Shown here: in pieces, positions 1 to 47,294 of the stretch | Numbering within the stretch: position 1 is the first letter of the stretch | How the letters are laid out: every line of letters begins with the position of its first letter | From: Desulfobacteraceae bacterium | GTDB lineage: Bacteria; Desulfobacterota; Desulfobacteria; Desulfobacterales; Desulfosalsimonadaceae | Length of the DNA: 47,294 nucleotides | Assembly: GCA_027858815.1 (NCBI GenBank) | Contig: JAQIBZ010000214.1 | Span: 1-47,294, forward strand | Reading direction: 5' to 3' | Notes under the pieces: generated by a model | What the model was told of the DNA's origin: nothing | Database searches by the model: none | The model's input: only the letters and a program-made list of their open reading frames with translations | Made by a program: the position numbers and the translations under genes

Positions 1-1929
1 TTCAAACCCATTGATGCTTCTGATCATTCGCCTGGCATTATTTCGTCCGATCGGTGCCAGACGGAAAGTTACATTTTTAAACAATTCAACATAAATACCG
101 CCCAGACCGAACATGATCAGATGTCCGAATCCGGGGTATTTGGTAACCCCCAGAATCACTTCCTGGCCCGGCGGCACCATTTTCTGAACCAGAACGCCTT
201 TGATATCCGCATCCGGTTTATATTTTTTTGATGATTCCATAATTTCAGTAAAAGCCGTTTCCACAGCTTCAAGGGTTTTCAAACCGACCTGAACCCCACC
301 GGCATCTGATTTATGAAGAATTTGGGGAGACACGATTTTCATAACCACCGGCAAACCGATTTCCTGTGCAATTTTTACTGCGTCAGCCGTGGAACCTGCC
401 ATGCACATTGCAGGGATATCAAATCCATAGCATTGGAGCAGTTCCTGACCGTCTTCTTCCCCTAACACCTTCTTTCCCTCAGCCAGACATTGATCGACAA
501 TTTCCGTTGCTCGTTTTGTGTCAAACGTCAAATCAAAATCCGGAAGCATCCGGCGTCCCAGCCATCGGGTGGCTTCATACAATTTACCCAAAGCCCTTGC
601 TGCGTCCTCGGGGAAACGATACACCGGCACATGATTTTCCTGCAGATGCTTAACACCGGCCGACACATCCACTACTCCCATAAAACTGCATACAATCGGT
701 TTTGTGGAATTATTATAAATATTGACGATGGCCTTTGCAGTGCCGATGGCGTCAGTCATGGACTGAGGTGTCAGGATCATCAATATACAATCTACACCTT
801 CGTCCTGTATCACTGTTTCTAAAGCATTTTCATACCGGTCCCGGGTCGCATCCCCGATGACATCGACCGGGTTATTGAAATTCGCCGTTGGCGGAAGGAA
901 CTGATGCAGATTCCAGTCCGTGTCCGCACTGAATTTTGCCAGCTGCAGTCCGGACATTTCGGTCATGTCCGTGGCAATAATTCCCGGGCCACCGGCATTG
1001 GTAATAATGGCCACCCGGTTGCCGACCGGGATTTTCCGGGCGGAAAACGCCACCGCATAATCAAACAGATCATCCACGGAATCCACACGAAGAATACCGG
1101 CCTGATCAAAAATCGCATTATAAACAGCCTCGGACCCGGCCAGAGAACCGGTGTGTGAGGCTGCGGCCGCCGCTCCGGCTGCTGTCTTTCCTGATTTAAT
1201 CACCAGAACCGGCGTTGGACGGTCACCAGAGGTAATTTCAATTACTTCTTCGATAAAAGTCGGTTTATAACGGAGTTCTTCCATATATATCATAATCACA
1301 TTGGTTTCCGGATCCTTGTGATAATAACGCAGCAGATCCAGCTCATCCACATCCGCTTTATTTCCAATGGAAACAAACTTGGAGAATCCGAATCCCCGGT
1401 CCGCAGCAAAATCAAGTACCGCCGTGCACAAAGCACCGCTCTGGGATATAAATGAAATATTGCCTTTATGAGGCATTCTTGCAGAAAAACTGGCATTCAG
1501 CCGGACATTTTCATTGGGATTAATGACCCCTAAACAGTTGGGTCCTATCAGGCGGATACCGGCTTTTCTACACTTATCGGCAATTTCATCCTCAATTTTT
1601 GCCCCTTCGCCCCCGACTTCCTTAAAACCCGCCGATACGATCACAATCCCTTTGACCCCTTTTTCAATACAATCGTCAACGGTTTTTAACGCGATTCGCG
1701 GCGGGAGAATAATCATGGCAAGATCGATCGGATCCGGAATATCCATCATTGATTTATAACAGCGAACACTTAAAACAGAACGGGCCTTGGGATTAACCGG
1801 ATACAGCGTCCCCTTAAACCCGCCTTTGAGAATATTTTCAAAGATATCATGGCCGACCTTTCCGGGCGTTGAAGATGCACCCACAACAGCCACTGATTCC
1901 GGTGAGAAAATTGCGTCTAATCTATCCAT
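1..1929 (-). CDS. ADP-forming acetyl-CoA synthetase / NDP-forming acyl-CoA synthetase (fused alpha+beta); C-terminal end runs off the window
   Basis: Absent from the ORF track because no stop lies inside the window. My own minus-strand translation from the ATG at 1929 gives MDRLDAIFSPESVAVVGASSTPGKVGHDIFENILKGGFKGTLYPVNPK, then ISFISQSGALCTAVLDFA and SHTGSLAGS. An ATP-grasp-like part follows (VVMKIVSPQILHKSDAGGVQVGL). The frame stays open to position 1. Confidence 0.8.
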   Translation of the reverse strand, partial: MDRLDAIFSPESVAVVGASSTPGKVGHDIFENILKGGFKGTLYPVNPKARSVLSVRCYKSMMDIPDPIDLAMIILPPRIALKTVDDCIEKGVKGIVIVSAGFKEVGGEGAKIEDEIADKCRKAGIRLIGPNCLGVINPNENVRLNASFSARMPHKGNISFISQSGALCTAVLDFAADRGFGFSKFVSIGNKADVDELDLLRYYHKDPETNVIMIYMEELRYKPTFIEEVIEITSGDRPTPVLVIKSGKTAAGAAAAASHTGSLAGSEAVYNAIFDQAGILRVDSVDDLFDYAVAFSARKIPVGNRVAIITNAGGPGIIATDMTEMSGLQLAKFSADTDWNLHQFLPPTANFNNPVDVIGDATRDRYENALETVIQDEGVDCILMILTPQSMTDAIGTAKAIVNIYNNSTKPIVCSFMGVVDVSAGVKHLQENHVPVYRFPEDAARALGKLYEATRWLGRRMLPDFDLTFDTKRATEIVDQCLAEGKKVLGEEDGQELLQCYGFDIPAMCMAGSTADAVKIAQEIGLPVVMKIVSPQILHKSDAGGVQVGLKTLEAVETAFTEIMESSKKYKPDADIKGVLVQKMVPPGQEVILGVTKYPGFGHLIMFGLGGIYVELFKNVTFRLAPIGRNNARRMIRSINGFE

Positions 1930-2845
1930 CTGTATTATCTCCTTTTTCCCCGTCTGATACTTGTTCAATCGTGGATTTTAAGTCTAAAATTTTATCATAG
2001 AGCATATTTTTAGACACCCCGCAGGATATCGATAATTGTTTGGCGAGTTGCAAAACACCGGTTTTTCCCATTTTAAGTTCTGCTTCAACCTGATGCCGGA
2101 TATCTTCAAAACAAAACGGTTTTTTAATTTTATCTCCTGAAACCAGCAGTGTTATTTCACCTTTAATCGTCTGACGATTTTTCAATTCAGCAAGCAGTTC
2201 TGAAAAATTACCCCTTAAAAATTCCTCATATGTCTTGGTCATTTCTCTGGAAAAAACGGCATACCTGTCCCCGAATATTTCCAGCATGTTTTCCAACACT
2301 GCTATAATGCGCCGGGGAGACTCATAAAAAATCAATGTTGCGTCCATATCAACCAGTTGATTCAGGTGTTCAAGCCGTTTTCTGGATTTGGATGGTAAAA
2401 ACCCGATAAAACAAAACCGGTCAGATGGCAGACCGGATGCGGACATTGCGGTAATGGCCGCTGAAACTCCGGGAATCGGGACAACCGTTATCTTTTCCTT
2501 AATCGCTGTATTAATCAGACGATACCCGGGATCTGATACGGTTGGTGTGCCTGCACTTGAAACCAGGGCAACGGACGCGCCGGATTTAAGCTTATCTAAG
2601 ATACCTTTTGTACTCTGTTCTTCATTATGCTCATGATAGGCAATTAATCTGGATTTGATTTTAAAATGAGCAAGAAGCTTTTTGGTATGGCGAGTATCTT
2701 CAGCAGCAATCAGTTCTACTTTTTGAAATGTTTCAAGGGCTCTGAATGTGATATCATTCAGATTGCCGATCGGAGTAGCAACGACATAGAGCGTTCCGGT
2801 CACAAATTGCTGCAACGGGTCATTAATAGGCGAGTTCAAAGGCAT
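1922..2845 (-). CDS. rsmI: 16S rRNA (cytidine1402-2'-O)-methyltransferase RsmI
   Basis: ORF 1922..2878 has TLYVVATPIGNLNDITFRALETF, AAEDTRHTKKLL and GVSA motifs of the tetrapyrrole-methylase-fold RsmI family. I chose the start at M12 (MPLNS); 2878 is also possible. Confidence 0.85.
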   Translation of the reverse strand: MPLNSPINDPLQQFVTGTLYVVATPIGNLNDITFRALETFQKVELIAAEDTRHTKKLLAHFKIKSRLIAYHEHNEEQSTKGILDKLKSGASVALVSSAGTPTVSDPGYRLINTAIKEKITVVPIPGVSAAITAMSASGLPSDRFCFIGFLPSKSRKRLEHLNQLVDMDATLIFYESPRRIIAVLENMLEIFGDRYAVFSREMTKTYEEFLRGNFSELLAELKNRQTIKGEITLLVSGDKIKKPFCFEDIRHQVEAELKMGKTGVLQLAKQLSISCGVSKNMLYDKILDLKSTIEQVSDGEKGDNTDG

Positions 2846-3191
2846 TTTTGATAATCTCAACGTCTGTCTTTTTATCAACGGAGTTTACGGTTACTACGTC
2901 GAATCGAGCACTGCAATTGCTCTGGTCATTTTCCTTAAGATAGTACAGGGCAGTTTTGGATATGCGTTCCTGCTTCCCATGAGTGATTGAATATTTTGGA
3001 TGCCCGAACGATGACGTCCGCCTGGATTTCACTTCTACAAAAACGACGGTATCGGAATCTTTTGCAATAATATCGATTTCACCAAATCGGGTTCGGTAGT
3101 TTCTGCAAAGTACCTGATAACCCATTTTTTTCAAATAGCGGACAGCTAAGTCTTCTCCAAATTTTCCAAATTTTTGTCTGAAGTTAAGCAT
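2823..3191 (-). CDS. yraN: YraN-family (UPF0102) endonuclease-like protein
   Basis: 122 aa with GEDLAVRYLKKMGYQVLCRNYRTRFGEIDIIA..VVFVEVKSR, typical of YraN. It sits in the conserved position next to rnhB and rsmI. Confidence 0.8.
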   Translation of the reverse strand: MLNFRQKFGKFGEDLAVRYLKKMGYQVLCRNYRTRFGEIDIIAKDSDTVVFVEVKSRRTSSFGHPKYSITHGKQERISKTALYYLKENDQSNCSARFDVVTVNSVDKKTDVEIIKNAFELAY

Positions 3192-3230
3192 TAATCATCC
3201 TAAAATGAATCCCGGTTCAATCTCTAACTG

Positions 3231-3860
3231 TTACCGGCAATACTCCTTGACGCCTTTAAAACTCTGGCGATGAATCGGACAAACACCATGCTTACGGATT
3301 GCTTGCCTGTGCGCTTTGGTCGGGTACCCTTTATGCTTTGCAAAATCAAATTCCGGATAAGCTTTGGCATATTCTTTCATAATTCTGTCACGGGTAACTT
3401 TGGCAACAATAGATGCGGCGGCAATGGATATGCTTAATGAATCACCTTTGGGAATTGCTTTTTGAGGAAGATCAAAAGAAATGAGAAAAGTGCCGTCAAT
3501 CATCAGAAAATCAGGCGGCGAATCAAGATTTTGAACGGATATGGCCATTGCCAGTAATGATGCCTGTAGAATATTGATTCGGTCAATTTCTGCCGGTTCA
3601 ACAATTCCGACGCCCACCGCAATCGCATGCTGTTGAATCTCATCAAACAGCTTTTCCCGTTTTTTGGGACTGACTTTTTTGGAATCGTCAATGCCCGAAA
3701 CCGTAAAGATATCCGGCAGAATTACCGAAGCAGCAACAACCGGGCCTGCCAGGGGTCCGCGCCCGGCCTCATCAATCCCAGCCACGGCATTATAGCCGTT
3801 TTGCCGGGCCTCTTTTTCATATGCCCACATATCATGATTTGTCATTATAATATTTTGCAC
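3231..3860 (-). CDS. rnhB: Ribonuclease HII
   Basis: GIDEAGRGPLAGPVVAASV and DDSKK motifs. The start could instead be the internal M at 3845. Confidence 0.9.
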   Translation of the reverse strand: MQNIIMTNHDMWAYEKEARQNGYNAVAGIDEAGRGPLAGPVVAASVILPDIFTVSGIDDSKKVSPKKREKLFDEIQQHAIAVGVGIVEPAEIDRINILQASLLAMAISVQNLDSPPDFLMIDGTFLISFDLPQKAIPKGDSLSISIAAASIVAKVTRDRIMKEYAKAYPEFDFAKHKGYPTKAHRQAIRKHGVCPIHRQSFKGVKEYCR

Positions 3861-3911
3861 ATGAAAGCGTCCCGCTGATTAAAGAATAATGAAACAACCG
3901 GGCCAGGAAAT

Positions 3912-3963
3912 AACAAAAATAGTTCAGACAAAAATGCATAAAAAAATCCATTCCATCTGAACT
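3912..3963 (-). terminator. Possible weak intrinsic terminator/attenuator between rplS and rnhB
   Basis: 8-bp inverted repeat AGTTCAGA (3921-3928) / TCTGAACT (3956-3963), followed on the minus strand by ATTTTTGTT. The stem is AT-rich and the loop is long. Confidence 0.3.
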
Positions 3964-4011
3964 ATTAAATTCAATAATCGGAAAAAACAGTTCCGCCTTA
4001 TCAGCGAGTGT

Positions 4012-4365
4012 CTACTTCTGATCCCGGCGGCGTTCTTTAATCCTGGCAGCTTTTCCTCTCAGGTTGCGCAGGTAGTAGATCTTAGCACGACGGACACGAC
4101 CATGAGTCACGACCTCGATTTTGGAAATACTGGGAGAATGGGTCGGAAAAACACGTTCTACACCGACACCGTAAGACACTTTACGTACGATAAAGGATGC
4201 ATTGGTGGTGCCTTTTCGCTTGCTGATGACAACGCCCTGAAATATCTGGATACGTTCTTTTTCACCTTCTCTGATTCTTACATGCACCTTAACTGTATCA
4301 CCCGGAAAGAAATCCGGATGATCAAGCCGTAACTGTTCTCTTTCTATCTGTTTAATCTTTTCCAT
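4012..4365 (-). CDS. rplS: 50S ribosomal protein L19
   Basis: 117 aa with [32 protein letters not shown], a classic L19 sequence. Confidence 0.95.
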
Positions 4366-4432
4366 GACAATCCTCTAAATTTATTTTATTTCAAAACGTA
4401 TCAAACATTACGTTTTAATGTGTTCAATAAAA

Positions 4433-5008
4433 TCACTCAACGCCCAGCAGCCTGTCCAGAATAATCGCTACCGCCGATCGAACCGGTAAATGATTATATT
4501 CCGTATTACCTTTAATGGGCTCAAGAACAAAATCCGCTGATTCGAGAAATTCTTCCGTTAACCCCCATGCAGTGCCAAAAGCAAGAAGATATGCCTGTGC
4601 CGGGTCATTCAAACGATTTTTAAAATCCTCAAACCGCAGTGCATTCTGTTTTTCAGATGCACACGTTACCACCACACGGACATCAGTGCCAGCCTTGGCT
4701 TTAATATCGTCAACAACCTGGATCAGAGAATCTTTGACCTTTACCAGCGACAATGCCTCTTTACGGTTCGGGTTATATGTACCACCCCAACCGTCAATCC
4801 AGTGAGAAACGATTTTTTCAACTAATGCTCTCTGATCTTCCAGCGGTGTTACCACATAAAATGATTCAACACCATATGTTTTTGCTATTCTGGCAATATC
4901 ATGCAGGTCAAGGTTTGTAACCGCTGACGTGATGATCTCGCCATGTTTATTTTTTACCGGATGATGCAGCAACGCAACAGACAGCTTAGGCGGAGATAAG
5001 TTGTTCAA
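4433..5008 (-). CDS. Predicted SAM-dependent RNA methyltransferase (SPOUT-like, Methyltrn_RNA_4-type) conserved between trmD and rplS
   Basis: 191 aa with [37 protein letters not shown]. The family assignment is from memory of this motif and the gene position, not from a search. Confidence 0.55.
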
Positions 5009-5732
5009 TATATTTGCACCACCGTTTTAATACTTTTTTCTCCACACTGTCCAGCATTTTACTATCCAGCAAATCCGGACGTTTTAACAGCGTCCGAACC
5101 AATGAAGATTCGAGTCGCCAGTCTGCAATGGCTCCATGATTTCCAGACAAAAGAATATCCGGAACCGCGTCATCTTCAAATACCGGCGGCCGGGTATAAT
5201 GCGCATGCTCCAGCAAGTGATCCGTAAATGAATCTTTTTCCGCTGAGTCTTCTCCTCCCAAGGCTCCCGGGAGCAGACGGGTCACGGCATCGATTATTAT
5301 CATTGCTGCCGGTTCACCGCCGGTGAGAACATAATCACCGATTGAAATTTCTTCGTCAATGTACTTATAAACCCGTTCATCAACACCTTCATAGCGACCG
5401 CAAATAAAAATAAGACCGTCAAGCATTGATAACTCAATGGCAACCGACTGCTTAAACGGCCTTCCCTGGGGTGACAAAAGAATCGTCCTGGCACCCGGTA
5501 TTATTTTTTTCGCTTCTGCGATCACTCCGGCCAAAGGTTCCGGTTTCATTACCATACCGGCACCACCGCCATAGGGTCGATCATCTGTTATCCGGTGCTT
5601 CCCCTCGGCAAATTTTCTAATATCCACTGGATCAACGGAAATAATCCCGGCTTCAATCGCCCGCCGGATAATACCGTGTGCCAAAAAAGAATCAAAAATT
5701 TCCGGAAAAATCGTCAGAATGCTGAAATCCAT
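4986..5732 (-). CDS. trmD: tRNA (guanine37-N1)-methyltransferase TrmD
   Basis: ORF 4986..5843. The conserved TrmD N-terminus [13 protein letters not shown] starts at M38 (5732), 13 nt after the rimM stop. It also has [11 protein letters not shown] and [10 protein letters not shown] motifs. Confidence 0.9.
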
Positions 5733-5745
5733 CAACTGGAACCCT

Positions 5746-6258
5746 CTATAAAAGTCCTTCGGGCAGATCGACGCTGATTTTTTGTTCATCAAAATCAACA
5801 TCGCAGACGATGGATTCAGTGACCGGTATGAGCACTTCCTCATCTCCGTGTTTTACAACGAGAACATCATTGCTACCGGTTTCAAACAAATTCTCGACGT
5901 GTCCCAGATACGTGCCATCAATATCGTGTACTGCCAATCCGATAAGATCACACCAGTACCATTCTCCCTCTTCCGGTTCCGGCAATTCAGAACGTTTAAG
6001 CAACAGTTCAGAACCAATCAGCGTTTCAGCTGCCGTACGGTCCGACATCCCCTCAAAGACAATACGCAAAACATTCTTATACGACTGAACATCTTTCACC
6101 GTAAATGTGCTTACCGTGCCGCTGCTTTTTTTAAGCCGAATTTGTCTGCCGGGCGCAAACAGGTCTATGGATTCGTCAAAAGAATAGACCTTCAGATACC
6201 CTTTCATGCCATGAACACCAACAATTTTTCCAATCAAAAGGGTATCGTCTTTATCCAT
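5746..6258 (-). CDS. rimM: 16S rRNA processing protein RimM
   Basis: 170 aa with [18 protein letters not shown] and a PRC-barrel-like C-terminus. It lies in the rpsP-KH-rimM-trmD-rplS synteny block. Confidence 0.9.
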
Positions 6259-6265
6259 ATAGCGC

Positions 6266-6499
6266 CTAATCTTCTACGATTTCAAGGACCGTCCTTTTTC
6301 TGATCTTAGCAGAAGACGCACTTAACAATGTCCGCATTGCCCGCGCAGTACGACCTTGTTTACCAATAACCTTTCCCAGGTCCTCCTTAGCGACTTTCAA
6401 TTCAAGGACTGAAGTCTGGTCACCCACAATTTCTGTAACCATTACCTCTTCGGGATTGTCAACAAGCGCTTTTGCGATGTACGTGATCAGATCTTTCAT
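6266..6499 (-). CDS. KH-domain RNA-binding protein (YlqC/UPF0109)
   Basis: 77 aa with [35 protein letters not shown]. Confidence 0.9.
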
Positions 6500-6576
6500 G
6501 GTCCGTCTCCTTTTAATAGATAGCTGCTGGGAAAATAAGGATTAAGAGGTAGAACAACACATAAAACAGAAACTAT

Positions 6577-6816
6577 TTAAAGACCTTCTTTTTTCAACAG
6601 ACTGTTCACTGTATCTGTCGGCTTTGCTCCCTGGCCGATCCAGTATTCAATTCTTTCTTTTTTCAAGGTGACTTCATTGGGTTCTACCATCGGATTGTAG
6701 GTGCCGACATTTTCCAGAAATCTTCCGTCACGCGGATACTGTCCGTCTGCAACAACAATTCGATAAAACGGTTTTTTTTTCGCACCGTATCTTGATAACC
6801 TGATTTTTACTGCCAT
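6577..6816 (-). CDS. rpsP: 30S ribosomal protein S16
   Basis: [24 protein letters not shown] is a classic S16 N-terminus. Confidence 0.95.
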
Positions 6817-6830
6817 ATTCTAAAACTCCT

Positions 6831-8165
6831 TCAAAAAGGCATCGTTCCGCGGCCCATTCCGCGCATAAACCCGCCCTTGTTGATCTTTTTCATCATTTTT
6901 AAAACTTGTGTATAATTTTTCAATAACTTATTAACTTCTTGTACACTGTTCCCACTGCCTTTTGCAATCCTTTTTCGTCGACTGCCGTTAATTATCGAAT
7001 GTTTTGCCCGCTCGGCACGGGTCATGGAATTAATAATCGCTTCCACCCGAACCAGTTCCCGATCATCCACATCCATATTTTTAAACTGCTTGCTTTTACT
7101 GACCCCGGGAATCATTTTAATCAGATCATTGAGCGACCCCATTTTACGGACCTGGGACATTTGGTCACGAAAATCTTCTAAGGTAAACTCATTTTTCCTG
7201 AGTTTTTTCTCCAGTTCCGCTGCTTTTTTCTCATCAACAGCGCCCTGGGCTTTTTCGATGAAGGACAGCATGTCCCCCATCCCCAAAATTCGGGATGCGA
7301 CACGATCCGGGTGAAACGGTTCCAGCTCACTCAGCTTTTCACCCACACCGATAAATTTAATCGGCTTATTAATAATGGCTTTGATGGAAAGCGCGGCACC
7401 GCCACGGGCGTCACCATCCATCTTTGACAGAACCACCCCGCCGATATCGAGCGCTTTATCAAAGGACTGGGCAATATTTACAGCATCCTGACCGGTCATG
7501 GCGTCGGCCACCAGCAATATATCCGACGGATGCAGCGTATTCTTAATATTCACCAGTTCCGCCATCAGTTCTTCATCCATATGAAGACGTCCGGCCGTAT
7601 CAAGAATCAGGGTGTCACAGCCAGCTGCTTTCGCATCGACAACAGCCTCACGACAGATCTGGACCGGATCCATATCTGTGGTTGATGAAAAAACCGGTGT
7701 TGAAATCTCTGATGCCAACTTTTTGAGCTGATCAATCGCTGCCGGACGATATACATCCACCGGGACCAGATAAGGTTTTCTGCCCTGTTTCCTCAATAAA
7801 TTGGCGAGCTTGCCGGCGGTCGTCGTTTTACCGGACCCCTGAAGACCCACCAACATAATAACTGCCGGTGCCGGACCGGAAAGATCCAACTCCTCATTCG
7901 CGTTGCCCATCAAAGCAGTCAACTCATCGTTGACAATCTTGATCACCTGCTGCCCCGGGGTCAGGCTCGACAGGACTTCCTGACCGACAGCACGTTTCTT
8001 GATATCGGCAACCAGTTTTTTAACGACTTTATAATGAGCGTCCGCTTCAAGCAGCGCCATGCGTACTTCTTTTAGGCCTTCCTCAATATTGCTCTCCGTA
8101 AGTTTCCCGTGCCCTTTGAGCTTTTTAAAAACCGTATTGAGTCTGTCACTTAAATTTTCAAACAT
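6831..8165 (-). CDS. ffh: Signal recognition particle protein Ffh
   Basis: 444 aa with N domain, G domain (GLQGSGKTTTAGKLA, DTAGR) and a Met-rich M domain at the C-terminus. Confidence 0.95.
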   Translation of the reverse strand: MFENLSDRLNTVFKKLKGHGKLTESNIEEGLKEVRMALLEADAHYKVVKKLVADIKKRAVGQEVLSSLTPGQQVIKIVNDELTALMGNANEELDLSGPAPAVIMLVGLQGSGKTTTAGKLANLLRKQGRKPYLVPVDVYRPAAIDQLKKLASEISTPVFSSTTDMDPVQICREAVVDAKAAGCDTLILDTAGRLHMDEELMAELVNIKNTLHPSDILLVADAMTGQDAVNIAQSFDKALDIGGVVLSKMDGDARGGAALSIKAIINKPIKFIGVGEKLSELEPFHPDRVASRILGMGDMLSFIEKAQGAVDEKKAAELEKKLRKNEFTLEDFRDQMSQVRKMGSLNDLIKMIPGVSKSKQFKNMDVDDRELVRVEAIINSMTRAERAKHSIINGSRRKRIAKGSGNSVQEVNKLLKNYTQVLKMMKKINKGGFMRGMGRGTMPF

Positions 8166-8319
8166 AAAATTTTAGGCCCTGTAAGTAAATTGTTGAAAAT
8201 AATATTTCACAAATGTTATGTCAAGTAAAATATGTTTGTTAACATCCGCCCTGAGATATCATATCTATCCGGGGTTAATGGGAATAATCTTATCACCGCA
8301 AACCGGGTCTAAAATATAA

Positions 8320-9402
8320 ATGACACTTACAACAGAAATCATACCAGAAACATTGCCGGAATTAAAACCGGACATCAAAGAATTCACCAGAGAAGAACTG
8401 ACCCGATGGTTCCATGAAAAAGGTATTCAACCCTACCGAACCACCCAGATCATGAGCTGGATCTACTTAAAACGGGTTGATTCATTTGACGAAATGACTA
8501 ATATTTCAAAAGCAAACCGAAAATTATTGACCGAAAATTTCTCATTTTCAAAACCTTATAAAAAACAGATTGAAGTGTCTGCTGACAGGTCAAAAAAATA
8601 CCTGTTTGGATTAAAAGACGGCAATTGTATTGAAACCGTTCTCATTCCTGAAAAAAATCATTATACCCTGTGCATATCCACCCAGGTCGGATGTGCCATG
8701 GGATGCCGATTTTGCATGACGGCAAAATCCGGCCTGATCCGAAACCTCACCCAGGCAGAAATTATCAATCAGGTGCTCGGCGCTCTAAAAGACGTTACCG
8801 GCGAAAAACAACTGACCAATATTGTCTTAATGGGCATGGGAGAGCCTTTGGCTAATTATGAAAATGTTATCCGCGCCATCCATATTTTAACGGACAATGA
8901 CAACGGCATGCAGTTTTCCACCCGGCGGGTTACCCTTTCCACTTCCGGCCTGATTACTAAGTTTGATGAACTGGGCCGGGATACAAAAATCAATCTGGCC
9001 ATCTCATTAAATGCAACAGATAACCATACCCGCAGCATGCTCATGCCGATTAACAAAAAATATCCCCTTGAGCAATTGATTGATGCATGTGCCCGATACC
9101 AGCTGGCCCCGAGAAACAAAATCACCTTTGAATATATCCTGATACAGGGCATCAACGATTCCATTGAAGACGCACATCGACTCACCAAGCTGTTGAAACC
9201 GGTGAAGGCAAAAATAAACCTGATCCCTTTTAATGAACACGCCGGCTGTGAATTTAAACGCCCGGAAGAATCGGTGATATTAAAATTTCAGGAAGTGCTT
9301 CATCAAAAAGGCTATACGTCAATCATCCGGCGCAGTAAGGGGCAGGATATTTCGGCGGCGTGTGGGCAGCTTTCCGCCCAAAAATCATCATCTAACACTT
9401 GA
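8320..9402 (+). CDS. rlmN: 23S rRNA/tRNA (adenine-C2)-methyltransferase RlmN (radical SAM)
   Basis: Has the CxxxCxxC cluster (GCAMGCRFCMT), GMGEPLANY and a C-terminal GQDISAACGQL motif. Confidence 0.9.
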   Translation: MTLTTEIIPETLPELKPDIKEFTREELTRWFHEKGIQPYRTTQIMSWIYLKRVDSFDEMTNISKANRKLLTENFSFSKPYKKQIEVSADRSKKYLFGLKDGNCIETVLIPEKNHYTLCISTQVGCAMGCRFCMTAKSGLIRNLTQAEIINQVLGALKDVTGEKQLTNIVLMGMGEPLANYENVIRAIHILTDNDNGMQFSTRRVTLSTSGLITKFDELGRDTKINLAISLNATDNHTRSMLMPINKKYPLEQLIDACARYQLAPRNKITFEYILIQGINDSIEDAHRLTKLLKPVKAKINLIPFNEHAGCEFKRPEESVILKFQEVLHQKGYTSIIRRSKGQDISAACGQLSAQKSSSNT

Positions 9403-9484
9403 TGACTGCGTTGCAAGCCTCCTCAAAATGCTCACATACAAATGTATGCTCCGCTTTTTCATCGGCTTGCGCCTTGTCATCAAG
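9398..9484. other. Nested hairpin between convergent genes (possible bidirectional terminator)
   Basis: CTTGATGAC (9398-9406) pairs with GTCATCAAG (9476-9484). GCAAGCC pairs with GGCTTGC inside, and an inner palindrome CATACA-AA-TGTATG is present. Confidence 0.3.
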
Positions 9485-9516
9485 CGTGATCTGATAATTT
9501 TTGCAGATTTTATAAA

Positions 9517-10509
9517 TTACGGGATAAGCAAATCCTGAACCTCGCTGCTTGGTATGGGGGTAACGGTAATTTCCTTCTGACCTTCCGGACTTATCACGCA
9601 TACTTCAACCGGATCATATTCCGGTGTCTTACTGTATCCCGCACAAATAGATGCTGCCAATTCTGCTATTTGCGGATCACATCCATTCGGGATGAGAACC
9701 GCAGGGCCGGGAATTGAGTGCATTTTTATTAAAATATCACAATCCTTCCGATACAGTCGGAACAGAGTATCATTGTCTTTCTTGTTTCTGCCGACAATAA
9801 TTTTAATATTTTCATTCAAACGGAGATGACGGCCGTAAGATAACAAATCCATTTCAACCGGCGCAATGATGTCCTGATGATCAAAGAGATCCTTTAAGCG
9901 TTTTGAATAACCTTTATCAGTCAAAAGGCACCCGCCGGCCGGTGCCGGATAATCCGTAACACCAAATCTTTCTGCAAGCGCCATCTGCGGTTTTCTGGAT
10001 CTTCCGGAAAAACCATACAATCTTTCCCGGTCTACCAGCCCGTCCCTTTCCATAGGGGTTTCCGGCAGAACCATCGCACTTAGCGGTCTTAAAATAGTCC
10101 CGTCAAAACCGGAATTTTTTTCCACATACCGCAATGAATTTTTGTTCTGGGACATGGGACGCTGCCCTCTGACTTCCCCGGAAAATAAAAAATCACTGCC
10201 TGTTTCTGCCATCATTTCCCCGGCAATTTGAAACATTAAAGCATGACAGTCCATGCAAGGGTTCATATTTTTCCCATAACCGCATGCCGGGTTGTGCAGC
10301 ATGGGCATGTAGCGTTCGGTAATATCCTTGACAATAATCGGGATTTTATTATTAATTGAAGCCTTGCGGGCTTTATCAGCGGAAAAAAACGGCGTTTCAA
10401 ACGCAACCCAGCAGACGTCAATTCCCTGCTCCCTTAGCACGAGGGCCGCCAAAATGCTGTCCAATCCGCCGGAGCACAACCCCAAGCCTTTAACTTTTTT
10501 ATTATGCAT
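9517..10509 (-). CDS. PP-loop ATP pyrophosphatase family protein (ThiI/MnmA-like tRNA thiolation-type enzyme)
   Basis: SGGxDS PP-loop (LCSGGLDSILAA) near the N-terminus and a Cys-rich CMDCH motif. Start chosen at MHNKK (10509). Confidence 0.6.
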   Translation of the reverse strand: MHNKKVKGLGLCSGGLDSILAALVLREQGIDVCWVAFETPFFSADKARKASINNKIPIIVKDITERYMPMLHNPACGYGKNMNPCMDCHALMFQIAGEMMAETGSDFLFSGEVRGQRPMSQNKNSLRYVEKNSGFDGTILRPLSAMVLPETPMERDGLVDRERLYGFSGRSRKPQMALAERFGVTDYPAPAGGCLLTDKGYSKRLKDLFDHQDIIAPVEMDLLSYGRHLRLNENIKIIVGRNKKDNDTLFRLYRKDCDILIKMHSIPGPAVLIPNGCDPQIAELAASICAGYSKTPEYDPVEVCVISPEGQKEITVTPIPSSEVQDLLIP

Positions 10510-10579
10510 AATCCATATTCTCAAAAAGGTTCACAGTACTTAAAAATCATCTTACGCAACTTAGGAATAAGCTAAAACA

Positions 10580-11227
10580 ATGAATCCAAAAAGCAACGCC
10601 CGTATTAAAAAAATTCGTCAGATACTAAAGGCCAGATATCCGGATGTCAAGACTCAGTTGCTTCACAAAAATGCGTTTCAGCTACTGCTGGCAACTATTC
10701 TTTCCGCTCAGTGCACTGACCGCCAGGTCAACTCGGTAACACCGAAACTATTTGAACAGCTTCAAACCCCGGAAGATTTTACCAAAGCGCCGATTAAACA
10801 AATCGAAACCCTGATTCACTCGACCGGGTTTTATCACAACAAGGCTAAAAATTTAAAGAATTGCGCTAAAACTCTTATAGAACTTTATAATGGCGAAGTA
10901 CCAAACACGCTGGACGAACTGGTGAAACTTCCCGGAGTGGGACGAAAAACCGCCAATGTGGTGCTTGGTGCTGTTTTTAAAATCCCCGGTATGGTGGTGG
11001 ATACCCATGTATCAAGGATTTCACAGCGGCTGGGCCTGACAACCAGCAAAAATCCGGTCAAGATTGAAGTTGACCTCATGAATGTAATTCCGGAAAAGGA
11101 ATGGAACAATTTTTCATTATGGCTCATTTATTTCGGCCGGGCTGTTTGCAATGCCAGAAAACCGGACTGCCCGGCCTGTTTTTTAAATCACCTGTGTGAA
11201 TACCCGGATAAAACGGAGCCAAAATAA
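10580..11227 (+). CDS. nth: Endonuclease III (DNA-(apurinic or apyrimidinic site) lyase)
   Basis: HhH-GPD motif (LVKLPGVGRKTANVVL) and C-terminal 4Fe-4S Cys cluster (C..ARKPDCPACFLNHLC). Confidence 0.9.
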   Translation: MNPKSNARIKKIRQILKARYPDVKTQLLHKNAFQLLLATILSAQCTDRQVNSVTPKLFEQLQTPEDFTKAPIKQIETLIHSTGFYHNKAKNLKNCAKTLIELYNGEVPNTLDELVKLPGVGRKTANVVLGAVFKIPGMVVDTHVSRISQRLGLTTSKNPVKIEVDLMNVIPEKEWNNFSLWLIYFGRAVCNARKPDCPACFLNHLCEYPDKTEPK

Positions 11228-12102
11228 TGGATACCTCTTTGCAACACTCTTTATTACTGGGCGCTCATTTCTCCATTGCCAAAGGTCTGCACAAGGCAAT
11301 CCTTGAAGCCGAGACATACGGCTGCAATACGCTGCAAATATTTACGAAAAACGCAAATACCTGGAAAGAAAGAACACTGTCTGAAAATCAGATTCAAGAT
11401 TTTTTTCAGGCCAGAAAAAATACTGGTATTCATCATATCATTTCCCACACCTCTTACCTGATCAATCTTGCCGGTCCTGACATAAAAAAAGCAAAAATGT
11501 CCTGTGAGGCTTTGAAACAGGAAATCTTACGATGCGGACAACTTGAACTGCCTTACCTGGTGCTTCATCCCGGCTCTCACATGGGAGACGGGGAAACAAA
11601 AGGCATCAACCGGATCGCAGACAATATCAATGAAATTTTTGCAGCAACTGACGGACTCACAACCCGCTTATTGCTGGAAACAACCGCCGGCCAGGGCACC
11701 AGCATCGGCCATACTTTTGATCAACTTGCCGCAATCATTGAAAAGGTTCATAATAAATCCCGAATCGGTGTCTGTTTGGATACCTGTCATATATTTGCTG
11801 CGGGATACGATATCTCCAATAAAAAAGCCTATGAAAATACCATCAATGAATTTAACACAATTGTCGGACTAAAAAATCTTTTTGTCATACACTTAAATGA
11901 TACCAAAAAAGCGCGCGGTACCCGAGTGGATCGCCATGAGCATATCGGGGATGGGTTTATCGGATTGGATGCTTTCCGGTTGATAATAAACGATACCCGG
12001 CTGGAAAAAATTCCCAAAATACTGGAAACCCCTAAGCTGAAAGACGGGGTTGATGCGGATATTATTAACCTTGAATTGTTGCGAAAGCTGAAGTTACGGT
12101 AA
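11227..12102 (+). CDS. nfo: Endonuclease IV (deoxyribonuclease IV)
   Basis: 291 aa TIM-barrel AP endonuclease 2 family with LVLHPGSH, LLETTAGQG, VCLDTCHIFAAGYD and IHLND. The start overlaps the nth stop by 1 nt. Confidence 0.9.
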   Translation: MDTSLQHSLLLGAHFSIAKGLHKAILEAETYGCNTLQIFTKNANTWKERTLSENQIQDFFQARKNTGIHHIISHTSYLINLAGPDIKKAKMSCEALKQEILRCGQLELPYLVLHPGSHMGDGETKGINRIADNINEIFAATDGLTTRLLLETTAGQGTSIGHTFDQLAAIIEKVHNKSRIGVCLDTCHIFAAGYDISNKKAYENTINEFNTIVGLKNLFVIHLNDTKKARGTRVDRHEHIGDGFIGLDAFRLIINDTRLEKIPKILETPKLKDGVDADIINLELLRKLKLR

Positions 12103-12279
12103 ATATTGAGCCTTACTTTGTTTGCAAACAGCAATTCACGATGACTAATAGAATTTTGAACTGATTTGCTTTTTGATGCAAAAACGATAGATTGCCTTGC
12201 CAAAATTTTCTGTTTAATACCATAATGGTGCAAAGACTTGAAAATCAATACAAAATTCAAACCAAATCCGGACTATTTA

Positions 12280-13299
12280 TCAAAGCCATTTTTCCCTCAA
12301 CTGTTCGGACAACTTCTTCACCATCGAAAACCCCTTTTCCACTGTTTTTTCAAGATCCGGATTGATCAGACAGCAGGTGGCCGGTGAAATCTGACTTTGT
12401 GCCAGCAGCTGATCCATATCGATTCCCTTGTCAGTCAGTTGTTTCCATACAGATTCAAGCTGATCGGCCAGAGAGGCGATATTTTCCGATTCAAATGGCT
12501 CAAAGTTAGTGGGCACAATCCCCCAGGACAGGATACCGCCCCGATCTAAAAATCGCTTGATGGCCGGCGCATATACGGGGAAAACTTCCTTATTGGTATA
12601 AACATCCAAGGATAAAATATCCAGATCCTGGTTGAGCAAAAAATCCCAGTCCGGATTGCCGCACAAATGGATGCCCCGGGGGCGTTCAATCATATCAAAG
12701 AATGCTTCCATATCGCCTTTGGCCTTGCCATCCCCATATCCGGACATAGCGGAAAACAAAAACTGAAGGCCGGGTTCATCCACAAACATGAACGCATTTT
12801 CATTCATCTTTTTAAGCCGGGCAAGCTGCACATTGACCCGCTTGGCCATAAATTCAAGCATAAACGGACGGACCGTATCGTCAAAAATAATCGGCCGGTC
12901 ATCCTGATCAATAATATTAAATCCAAAACTGATGGGTCCTTCCAACTGCCCCCGGATGGCCGGTCGGTCTGCCAGGTCCAGCTCCAGAAACCGATGATAA
13001 ACCGCTGAATATTTGGGACTGATATCAAAAATTTCCGGAGACTCAAAGTTTGCCAGAACATCTTCGAGTTCTTCAATAAACTTATCCATGGAAAATTTTA
13101 GTGTCTGCTGTTCTACATCCAACAAAATTCCCGGAAAATGTTCAGCCGCTTGGACATACATGTCTTCATAGTAGTTCAACCGGGGCAGCTGGGGCCAGAA
13201 TGGAATATCCATGGTCAAAGCGATTTCGATGGCACGTTCCACATCCGTATGCGGCATAACCGCCATGGCGGTGGTTAAAAGATTCCCGGGTATCGGCAT
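12280..13299 (-). CDS. URO-D / cobalamin-independent methionine-synthase-like (MetE catalytic-domain-like) family protein
   Basis: About 340 aa. General resemblance to URO-D/MetE-type barrels (FVDEPGL, IHLCGN). ATG at 13299 is preceded by GGGAGGAATT. Function not assignable by eye. Confidence 0.45.
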   Translation of the reverse strand: MPIPGNLLTTAMAVMPHTDVERAIEIALTMDIPFWPQLPRLNYYEDMYVQAAEHFPGILLDVEQQTLKFSMDKFIEELEDVLANFESPEIFDISPKYSAVYHRFLELDLADRPAIRGQLEGPISFGFNIIDQDDRPIIFDDTVRPFMLEFMAKRVNVQLARLKKMNENAFMFVDEPGLQFLFSAMSGYGDGKAKGDMEAFFDMIERPRGIHLCGNPDWDFLLNQDLDILSLDVYTNKEVFPVYAPAIKRFLDRGGILSWGIVPTNFEPFESENIASLADQLESVWKQLTDKGIDMDQLLAQSQISPATCCLINPDLEKTVEKGFSMVKKLSEQLREKWL

Positions 13300-13483
13300 A
13301 ATTCCTCCCAAAGTAATTTAACTTAATTCTCAAAATATTCGTTGCACCATCATAGTTGAAACTTTAATTTTTTTCAATACCTTGCAACTTACTGATTTCA
13401 ATTTGATTTTTTTAATCTTGACAAGACTATACCACAATGTGATATCTCTTTTTTAAATATAAAAAAGAGCATTGGATGGCAAA

Positions 13484-13933
13484 ATGGAAACACAGGAATT
13501 TAAAGCAATCAGAAAATATTTACAAAAAACCCAGGAACAAATGGCCCGCCTTCTGGGAATATCTGTAAAAGCAATTCGAAGTTATGAACAGGGCTGGCGT
13601 GCCATTCCCGTCTATGCTGAGCGCCAATTATTATTTCTGGCAGCCAAAAAAGCGGAAATCCTTCAACCGGTCAAATCCTGCTGGACAATCAATAAATGCA
13701 AAGAAAAACAAAAAGAGCAATGCCCGGCCTGGGAATTTCAGGCAGGCAAGCTTTGCTGGTTTATCAGCGGAACGATCTGTAGCGGTGAAGTCCACAAAGA
13801 CTGGAGAGAAAAACTTGAAATCTGTAAAAAATGCAAGGCCTTTCCGTCAAGCTTAAAAGAGCTTTTAAGGATAACGCCGCATAATGTTGCTGAGGCCATC
13901 CAGGACAGTGAATATTTCAATCCACATAAATAA
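13484..13933 (+). CDS. XRE-type HTH regulator fused to a Cys-rich (CW...C...CW...C..C) C-terminal domain
   Basis: N-terminus LQKTQEQMARLLGISVKAIRSYEQG is an XRE HTH. C-terminus is SCWTINKCKEKQKEQCPAWEF..GKLCWFISGTICSG...CKKC. The ORF track starts at TTG 13472; the first ATG is at 13484. Confidence 0.6.
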   Translation: METQEFKAIRKYLQKTQEQMARLLGISVKAIRSYEQGWRAIPVYAERQLLFLAAKKAEILQPVKSCWTINKCKEKQKEQCPAWEFQAGKLCWFISGTICSGEVHKDWREKLEICKKCKAFPSSLKELLRITPHNVAEAIQDSEYFNPHK

Positions 13934-14202
13934 ACCACCCCCATAATGTTTTTCAGACATCATTCAACAGCTCCTATGCGCCTTCCGAATTTCACAATCA
14001 CACGGTTCACGGTTAATATGTTGCCTCCAAATACCGATATGTTTTGCGCCCTCCTTGATATTCTACTAATTTGACATATAATATATAAATAGAGACTTGA
14101 AAGAGGAGATTGATAAATCATTTTCTTTTTTAGAATAGGCGTGGCCTCCAAAGTACCACTTTGTGATATAAAATTATTTTTAGGAATTTTTGAGGATGTC
14201 TG

Positions 14203-15496
14203 ATGAACATGCATTGTCTAAATCATTTTTCAAGGATTGCCCTATTCGCAATTTTTATAATTACAGCACCTCTTTTTGCACTTGCAGCAGAAAGAATCTG
14301 GGCATCGGAAACATTGAAACACCTCATCCAGGAAGGACTTGAAAACAATCAGTCATTGAAAAGCATAGAAGCCCAGGTTGAAGCATTAAACGAACTGGCC
14401 CCGGCTGACGGCTCACTTCCGGACCCCCGGCTGGGTATCGGCGTACTGAACATGCCGACGGACACGTTCGATTTTGACCAGGAACCCATGACCCAGAAGC
14501 AGATATTTATCGCACAAAAAATTCCATGGGCCGGAAAACGGGCACTGAGGTCCGAAGATGCGCAATGGTCTGCAAAACAAAAAGAGACGATGCTTGATGC
14601 TCAGCGCCTGATGCTGTCGAAAGATATTGCCAATGCATGGTATGAACTGGGTTTTATCACCAAAAGCCAGGAAATCAATGACCGGATGATTGAACTGGTT
14701 GACCGGATATTAAACGCTGCCCAAAGCAGATATGAAACCGGCAGGGGACTGCAGCAGAATATTTTTCAGGCACAGGTTGAACGCAGCAAACTCGATACTG
14801 AACAGATATCTTTAAAAACAAAACACCGGATCATAGAGAACCGCATCAATTCGTTGTTAAACCGCACAACCTATCAACCGGTCGTTTATATAAATGATAT
14901 ACAAGACCCCGACATTAAGCTCTCTCTTCCGGAGCTGGAATCATTGGCTCAGGCAAAAAACCCGGAATTAAAAATCAGGAAATATGACATTCAGCAATCG
15001 AAAACACGCATTCATCTGGCGGAAAAAGACTATTGGCCGGATTTTGATATTATGGCCGCTTACGGACAAAGAGACGAAAGCCGATCCGGTCAGGACCGGG
15101 CGGATTTCTTTTCAACGACAGTCTCGATCAATCTCCCGGTGTGGAAAAACAGCCGCCAGGACCGGAAGCTGGCGGCCGCGAAAGCCATGCACCAGGCATC
15201 CGTTCAATCTTACGAAAACCTTCTGGAAAACATCAGTCACCGGTTAGACGGCCTTGCCACCGAGATTATCAATCTTCAGGACAATTATTACCTGTATCAG
15301 CGGACCCTGCTGCCACAGACAAACGACTGGGCTCGTTCGGCGATAGATGCATGAGGTCGGTGAAGTTGAATTTGACACCATGATCAATGCACGAATGCGC
15401 CTGTTGATGTTCGAACTGCAGGGGGAACGATTCCGGATGGATGTTTTTAAAAAACGTGCCGTGCTGGAAGCGCTGATCGGACAACCGTTGCCGTAA
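14203..15496 (+). pseudogene. cusC: TolC/CusC-like outer-membrane efflux protein, interrupted by a +1 frameshift at about 15350
   Basis: ORF 14203..15354 (signal peptide plus OEP repeats) stops at TGA 15352-15354. The conserved C-terminus (EVGEVEFDTMINARMRLLMFELQ...ALIGQPLP) continues in the next frame to TAA 15494-15496. One missing base in GCA-T(N)-GAG would restore A-Y-E-V. Confidence 0.7.
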
Positions 15497-15552
15497 AGAA
15501 CTTTAAAATAAATCAACATATCAAAAATACCAGAGGCGCCATACCGGTCCGG

Positions 15553-16516
15553 GTGATCTTGATCACGGCGGTTATTTCCGTTTCCGTTTTTGCAGCTGCC
15601 GCCTGGTTCAGCGGCTACCTGATGGTCAGCCCGATGAATAATTCATCTCACCTTCATGAAAAAAAAGACGCAGCTGGATCAGACACGCTCTATACCTGCG
15701 GGATGCACCCCATGGTCATTTCCGATGAACCCGGCTATTGTCCGTTGTGCGAAATGGCACTTACCCCTATTCGAAAAAACAATCAATCAGACAGCAATAC
15801 CGGAGAACGTTCAGTTGCCTATTGGCGGGCGCCCATGAACCCGATGGAAATTTATGAAAAACCCGGGAAAAGCGCCATGGGCATGGATCTGGTGCCGGTA
15901 TATGAAAATGAATTGAGCGGCGGCGTTGAAATAAAGATTGACCCGGTCACCCAGCAGAATATGGGGGTACGCGTTGCGGCCGTTGAAAAAGGACCATTGA
16001 CAAGCACCATCCGGACTTACGGCCACATCACCTATGATGAAACACAAAAATCACAGGTCAACCCGAAATTCTCCGGGTGGCTGGAAAAAGTTTACGTGGA
16101 CTTTACCGGTCAGATGGTTGAAAAAGGCGATCCCCTGTTTGATATTTATTCACCGGACCTGATCACGGTTCAGAAAGACTACCTGGAAGCCTTCCATAGC
16201 TATAGCAGCAATCCGTCTCCGGCAAATAAGTGAATCCGTGATCCGCTCCGGCGAGCGCAATCTCGTATTTATTACCCGTGGAGACGGAAAATTTATGCCG
16301 CGTGAAGTCACCCTCGGGATGTCCCTTGATAACGGCATGGTCCGGATATTAAAGGGCGTGGCACCGGGCGAAACAGTGGTGACCTCCGGCCAGTTTCTGC
16401 TGGATTCCGAATCAAATCTCAAAGAAGCGACCCGGAAAATGATGGAACCCGAACCCATCCCCCAGGCAGAAGCGCCGATGAAGCCAGCGGATGATTTTTT
16501 TGATGATCTGGAGTAA
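15553..16516 (+). pseudogene. cusB: CusB-like membrane fusion protein, split with the central part missing
   Basis: ORF 15553..16233 carries metal-binding N-terminal motifs (YTCGMHPMV..CPLCEM, YWRAPMNPMEIY..GMDLVPV) and the start of the hairpin. ORF 16238..16516, in another frame, begins at the late (V)IRSGERNLVFITRGDGKFMPREVTLG region. The two total about 318 aa against the 400+ aa expected for CusB-type proteins. Confidence 0.65.
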
Positions 16517-16600
16517 TCAATTAGATGTAGCAAAAAACTTCAGCCTCCCGAAAATGGCTGTTGAAAACCTTTATTGCAGACAGACTCCAAGGGGAATCCC

Positions 16601-19600
16601 ATGATTGAGAAAATCATAGAATGGTCTCTTAAGAATAAATTTATGGTGATACTCGCCACACTTGCGGTGATCACCGGCGGGATTCTTGCATTAAAATCCA
16701 TTCCCCTAGACGCCATTCCCGACCTGTCGGACGTCCAGGTCATTATCTACACCAACTATCCCGGCCAGGCGCCCCAGGTCGTGGAAGATCAGGTGACCTA
16801 CCCCCTGACCACCGCCATGCTCAGTGTTCCATTTGCAAAAGTGGTTCGCGGGTATTCTTTTTTCGGACTTTCCTTTGTTTACATCATTTTTGAGGACGGC
16901 ACGGATCTTTACTGGGCCCGGTCCCGGGTGTTGGAATATCTCAACTTCGTATCCGACCGCCTGCCGGCCGGTGTCAGTCCCCGGCTGGGACCGGATGCCA
17001 CCGGTGTCGGATGGGTATATGAATATGTTTTAACAGACACTTCCGGCAAGCATGACCTGGCCCAGCTTCGCAGTATCCAGGACTGGTATCTCCGGTATGA
17101 GCTGACTGCTGTGCCCGGTGTGGCGGAAGTCGCCAGTATCGGCGGGTTTGTGAAACAGTATCAGGTGGAGGTCGATCCCAACAAACTGCGGGCCTACAAT
17201 CTGCCTATTGGCAAAATCAGAACCGCTATCCAAAAATCGAATAAAGATGTCGGCGGCAAACTGGTGGAAATGGGGGAAACCGAATTTATGGTCCGCGGAC
17301 TGGGGTACATCCGGTCCATTGAAGATATGGAAAAAATAGCCGTGGGCGTCGACATGAAAGGGACCCCGATTCTGCTGAAAAATATCGCGGACATCCATCT
17401 GGGCCCTGAACTCCGGCGAGGCGTCCTGGACTGGAATGGGGAAGGTGAAACCGCGGGCGGCATTATTATCATGCGATACGGTGAAAACGCCCGGGAAGTC
17501 ATCAATAATGTTAAAAACCGCATCAAGGAGCTGGAAAAAGGCCTGCCTGAAGGGGTTCACATCGAAACCGGCTACGACCGTTCCTCGCTGATCGATCGTG
17601 CCATTTCGACCCTCAAAAAGAAACTGATCGAAGAAATGGCGGTGGTTGCGATTATCTGCATCATATTTCTGCTGCATCTCCGATCAGCCTTTGTGGCGCT
17701 GTTCACCCTGCCGGTGGGCGTTTTGATGGCATTTATCATTATTTATCCGCTGGGCATCAACGCCAATATCATGAGCCTCGGCGGCATTGCCATTGCCATC
17801 GGGGTTATGGTGGACGCATCCATTGTACTGGTGGAAAACGCCCATAAACACCTGGAAAGGGACCGCGGCAAAAAGCCCCATGCACAGATCATTTTAGATG
17901 CCTCCAAAGAAGTCGGGCCGGCCCTGTTTTACAGCCTGCTGATCATTACCGTTTCCTTTCTGCCTGTTTTTTCGCTCCAGGAACAGTCCGGCCGGATGTT
18001 CAAGCCCCTGGCCTATACTAAAACATTTGCCATGGCCGCTTCCTCAATTCTGGCAATTACAATCATCCCCATCCTGATGACTTTTTTTGTCGTTGAAAAA
18101 CCGCTGGGTCCCGGAATATCGAAAAAAAACAAACGATGGATCTGGGCTGCGGCAATTTTTGCACCGACACTTCTTGTGTTACTCGGCGGGGTTACCGGAG
18201 TCCCAATGCCGGACTGGAGTCTTGCGGCAGCATTTGCACTCTCGATGTTTGCGGTCATTTGCCTGATTCCCCAGAAAATAATCTCTGAAAACAAAAACCC
18301 CATCAGCCGGTTTTTTATCCGCATTTACCGGCCGCTGATCAATCTTGTTTTGGAATGGCGAAAAACAACGGTCCTGCTTGCCATTCTGATTCTGGCTGTC
18401 ACCTGGTATCCGGCGTCAAAACTGGGCAGTGAATTCATGCCGCCGTTAAACGAAGGCGACCTTTTGTACATGCCCACCACCCTGCCCGGCCTCTCCATCA
18501 CCAAGGCGCGGGAGCTGTTGCAGCAGACAGATAAAATCATCAAAAGTTTTCCTGAAGTTAAATCCGTTCACGGCAAAATCGGACGTGCGGAAACCGCCAC
18601 CGACCCGGCGCCGCTGTCCATGATCGAAACCACCATCATGCTCCGTCCAAAAACCGAATATGAAATGATTTCCGTCAGTCGTCTGTTTTCAAGTTGGCCC
18701 GGATGGTTGAAAACGCCTCTGACATGGATCTGGCCGGAAGTTAAGCAAGGTAAAATACTTCACGAATGGCGAAAGAAGCCAATTGATCGGTTTTTTTCCA
18801 ATTGGCCCGGATGGCTGAAGAAACCGCTGTCCCCATTATTAAGCCGGATCTGGCCGGAACAGGAAACCATTACAATTAATGACCTGTCAGACGACCTGAA
18901 CAGCGCCATCCAGTTTCCCGGCCTGACCAACGCCTGGACCATGCCGATCAAGACCCGCATTGATATGCTGTCCACCGGCATCAAAACACCGGTGGGGATT
19001 AAGCTCATGGGACCGGATTTAAATATTCTAAGCGACATCGGCACGCAGATTGAAGCAGTGGTCCGCCAGATTCCCGGTACCCAGTCGGTCTATTCCGAGC
19101 GTGTCACCGGCGGTAATTACCTGGATTTTGATATCCGGCGTGATGACATCGCCCGATACGGTCTGACCGTGGATGATGTCCAGAATGTGATCATGACAGC
19201 TGTCGGCGGAATGAATGTGACGGAGACGGTGGAAGGACTGGAAAGATATCCGGTCAATTTAAGATATAACCGGGAACTCAGAGACAATATCGACCAACTC
19301 AAGCGGATACTGGTGGCGGCGCCCACCGGCGCGCAGGTGCCCCTGGAACAGCTGGCGGATCTTTCCATCCATAAGGGGCCCGCTGGAATTAAAAGCGAAA
19401 ACTCCCGTAAAACCGCCTGGATCTATGTAGATTTAAGGGGAATTGACGTGGGCTCTTACGTAAAAACAGCCAAATCAATCGTTAATGAAAAAATAAATCT
19501 GCCGGCCGGGTATTCGATGATCTGGTCGGGCCAGTATGAATACATGGAAAAGGCGAGAAAAACCCTGAATCTCATTGTTCCGGTAACGATTCTTCTGATT

Positions 19601-20095
19601 TTTATTCTTTTGTACATGCATTTTAAAAACATTGCCGAAGCGGTCATCGTCATGGCGAGCCTTCCGTTTGCAATGGTCGGCGGCATATGGCTGCTGTATG
19701 TGCTGGGCTACAACCTGTCGGTGGCGGTTGTCGTCGGTTTTATCGCGCTGTCCGGTCTGGCTGCTGAAACCGGTGTGGTCATGCTGGTTTACTTAGACGA
19801 AGTGTATCACCGAAAAATGAAGAACAACGAAATCAACTCCACGAGTGATCTTCAGGCCGCTATCGTGGAAGGTGCGGTGGATCGTGTGCGCCCGAAAGTG
19901 ATGACGGTTGCCACCACACTCATCGGCCTGCTGCCGGTCATGATCGGTTCGGAAACCGGTTCAGAGGTGATGAAGCGTATTGCCGCACCCATGGTGGGGG
20001 GGCTGATATCTTCGGCCATCCTGACCCTGATCATTATCCCGGCTGTTTATGACATCTGGAAAAGGAATGAACTAAAGCAGATTAATATGCATTAA
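16601..20095 (+). CDS. cusA: CusA/SilA-type heavy-metal RND efflux pump, intact, with two lineage-specific insertions
   Basis: Full-length RND permease starting MIEKIIEWSLKNKF, with conserved TM and periplasmic motifs (AIGVMVDASIV, NAWTMPIKTRIDMLSTGIKTPVGIK). ATG 16601 is preceded by AAGGGGA; the track ORF starts at upstream TTG 16574. Confidence 0.9.
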   Translation: MIEKIIEWSLKNKFMVILATLAVITGGILALKSIPLDAIPDLSDVQVIIYTNYPGQAPQVVEDQVTYPLTTAMLSVPFAKVVRGYSFFGLSFVYIIFEDGTDLYWARSRVLEYLNFVSDRLPAGVSPRLGPDATGVGWVYEYVLTDTSGKHDLAQLRSIQDWYLRYELTAVPGVAEVASIGGFVKQYQVEVDPNKLRAYNLPIGKIRTAIQKSNKDVGGKLVEMGETEFMVRGLGYIRSIEDMEKIAVGVDMKGTPILLKNIADIHLGPELRRGVLDWNGEGETAGGIIIMRYGENAREVINNVKNRIKELEKGLPEGVHIETGYDRSSLIDRAISTLKKKLIEEMAVVAIICIIFLLHLRSAFVALFTLPVGVLMAFIIIYPLGINANIMSLGGIAIAIGVMVDASIVLVENAHKHLERDRGKKPHAQIILDASKEVGPALFYSLLIITVSFLPVFSLQEQSGRMFKPLAYTKTFAMAASSILAITIIPILMTFFVVEKPLGPGISKKNKRWIWAAAIFAPTLLVLLGGVTGVPMPDWSLAAAFALSMFAVICLIPQKIISENKNPISRFFIRIYRPLINLVLEWRKTTVLLAILILAVTWYPASKLGSEFMPPLNEGDLLYMPTTLPGLSITKARELLQQTDKIIKSFPEVKSVHGKIGRAETATDPAPLSMIETTIMLRPKTEYEMISVSRLFSSWPGWLKTPLTWIWPEVKQGKILHEWRKKPIDRFFSNWPGWLKKPLSPLLSRIWPEQETITINDLSDDLNSAIQFPGLTNAWTMPIKTRIDMLSTGIKTPVGIKLMGPDLNILSDIGTQIEAVVRQIPGTQSVYSERVTGGNYLDFDIRRDDIARYGLTVDDVQNVIMTAVGGMNVTETVEGLERYPVNLRYNRELRDNIDQLKRILVAAPTGAQVPLEQLADLSIHKGPAGIKSENSRKTAWIYVDLRGIDVGSYVKTAKSIVNEKINLPAGYSMIWSGQYEYMEKARKTLNLIVPVTILLIFILLYMHFKNIAEAVIVMASLPFAMVGGIWLLYVLGYNLSVAVVVGFIALSGLAAETGVVMLVYLDEVYHRKMKNNEINSTSDLQAAIVEGAVDRVRPKVMTVATTLIGLLPVMIGSETGSEVMKRIAAPMVGGLISSAILTLIIIPAVYDIWKRNELKQINMH

Positions 20096-20108
20096 TAAGT
20101 AGTGGTTG

Positions 20109-20247
20109 AACGGAAAGTCTCAAATTTGCACTTTTTCTGTCATTGCGAAAGAGGTACGACCGAAGCAATCTCCTTATCGACTGGGGATTACTTTGTCGTT
20201 CGTTCCTCACTCCGCGTAATGACAACCAGGATTTAGAGGTTTCCGGT
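20109..20247. repeat. Long imperfect palindromic element downstream of cusA
   Basis: TGTCATTGCG...GAAGCAATCTCC // GGGGATTACTTTGTCG...CGCGTAATGACA form arms at 20138-20224. The outer flanks CGGAAAGTCTCAAAT and ATTTAGAGGTTTCCG are also partly complementary. Confidence 0.5.
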
Positions 20248-20294
20248 CAGACACTGCTAAGCATAAATATCAAGCAAACCAAAGGAGAAAAAAA

Positions 20295-20738
20295 ATGAAA
20301 AAAATTATTCTGTCAGCAATCATGATTCTGATTTTTACCCTACCGGCAGCCGCGGGTGAAAGCTGCTGCCCTTCAAGCGCTAAAACAAAGATGGATCAAA
20401 CAAGCGAAATAAACGGTTTTCAACTGGAATACAAATTCATCGACATGAAAGAAAAAATGAAAGGCATGAAGGATATGGATCATCAGATGGACCAGATGAC
20501 CGCCACCCATCACCTGATGCTCTTTATCAAAAACGCAAAAGGAGAAGCAGTTGCAGCGGATATGGTGGGGTTCCTGATCACCGGGCCGGACGGCAAGGAC
20601 CAGAAGGTTATGACAATGGGCATGAGTGGCGGTTACGGCGCAGATGTCAAACTGTCTGAGGGTAAATACACTGTTAAAGCGAAAGCCGTCATAGGTGATC
20701 AGAAATTGATTGATACATTTACTTACACTTTAAAGTAG
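20295..20738 (+). CDS. Secreted Met/His-rich protein, putative periplasmic metal (Cu/Ag) binding protein
   Basis: Signal peptide MKKIILSAIMILIFTLPAAAG, then KMKGMKDMDHQMDQMTATHH and VMTMGMSGG motifs. GGAGA RBS upstream. Located directly after the cus operon. Confidence 0.55.
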   Translation: MKKIILSAIMILIFTLPAAAGESCCPSSAKTKMDQTSEINGFQLEYKFIDMKEKMKGMKDMDHQMDQMTATHHLMLFIKNAKGEAVAADMVGFLITGPDGKDQKVMTMGMSGGYGADVKLSEGKYTVKAKAVIGDQKLIDTFTYTLK

Positions 20739-20780
20739 TAATGGCTTATCCATTTCCATAATTTTGAGTCGAACGGGTGA

Positions 20781-20802
20781 CACTGGCAACTTGTTGCCAG
20801 TG
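20781..20802. repeat. 22-nt palindrome CACTGGCAAC-TT-GTTGCCAGTG
   Basis: Perfect 10-bp arms, read directly from the sequence. A twin lies at 20880-20901. Confidence 0.7.
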
Positions 20803-20879
20803 CGCGAAGCGCAAAAGGGGTCTGATTTATTTTTTAAAAAACAATTCAATATCTCAATCTCCCTTCTGTTCCTATGGAA

Positions 20880-20901
20880 CACGGGCAACCAGTTGCCCGT
20901 G
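20880..20901. repeat. 22-nt palindrome CACGGGCAAC-CA-GTTGCCCGTG
   Basis: Perfect 10-bp arms. It differs from the 20781 copy by a compensatory T>G / A>C pair. Confidence 0.7.
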
Positions 20902-21121
20902 CCACCCGGTCAAATATTACCAATTAACCGGATTTCTCATAAATGCTTAAAAATTATGAAAAATCCGGGTAAATTTTCAAAAATGTAAATCAATTTTCAT
21001 CTATGTTTTTTAAGCCGATTTTTTACCTGACACCATCCGTTTGGACTGCCTGCGGAGCTGAAACACAAACCGGTTGAACCGACGGGTATCTAAAGGCGTT
21101 CCGTCATCATAGAAGAAATAA

Positions 21122-21391
21122 GACAGTGAAAAAACCGACCTGATTCTGCTGCCGGCATTTCTTCCGCTACTTGATCTGGAAAACCCGAGAATAAAAAAAA
21201 TCATAGAGTGGACAAAGCATAACCATAAAAACGGCAATCAAATTGCCTGTACCGGCACTTTTCTGCTGGCGGAAACCGGACGTTTAGACGGCTGTGTGGC
21301 TACCACCAACTGGCAGTTTGCCGAAATTTTCATCAACGTGATAAATTGCTACAATGGTTTTAAATGCTCCCGACCGGGAGCGATTATTTAG
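21122..21391 (+). pseudogene. Remnant of a DJ-1/PfpI (GlxA/AraC-type or DJ-1-type) gene
   Basis: Open frame without a start codon reads DLILLPAF...NGNQIACTGTFLLAETGRLDGCVATTNWQFAEIF. This is the nucleophile-elbow region of DJ-1/PfpI domains. The upstream part is broken by stops and frameshifts. Confidence 0.5.
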
Positions 21392-21396
21392 ATCCC

Positions 21397-21594
21397 TCAG
21401 CCCCTTGGCACACAAGAGCCACCACCGCCATACCCTGCCGGCACCTTCAGCGTTACATTGCATCCGGCGGACATGAGCTTCTGGACATTTGTATCCTTAC
21501 ACTGAGGGCACTCCGGATTTTTATCATCAGAAGGGAGTATTAATCTTTCAAATTTATGACCGCATTTTTTACATTCAAACTCGTATATGGGCAT
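21397..21594 (-). CDS. FmdB-family zinc-ribbon protein (CxxC...CxxC)
   Basis: MPIYEFECKKCGHKFE...CPQCKD. Start chosen at M12 of ORF 21397..21627. Confidence 0.75.
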   Translation of the reverse strand: MPIYEFECKKCGHKFERLILPSDDKNPECPQCKDTNVQKLMSAGCNVTLKVPAGYGGGGSCVPRG

Positions 21595-21847
21595 TACTAT
21601 GTAGCTCCTTGTTTTTATAAAATTCAACCCGGATTTTTTATCAAAACCGATTTAATAAAACAATAAATCCGCTTTGACAAAAGTCAAGCATCATCGTCTA
21701 TATATGAAACGTATTTAACGAAAAAAATCAGGGTGTTTAGCAAAAATTATTTTCAATAAAAATCTCAAATCCAGAACATCTTATTAATGTGATTCCAAGC
21801 TTGACATATCAAAATCAGGATGTTAATTGAATGTTACTTTTTTAGTG

Positions 21848-21926
<79 letters not shown>

Positions 21927-21932
21927 TTAAAT

Positions 21933-21980
21933 CAGTCAGTCAGTCAGTCAGTCAGTCAGTCAGTCAGTCAGTCAGTCAGT
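21933..21980. repeat. Perfect tetranucleotide microsatellite (CAGT)12
   Basis: Counted directly: 12 uninterrupted CAGT units beginning 8 nt after the tRNA CCA end. Confidence 0.95.
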
Positions 21981-22055
21981 TAAAACTTTACCTTGAGGAA
22001 AATTTATCGTAATTAAAATGTACCGCCTACAAAAATAGCCTCCTTATTCCCTCCC

Positions 22056-22081
22056 CGGCTTTCAATAGCCGTTATTTTTTT
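22056..22081 (+). terminator. Possible weak intrinsic terminator after tRNA-Pro
   Basis: CGGCT-TTCAAT-AGCCG followed by TTATTTTTTT. The stem is only 5 bp. Confidence 0.35.
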
Positions 22082-22203
22082 ACAAAATAAGAATTTGAAG
22101 CGGAATCTGTGCCGTATCGAATATGTTTCCGCAATGGCGTAGCATCAAAAGCCAACTCATGCATTGGTATGATCGAGGAGAGCAATCCTTAAATTAAGAC
22201 AAA

Positions 22204-24252
22204 CTAATCCATAATCGCCTTCAACAGAGCATCTTTAACATCTGAGTAAAACTGAATATCGATTTTGGTGGCCATGTCATCAGATAGGTCAAACAGTTGT
22301 TTACGGCATGAAACCGGCATTAACAATGCCATAGCGCCTTTTTCAACTGCAATCTCAGTAATGTTTACGGCACTATGAATCGGTTCAATGGAGCCGCCCA
22401 GATTGACTTCTCCGCAAATGATTAATCCGCCGCGAATTGATTTTTTTAACAGGGCTGTACAAAGAGCGATTAATGCGGCAACGCCAATTTTCGACCCTAA
22501 TTTTGACGCATCAAATGCCCTTAACTGTACTGTAAATTCATGGTGGCGCGGGTCTTTATCCCCTACAAGTTGAGTCGATCGGGTATAAAGATTCTGTTCC
22601 GCGTATCCCATGCTTTCGCGAAAGGCCACCGGAATCGGCTTGTTCAGGATTTTAACACCGGAACCAGGTCCTTCATTGATTTCAAGGCGATAAAGGCCGG
22701 GATTATCCTCCAAGCCACCCGGGCTTATGGTCCAAACCTGCCCAGGTTCTAACGGATCTCCGCCAATACTGTTTTCGCTATGCAGTTCCGGCGTGGAAAC
22801 AAATTTTTCGACACCATCAGCCCCCAATACATAGCTGAAATGCGTATTACGAAATTCGGCCGCCCCGATGCGCTTTTGCTGTTCTTTTACTCGCCTTCTG
22901 GCTTCAAGGGCAATCCGCACTGCCCATTCAAGATCCTCTTCCGGAACTGTATTCTCATCGCCCGGATAGAGTAATTTTAATAATCCACTAATGGTTTTAT
23001 TAACAGCATTGGTGTCGCGCCCGCTGAGTGCGCCGCCAAAGAATACCCTGTTTTGGATATGCGATACCCTGCTTTGATTACGCAACTGGCTCCAGCATTC
23101 GGATATAAAATCGCTCACCAATCCAAAATGATCAGTGAGCATTTCTTTTTGTATTTTGGGAACATCCCATCCCGGAAGATATGCATGAATTCGATCCATA
23201 AAGGCGGTGTCATCTCTCATCTCTGGCGGCATTGGTCCGAAAAGGTGGCCAATACGTTGCTGATGCTCAACATCTACTTCGAAATTGCCGACAAGAACGA
23301 TACTGCCATCGGCTCGGATGCTGTCCTTGCCCCTGCTGAATTCGCCCGATTCCATATATCCCTTCATGATGTTGACGCCATCTTTTTGATCAAAGGATAT
23401 ACCGGATATTTCGTCAAAACAGACCACATCATATTGGCAAACCAGGCCGCGCTGGCCGGTTCCCATATGAACAAACATCCTTGCAACTGATGCTTTTCCA
23501 CCGGAAATCAGATGGGCATAGGGAGAGACCTGCTGAAATAAGTGGCTTTTGCCCGTACCCCGGGGGCCGAGTTCAACGATATTATAGTTTCGCTCGACAA
23601 ACGGCACCATCCGCAAAAGAAAGGCATTTTTCTGGCGTTCATCCAGCGTTTCAGGTTCAATACCAATACTCCGAAGTAAAAAAGATTTCCATTCATCTGT
23701 TGTAAACTTATCTCTTGCTTCAGCCAGCGTATCCAGAACCTCTCTTTTCGAGAGTTGAATTTCTCTTAAGTTTGCAATGCCAAAGGGATGGCCCTTGGTT
23801 TCCTGGGAAATTGCCGGATCATAGGTAAGTGTAATTTCGGAATAAAAACCGCCAGTCAGCATTCTTTCATGCCTATTGACAAGATCTCCACTGATTCGGA
23901 CATCCGTCAGTCTTAAACTCGGTAAAGTGGCAATGTATGAATCTGTTCTCGCATCCAGGCGGGCAGTAATCAGATCAATTATTTTAACTTCGCCATTCTC
24001 CCGCGCTTTTGCTTTAAAAAGCTCTTCTTCTCCCGCTTTGACACTTCGTGATTTTAGTTGTCGCTGGACAATTTCCAGGCCCTCTTCAATCTCTTCCTGA
24101 TCAATACTGGCGCAATATCGCCCCAACAGAAACTCAACCACATACGTCGGAACCGGAAACTGACGGCTGAAGGTTCTCACAAGGTCTTTACGGACCAGAT
24201 ATCCATCCAAAGACGATGCTGCGAGTTTATCAATATGATCCAATTCGATCAT
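22204..24252 (-). CDS. brxL: BREX Lon-like protease BrxL
   Basis: 682 aa. N-terminus LDGYLVRKDLVRTFSRQFPVPTYVVEFLLGRYCAS is typical of BrxL. It has an AAA-like core (ELGPRGTGKSH) and a Lon protease-like C-terminus. The ATG overlaps the pglZ stop (ATGA). Confidence 0.85.
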   Translation of the reverse strand: MIELDHIDKLAASSLDGYLVRKDLVRTFSRQFPVPTYVVEFLLGRYCASIDQEEIEEGLEIVQRQLKSRSVKAGEEELFKAKARENGEVKIIDLITARLDARTDSYIATLPSLRLTDVRISGDLVNRHERMLTGGFYSEITLTYDPAISQETKGHPFGIANLREIQLSKREVLDTLAEARDKFTTDEWKSFLLRSIGIEPETLDERQKNAFLLRMVPFVERNYNIVELGPRGTGKSHLFQQVSPYAHLISGGKASVARMFVHMGTGQRGLVCQYDVVCFDEISGISFDQKDGVNIMKGYMESGEFSRGKDSIRADGSIVLVGNFEVDVEHQQRIGHLFGPMPPEMRDDTAFMDRIHAYLPGWDVPKIQKEMLTDHFGLVSDFISECWSQLRNQSRVSHIQNRVFFGGALSGRDTNAVNKTISGLLKLLYPGDENTVPEEDLEWAVRIALEARRRVKEQQKRIGAAEFRNTHFSYVLGADGVEKFVSTPELHSENSIGGDPLEPGQVWTISPGGLEDNPGLYRLEINEGPGSGVKILNKPIPVAFRESMGYAEQNLYTRSTQLVGDKDPRHHEFTVQLRAFDASKLGSKIGVAALIALCTALLKKSIRGGLIICGEVNLGGSIEPIHSAVNITEIAVEKGAMALLMPVSCRKQLFDLSDDMATKIDIQFYSDVKDALLKAIMD

Positions 24253-26597
24253 TTATCACCTCCACCAATCAATGTGACAACCTGAGCCACAAGTTCATTG
24301 TTTTGGTCAATCACCACAATAGTCGCTTCACTTCCTTCCAGTTCTTCATTTTCAACCAGTACAGAGGCGATCCCATCTTTTTTAAAAGATTTCAGATTGT
24401 CAATGATGCTTGAGGCGCTATTTCCAGGCTGCTGCCGGATATCCAGCGATAACCATTCAATGTCCCCTTCCACGGCAACACGGCACCGCATTCCTTTCCA
24501 TTGCACATCGGCAATTTTTATTAGATCCGCTGCTTTCATTGACTTCCCGGGAAGAGCAATTAACTCCAGTGTCAGGCATTCCTGAAAGCTCAGACCGCCA
24601 TGGGAATATTCCAGTCCGTTACGGAAACAACTCACTCCATGGGCTATGGCAATTTGCTGATTTGGATTCCAATACCATGGGTAAAGATTTTCCTGGATCA
24701 CTGCGCCAGATTTTATGATTGCACATCGTCCCCACTTATTATCGGTGAGGGCGCTTGGAAGTTCATCTTTGGGCAACCCGCCGGGGACCAAAAGCCAACC
24801 GTGATCCGTTACCACACGCACGCGCTTCCATCCGGCATCCAGCAACCGGAGAATGCGGTCCTGTATTTCATTTAAATAGCCGTCGATATACTTCGATAAT
24901 TTCCACCCTTTTTCATGGCCTTCATGGTCAATATTGCCGAATTCGGTCCACCCTCGCGCCTGCTTATCTCCAACGCTTTTAGAATCAATGACTTCCCAGC
25001 CCGAATCTTTCAGCAATTTTTTAAAGTGATATCCGCCTTTAAGGGATTGCCCGGCGTCCTTGTCGTTGGGTTCAAAATCAACGCTGGTTTCCAGGCCGCG
25101 TATCTGCATTTTAACCGGTGACACAGCGGGTTTTCCGGTGGCGGTGATACTGGGAAGTGCGGCCCATACCGGTTTTTCACTCACCTGGCATCCGGCATGA
25201 TCCAGTTTTTCAGATAACCGTTTGGCCACATCAAATCGAAGACCATCAACAAACAAAATACATTCGCCTGCTGAATAGGACGACAATTTGGATTTTTCAA
25301 GTGGTCCCCCGGGATAACCATACTGATCTGCTATTTTCTGCAGATACCGTGCGGCTTCTTCCGCCCATGGCAGATATACGGCCCGAATGGCAGCAAAAAC
25401 CGCATCCGCGTCATCATTGTCTGAAACCAACAAAAGGGCCTGCATAACTGCTTCATCGGCACGCCATCCGGAATTTACATACCCCGCGGAAATGTCATCC
25501 ATAGTACCTGCGGTTAAGCTGTCCCCGGTTATTCGTGCCAGAACCGCCAAATGTGCCAGCGCCCGAGCAAGCGGGGCCTGTCCCAGTTCCGCCCAAACCA
25601 GTTTGCGTCTGTCCGCGTGTTTTTTTTCAAGATCCAGAAGCTGCTTGCGGGCTTTATGGTCCGGAAAAGTTTCAAGGCGCTTCAGGTCATTGCGAAGACG
25701 GGTTTCCGCACTTTCATTCCATTGGGGCCATGCGCCGTGGGACTCGGCATTTGAAAACAAATCCACTGGCGGCAGGGCACATTTTTTGATCTGGCCGGGG
25801 ATATTCGGATATTTGTGCGGCGCCTCGCAGAACCGTTCCCAGGCGCCATGCCAGGGACCTTCATGTCTGGCAAGTTTTTCAACGCCGATCAGGGCGCCGT
25901 CATTTTCCAGGTGAAATGCAAATTGTGATTTGCAGACACTCACAAATGCCGTGAATTCATTTTCACCCCGTCCGGAACGGAATGCATCCCCCTGGTCCAG
26001 CCATTGCAGTAGATCCCGAACCGGGTCACCACTGGTTAACAAGGTATTAAAATAATCCTTGTCCAGATGTTTGCCTTTTAAAAAGTCAACGGGTTCATCC
26101 ATCAGCGGATACAAGCCCAGCAGCATGGCATTTTTGGTGTCATTATCCCGGGCCACATCCAGCCCCAATCCGCCCTGATCGGACTTCAAAAACGCCATGA
26201 CCGTCCAGTCCTTTGCATTGACCTGGGACCATATCACCCCGCGATATTGCAATTCCGCCAGGGGTTTTAAATAATCCGGGCAGCTTTCAACAGCCCGGAG
26301 GTCCTGACGGCCCACGCCCGGCAAATATAAGATGGGCGGATTCTCCCGCGCAATGTCAAACCTTTCCACTTTACCGGCAATCACGCACCGCAGCCAGATC
26401 GCCGGTCCTTTTTGATTGTCCGGTGCGTATTCGCCCAGGACAAACAGTTCCGGCAGTTCATTTTGCAGATAAGGGATTATCGCTTCCCATTGCCGGTCCC
26501 GATCCGGCCAAAGGATACAGGCAGGTGCTGACTGGACTTCGGGATTAAAAACAGCGGCGTCACGGACAGCTTTCAGGAGATGATCAAGCACCCTCAT
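24249..26597 (-). CDS. pglZ: BREX alkaline-phosphatase-superfamily protein PglZ
   Basis: About 780 aa with ACILWPDRDRQWE N-terminus and a PglZ domain (ILFVDGLRFD, VTDHGW). The ATG at 26597 overlaps the stop of the upstream gene (ATGA); the track ORF starts at 26615. Confidence 0.85.
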   Translation of the reverse strand: MRVLDHLLKAVRDAAVFNPEVQSAPACILWPDRDRQWEAIIPYLQNELPELFVLGEYAPDNQKGPAIWLRCVIAGKVERFDIARENPPILYLPGVGRQDLRAVESCPDYLKPLAELQYRGVIWSQVNAKDWTVMAFLKSDQGGLGLDVARDNDTKNAMLLGLYPLMDEPVDFLKGKHLDKDYFNTLLTSGDPVRDLLQWLDQGDAFRSGRGENEFTAFVSVCKSQFAFHLENDGALIGVEKLARHEGPWHGAWERFCEAPHKYPNIPGQIKKCALPPVDLFSNAESHGAWPQWNESAETRLRNDLKRLETFPDHKARKQLLDLEKKHADRRKLVWAELGQAPLARALAHLAVLARITGDSLTAGTMDDISAGYVNSGWRADEAVMQALLLVSDNDDADAVFAAIRAVYLPWAEEAARYLQKIADQYGYPGGPLEKSKLSSYSAGECILFVDGLRFDVAKRLSEKLDHAGCQVSEKPVWAALPSITATGKPAVSPVKMQIRGLETSVDFEPNDKDAGQSLKGGYHFKKLLKDSGWEVIDSKSVGDKQARGWTEFGNIDHEGHEKGWKLSKYIDGYLNEIQDRILRLLDAGWKRVRVVTDHGWLLVPGGLPKDELPSALTDNKWGRCAIIKSGAVIQENLYPWYWNPNQQIAIAHGVSCFRNGLEYSHGGLSFQECLTLELIALPGKSMKAADLIKIADVQWKGMRCRVAVEGDIEWLSLDIRQQPGNSASSIIDNLKSFKKDGIASVLVENEELEGSEATIVVIDQNNELVAQVVTLIGGGDK

Positions 26598-28123
26598 TTT
26601 TGTCCGACCTCCCATCGCCCTTGCTTCCGCGACCCGATACGGTGCAAAATTCCGGCTTTCTTGAGTTTCTGAATATGCCGTTTGATGGTCGAGGCGCTTA
26701 CCCCCACCTTTTCCGCCAATTGAAGATAATCGCTTTGCGGATCTTTCCGGATGGCAGTTATAAGGTCAGCATGGATTTTTAAAAGGTCATTTATCGGGTC
26801 ACCCTGACCTTTTATGTGACCTTTTACCCTTTGTTTTTCCGCGATATCACCTGTGGCTTGTGGGCTTAAAGGTCTATTTATAAGTTCAAACTGACCTTTT
26901 ACCTGTTGAATGGTGGTTTGCAAATAATCATCCGTGACCTTAAAAATCGGTTCCACTCCCACCGCCTTCAACGCCGGCACAACCTTGGTTCGCACCCCCA
27001 TGCCTCGGGCGTCCACATACCCATAATCCCTCAGCACTTCCACAATGATATGATTCCTGGCCGAACGTTGACCGGCAAGCATTTTATCAATGGTCATGGC
27101 ATTGGGCAGTGCGCCGGGGCTGATAATTTCAAGGCGGTTTTTATATCCGACGATTTCAACATCCACAAATCGGGACCAATCCCGGTGGGCCAGGGCATTA
27201 ACCAATAATTCCCGAAGGGCTTCGTAGGGATAAAACCAGATTTTTTCCCGCCGGAAATTTTCGTCAATGCTGTCGGGTTCCAAGGTCACAAAAGGTTCCA
27301 TTGTTTCCAGGGTTTTTTCGATCAAGCCAGCGTCGATGAGTGTTTTTCCGGCTTTTCCCACCTGAAACCGTCCCACCAAAGGGGCATCTATCACTTTGTC
27401 CAGCCGAGCCTGATATTCTTTGTCCAGCGAGTCAAAAAACATGAGTCTGACGCCGGAATGTTTCAATGTCTGCCGGGGTTTGACGCCAAACAGCACCAGT
27501 CCGGCGATGGTGCAAACCGGTGCATCCGCAACGCTGTCCGTCATAAACCCCAAAGCTTTCAGTCGGTCAATCCAGGCATTTCTTTCACCAGGCACTTCCG
27601 GGTCCCGCAGAATATCTCGCAGATAGTTCTCCAACCGGGCCATATCCAGAGAATCAATGGACGTGCGGTTTACCGGCATAATTTCCGGGTGCACCGCACC
27701 GGAAGCCGCACCAAGCATTAAAAGTTGTTCCCGGGAGGCCGGCCGGGTCACACTGCCGATCCGTACATAGGCTGTTTCCCGGTCATTGGCCCTTACCACA
27801 TAGGGTTTGAAGATTTCGGGGCCGATGGTGATCACGGCCACCCGACGGCCCTCCCCCATGGCGACTTCTTCGTAATAGGGCAGAATCTGCGGATGCACAT
27901 ACCGGCCAAATACCGTATCCGCCACCCATTCGCTTAAGTTCTTGCGAAAAATGCCCGAGATGGTTCCGTCATCTTCCACGCCCAAAAGAATGCGGCCGCC
28001 TTTGAGATTGGCAAGGGCCACAATTTCCCTGGCCAACTGCTCGGGCCGGATGTCATCCCGCTTGAATTCAACGCCGGAATTCTCGCCATTGGCTATCAGG
28101 TCAAAAATGTCTTGTTTTTTCAT
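26594..28123 (-). CDS. AlbA_2 / Schlafen-like divergent-AAA protein with HATPase_c_4-like middle and C-terminal wHTH
   Basis: N-terminus IANGENSGVEFKRDDIRPEQLAREIVALANLKGGRILLGVEDDGTISG (AlbA_2-type). Middle is EALRELLVNALAHRDWS...LEIISPGALP. C-terminus is LQLAEKVGVSASTIKRHIQKLKKAGIL. AGGAGC RBS upstream. Confidence 0.7.
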   Translation of the reverse strand: MKKQDIFDLIANGENSGVEFKRDDIRPEQLAREIVALANLKGGRILLGVEDDGTISGIFRKNLSEWVADTVFGRYVHPQILPYYEEVAMGEGRRVAVITIGPEIFKPYVVRANDRETAYVRIGSVTRPASREQLLMLGAASGAVHPEIMPVNRTSIDSLDMARLENYLRDILRDPEVPGERNAWIDRLKALGFMTDSVADAPVCTIAGLVLFGVKPRQTLKHSGVRLMFFDSLDKEYQARLDKVIDAPLVGRFQVGKAGKTLIDAGLIEKTLETMEPFVTLEPDSIDENFRREKIWFYPYEALRELLVNALAHRDWSRFVDVEIVGYKNRLEIISPGALPNAMTIDKMLAGQRSARNHIIVEVLRDYGYVDARGMGVRTKVVPALKAVGVEPIFKVTDDYLQTTIQQVKGQFELINRPLSPQATGDIAEKQRVKGHIKGQGDPINDLLKIHADLITAIRKDPQSDYLQLAEKVGVSASTIKRHIQKLKKAGILHRIGSRKQGRWEVGQK

Positions 28124-28172
28124 TGAGCTCCTCTTGTCGACGACAAAAGATAGAAGAGAGACGCATAACGAA

Positions 28173-29186
28173 TCATAAGGTCTTCTCCATCATTTCCACT
28201 AATGCCATTTCCAGGCGTTCATCTTCTTCATCCTGCAGGCTGAGATAGAGAGAAAAATGGTCCACGCGATTGTTTTTTACAAACAATGCCGGGTCATACC
28301 GCCACAACTCTATGCGGCAAGTACCTGTGTCTTCAACAGGAATCTGCTCAACCCGGTCCGCGAGCTTTTTCCAGTCACGGCGGCCCAATGCATAGACCGG
28401 TTCATTCGGCGGAACCAGCATACTCAGGTCCGCAAGTGCGATTTCGCCCGCTTTCATCCGCTGATCTGGCGGCAGATGATCCTCCTTTATACGGAGTATT
28501 TTACGCACCGGGGTACGCAAATACGGCAGGGCTTCCTGCCACAAGGTGCGTCCGTCAGTGGGAAAATCAAGCAACCGTTCACGGCCTTCACGGGTTATTT
28601 GACCCAAACCGCTTCCTTCGATCTCATCCAGCGCCCGTGTCATAGACATTCCGGCATAACCCAGTTTGCCGGCCAATTCCTTGGGGGTGGTCGGTGTTTT
28701 TATCCCGCCATTGAGCGCATAAATCAGAACCGCCTGGGTCGCCGGTGTGAACGTTTCCGTTTTAGCCGGTGCCCTTGCTGTTTTTCGGGCTTGCGCAGCA
28801 ACCCCCAATTCCGGCCAATACAACTGTTGTCCGGGTATCACAAAAGGAATATGCCGTTCGATCAAACGGCGACGGGTGTATCCCGGCAACTCCTGAGCAA
28901 TCAGGCAGAAATCATCAAAAGCATCATTTGCCATGATCTGGCGCAGGTGTTTTTCAAATGCGGCGGGACGAAAGTTTTCGATATCTTTGATCATGATTCC
29001 CAGGAAAGCCCGTTTACCAACAGTGAGTTTCCGCAACGCATATTGTTGATTCAAGTAGTGAGGCAATGGTCTGGATACAGCTTTGCCCCAGGTGACAGGC
29101 ATGCCGGCCAGCTTAGTGATGTATTCAATAAATCGATGTGCTAAATTTTCCATGAGATATAATAACTTTTTTTTGTACAATAACAT
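28173..29186 (-). CDS. Hypothetical protein with central winged-helix motif (unassigned family)
   Basis: 326-337 aa with TPKELAGKLGYAGMSMTRALDEIEGSGLG as an HTH-like segment. The start is uncertain (29186 or ATG 29153). The long antisense ORF 28257..29144 has an implausible R/C/Q/F-rich composition. Confidence 0.55.
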   Translation of the reverse strand: MLLYKKKLLYLMENLAHRFIEYITKLAGMPVTWGKAVSRPLPHYLNQQYALRKLTVGKRAFLGIMIKDIENFRPAAFEKHLRQIMANDAFDDFCLIAQELPGYTRRRLIERHIPFVIPGQQLYWPELGVAAQARKTARAPAKTETFTPATQAVLIYALNGGIKTPTTPKELAGKLGYAGMSMTRALDEIEGSGLGQITREGRERLLDFPTDGRTLWQEALPYLRTPVRKILRIKEDHLPPDQRMKAGEIALADLSMLVPPNEPVYALGRRDWKKLADRVEQIPVEDTGTCRIELWRYDPALFVKNNRVDHFSLYLSLQDEEDERLEMALVEMMEKTL

Positions 29187-29215
29187 TTAAAAAGTTACTA
29201 TGCAAAATAAATGTT

Positions 29216-29240
29216 TCTAAGTTGTTAAAAACAACTTAGA
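29216..29240. promoter_or_regulatory. Perfect palindrome TCTAAGTTGTT-AAA-AACAACTTAGA
   Basis: 11-bp arms read directly, about 30-60 nt upstream of the wHTH gene start candidates. Confidence 0.5.
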
Positions 29241-29256
29241 TGGCCGGATTTTAAAT

Positions 29257-29281
29257 AGTTAATTGCGATCGGCAATTAACT
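29257..29281. promoter_or_regulatory. Perfect palindrome AGTTAATTGC-GATCG-GCAATTAACT
   Basis: 10-bp arms read directly, in the same intergenic region. Confidence 0.5.
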
Positions 29282-29305
29282 TAAAGCATAAACATGCAAC
29301 ATCTT

Positions 29306-29633
29306 TTAGAGTTTGAATAAGCGCATGGCCTGATCCACCAGTTTGGTGGTACGGGCGTCAATCCTGGCCTCGTTCCAATCTGTTTCGGAAGCCAAGTCCC
29401 CATTTGGTTTCAGTCCATTCTTATAACCAATCCCCCGGACCGATGCGTTTTTCCGGTGCTTAGTCGCCAAGGGCCAGGAGTTCAGACAACTCGGCCTGCA
29501 GGCCTGGTATCACTGCTTCAAACTGTCAGTCGCGGTCCGGCCAAAGTATGCATGCCGGTGCTACTTGAATTTCCGGGTTATAAATGGCAGCACTCCGGAT
29601 CGCTTCCGTTAATATTTCATTCACCAATGTCAT
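29306..29633 (-). pseudogene. Decayed N-terminal remnant of a second pglZ fused to an unidentifiable C-terminal fragment
   Basis: Minus-strand translation from ATG 29633 gives MTLVNEILTEAIRSAAIYNPEIQVAPACILWPDRD*QFEAVIPGLQAELSELLALGD*APEKRIGP. It aligns with the intact PglZ N-terminus (MRVLDHLLKAVRDAAVFNPEVQSAPACILWPDRDRQWEAIIPYLQNELPELFVLGEYAPDNQKGP). The two in-frame stops fall where R and Y are expected. The rest, in another frame, reads GIGYKNGLKPNGDLASETDWNEARIDARTTKLVDQAMRLFKL* and ends at 29306. Confidence 0.75.
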
Positions 29634-30295
29634 GCCAGAGCCTCAAGGCGATTTAACCAGTCATTGAATAACGGGCATTCGCCGCGCATTTTATCCAAAC
29701 CGATTTCCAGCGCAGCCAGTGAACCATGTATCGGTTTATCATATTCTGAATAAATCCTTATGATGCGTTTGCTCGGGGCCGTTTCAGGGTTATCATTGAT
29801 TTCCTCCGGTGAATCAAATTTTTCCCGTATACCTCTAAAGCGACGTTCCAGCTCGTTTCGGTCGATACCTTGCGCCAATGCGGCCGGGTCACTGAATAAA
29901 AGCGCCTCGAATTCATGCATCTGTATGTAGGGAATAAAGCGGCGCAGAGGATCTTTTGTCAATTTCTCCTTTAAGGCATCAGAAAGCATATGCAGCAGGC
30001 AGTCCGACTTCTCCTGACTGTTGATTTTCTGTTGTGATTCCGTTTTCCCGGGGAAGTTGTTGGGTAGGCCATAGAAATCAAAAAAAGTCGTACAGTAGGC
30101 GTCCGGATCACCTTGTAGCCGGATGCGCAGATCCGTCAGAAGCCGTTCAAATTTAAAATTACCCCCTTTATGCCCGGGTTTTCCGATCAGAGATGGATAA
30201 AGATAGATGTCACGAGAAATAAAATAGTTGGCGAGCACTTGGTGAATGAACATTTCCTCGGTTTGGCCTTCGCAGATCACATGCACCCTAATCAT
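29630..30295 (-). CDS. DUF4276-like protein (predicted Toprim-like partner of the upstream ATPase)
   Basis: Starts MIRVHVICEGQTEEMFIHQVL. ATGA overlap with the ATPase stop (30292-30295) and ATGA overlap of its own stop with the pglZ remnant start. The family name is from memory of this N-terminal motif and the ATPase pairing. Confidence 0.6.
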   Translation of the reverse strand: MIRVHVICEGQTEEMFIHQVLANYFISRDIYLYPSLIGKPGHKGGNFKFERLLTDLRIRLQGDPDAYCTTFFDFYGLPNNFPGKTESQQKINSQEKSDCLLHMLSDALKEKLTKDPLRRFIPYIQMHEFEALLFSDPAALAQGIDRNELERRFRGIREKFDSPEEINDNPETAPSKRIIRIYSEYDKPIHGSLAALEIGLDKMRGECPLFNDWLNRLEALA

Positions 30296-31404
30296 TTGGT
30301 CGGCCTCCCCCCCAAAATGTTCTTTTCCCAAAGTTCACCGACCGAGTATTCCTCCAGCCATGTTTTAAAGTCTTGTTCAGAATATTGCTTGAAGATCGTC
30401 TCTCCTTGTTCCCTCTCAACTATAACAAGGTCATCGATTGAAAATTCATTAACCAAAGGCACGGACTGAGTCGAGACGATCAATTGCATCCGTTTTGAGG
30501 CCGAGCGCAGCAGGCCACCCAATAGGGAAATGGCATATGGATGGAGGCCGAGCTCCGGTTCGTCGATAATAATCGTGGAAGGCGGGTCCGGTTGCAACAA
30601 TGCCGTAACCAGGCAAATAAACCGGATGGAGCCATCTGATAACTGGTTTGGCCAGAATGCATAATCACTGTCTTTTTGCCGCCAGAGAAGCCGGATCTGT
30701 TGTTCTTCTGATTCAAGTGATTGTGGCTTGAGAACAAAGTCATCAAAAAAAGGTATGGCAAGGCGTGTGGTTTTGCGGATCTGCTGGTAGACTTTGGGGT
30801 GTTCCTTATTCAGTCGATATAAAAAGGCAGACAGGTTGGATGCATCTGATCGTAGATATTCATTATCATGAAGCGAGCCAATTCGTTTAACTCCAGCGGT
30901 GTCGCTGGTATCATGGAAATGGTAGACTTTCCAACTGGAAATGGAGCTGTAGCAATAATCCGCCACGCTTCCTTTATTCAATTTTTCGAATTCTTCCTTG
31001 AGTTTTGCTTCCAGGTGTCCGGCACCTAATTTTATCCATTTAGGCCCGTAATGTGGTCCCTTGAAGAATAATTCCTCATTTGCAAAAGAGAACCCGCCGT
31101 CAATCGTAGGTTCAAGCGTGAATCTGTATCCATTCAATGCGAATTCGATGAAAGACTCAATCTTGCTCGTTTCCTTCACCCCAAAGCTGACAATACGGTC
31201 TGACGATCCCTGATTGCGCGTCCAGCTTTGCTGCCGGCCTTCGACCATCTCGCCGAGCATACGAAAATAGGAAACGAAATTGCTCTTACCGGCACCATTG
31301 GCGCCGATCAGCACATTTAAGTTTCCGAGCGTAAATTTTTCAAGGTTCCTGATGGATTTGAAACCTTTGATGGTCAGCCGGTCTATTTCTTTTTTTGTGC
31401 TCAT
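30292..31404 (-). CDS. ABC/SMC-like AAA ATPase (AAA_15/AAA_21-type)
   Basis: Walker A LIGANGAGKSNF, signature-like QLSDGSIRF, Walker B/D-loop TIIIDEPELGLHP. ATGA overlap with the pglX stop. Confidence 0.8.
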   Translation of the reverse strand: MSTKKEIDRLTIKGFKSIRNLEKFTLGNLNVLIGANGAGKSNFVSYFRMLGEMVEGRQQSWTRNQGSSDRIVSFGVKETSKIESFIEFALNGYRFTLEPTIDGGFSFANEELFFKGPHYGPKWIKLGAGHLEAKLKEEFEKLNKGSVADYCYSSISSWKVYHFHDTSDTAGVKRIGSLHDNEYLRSDASNLSAFLYRLNKEHPKVYQQIRKTTRLAIPFFDDFVLKPQSLESEEQQIRLLWRQKDSDYAFWPNQLSDGSIRFICLVTALLQPDPPSTIIIDEPELGLHPYAISLLGGLLRSASKRMQLIVSTQSVPLVNEFSIDDLVIVEREQGETIFKQYSEQDFKTWLEEYSVGELWEKNILGGRPTK

Positions 31405-34400
31405 GATCCCGCCTCCCGTGCGGCGCTTTTTTCAGCCAGCCTTAAATGATGGTCATTGATACGGTCACCTTTGTTGCCGCCATATTGGGGGCCAAGATGA
31501 TACCAAGGAGCGGATTTTACATCCTTGCCCCGGTCTTTTTTCCAGTGGATATTGGGCTTGTCGCGTAAACACCCGGCGCCGCGTTTACCCAAATCGGGAA
31601 CGGACATGAAGGGACGGATATTGAGACGAACACCGTCGTTTAGATCCGGGTTCCAGCCCATGGGTTGTTTTTCGATGGGTTTCCAGCGGACAAAGATATC
31701 ATAGGGAGCTTCTCCTTCGAGAATCAGCTCCAGTTTTTTCTTTAATGATTCAGCCGCAGCCAATTTTTCCTGAGCACCATCAATGCCGTTTGCAATATCC
31801 TGTTTCTGGCGGGTGATCCAATCGCCCAGATAGGTATAGATCAGGGTTTCCAGGTTTTTGTAATCCAGTTTGTGATAATTCACAAGAGCAGCAAACCCGT
31901 CATGCATTCCGTCCCAGATATGCCAGATAAAAGGTCGGTGGTGGAATAGCTTGCAATGCTGAATAAAAAATTTGTCTCGCAGCCAGGTATCCAGGGTTTT
32001 GCCTACATGGTCGCTATTTTTAAGGAGCTGGCCAAGCCAATTTTGAAAAGTGGCAGTGGAAGCGGCATCCTGCCGCTTTTTATCAAGAGGCTGGAAGCCT
32101 CTTCCACTTTCCCACACAGCGGCCAAGAGATTGATCAACCGGTCAGCGGCGGAAGATTCGCCGCGCAATGGCGAAATACAGACAATGCCGTCTTCATCGG
32201 CAAAAGGCAGTAGCTCCCTTGTTTGCTCCACCCAGGCACGGGATTCATCAGAAAGTTCCATAGTGGAAGCGCCATCCTGGCGCTTGTTTTCAAGCGGCTG
32301 GAAGCCGCTTCCACTCTCCAGTTCCGCAGGCCATCGGTAACCAAGGAGGCAAGCAACAGCAACCTGCAAAACAGTAGCATCAGTGCGCAATGTAGAAGCG
32401 ACTTCCAGTCGCTTTTTCTCTTCATCCCAGATCACCGAGCCGCTTGGGTGGCCATGGAAAATCCATTGGGTGGGGTCGTCGGAGTATGGTTTTGGCAGGC
32501 CGTTGGGGTATTTTTCTTCGGCGACCTTGGTCCAGTGGTCGAGGTCGAATGGGACTTTGGTTATTGTTGCAGCCGTTACTTTAAGGGATTGATCGACAGC
32601 GCGAACATTGTCATGAAAATCACTCGATTCAACATATGCCCATATTACTGGAATGGCGCTATTATTCGTTGGGCAAATAGGACATACGTTATCATCAAAA
32701 GCTGAACCTGAATATAAAAATGGCTCTAATTTTTTCATTTTGTTCACAACCACGCCTTTACGATTGAAAACATTTTGACCATGCAACCTACATCCAAGTT
32801 GAGAGTTCAGTTCAACGTCATCTAATGGGACCTTGCAGACTTGCCCACGCCCTGACCAGGGCGATAACCCGTTTGGAGAATTAAGCCAGTAAACATGTGT
32901 ATCAGCGACTTTTGGAAACTCCCAAAAATTCATTAAAAATCTTGGGCAATCTCCGGTAGTGCTTCCTTTACCGTAATCAGCCACATTGGCTAATAAAACT
33001 TCATTTGAAAGATCATCAAACACCACCCTTGCATCTGGATTATCCAATTGTTTGGCCTGTTCCACGCCTTTGATTTCACTTGTCAATAATCCCGTGGCTT
33101 TTTCTTCGGCATTATATGGTTCAGAGACATCCAGGCCGTAAAAGTAACCAGATCTGGGCGACATAGCTACTTCTTCACCCCGACTCAATGAAATCAGAAT
33201 TGCCTTAACCACTTCTCCACTAATTGTCTCAAACGCCCCAGACCCTAATCGTGCAATCAAATGCCAGGTATCGTTTTTAAGTAATTTTTCTCTGAATTTC
33301 TTGTAGCTGGTTAAAAACAGCCAGTTCTGCGGAAGCACAATACTCGTGGAGCCACCCTTTTTAGACAATTCCAGACAACGATCCAGAAACACAGTCGCCA
33401 AATCGTTTTTGCTTTTCGGGTAATGTTTTTCACTAAATTTTCTTAGCGTTTCACCTTGCTTGCCCCTCTTCAGATAAGGCACATTGGTAATCATCCAATA
33501 ATATTTACCAGCCAAAATCTGCGCGGCCTTTGCCAATCCCTGAGCAGTCACGCCGATTTCCCGCTCCTCGAACGCCCGATCTTTTTGCAAAACTGTTTCA
33601 ACAGCCGTGGCCAGTCCATCCCACTGCACCAATTTTGCCACGGCAGTGCGCATGGGATCAATCAAACTGCCAAGCACAGGCGCATATTTAAACTCCTCAT
33701 AAAGGCCGACCAGGGCCAGGCGAAGCTTGGAGTCCCCATTAGCCAATTTTTCCCATTCGGATCGGGGCACACTCACGGACAATCCGGAACATGCCACATT
33801 CATTTCCGGTAATTGACGGTAACCACCAGAGTCAGGATACTTCCATGCCTCGATCGCCAAGGCAAAGGCAGCCAATTCCACACAGCGTTTGTCAATTTCT
33901 AGGCCATGGATATTTTCCCGCAGCACCGCATCCACTGCCTCACGGACGGTCAGGTCTTCGAGTTCTATACGCATGGGCACCAGCATTAAAAAAGCCGCTA
34001 CCAGGAAATGGCCAGACCCACAGCAGGGGTCAAGGGTTTTAAGTTCACTTAAATACTTCGGCCACCCGCCAAATGTGCCGGCAGCTGGTTGCCAAATAGT
34101 GGAAGCGGCATCCTGCCGCTTTTTATCAAGCGACTGGAAGTCGCTTCCACTTCCACTTCTCTTACAAGCAGAGTGCCCCCTGATATACAGCCTTATTTTC
34201 TCCAATTGCGCCGGATTCCGGACAATATGATCGAAAGATTCCTTTTGCCAAAAAACACCGCTTCTTCGTGCTGCCTTATTAATTTCGTTTGCAGTGAATG
34301 ACTTCCATGAATGAAGAATCCCTGAGAGATCATGTCCACCCTTGGGAGTTACCAAGACATGGATATGATTGGGCATTACCACGAAATCATCCAGGTCATA

Positions 34401-35576
34401 ACGATCACCGTCAAAATGTTTTAACGCATTTTCAACGATCGTTTTATATTCAGCGTGTTTGAGCAAACATTCGCCATAACCCTGATCGAGCCATTTTTGG
34501 ATACGGTTGGAAAATTTTTCATAGAACTCTTTTTTTGTTTTTTCATCGTGAGGTTCAGGATGCTGTTTTAGCCACTCGTCTTTTTCAGTTTGCCATGATT
34601 TCAGCTTTTCCTGTGGGAGAGAATCGGAGGTTCGGAAAGTGACAAAGTAGGTAACGCCTTCCTGTCTCCAATGAGGAAGATTTCCTGAAAGGTTGGCTAT
34701 CTCTTCGTCTTTATGGAAATAGTCGATTTCTTTCAAGCGGCTGGAAGCCGCTTCTACTTTCACAAACCGAAGGTATTCCAAAGGCACACCAGGAAGGGAT
34801 GCTTTTTGACGAAGTTCTTCTTCTGTTTGTGCATTTTTCAGATCAGCTTCACTTAAGCGCCTTGCCGCCCACCAGGCCCCCAAAGAATTATCCAAAAGAA
34901 AAGACACCATATAGGGTTCTGTAAAAAGCTGGGTCACCGCCGGGAGTTCCCGGGCGCCGATCTTTACTTCTGATGCGTTGACCTCTTCCTTCTTCTTGGC
35001 CTGCCAGAACTGATATACCCAGCCCAAGGAATCAGAAGCAGTAAAAACATCTACTGATAAATCGGCTATGAGGCGCTCCAACCTTTGCTGGTGTTCCGGC
35101 GGTAGTGTGAGTTGAAACACTGGTGAATCGATCCGGAAAATCTGGGGCAACATGCGCGCGGCATATTTTGCTGCCAGTTCCCACCCATTTTTGGCACCTT
35201 CATCATGGGCCAGATCTTCACAATCCTGAAGGGTAACAGGGACCGGATCATCCGGGTCCGGATACATGAGCAGGTTGTTTTCTGCTAAAAATCGAGCAAA
35301 TAGCATGCGGTGCCAGTGCTCATAAGCCACTTCTTCAATGAGCCTCTCAATCTCTTGAACTTGAGTATCACCGTTGCGATTATCACCCAACTGACGGCCA
35401 TGGGCACGCAATTGAACCCTCAGTTTCCGATCATCTTCAGTAAGATGTGAAAATGGCTTGGCCTCGCCCACGCCAAGTTGATTTAAGGATGCATTGGCCG
35501 CTTCCTCGGCGATGTCCCGGGCGTCCTTGACAGTACGTTCCAGTTTGTTTCGGAGTGCTTTTTCCAGTGGCTGCAT
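31401..35576 (-). CDS. pglX: BREX N6-adenine DNA methyltransferase PglX, 1391 aa, with in-frame RAYT and REP insertions
   Basis: PglX-type N-terminus with motif I LDPCCGSGHFLV and motif IV MITNVPY. GAGG RBS lies 5 nt upstream of ATG 35576. The ORF is uninterrupted despite the insertions listed separately. Confidence 0.85.
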   Translation of the reverse strand: MQPLEKALRNKLERTVKDARDIAEEAANASLNQLGVGEAKPFSHLTEDDRKLRVQLRAHGRQLGDNRNGDTQVQEIERLIEEVAYEHWHRMLFARFLAENNLLMYPDPDDPVPVTLQDCEDLAHDEGAKNGWELAAKYAARMLPQIFRIDSPVFQLTLPPEHQQRLERLIADLSVDVFTASDSLGWVYQFWQAKKKEEVNASEVKIGARELPAVTQLFTEPYMVSFLLDNSLGAWWAARRLSEADLKNAQTEEELRQKASLPGVPLEYLRFVKVEAASSRLKEIDYFHKDEEIANLSGNLPHWRQEGVTYFVTFRTSDSLPQEKLKSWQTEKDEWLKQHPEPHDEKTKKEFYEKFSNRIQKWLDQGYGECLLKHAEYKTIVENALKHFDGDRYDLDDFVVMPNHIHVLVTPKGGHDLSGILHSWKSFTANEINKAARRSGVFWQKESFDHIVRNPAQLEKIRLYIRGHSACKRSGSGSDFQSLDKKRQDAASTIWQPAAGTFGGWPKYLSELKTLDPCCGSGHFLVAAFLMLVPMRIELEDLTVREAVDAVLRENIHGLEIDKRCVELAAFALAIEAWKYPDSGGYRQLPEMNVACSGLSVSVPRSEWEKLANGDSKLRLALVGLYEEFKYAPVLGSLIDPMRTAVAKLVQWDGLATAVETVLQKDRAFEEREIGVTAQGLAKAAQILAGKYYWMITNVPYLKRGKQGETLRKFSEKHYPKSKNDLATVFLDRCLELSKKGGSTSIVLPQNWLFLTSYKKFREKLLKNDTWHLIARLGSGAFETISGEVVKAILISLSRGEEVAMSPRSGYFYGLDVSEPYNAEEKATGLLTSEIKGVEQAKQLDNPDARVVFDDLSNEVLLANVADYGKGSTTGDCPRFLMNFWEFPKVADTHVYWLNSPNGLSPWSGRGQVCKVPLDDVELNSQLGCRLHGQNVFNRKGVVVNKMKKLEPFLYSGSAFDDNVCPICPTNNSAIPVIWAYVESSDFHDNVRAVDQSLKVTAATITKVPFDLDHWTKVAEEKYPNGLPKPYSDDPTQWIFHGHPSGSVIWDEEKKRLEVASTLRTDATVLQVAVACLLGYRWPAELESGSGFQPLENKRQDGASTMELSDESRAWVEQTRELLPFADEDGIVCISPLRGESSAADRLINLLAAVWESGRGFQPLDKKRQDAASTATFQNWLGQLLKNSDHVGKTLDTWLRDKFFIQHCKLFHHRPFIWHIWDGMHDGFAALVNYHKLDYKNLETLIYTYLGDWITRQKQDIANGIDGAQEKLAAAESLKKKLELILEGEAPYDIFVRWKPIEKQPMGWNPDLNDGVRLNIRPFMSVPDLGKRGAGCLRDKPNIHWKKDRGKDVKSAPWYHLGPQYGGNKGDRINDHHLRLAEKSAAREAGS
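32056..32107 (-). repeat. REP copy A (52 nt, two hairpins plus closing stem) inside pglX
   Basis: GTGGAAGCGGCATCCTGCCGCTTTTTATCAAGAGGCTGGAAGCCTCTTCCAC, translated in frame as SGRGFQPLDKKRQDAAST. Confidence 0.85.
32263..32314 (-). repeat. REP copy B inside pglX
   Basis: GTGGAAGCGCCATCCTGGCGCTTGTTTTCAAGCGGCTGGAAGCCGCTTCCAC. Both stems differ from copy A by compensatory changes. Translated as SGSGFQPLENKRQDGAST. Confidence 0.85.
34099..34150 (-). repeat. REP copy C inside pglX, directly downstream (gene sense) of the RAYT domain
   Basis: GTGGAAGCGGCATCCTGCCGCTTTTTATCAAGCGACTGGAAGTCGCTTCCAC, translated as GSDFQSLDKKRQDAAST. Confidence 0.85.
34173..34679 (-). mobile_element. REP-associated tyrosine transposase (RAYT, IS200/IS605-like HUH-Y1) domain read in frame within pglX
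   Basis: LPHWRQEGVTYFVTFRTSDSLP...DDFVVMPNHIHVLVTP (HUH)...SWKSFTANEINK...VFWQKESFDHIVRN...RLYIRGH (candidate catalytic Tyr). No own ATG or RBS is visible. Confidence 0.75.
34731..34757 (-). repeat. Half REP (second hairpin only) upstream (gene sense) of the RAYT domain
   Basis: TTTCAAGCGGCTGGAAGCCGCTTCTAC matches the right half of copy B with 1 difference. It is read in a different frame, as VEAASSRLK. Confidence 0.75.
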
Positions 35577-36038
35577 AACACCTCAGAGTTGCCGGGAAAG
35601 AATCCCGGCCTACGATGACGAATTCTTTTTTGGTAGGTCGGGATTTCATTCCCGACATTGATCTGCATTAAAATTTACGTTTTTATTGCAACATTCATTG
35701 CGCGTGAGCATTAAAATGCGCATTTAATGGCTTTTTAATGATGGATTCACATTAAATGTCACATTAAACCAATTTTAATGTGATCGGGAATGTGAATTCA
35801 CATTCGGTTCATCAAATGGTCCGAAACCATTTTGCGGGCCATTTAAAAAAAATTGGCCCTACATCGGCCCGGGTGCAATTATCGGTGCACTTTCATGGAT
35901 ATTTGCACATTTTAAGAGTTGGTCAAATGGTACAAATCCATTCTTGAACCATTGTTTGATTAAAATGGACCAAAAAATGGCGCAATACCATTGCGGGTAA
36001 TCCGACCCCCTTTCCGGGCGGTTCGCATAACGCAGCTC
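35577..36038 (-). promoter_or_regulatory. 460-nt non-coding region between brxC and pglX, dense in palindromic operator-like sites; probable internal promoter/regulatory region
   Basis: No ORF of 60 aa or more. Three AAATGG-N7-CCATT sites (35814-35832, 35925-35942, 35975-35992). Perfect palindromes at 35759-35783 and 35788-35805 share TCACATT half-sites. Hairpins lie just upstream of the pglX RBS. Confidence 0.6.
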
Positions 36039-39000
36039 CTATTTAATCGCAATCGGTCCCTGATTCAAGGCAGACCTGAGCAGTTGTCCTGTTTCCTTGA
36101 TCCATGCGTCAATATCATCATCTGTTTTAAGGGTTCGCCGGGGAACTTTGACGAATTTAACTTCCGGCTCCATTAAAACGGCGGCGGCTTCAATGACTTT
36201 GTCAAACCGGGAGGACATGGCCGCCACCCGATCAATTAACATAGGCAACGGGAATTTTCGTAATGTGACCAGTACATCATTTGTGGTCTGTACATTTATC
36301 TCCGGTTTTGTTTTTTCCGTCAGCATTTGTTCTGACAGGAGATGATTGCGTTGCTCCGGTTCCAGTTGTTTCCAGTTGTCATCTTCTCTTAACCGGTTCA
36401 TACCGTTTTCGTGATTTTTCTGATATTGCGCGTCCAGATCATTTAGCGCGTCGCGCAGGGTCTGGGTCACATTTAAGATCAAGGGCGACACCGGGTCCGG
36501 ATCGGACAGCAACAGGCGCTGTTCTTCAACTTTGGCCACCTGGGCGGAATAGACGTCCCCATCTTTTAATTCCCGGGCCTGGGTAAGCAGCGCTTTGAGG
36601 GTTTCCCATGCCGGGAGGCGTTTTTCAATGCGGTCTGCCAAATCTTTCCATTGATCAATGGCCCGGAAAAATTCATCGCGCTGGGTATAAATCGCCAGTA
36701 ACTGTTCGTTGCCGGCCAGCAGGCGGATTTCATTTAATGCGGACGTATCCGGCAAAACGGGTTTGGGCGCATCACCCCCGGCACACGATGCCAGATTCAA
36801 CAGTTTATCAATAAATTGCGGGGCCATGATGAGTTCTTCCCCGGATTTGGCCTGGCAGCCGATTTTTTGCATGACTTTACGGATCTGAATGCGCTGGGCC
36901 GTTGTCACGGTGGTCGCCTCAATTTTATACAGGGCTTTTCCCATGGCTTTGCGTTCCAGCTCACGCGGATCAACGGGCTTGCCATGATCGTCCGCGGCGC
37001 GAATCAGGCCGGCCACCAGAAGCACCTGCAGCCCGCCGTCCACCGCATCCCGGGACCACCCAAAGGGCGGGGTTTCAAAGTGCTGACGGAGTTCCGCCCC
37101 TTTTTTCCCGCTGCCGATAGCACCCATAATGGCTTTACACACCGGGTTATTGGAAGCTTCATCGTCAAAACCCACTGCTTTTAAAGCATCTGGTGCACCT
37201 TTCTTAGCATTTGAATAGACTTTGTCCCATCCTTTATGGTCTGATATTTGAAATTGATCATAAAGGCGAATTAAGGCATTTTTTGCAGCTTCAAGGACCA
37301 TTTCTTGTAAGTTGTTTCCAATGATTTCATTGCCACCACCCTGAAAAACACGGGCACCTGAAAACGCTTCTCCCAAAAGTTCATTTATTTTTGCTTCTGC
37401 ACTCTGACGGGTAGTTTTCATTGCAGAACGTGCTTCCTGGCCTTCCGGAGTATTGGGCACCCCTCGAATTTCCAGAGTGGAATGAGCTGCTTTATAAACA
37501 AGCAAATTGTGCCTGAGATCATCCGCAGAACGTCTGGGTATATAGACAAACACCGTTGGCGAGTGATTCCCAGCCTGCCGGGCATCTGCGAGAACTGTAT
37601 TTTCAGGGTCACGCCAACCGTCTCTGATCCAGATATAAATTTTCTGAGTGTGATCACTCGGCAATTGTGCGTCAAAAACCGGAAAAATATCGCGACTGAC
37701 AATGGAAGTGCCCTGAGTAAGGGATAATTTTTTGACTAATATTGAAAATCCTGCACGGATGCGATCAACCCGCTCTGCCTCAATACGATGGGCTGTATTT
37801 GCCAATTGACTGCGTTGGTTTTGAAATTCATCATTCCATGCTGCGCTTTCTTCTGTCTGGATGCGGTATTCATCCCCGACTTTCATTAAAAGTTCACATT
37901 TATCAAGTAAAGCAGGAAGTTTGTTTCGCAGGTTGCTACTGCCTACTGAAAGATCATCCACCATTAAATCGGCAATAGAATCGATGGTTGCCTTGATTCC
38001 GATTTCGTTGTTTTTCCCCCCCAACTTATTGATCAGAAAAATAATCCCACATGCACGGGACGTACATCTTTCATCTGCCGTTCCGCTGACCCATTTCATG
38101 GTCTTTTCATGAATTTTTCGTGGCAGGATACGGGATTGGAGCAACTTATCCGCTGAGTCAAAATATAAATAATCCGCCGGCACGACATTTCCTAAGGGCT
38201 CATCCAGATTGCTCTGGATCACTTTATGGATCATGCTGAGCTGATTACGGAGCTGGCTTTCGGTTCCGGTTTGATCCAGCACCCGCAGCGTGTTTTCCCA
38301 AAAGCGTCGGCGGACCGGAAGAATAGGGTAATCCTTTTCAAAACAGGGAATATCATCCTGATGATGGCCGATGGTTGTGCCTGCTAAATGTCTGGAGATT
38401 TCTCCGAGATTCGTTTCCATTTTCTTTTTTATAAGCGGAATGGCTTCAGCGGTTTTGGCTAAAACGACCTTTCGGATGACAGTGTCCACATCAGTATCAG
38501 ACAATTCAATGCGGACCGTAAAACGGCCTTCAAGTTTTTTCAGATTGCGCGTCCCGGTGACGGCAGTTTGTCCGGTCCCCACAAATAAAAGTTTGCCGCC
38601 GATCTGCTTACAGCATGCTTCCACCACTTCCTGAACGGCATTGGAACGCTCAGGGTCTCCCTCTCCGATATATTGCTGCACTTCATCAAGGGCAATGAGC
38701 GATAGGGGGAACTTTCCATCACGAGTCAAGGCATCCCGAATGCTTTTAATCATTTCATCATTGCTGATATCCGAAACATTTGGATACAGACGGGTCATGA
38801 TTTCAACAGCGCTGTTATCTCGAGAAAATACTTTCGGCTTAACTACGCAAAGGGCTTCATATAAGCCTTCGGCAACATGAAAATTGTCAATTTCGGTCTG
38901 CCAGTTATATCCGTTATTTTCAACATGCTTGCAGATTTCATCATAAATGCCTTCTGATTTAAGCCACATGACAAAACGTGCTACCGGGTATTGTTCCGGC

Positions 39001-39482
39001 AGGCCGACTGATTTAAATATGATTCTTATCAATGCCAAACGCACGCTGCCACTGGCACCGGCACCCAATGTGCCGGATGCAGCATGAAGTCCGCCATGTC
39101 TTTTGCCCTGCGTGGATAGTTCTTTGAGAAGTTCTTTGATCGAATTTGGAAGGGTAGCGATTCCGCGAGCGGACGCACCGTCTTCAAATGTGGTATCTGC
39201 CCAGAGAGCACGGAGCATTTTTACAAGATGAGACTTTCCAGAACCAAAAAACCCGCTTACCCAAACACCCGGCTGTTCCGCCTGATCGATATTGCTCGAA
39301 TAAGTTTGGAGAATATGTGCCAATCCTTTTTCATATTGACCATCACAAACAAAGGTATCGAGTTCGTATCGGAGGACTGATTGGGCCTGGGTGGTCATAT
39401 CATCATTGACGTTTGCCACGCCCTGATTAATCAGTTTCTGGGTGGACGGATCTTTTAGATAAATGGCTCTGTTTTTTATCAT
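36039..39482 (-). CDS. brxC: BREX P-loop ATPase BrxC/PglY
   Basis: 1147 aa with Walker A GFFGSGKSHLVKML near residue 80. Size and position between brxB and pglX fit BrxC. Confidence 0.85.
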   Translation of the reverse strand: MIKNRAIYLKDPSTQKLINQGVANVNDDMTTQAQSVLRYELDTFVCDGQYEKGLAHILQTYSSNIDQAEQPGVWVSGFFGSGKSHLVKMLRALWADTTFEDGASARGIATLPNSIKELLKELSTQGKRHGGLHAASGTLGAGASGSVRLALIRIIFKSVGLPEQYPVARFVMWLKSEGIYDEICKHVENNGYNWQTEIDNFHVAEGLYEALCVVKPKVFSRDNSAVEIMTRLYPNVSDISNDEMIKSIRDALTRDGKFPLSLIALDEVQQYIGEGDPERSNAVQEVVEACCKQIGGKLLFVGTGQTAVTGTRNLKKLEGRFTVRIELSDTDVDTVIRKVVLAKTAEAIPLIKKKMETNLGEISRHLAGTTIGHHQDDIPCFEKDYPILPVRRRFWENTLRVLDQTGTESQLRNQLSMIHKVIQSNLDEPLGNVVPADYLYFDSADKLLQSRILPRKIHEKTMKWVSGTADERCTSRACGIIFLINKLGGKNNEIGIKATIDSIADLMVDDLSVGSSNLRNKLPALLDKCELLMKVGDEYRIQTEESAAWNDEFQNQRSQLANTAHRIEAERVDRIRAGFSILVKKLSLTQGTSIVSRDIFPVFDAQLPSDHTQKIYIWIRDGWRDPENTVLADARQAGNHSPTVFVYIPRRSADDLRHNLLVYKAAHSTLEIRGVPNTPEGQEARSAMKTTRQSAEAKINELLGEAFSGARVFQGGGNEIIGNNLQEMVLEAAKNALIRLYDQFQISDHKGWDKVYSNAKKGAPDALKAVGFDDEASNNPVCKAIMGAIGSGKKGAELRQHFETPPFGWSRDAVDGGLQVLLVAGLIRAADDHGKPVDPRELERKAMGKALYKIEATTVTTAQRIQIRKVMQKIGCQAKSGEELIMAPQFIDKLLNLASCAGGDAPKPVLPDTSALNEIRLLAGNEQLLAIYTQRDEFFRAIDQWKDLADRIEKRLPAWETLKALLTQARELKDGDVYSAQVAKVEEQRLLLSDPDPVSPLILNVTQTLRDALNDLDAQYQKNHENGMNRLREDDNWKQLEPEQRNHLLSEQMLTEKTKPEINVQTTNDVLVTLRKFPLPMLIDRVAAMSSRFDKVIEAAAVLMEPEVKFVKVPRRTLKTDDDIDAWIKETGQLLRSALNQGPIAIK

Positions 39483-39488
39483 TTTTCC

Positions 39489-40040
39489 TTAGTACTCCTT
39501 ATCCGCTGTTATCGGTACGGCCAGATAATTCCAGCCATCATAGCCATCAAGTAATCTGTAATTATTGTTTTCATAGCTGCCTGGAAAAAAGACGACTAAT
39601 TTACCTTCGACCAAAGGGGCCAGTTGATCGACCACGTCTTTGACTTTTAAAAATCCAAAAAGAGACCCAACACCTTTTACAGCAACGACTGTATTGGCAT
39701 CTGCTTTGTTTTCCATTAAAAATTCTTCAAACTGATTTGTAATGAATGCCATATAACCCGGCAGGTGCGTTGAAAGAAGTTCGGGGTTTTTAAAATAACT
39801 TTTTGCATAGGGTTCATTAGAAAGCCAATTTGCAAAGGAATCGGTTAAATCAAAAACATGCCAGTTGTGCCCGGCTGCTTTTGTCACGAGCTCAAATTCT
39901 TCGATTCTTGCCCTGAGTTTTAATTCGTCATTTTCATTATAAACACAGAAAATTACCCGCTGCATCGGTGCCGCATCACTTCTCCAGGGTATGGAGATAA
40001 ATTTGTTATATGACTGTATCAACCGTTTAATTTTGCTCAC
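39489..40040 (-). CDS. brxB: BREX protein BrxB (DUF1788)
   Basis: 183 aa with ISIPWRSDAAPMQRVIFCVYNENDELKLRARIEEFELVTKAAGHNWHVFDLTDSFANWL, the DUF1788 pattern as I remember it. It overlaps the brxA end by 14 nt. Confidence 0.8.
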   Translation of the reverse strand: MSKIKRLIQSYNKFISIPWRSDAAPMQRVIFCVYNENDELKLRARIEEFELVTKAAGHNWHVFDLTDSFANWLSNEPYAKSYFKNPELLSTHLPGYMAFITNQFEEFLMENKADANTVVAVKGVGSLFGFLKVKDVVDQLAPLVEGKLVVFFPGSYENNNYRLLDGYDGWNYLAVPITADKEY

Positions 40041-40815
40041 GTATCCAATCCATTTCCTGAGTGGTTAATAGGCTGGGAAACAACAATTCCATTACATTGC
40101 CGATGCGTTTAAACACGATCCATCCTTTTTGGGATGCGATTTCCGCCAGTTCAATGGTTCGATGTGATGGACAGTCAAGCAGGCGAGTATATTCTGAATT
40201 GAATAAAGATTCACCGCGCAACCCGGAGAGATAACCTAAAAGTAAAGCATAGGCTGCTGCGCCTGGCGTTGGAATCGCCTTTGTGCGTATTTTCTTAACC
40301 TTCCCGGTGAGATGGCCGGATTTGGTAAATGATGAATTGATATTCTGGGCAACAGATTTAAGCGTTGCTTTGCTGAAACGATCAGATTCTTTGTCGTCTA
40401 TGAATTCTTCCAATGCTTCCCGGCGGATTATGTTGCCTTCCGAAAAATTCAAAATAAAAGGCGTACTGGAACTTAAAATAGAATCCCTTGCGTAAGCACA
40501 GAGCAGTGCAATCAAAGGTCGCCCTCCTTTATCCCGTTGCCAGAAAAACCGGAGAACCCGGAACAGGGCAATTGAAGGATCTAATGCATATAAGTCTGCC
40601 AAATGCCGCGCAGTTAATTGCCTTGTTCTGACGGATCTCTTTTTCAGGCAGTTATCGTTTATGATTGAGGAAAAATATTCGTCTTTCGAAGCCGCTGGAT
40701 CGGCAACTGCATCAAAAAGCAGATCCAAGTCTTCCAGCATGATCGTGCGAGATGAGTGCGCGCCTCCCTTTGAGAAGCTAAAACCGAATTTTGATAAAAG
40801 TTCTTCTTTTTTCAC
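40027..40815 (-). CDS. brxA: BREX protein BrxA (DUF1819-like)
   Basis: 262 aa, first gene of the operon directly upstream of brxB. The assignment rests mainly on position and size; sequence recognition is weaker. Confidence 0.65.
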   Translation of the reverse strand: MKKEELLSKFGFSFSKGGAHSSRTIMLEDLDLLFDAVADPAASKDEYFSSIINDNCLKKRSVRTRQLTARHLADLYALDPSIALFRVLRFFWQRDKGGRPLIALLCAYARDSILSSSTPFILNFSEGNIIRREALEEFIDDKESDRFSKATLKSVAQNINSSFTKSGHLTGKVKKIRTKAIPTPGAAAYALLLGYLSGLRGESLFNSEYTRLLDCPSHRTIELAEIASQKGWIVFKRIGNVMELLFPSLLTTQEMDWIREQN

Positions 40816-41187
40816 TGATTTTTTTCTTAACCGTTATTGGCTGATATATTTTTAGGTTATGGTATTTAGACGATATAAAATGGTAAGGATAAAATAAATC
40901 TTTTTTATAAATGCGAACTAAAAAATGGTCTTTAGAAAATTAAAACACAACTTGCATTAAAGGATTGACCTACCATAAATATATTTTTTTAACACGATGG
41001 TAACGGATAATTATCTTTAAAAAAAACTACTTTTAAGATATACTTCCTGACAAATTTATTTTTGTTCAAAAAAGGGAAAACGATGAACCGACAGTCCCCT
41101 TACCTATACTCCCAGTTGGCACTGACGAAAAGCAGGAGTCTTATAAATTTTACGGTAATATACAAGAGAGAGGGTCTTGGGGGGGGC

Positions 41188-41331
41188 CTTGGGGTCACCC
41201 ATTAAAGGACGGGTCACCCTTGATTTTTGATTATAACAGCCAAGGTTGCTGGGGTCGGACCAAGCCAACTGCAGAATTTTAATGAATAACATCCAAAAAG
41301 CAGGCTTTTTTAACCCTATATCGCACTTTTT
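41188..41331. repeat. Direct repeat, copy 1 (partner at 47171-47294)
   Basis: 41220-41331 equals 47183-47294 with one C/T difference (41272/47235). CTTGGGGTCACC (41188-41199) also matches 47171-47182. Copy 1 has an extra 20 nt that duplicates GGGTCACC. Confidence 0.9.
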
Positions 41332-41515
41332 GCTCCCAAAAAAACGAGATATAAAAAAGGCACACCCGCCATATAAAGTACTATAATGCTCTTTTTGCCT
41401 TTAAAAAAGTCAATATAGCCTCAATTTTACTGATTATTTTAAGCGTATACGATTTAAATCCAAACAGTTAGCGTGGTCCGACCCCGATCGCACAATTTAA
41501 AATTACAAAATCAAA

Positions 41516-42367
41516 TTACTTATCTTTCTTCTTGGGTCCGGGTTTTACAAAATGGAATATGCCCCAGGCAAGATAACCCTTTTCACTGCCATCGACCCAG
41601 TGCTGGAGTCCTTTTTTCATATTTGCAATATAATCACTGCTGACTTTTTCTTTTAGTATGTCTTCCTGTTTTTCGGTTTCTTTAAGCACTCTGAAATAAT
41701 GTGTTGACAATTGTTTCAAATGGTCTTCATAGCATAGTTCTTTCATCCCCAGCTTATTGAAAGTATCACGATAAAAACCCGGTGTGCCAAGAGATTCCAG
41801 ATGAATTCTGTCATAAATCGGCTGGAGTTTATCTGACGGGCAATTATCGGCCTGCATGGGATCGGTGAAAATAAATTCTCCCCCCGGTTTTAAAACCCTG
41901 GCTACTTCTTCACATACTTTTTCCCGGTCAGAACTATGAAGAATGGCATCCTGTGACCATACAAAATCAAAACTGGCATCTTCAACAGGGATGGATTCAA
42001 AGTTTCCGTCAACGACTTTAATCAAAGACGCAAGTTCCTGCTCTTTGGTCATTTTGCGATTGCGTTCATTCTCCACAGAACTGAGATTCAGTGCTGTCAC
42101 ATGACACTTGTAGTTTTTGGCAAGAAATCTTGCCGCGCCGCCATACCCGGACCCGATATCCAGGACTTTTGAAGATGCGTCAAGGGTTTTCAGGCGAGAT
42201 GCCATTTCCTGAACAGTACGCCGGCTTGCATCAAATATCGTCTCTTTATTATCTTTATAAATACCAATATGAATATCTTCGCCGCCCCAGATTTCAAAAT
42301 AGAAATTGTCGGCATCGTTACTGTCATAATATTGCTTTGTCGTATCAACGGCTATATTTTTTGTCAT
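41516..42367 (-). CDS. Sarcosine/dimethylglycine N-methyltransferase (SDMT-type)
   Basis: 283 aa with YYDSNDADNFYFEIWGGEDIHIGIY and a class I SAM motif VLDIGSGYGGAARFLA, as in halophile SDMT enzymes. ATGA overlap with the upstream gene. Confidence 0.75.
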   Translation of the reverse strand: MTKNIAVDTTKQYYDSNDADNFYFEIWGGEDIHIGIYKDNKETIFDASRRTVQEMASRLKTLDASSKVLDIGSGYGGAARFLAKNYKCHVTALNLSSVENERNRKMTKEQELASLIKVVDGNFESIPVEDASFDFVWSQDAILHSSDREKVCEEVARVLKPGGEFIFTDPMQADNCPSDKLQPIYDRIHLESLGTPGFYRDTFNKLGMKELCYEDHLKQLSTHYFRVLKETEKQEDILKEKVSSDYIANMKKGLQHWVDGSEKGYLAWGIFHFVKPGPKKKDK

Positions 42368-43209
42368 TTATCTTCCTTTGTTTGTTCATCTAATTTATAT
42401 TCTTTTTCTGCGACATGGGTAAAAAAATCAGGCTCTCCGTCTTTATAACTTTCCTGAAAATCTCCATAAGTCTCAACACTCTGAAAACCCACTTCATGCA
42501 TGATTCTTTTAAAATAATCCTTGCGTAGCGGAAACATGTTTAAATGAAAGGTGGAATTATCCGGGAAGTCATACCTGAAACGTGTAAGTCCTTCATCCAC
42601 ATGTATCGGCGCTACTTTGATATTGTTTCCACAATAATTGTAAGCATGTTTTGAGGAGTACCCGTTATCCAGAATGGAATCATAATTTCGCTGATCAATC
42701 ACAAGGGTGCCATCATGTTTAAGCATGGCGTAAAACTCGGCCAGGGATTTTCGCCGATCCCTTTCCTTAAACAGGTGGGTGAAGGAATTACCCAGGCATA
42801 TAATTGCATCAAACTCACCATGAACATCCCGGTTGAGCCATCTCCAGTCCGCATGTACCGTGCGGAGGATGTAACCTTGTTGTTTGGCATTTTCAAAAGC
42901 CTTTGCAAGCATGGACGGGCTGCCGTCGGTACTTACTACTTCAAAGCCTGCCTTGAGAAGCCGCACGGAATGGAATCCGGTGCCGGTGGCCACATCAAGA
43001 ACCCGTCTTGCTCCTTTTTTTTTGAGGACTTCTATAAAAAAATCCCCTTCACTTTTGGCGCGGCTTTCCCAGTCTATGAGTTCGTCCCATTTATCCGCCA
43101 CACATGGAACATATTCATCCACATAATGATCTGTATTTCTGACTTTGTTTGGACTTTCACCAAATGTTTGCGCTTCCATATTCAGGTGAGCGGTTTGTAC
43201 AACAGACAT
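42364..43209 (-). CDS. Glycine/sarcosine N-methyltransferase (GSMT-type)
   Basis: SAM motif VLDVATGTGFHSVRL, then ICLGNSFTHL and VIDQRNYD (GNMT-like). ATG 43209 is preceded by GGAGGT; the track ORF starts at TTG inside the RBS. Confidence 0.75.
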   Translation of the reverse strand: MSVVQTAHLNMEAQTFGESPNKVRNTDHYVDEYVPCVADKWDELIDWESRAKSEGDFFIEVLKKKGARRVLDVATGTGFHSVRLLKAGFEVVSTDGSPSMLAKAFENAKQQGYILRTVHADWRWLNRDVHGEFDAIICLGNSFTHLFKERDRRKSLAEFYAMLKHDGTLVIDQRNYDSILDNGYSSKHAYNYCGNNIKVAPIHVDEGLTRFRYDFPDNSTFHLNMFPLRKDYFKRIMHEVGFQSVETYGDFQESYKDGEPDFFTHVAEKEYKLDEQTKEDK

Positions 43210-43243
43210 TTTTACCTCCAAATAACTTGTTTTGATGTTTCAT

Positions 43244-44245
43244 TTAAATTGCTGTTAATTGATTTTTAATAATTTCCCAGCGTTCTTCAGGGATAGATGC
43301 GCCCATGACCGAAACAACTTCCGCCCCTAAAACAGCTCCTAAATCGCCACAGACTTTTAAATCTTTTTGGCGAAGATAACCGTATAAAAAGCCTGCGGCC
43401 CAGAAATCCCCGGCCCCTGTTGTATCAACAACTTCAAGAACGGGAACGGCTTCGACTTTAACTGTCCGATTTTTGTGTTTTAAGAATGCCCCTTTTTCTC
43501 CCATTTTTAAGGCGCATACATGGCAGTATTTACCCAGCCGATCAAGGGCGGTTTCCGGATCGCTTGTGCCGGTGAAGGCCTGGGCTTCATCTTCATTCGC
43601 AAAAACAATATCAACATAGTTTTTCAAAAGATCCGGCAGAATATCTTTGCTGTTTTCAACGACCTCAAATGATGCCAGGTCCATACTGACGGTGCATCCC
43701 GCCTCCCGGGCACATTCCAGTATGTGGGTGATCAGTTCTCTGTTAAATAAAAGATACCCTTCCGTATGGAGATGGGTATATCCTTTAAAGTCTTCGGCTG
43801 TAATATCGTCAGGCGACAGTGCCATTGCTGCCCCAAGGTGGGTTCTCATGGTACGCTCGGCATCCGGTGTGATAAGACATAAAGACAGTGCTGAGGGAGC
43901 GGAAGTGTGGATTTTGAATCCGGTTACATCCCCTCCGGCTTGTTTAAACATTTCTTTATAAAACGTCCCGTTTTCATCATCGCCCATTTTTCCTAAAAAC
44001 CCTGCCGACATCCCCAGCTTTGCCAGTGTAAAAAGCGTGTTGCCGGCAGACCCGCCGGGCGCCCGGTATGTCTCTTTTCCAAGGCTTTGAAGAATGGATG
44101 AAATATCCCCGTCCGAGATCAGTTCCATTCCCCCTTTTTTCCCGTCAATCTTTTCATTAATAAAAGAATCAGCAACGTGGGCAAGACGATCAACCACCGG
44201 TGACCCAATGCCAATAATAGTCTTTTTTCCGCTATGAAAATCCAT
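43244..44245 (-). CDS. PfkB-family kinase, probable adenosine kinase
   Basis: GGSAGNT near the N-terminus and DTTGAGDFWAAGFL near the C-terminus (PfkB signatures). The adenosine kinase call is contextual, from its place in a SAM-cycle operon. Confidence 0.6.
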   Translation of the reverse strand: MDFHSGKKTIIGIGSPVVDRLAHVADSFINEKIDGKKGGMELISDGDISSILQSLGKETYRAPGGSAGNTLFTLAKLGMSAGFLGKMGDDENGTFYKEMFKQAGGDVTGFKIHTSAPSALSLCLITPDAERTMRTHLGAAMALSPDDITAEDFKGYTHLHTEGYLLFNRELITHILECAREAGCTVSMDLASFEVVENSKDILPDLLKNYVDIVFANEDEAQAFTGTSDPETALDRLGKYCHVCALKMGEKGAFLKHKNRTVKVEAVPVLEVVDTTGAGDFWAAGFLYGYLRQKDLKVCGDLGAVLGAEVVSVMGASIPEERWEIIKNQLTAI

Positions 44246-44249
44246 CTCT

Positions 44250-45455
44250 CTACCTCTTTTTTATATAGGCTGAAGCGATATTCTTCAGAACTTCAGCTTT
44301 GTCTGTCTTTTCCCAGGGAAAAATATCCCGGCCAAAATGTCCGTATGCCGCCGTGTCCTGATATGACCAGCCATTGACTGGATACTTAAGGCTTAAAGCC
44401 TCTATAAGCGCTGCGGGCCTGAAATCAAATATTTCATCTGTTTCAAGTATCTTCTGAAGCTCACTGTCATCAATTATCCCTGTATTATATGTGTTGACAT
44501 TTATGCTGACCGGCTTGGAAATACCAATGGCATAAGCAACCTGGATTTCGCAACGTTTGGCAAGGCCGGCTGCCACAATATTTTTTGCAGCGTAGCGGGA
44601 ATAATAGGCCGCAGAGCGATCGACCTTTGACGGATCCTTTCCTGAAAAAGCCCCGCCGCCGTGTGAGGCAACCCCGCCGTAAGTATCAACAATAATTTTA
44701 CGTCCTGTCAGCCCGGCATCTCCATGGGGCCCGCCAATAACAAATCGCCCGGTTGGGTTGATAAGGTATTCAGTATTGGAAGAGATAAGCCCTGTACCGT
44801 TCAGTTCATTGTTGATCACTTCAATAAAATCATCTTTAATGCGCTTATAAGACACCTCATCCGTCTGGTGGGAGATCACCACGGAAGTCACCTCCTGAGG
44901 ATCCCCATCTTCATATCTAACCGACACCTGTGCTTTGGAATCCGGTCTAAGATAATCGATCTCGCCGCTTTTTCGCAGGTCGCTGAAGGTTTTCATCAGC
45001 TTGTGGCTGTAATATATAGGAGCAGGCATAAGATCAGGCGTTGCATTTGACGCATAGCCGAACATCATCCCCTGATCCCCGGCACCCTGCTCTTCAAACA
45101 ACCCTTCTCCTTTGGAAACACCCTGGGAAATATCAGGAGATTGTTCATGAAGTCGGCAGTCAAAATCAAACGTGTCATAACAGAACTGATATTCCCGCTG
45201 GTCATACCCAATATTTTTAATCACATCTCGGGCAAGTTTTTCAGAATCAATATCCTTAAACCCTTTACAGGTGATTTCACCCATTTCCATGACATGGTTG
45301 GTGGTTGTTGTGGTCTCACAGGCCACTCTGCTCTCAGGATCGGCTTTAAGACACGCATCAAGCATGGCATCAGACAACTGATCACAAATTTTGTCCGGAT
45401 GACCTTCGCTGACTGATTCAGATGTAAAAACATGGTCCTGAAAAATTTTGCTCAT
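44250..45455 (-). CDS. metK: S-adenosylmethionine synthetase
   Basis: FTSESVSEGHPDKICDQ, GAGDQGMMFGYA and GGGAFSGKDPSKVDRS. ATG 45455 is preceded by AGGAGAG; the track ORF extends upstream to 45554. Confidence 0.95.
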   Translation of the reverse strand: MSKIFQDHVFTSESVSEGHPDKICDQLSDAMLDACLKADPESRVACETTTTTNHVMEMGEITCKGFKDIDSEKLARDVIKNIGYDQREYQFCYDTFDFDCRLHEQSPDISQGVSKGEGLFEEQGAGDQGMMFGYASNATPDLMPAPIYYSHKLMKTFSDLRKSGEIDYLRPDSKAQVSVRYEDGDPQEVTSVVISHQTDEVSYKRIKDDFIEVINNELNGTGLISSNTEYLINPTGRFVIGGPHGDAGLTGRKIIVDTYGGVASHGGGAFSGKDPSKVDRSAAYYSRYAAKNIVAAGLAKRCEIQVAYAIGISKPVSINVNTYNTGIIDDSELQKILETDEIFDFRPAALIEALSLKYPVNGWSYQDTAAYGHFGRDIFPWEKTDKAEVLKNIASAYIKKR

Positions 45456-45537
45456 TACAACTCTCCTTTTTTTTAAAAATATATAATTTAAAATTTGATT
45501 TATAATTATGTATCCCAAGTGTATCCCAATTGATAAA

Positions 45538-45553
45538 TGCAAACTGTATGCCA
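45538..45553 (-). promoter_or_regulatory. Sigma-54 (-24/-12) promoter upstream of metK operon
   Basis: The minus strand reads TGGCAT-ACAGT-TTGCA, matching TGGCAC-N5-TTGCW in sequence and spacing. It lies about 80 nt upstream of the metK ATG and faces a divergent sigma-54 activator gene. Confidence 0.7.
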
Positions 45554-45820
45554 CTCCGTAATAATATTTTTAAATATTTGAATTTATAATAAATTTTATA
45601 GATATCCATTTGCAGTATACGGTTTAAAACCATGCCCGCCATGATGGGTAGTGTATAGATTATTTACATACAATGTGTTGACATATACGGCTGTTTAAGT
45701 ATAACCAATTATAAAAACTAATCTTCTTATCTTTATCGGGAAATTCCCCTTGAAATTTATTATGTTTAAATTTTACACAGTTCCTGGTATTTTTTTAAAT
45801 AATGTAAAAAAGATGCACAT

Positions 45821-47164
45821 ATGAAAGATTTTTCACTGCTTTGTGTTGATACATCCAAGGATCTGTTCAAACGGCTTCATAAAATCATAGGTATCAACAA
45901 CGCCTATTTTTATTGGGAAACACGCGTGGACAGGCTTATCGAATGGTTTGAATCCAGAAATCTGGATATACTTGTCATAACCGGTGACGCAATGGAAACA
46001 GATTCAGATGCCCTGGATATAATATCGTTGATTGCCCAAAGAAGTCCCGGAACTGTGATTCTGACCCTTGTCAATGACAAACAGCTGAATACGGCAATAG
46101 AGATCATGCAGTCAGGAGGCTATCTATACGCAAAGCTTCCGCTTGATGACAATAATCTCAAATTTTTTCTCACCTCTGCATACAAAAACATTCCCCTTTA
46201 TTCTCAAAACTTTTTTCTTAGCTCAGGTGTCAAAAAAAATGGTTTCGGAAAGCTGCTCGGAATTTCCGAAATCATGAAAGAACTTTATGACCAAACGACC
46301 AGGGCCGCCATGATGGACATGCCGGTCCTGATAACAGGAGAAACAGGAACAGGCAAGGACCTGGTCGCCCAGGCAATTCATAATATGGGAGATAGAAAAA
46401 CCCGGCCTTTTGTGCCGGTTCATCTTGGTACCCTTCCCACCGATCTTGTCCCTGGAGAATTGTTTGGACATGAAAAAGGAGCGTTTACGGGAGCAACTGA
46501 AAAAAAGAAAAGTATTTTTGAAAAAGCTGAAAAAGGCACTGTCTTTCTCGATGAAATCTCGACCACCAATGAAAAGGTGCAGGTCAGTTTGTTGCGGTTG
46601 ATTGAAAACAGAGAATTTTACAGAATAGGCGGCAGCAACAAAATTTCAACTGATGTACGTATCCTTGCTGCAACCAATTTGGATTTGCATGAAGCGGTCA
46701 TGAACGGTCAGTTCAGAGAAGATCTCTATTACAGATTAAATGTTTTCTGCATCAATCTGCCGCCCCTTAGAGATCGAAAAGGGGATATACAATTATTAAC
46801 GCGCCATTTCATTAATCAATACGGGGAATATATGAATAAGCGTATTTCCGGGATATCTGATTCCTGCATGCATATGCTTGAAGCTTATGACTGGCCGGGT
46901 AATGTCAGGGATTTAAAAAATCTTATCCAAAGGGCTGTGGTGCAATGTGACGGCAAAAAACTTCTTGAAAGGCATTTTCCGGAAAGGATCAGGATTAAAT
47001 CGTTGGAAAAAAAGCAGAGCAGCTTTTCATTTCCAATGGGGACCCCGTTGGGTGATGTTGAAAAAGAAATGATAAAACAAACCCTTGTCTATACAGGCAA
47101 TAATAAAAAAAGGGCTGCTGAACTTCTTGGTATTTCAAGAAGGACTTTATACAACAAACTTTAA
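45821..47164 (+). CDS. Sigma-54-dependent transcriptional activator (NtrC family) with atypical receiver-like N-domain
   Basis: AAA+ core GETGTGKDLVAQAIH, GAFTGA motif (EKGAFTGA), C-terminal Fis HTH (RAAELLGISRRTLYNKL). The N-domain lacks the usual DD...D acidic pocket pattern (LLCVDTS, DILVITGDAMETD). Confidence 0.85.
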   Translation: MKDFSLLCVDTSKDLFKRLHKIIGINNAYFYWETRVDRLIEWFESRNLDILVITGDAMETDSDALDIISLIAQRSPGTVILTLVNDKQLNTAIEIMQSGGYLYAKLPLDDNNLKFFLTSAYKNIPLYSQNFFLSSGVKKNGFGKLLGISEIMKELYDQTTRAAMMDMPVLITGETGTGKDLVAQAIHNMGDRKTRPFVPVHLGTLPTDLVPGELFGHEKGAFTGATEKKKSIFEKAEKGTVFLDEISTTNEKVQVSLLRLIENREFYRIGGSNKISTDVRILAATNLDLHEAVMNGQFREDLYYRLNVFCINLPPLRDRKGDIQLLTRHFINQYGEYMNKRISGISDSCMHMLEAYDWPGNVRDLKNLIQRAVVQCDGKKLLERHFPERIRIKSLEKKQSSFSFPMGTPLGDVEKEMIKQTLVYTGNNKKRAAELLGISRRTLYNKL

Positions 47165-47170
47165 AGAGGA

Positions 47171-47294
47171 CTTGGGGTCACCTTGATTTTTGATTATAAC
47201 AGCCAAGGTTGCTGGGGTCGGACCAAGCCAACTGTAGAATTTTAATGAATAACATCCAAAAAGCAGGCTTTTTTAACCCTATATCGCACTTTTT
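47171..47294. repeat. Direct repeat, copy 2 (truncated by window end)
   Basis: See copy 1. It starts 7 nt after the activator stop codon. Confidence 0.9.

Follow-up and report, generated by a model that had tools for sequence, protein, structure and literature searches.

We lean towards reading the 462 nt between brxC and pglX in this type 1 BREX locus as a mosaic, produced as accessory elements came and went between the two genes, and not as a purpose-built regulatory region. Sequence comparison gives good support to a composite origin of two of its three segments. Segment A, next to pglX, is a REPIN-like doublet inserted at the start codon, and segment B is the 3' flank of a Schlafen gene that relatives carry at this junction. 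The origin of segment C and of its AATGG-N7-CCATT sites is left unexplained by the mosaic scenario. For this locus the outcome is mostly deflationary, as a spacer that looked designed turns out to be a scar, in which a mobile REP doublet is combined with the orphaned flank of a lost accessory gene and with a remainder that the scenario does not account for.

The BREX locus and its brxC-pglX junction

The window (the whole stretch of DNA analysed, 47,294 nt of a metagenomic contig assigned to a Desulfobacteraceae bacterium) carries a type 1 BREX locus on the minus strand, as annotated with PADLOC (Table 1). Downstream of pglX there are an embedded HEC-01A/B pair, a 337-aa gene with no assigned function, a gene for a 509-aa Schlafen-wHTH protein, a 788-aa ORF without a match in Pfam at the position expected for pglZ, and brxL. 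The same locus is found in the JGI contig L001 (99.8% identity over 11.1 kb); L001 is identical to the window across the spacer, which thus displays no population variation between the two. The larger ORFs of the window and the selected small ORFs that were scanned include neither a WYL/BrxR-type regulator nor a recombinase. Within pglX itself, three REPINs of 57 nt are inserted in frame, alongside one REP unit of another family, and residues 377-466 of PglX form a RAYT-like domain, the only one in the window, which is flanked by the REP family GTRGAAGCGGC. Such a collection indicates a lineage clearly prone to REP invasion.

Table 1. Features of the BREX locus and of the brxC-pglX spacer (positions within the window)
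Feature	Position	Strand	Description
brxA	40815-40027	minus	PADLOC
brxB	40040-39489	minus	PADLOC
brxC	39482-36039	minus	PADLOC
Spacer	35577-36038		462 nt from brxC stop to pglX start
Segment C	35806-36038		233 nt, lineage-specific; occupies the position of the Schlafen gene of relatives
Terminator-like hairpin	35995-35981	minus	6 bp, followed by a T run
AATGG-N7-CCATT, copy 3	35976-35992		overlaps the terminator-like hairpin
AATGG-N7-CCATT, copy 2	35926-35942		
GTGCAC-N5-ATTGCA	35889-35873	minus	rejected sigma-54 candidate
GTAGGGCCA-N12-TGGCCC	35836-35862	minus	GTAG-tagged hairpin, -12.4 kcal/mol, z = -2.3
GGGCCA-N12-TGGCCC	35836-35859		palindrome
AATGG-N7-CCATT, copy 1	35815-35831		
Segment B	35663-35805	minus	conserved 3' flank module of the Schlafen-GHKL-wHTH gene, with arrays of AATG[CT][TG][CA] half-sites
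Five TCACATT/AATGTGA half-sites	35747-35805		two perfect palindromes and a direct pair, 12-nt period
GAATGTGAATTCACATTC	35788-35805		perfect palindrome
TCACATTAAA-N5-TTTAATGTGA	35759-35783		perfect palindrome
CATTAAA-N7-TTTAATG	35709-35729		palindrome
GAGCATTAAAATGCGCATTTAATG	35706-35729		AATGCTC/AATGCGC-type half-sites, the variant dominant in L043, L044, L050 and L055
ATGCAG, upstream copy	35668-35663	minus	relic of the original pglX start, by alignment to the L037 and L043 spacers
ORF headed by the old ATG	35668-35483		61 codons, out of frame
Segment A	35577-35662	minus	86-nt insertion at the pglX start codon with a REPIN-like doublet
REP unit 2	35633-35656	plus	GTAG + GTCGGGA-TTTCAT-TCCCGAC = GTAGGTCGGGATTTCATTCCCGAC
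REP unit 1	35613-35591	minus	GTAG + GCCGGGA-TTCTT-TCCCGGC = GTAGGCCGGGATTCTTTCCCGGC
AATCCCGGCCTAC/GTAGGTCGGGATT	35601-35613 and 35633-35645		alternative hairpin arms
Shine-Dalgarno GAGGTG	35584-35579	minus	in use for pglX; lies in the insert
ATGCAG, downstream copy	35576-35571		at the present pglX start
pglX	35576-31401	minus	1391 aa; PADLOC
HEC-01A/B pair	31404-29630		AAA_21 + DUF4276, embedded downstream of pglX
337-aa gene			downstream of the HEC-01A/B pair; function unassigned
Schlafen(AlbA_2)-HATPase_c_4-wHTH gene	28123-26594		509 aa
788-aa ORF	26615-24249		position expected for pglZ
brxL	24252-22204		

The two BREX genes are indeed normally adjacent, as a first reading of the sequence alone had assumed. 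The pglX gene follows brxC after 20 nt in L004, L005 and L002 (BrxC 87%, 86% and 61% identical to that of the window, respectively) and after about 14 nt in L057, while the gap is about 150 nt in L003. Since it is so short in the first four, which have no accessory gene at the junction, the 462-nt spacer is, judged by this alignment of loci, a lineage-specific insertion relative to close relatives. In L006 (BrxC 83% identical), a different gene of the Schlafen type begins 10 nt after brxC and is cut off by the end of the contig. A Schlafen(AlbA_2)-GHKL-wHTH gene stands between brxC and pglX in many type 1 BREX loci, and the order brxC, Schlafen gene, spacer, pglX was observed in L037/L039, in the metagenome loci L043-L049, in L055 (Halomonas sp. 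Bachu 37, CP137552) and in L056 (Desulfuromonadales); in L050-L053, the array-bearing spacer is separated from pglX by an AAA_21 gene and a 175-aa gene. [quoted passage not shown] Overall, the locus illustrates the gain and loss of accessory genes at the brxC-pglX junction.

Motif density and folding of the spacer

No ORF longer than 55 aa lies wholly inside the spacer on either strand, in agreement with the sequence-only reading, and the shorter ORFs look like artefacts of the repeats. All of the palindromes and motifs listed in that reading, CATTAAA-N7-TTTAATG and GGGCCA-N12-TGGCCC among them, were recovered within one base of where it had placed them, and they are far denser than chance would allow. 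The three copies of AATGG-N7-CCATT are the only ones in the 47-kb window and all fall inside the spacer (0.15 were expected, and 0 of 100 shuffles reached three), while a stretch of 58 nt (35747-35804) holds five of the window's 16 copies of TCACATT/AATGTGA. The best 250-nt bin contains nine AATGG/CCATT pentamers (expected, 0.81) and, in the case of the TTAATG/CATTAA hexamers, seven (expected, 0.24); the densest bins of both motifs all lie within or overlap the spacer. The spacer thus has the excess of half-sites that characterizes an operator array.

The spacer also folds far better than its shuffled versions, with z = -6.2 for the sense strand. This fold gives some substance to a model acting at the RNA level, in which intercistronic hairpins of a polycistronic BREX mRNA, formed by the half-site inverted repeats (with the direct copy as an alternative partner) and by the REPIN, would set the BrxC:PglX ratio. 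Like REP/BIME elements inside operons, they would cause partial termination, undergo RNase processing or shield the message from 3' exonucleases. We consider this model quite improbable. With z = -6.7, the antisense strand is as stable as the sense strand, and such equality points to DNA palindromes rather than to a strand-specific RNA. Moreover, no covariance model of Rfam 15 matched the spacer at E <= 1 on either strand.

Searches for further copies were mostly negative. A check for dispersed repeats had been proposed together with the sequence-only reading; within the window, blastn at low stringency revealed no second copy of the spacer in the 47 kb. No matches to the spacer were obtained by blastn against plasmids, E. 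coli genomes and phages. In viral contigs, there were no matches to GAATGTGAATTCACATTC, to the TCACATT palindrome or to two three-site array patterns. A pattern of two successive AAATGG-N7-CCATT sites gave 20 matches in the viral contigs, which were tandem coding repeats or unrelated palindromes and are uninformative.

An array module conserved downstream of a Schlafen gene

When metagenome contigs were scanned with TCACATTAAA-N5-TTTAATGTGA, six stretches matched. Homology to the whole of segment B is seen in L037 and L039, and the other four share the palindrome alone. The identity between segment B and L037 (positions 12162-12293) is 84.6% over 143 nt (E = 4e-33), above the 70% observed for the first 860 nt of the adjoining pglX. 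In L037/L039, the module constitutes a 145-nt spacer between pglX and a gene for a 571-aa AlbA_2/Schlafen-HATPase_c_4-wHTH protein, which itself begins 10 nt after brxC.

A search with the 571-aa protein returned more than 1,400 homologues (about 1,500). The spacer between the Schlafen gene and the next gene measures 95-220 nt, with L044 and L056 at its lower end (95-110 nt). The half-site AATG[CT][TG][CA] or its complement is present in 3-9 copies in seven of the eight spacers examined and in one copy in that of L056, so that these spacers are 24 times denser in half-sites than the rest of the loci. In six loci (the window, L037, L046, L050, L055 and L044), the same arrangement is repeated: an inverted pair whose starts are 18 nt apart, with a direct copy 11-12 nt further on. 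Two types of half-site can be distinguished, TCACATT/AATGTGA in the window, L037 and L046, and GAGCATT/AATGCTC in L043, L044, L050 and L055, and both arms and the extra copies switch type together between loci. With the arms aligned, 92% of the cells are paired, as opposed to 28-42% when the partner columns are slid, and four of ten pairs have changed on both sides.

Paired changes of this kind would be equally expected from hairpin structures in RNA. The RNA-level model gains from the fact that the inverted pair stays complementary through two-sided changes, and the extra direct copy could serve as an alternative pairing partner. Against this model, no U run follows any hairpin of the conserved module, and the additional half-sites, which stand in both orientations and at varying distances, switch type as well. 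The latter behaviour makes a DNA-binding protein a simpler explanation than a set of hairpins.

A case outside BREX helps to decide which gene the arrays belong to. In L054 (Pontiellaceae), a homologous gene is followed, right after its stop codon, by about 460 nt of site families: AATGCTC with a 12-nt period, GCATAG/CTATGC and GTGCTC/GAGCAC. Two points follow from it, namely that the arrays accompany the Schlafen gene rather than pglX, and that a long spacer with several site families is not unique to the window. Taken together, the proposal of operator arrays is supported for the TCACATT block, with its conserved position and spacing and its co-switching with the wHTH (see below), and it fails to find comparative support for the AATGG-N7-CCATT family, as conservation at the orthologous position is seen for the TCACATT/AATGCTC sites and is absent for AATGG-N7-CCATT.

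Half-site type, the last wHTH and the absent gene

The recognition helix and the wing of the last wHTH of the Schlafen protein vary in step with the half-site type. This last wHTH reads R[F/Y]QV[I/V]RLM...A[V/L]Y in loci of the TGTGA type and RN[Q/K]x[F/Y]RLM...A[R/H]Y in loci of the GCTC type; this correspondence is drawn from two loci against four. The Schlafen proteins of L037 and L043 are 92% identical over the first 500 residues and 71% over the last 70, and L037 and L046, which share a site type, are 76% identical over the last 70 residues. Such co-variation fits direct recognition of the sites, and it also fits a mere linkage in which the 3' end of the gene and the adjacent spacer would recombine as a block.

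The sequence-only reading had put forward the two HTH proteins of the island as possible binders. Our comparison redirects attention to a Schlafen-GHKL-wHTH protein of about 570 aa as the likely cognate, and this protein is not encoded in the window: no homologue of its C-terminal wHTH region was found there. The 509-aa Schlafen-wHTH protein of the window belongs to a different subfamily, with 25% identity to the 570-aa protein and an unrelated wHTH, and in L057 a gene of this 509-aa type stands directly after pglX. In plasmids, tblastn with the Schlafen protein retrieved distant paralogues of about 25% identity and nothing closer. The putative cognate DNA-binding protein, which for an operator array would be expected to be encoded nearby, has its gene beside the array in the relatives and none in the window. 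With the 570-aa Schlafen gene absent from the window, the array looks orphaned. It is nevertheless intact, and one of its palindromes is more perfect than its counterpart in L037. Such integrity, unexpected in a decaying orphan, fits either a recent loss of the gene or a continued use of the array by another protein; a copy of the 570-aa gene situated outside the visible 47 kb could also act in trans.

A REPIN-like element inserted at the start of pglX

Segment A owes its recognition as an insertion to the alignment with the spacers of L037 and L043. The 6-bp sequence ATGCAG occurs at the present pglX start and again just upstream of the segment, where its counterpart in L037 is the start codon of pglX. 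Since the old start aligns to L037 and L043 and its ATGCAG is repeated at the present one, the 86 nt between the two copies are an insertion flanked by a direct duplication. The old ATG now heads an out-of-frame ORF, and the Shine-Dalgarno sequence of pglX lies within the insert. A near-identical insertion at the identical site, with the same ATGCAG duplication and two mismatches near its upstream end, is found in L043 (GCA_011390465.1), so the event predates the split between the window and L043. It is absent from L037, L057, L004 and L005.

REPs are short imperfect palindromes, 20-40 nt long, in which one end bears a conserved tetranucleotide, GTAG or CGTC (PMC3733652). Both units of segment A are palindromes in this size range headed by GTAG. 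They are inverted, head to head, with a spacer of 19 nt, and the doublet (a 77-nt segment) forms a single long hairpin of -32.2 kcal/mol (z = -5.4), which is the organization of a REPIN (PMC3337134). In viral contigs, the pattern GTAGGYCGGGATT-N2-4-TCCCGRC was found in 10 unrelated stretches, against about 1-2 expected by a rough estimate, and several of these matches are doublets or adjoin other GTAG-tagged units. The 47-kb window contains one doublet of this family and no RAYT flanked by it, the sole RAYT-like domain adjoining another family (see above).

The alternative hairpins near the pglX ribosome-binding site, formerly viewed as a possible attenuator, are therefore better described as a dispersed, mobile, GTAG-tagged REPIN-like doublet that was inserted at the start codon. 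The caveat that the spacer might be a decayed MITE was partly right, and for these 86 nt only: the inverted REP pair lies 7 and 14 nt inside the ends of the insert, which has the 6-bp flanking duplication, although the entire 86-nt unit was seen at one genomic site alone, in the window and L043. The doublet also speaks for the RNA-level model, as a hairpin of -32 kcal/mol stands 14 nt upstream of the Shine-Dalgarno sequence, and REPs have been proposed to act in termination and mRNA stabilization (PMC3733652).

The lineage-specific segment next to brxC

Segment C occupies the place where relatives carry the Schlafen gene. Besides the three AATGG-N7-CCATT copies, it contains additional AATGG/CCATT half-sites roughly every 12 nt. 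No homologues of it were detected in the fetched loci, plasmids, E. coli genomes or phages, blastn of segment C against the other spacers found nothing, and AATGG-N7-CCATT is absent from all of the related BREX loci. The possibility that segment C is a decayed Schlafen gene, brxC or pglX was discarded, as tblastn gave chance matches alone. By analogy with L054, it could conceivably represent a second site family of a longer array. The GTAG-tagged hairpin GTAGGGCCA-N12-TGGCCC may be a third, different REP-like unit, of which no other copy was seen. A 14-mer, CATTTTTTGGTCCA, spotted by eye, is shared by segment C and the spacer of L046.

Bearing in mind the abundance of repeats, one might regard the whole spacer, including its AT-rich palindromes, as an accumulation of BIME-like selfish repeats with no function in BREX. 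There are three GTAG-tagged hairpins in the spacer, the REPINs, the REP unit and the RAYT-like domain of pglX testify to REP invasion, and the spacer is absent from the closest relatives. We find this idea very unlikely all the same, since the TCACATT module is not dispersed (its homologues in one metagenome scan, L037/L039, occupy the same BREX position), the arrays keep to a single gene even in distantly related taxa, and the 47-kb window contains no second cluster of AT-rich motifs. A model of selfish repeats alone agrees with segment A, perhaps also with segment C, and not with segment B.

Transcription signals and other element types

The sequence-only reading had favoured a working, regulated internal promoter: dimeric proteins, encoded in the island or elsewhere, would bind both palindrome families, and the expression of pglX and of the genes after it would thereby be uncoupled from brxABC. 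This reading, which we now hold to be unlikely, draws on the strong over-representation of both site families and on the palindromes having all stayed perfect despite the loss of the Schlafen gene. It is also consistent with the weak terminator-like hairpin and T run just after brxC, and with internal start sites linked to inserted genes being documented in Salmonella BREX (PMC9009780). On the other side, no sigma-70 promoter (-35 and -10 elements at 16-18 nt) at the consensus threshold was found in the spacer, against 1.3 expected in shuffled sequences. With relaxed thresholds, weak sense-strand -35/-10 candidates appear over the TCACATT palindromes, which may be counted in favour of a promoter, yet the spacing of the best candidate is not kept between the window and L037. 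The terminator-like hairpin, one being the chance expectation, lies in a region that folds no better than shuffles (z = 0.01). Homologous spacers such as those of L044 and L056 are so short that a promoter would hardly fit, the window lacks a cognate wHTH, and every related locus is devoid of the AATGG sites.

Several other kinds of element were considered, and most were rejected. AATGTGA resembles a CRP half-site. The half-sites of the CRP consensus are 6 nt apart, and those of the spacer are separated by 2, 14 and 15 nt, so they are not CRP/FNR-type sites. The -24 element of sigma-54 promoters contains GG, which the candidate GTGCAC-N5-ATTGCA does not have. An invertible promoter finds no support, as the distant inverted repeats I3, I8 and I9 lack consistent nesting and the ORFs scanned include no recombinase. 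An integron attC site was discarded, as the spacer has no RYYYAAC/GTTRRRY core.

A scenario for the spacer

Returning to the mosaic scenario, we can arrange the events in three steps. Comparison with the homologous loci shows that segment B is the array-bearing spacer that follows a Schlafen(AlbA_2)-GHKL-wHTH gene of about 570 aa. In a common ancestor with L043, the 86-nt REP-doublet element was then inserted exactly at the pglX start, duplicating ATGCAG and bringing the Shine-Dalgarno sequence now in use. The Schlafen gene was probably lost afterwards, and the 233 nt carrying the AATGG-N7-CCATT sites now stand in its place. The AATG-core arrays would be binding sites of the C-terminal wHTH of the Schlafen-GHKL-wHTH protein. 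Where a locus carries the gene, their most likely role is to control the transcription that enters pglX from brxC and the Schlafen gene, either by blocking its path or by serving as an internal promoter that can be repressed. In the window, transcripts that start at the brxA promoter most likely read through the REPIN hairpin into pglX, and PglX would be translated from the Shine-Dalgarno sequence supplied by the insertion.

It is tempting to go one step further and to suppose that AATG-core arrays are a dedicated cis platform of the Schlafen-GHKL-wHTH effector, in BREX and in non-BREX (L054) settings alike, although we would call this decidedly unlikely. The platform might be a DNA landing pad that tethers or silences the nuclease at its own locus and couples its activation to the downstream gene (pglX in BREX). 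By analogy with type III toxin-antitoxin systems, it might instead be a transcribed hairpin array serving as an RNA decoy or inhibitor of a Schlafen RNase. If either version were true, the window would preserve an orphaned platform after the loss of its effector.

Beyond this locus, the comparison offers a lead that is modestly novel and testable. Every BREX locus examined that extends past the Schlafen gene has a conserved array of short sites after that gene, and the half-site sequence tracks the last wHTH of the protein. Should this wHTH bind the array, we would have a first handle on the way in which these abortive-infection effectors are connected to BREX expression, as well as on the targets of their DNA-binding domains.

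Comparison with known systems

Sites of 7 bp that are arrayed in direct or inverted orientation and bound cooperatively are known from the omega repressor heptads of pSM19035 and from plasmid iterons. The 7-nt units described here likewise occur in both orientations and with a spacing of roughly a helical turn. They differ in being 11-12 and 18 nt apart and not contiguous, and also in their candidate binder, whose wHTH is joined to a Schlafen nuclease and a GHKL ATPase.

Within BREX, two systems deserve comparison. In the Salmonella StySA BREX, internal start sites associated with accessory genes have been mapped experimentally (PMC9009780). As in that system, an accessory insertion in the BREX operon of the window would bring transcription signals of its own for the downstream BREX genes; in contrast to that system, the sequence of the window shows no consensus promoter. 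BrxR, a WYL protein, has its sites upstream of the entire BREX operon, overlapping a mapped promoter (PMC9122589). The likeness consists in a wHTH protein of a defence island that binds pseudo-palindromic DNA beside BREX genes and modulates their expression, both being putative in our case. In contrast to the BrxR operator, the arrays discussed here are internal, lie downstream of the gene of the candidate binder and comprise 3-7 or more half-sites, and the window has no WYL protein among the ORFs scanned.

Finally, segment A can be set beside the REP and REPIN elements (PMC3733652, PMC3116915 and PMC3337134). Its units have the GTAG head and the short GC-rich hairpin of a REP, are inverted with a short spacer, form one long hairpin, are intergenic and belong to a family found in unrelated contigs. 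Unlike REPINs, there is one doublet in 47 kb and no RAYT flanked by this family, and the insertion is distinguished by its 6-bp flanking duplication and by extra non-REP sequence, which now provides pglX with its Shine-Dalgarno sequence.

REPINs within pglX

The pglX gene of the window harbours three copies of a 57-nt REPIN, built as GTGGAAGCGGCTTCCAGCCGCTT, a spacer and AAGCGGCAGGATGCCGCTTCCAC, all of which are read in frame; every copy lengthens the protein by 19 codons, with the pattern SG(S/R)GFQPL(D/E)(K/N)KRQD(A/G)AST. Copy number and positions of these elements vary among close relatives: four matches to the REP head were found in the window, at least five in the related BREX locus L004 and at least two in another, L005. 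Furthermore, a third related locus, L043, carries one copy of the same type between brxB and brxC. Such differences, together with the L043 copy, indicate that the 57-nt REPIN has been mobile in the recent past.

Coordinates of the features discussed
Feature	Locus	Position	Remarks
57-nt REPIN in pglX	window	32056-32112	in frame
REPIN of the 57-nt pglX type	window	32262-32320	in frame
57-nt REPIN in pglX	window	34099-34155	in frame
RAYT-containing region of pglX	window	34100-34757	PglX aa ~273-493
Single REP upstream of RAYT domain, GTAGAAGCGGCTTCCAGCCGCTT	window	34757-34735	
HEC-01A/HEC-01B pair (AAA_21 ATPase + DUF4276)	window	31404-29630	directly after pglX, overlapping its stop codon
337-aa ORF after HEC-01 pair	window	29186-28173	no Pfam or PADLOC match
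Repeat-packed stretch after Schlafen-GHKL-wHTH gene	L054	4214-4671	Pontiellaceae bacterium B1224, GCA_029432815.1; outside BREX

The surrounding BREX locus and its relatives

The brxC-pglX spacer is invariant between the window and L001, a second, near-identical contig with the same BREX locus. All differences between the two are grouped where brxA begins and in the DNA immediately preceding its 5' end (40740-40770 and 40995-41009), adjoining a run of N in L001. Upstream of brxA lies an AT-rich stretch of ~700 nt (40816-41515, GC 0.32-0.39), in which no ORF reaches 100 aa and none of the motifs of the spacer occurs; presumably, it is the BREX promoter region. The displaced original start codon of pglX heads a 61-codon out-of-frame ORF (35668-35483), which overlaps the real start and could affect PglX translation.

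In the related locus L057 (2317-9874), brxC and pglX were called in several fragments, meaning either that the locus is decaying or that the assembly contains frameshift errors. A homologue of the 509-aa Schlafen-wHTH gene of the window is found there directly 3' of pglX.

Dense repeats also follow a Schlafen-GHKL-wHTH gene in the non-BREX locus L054, where several families (AATGCTC with a 12-nt period, GCATAG/CTATGC and GTGCTC/GAGCAC) fill ~460 nt. The gene caller had placed a 161-aa ORF here.

Domain insertions in PglX

Inserted in frame in PglX of the window is a Y1 transposase domain of RAYT-like type (PF01797; E = 3.5e-7), which spans aa 377-466 and bears the HxH motif NHIHVLV. This domain has no counterpart in the PADLOC PglX profile. 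The insertion is shared with L004, L005, L043 and L057, and a protein search with the PglX N-terminus returned many proteins combining PglX-type methyltransferase domains with PF01797 (47-79% identity). In a set of PglX N-terminal fragments (P0245, P0256 and P0300), different nuclease-like domains (GIY-YIG PF01541; PF04480/PF18741) replace the RAYT domain or stand beside it, a variety that suggests that PglX is a hotspot for domain insertion.

The RAYT domain is flanked by a single REP upstream and a 57-nt REPIN downstream. This corresponds to the classic RAYT-REP arrangement, yet the whole assembly lies in frame within pglX.
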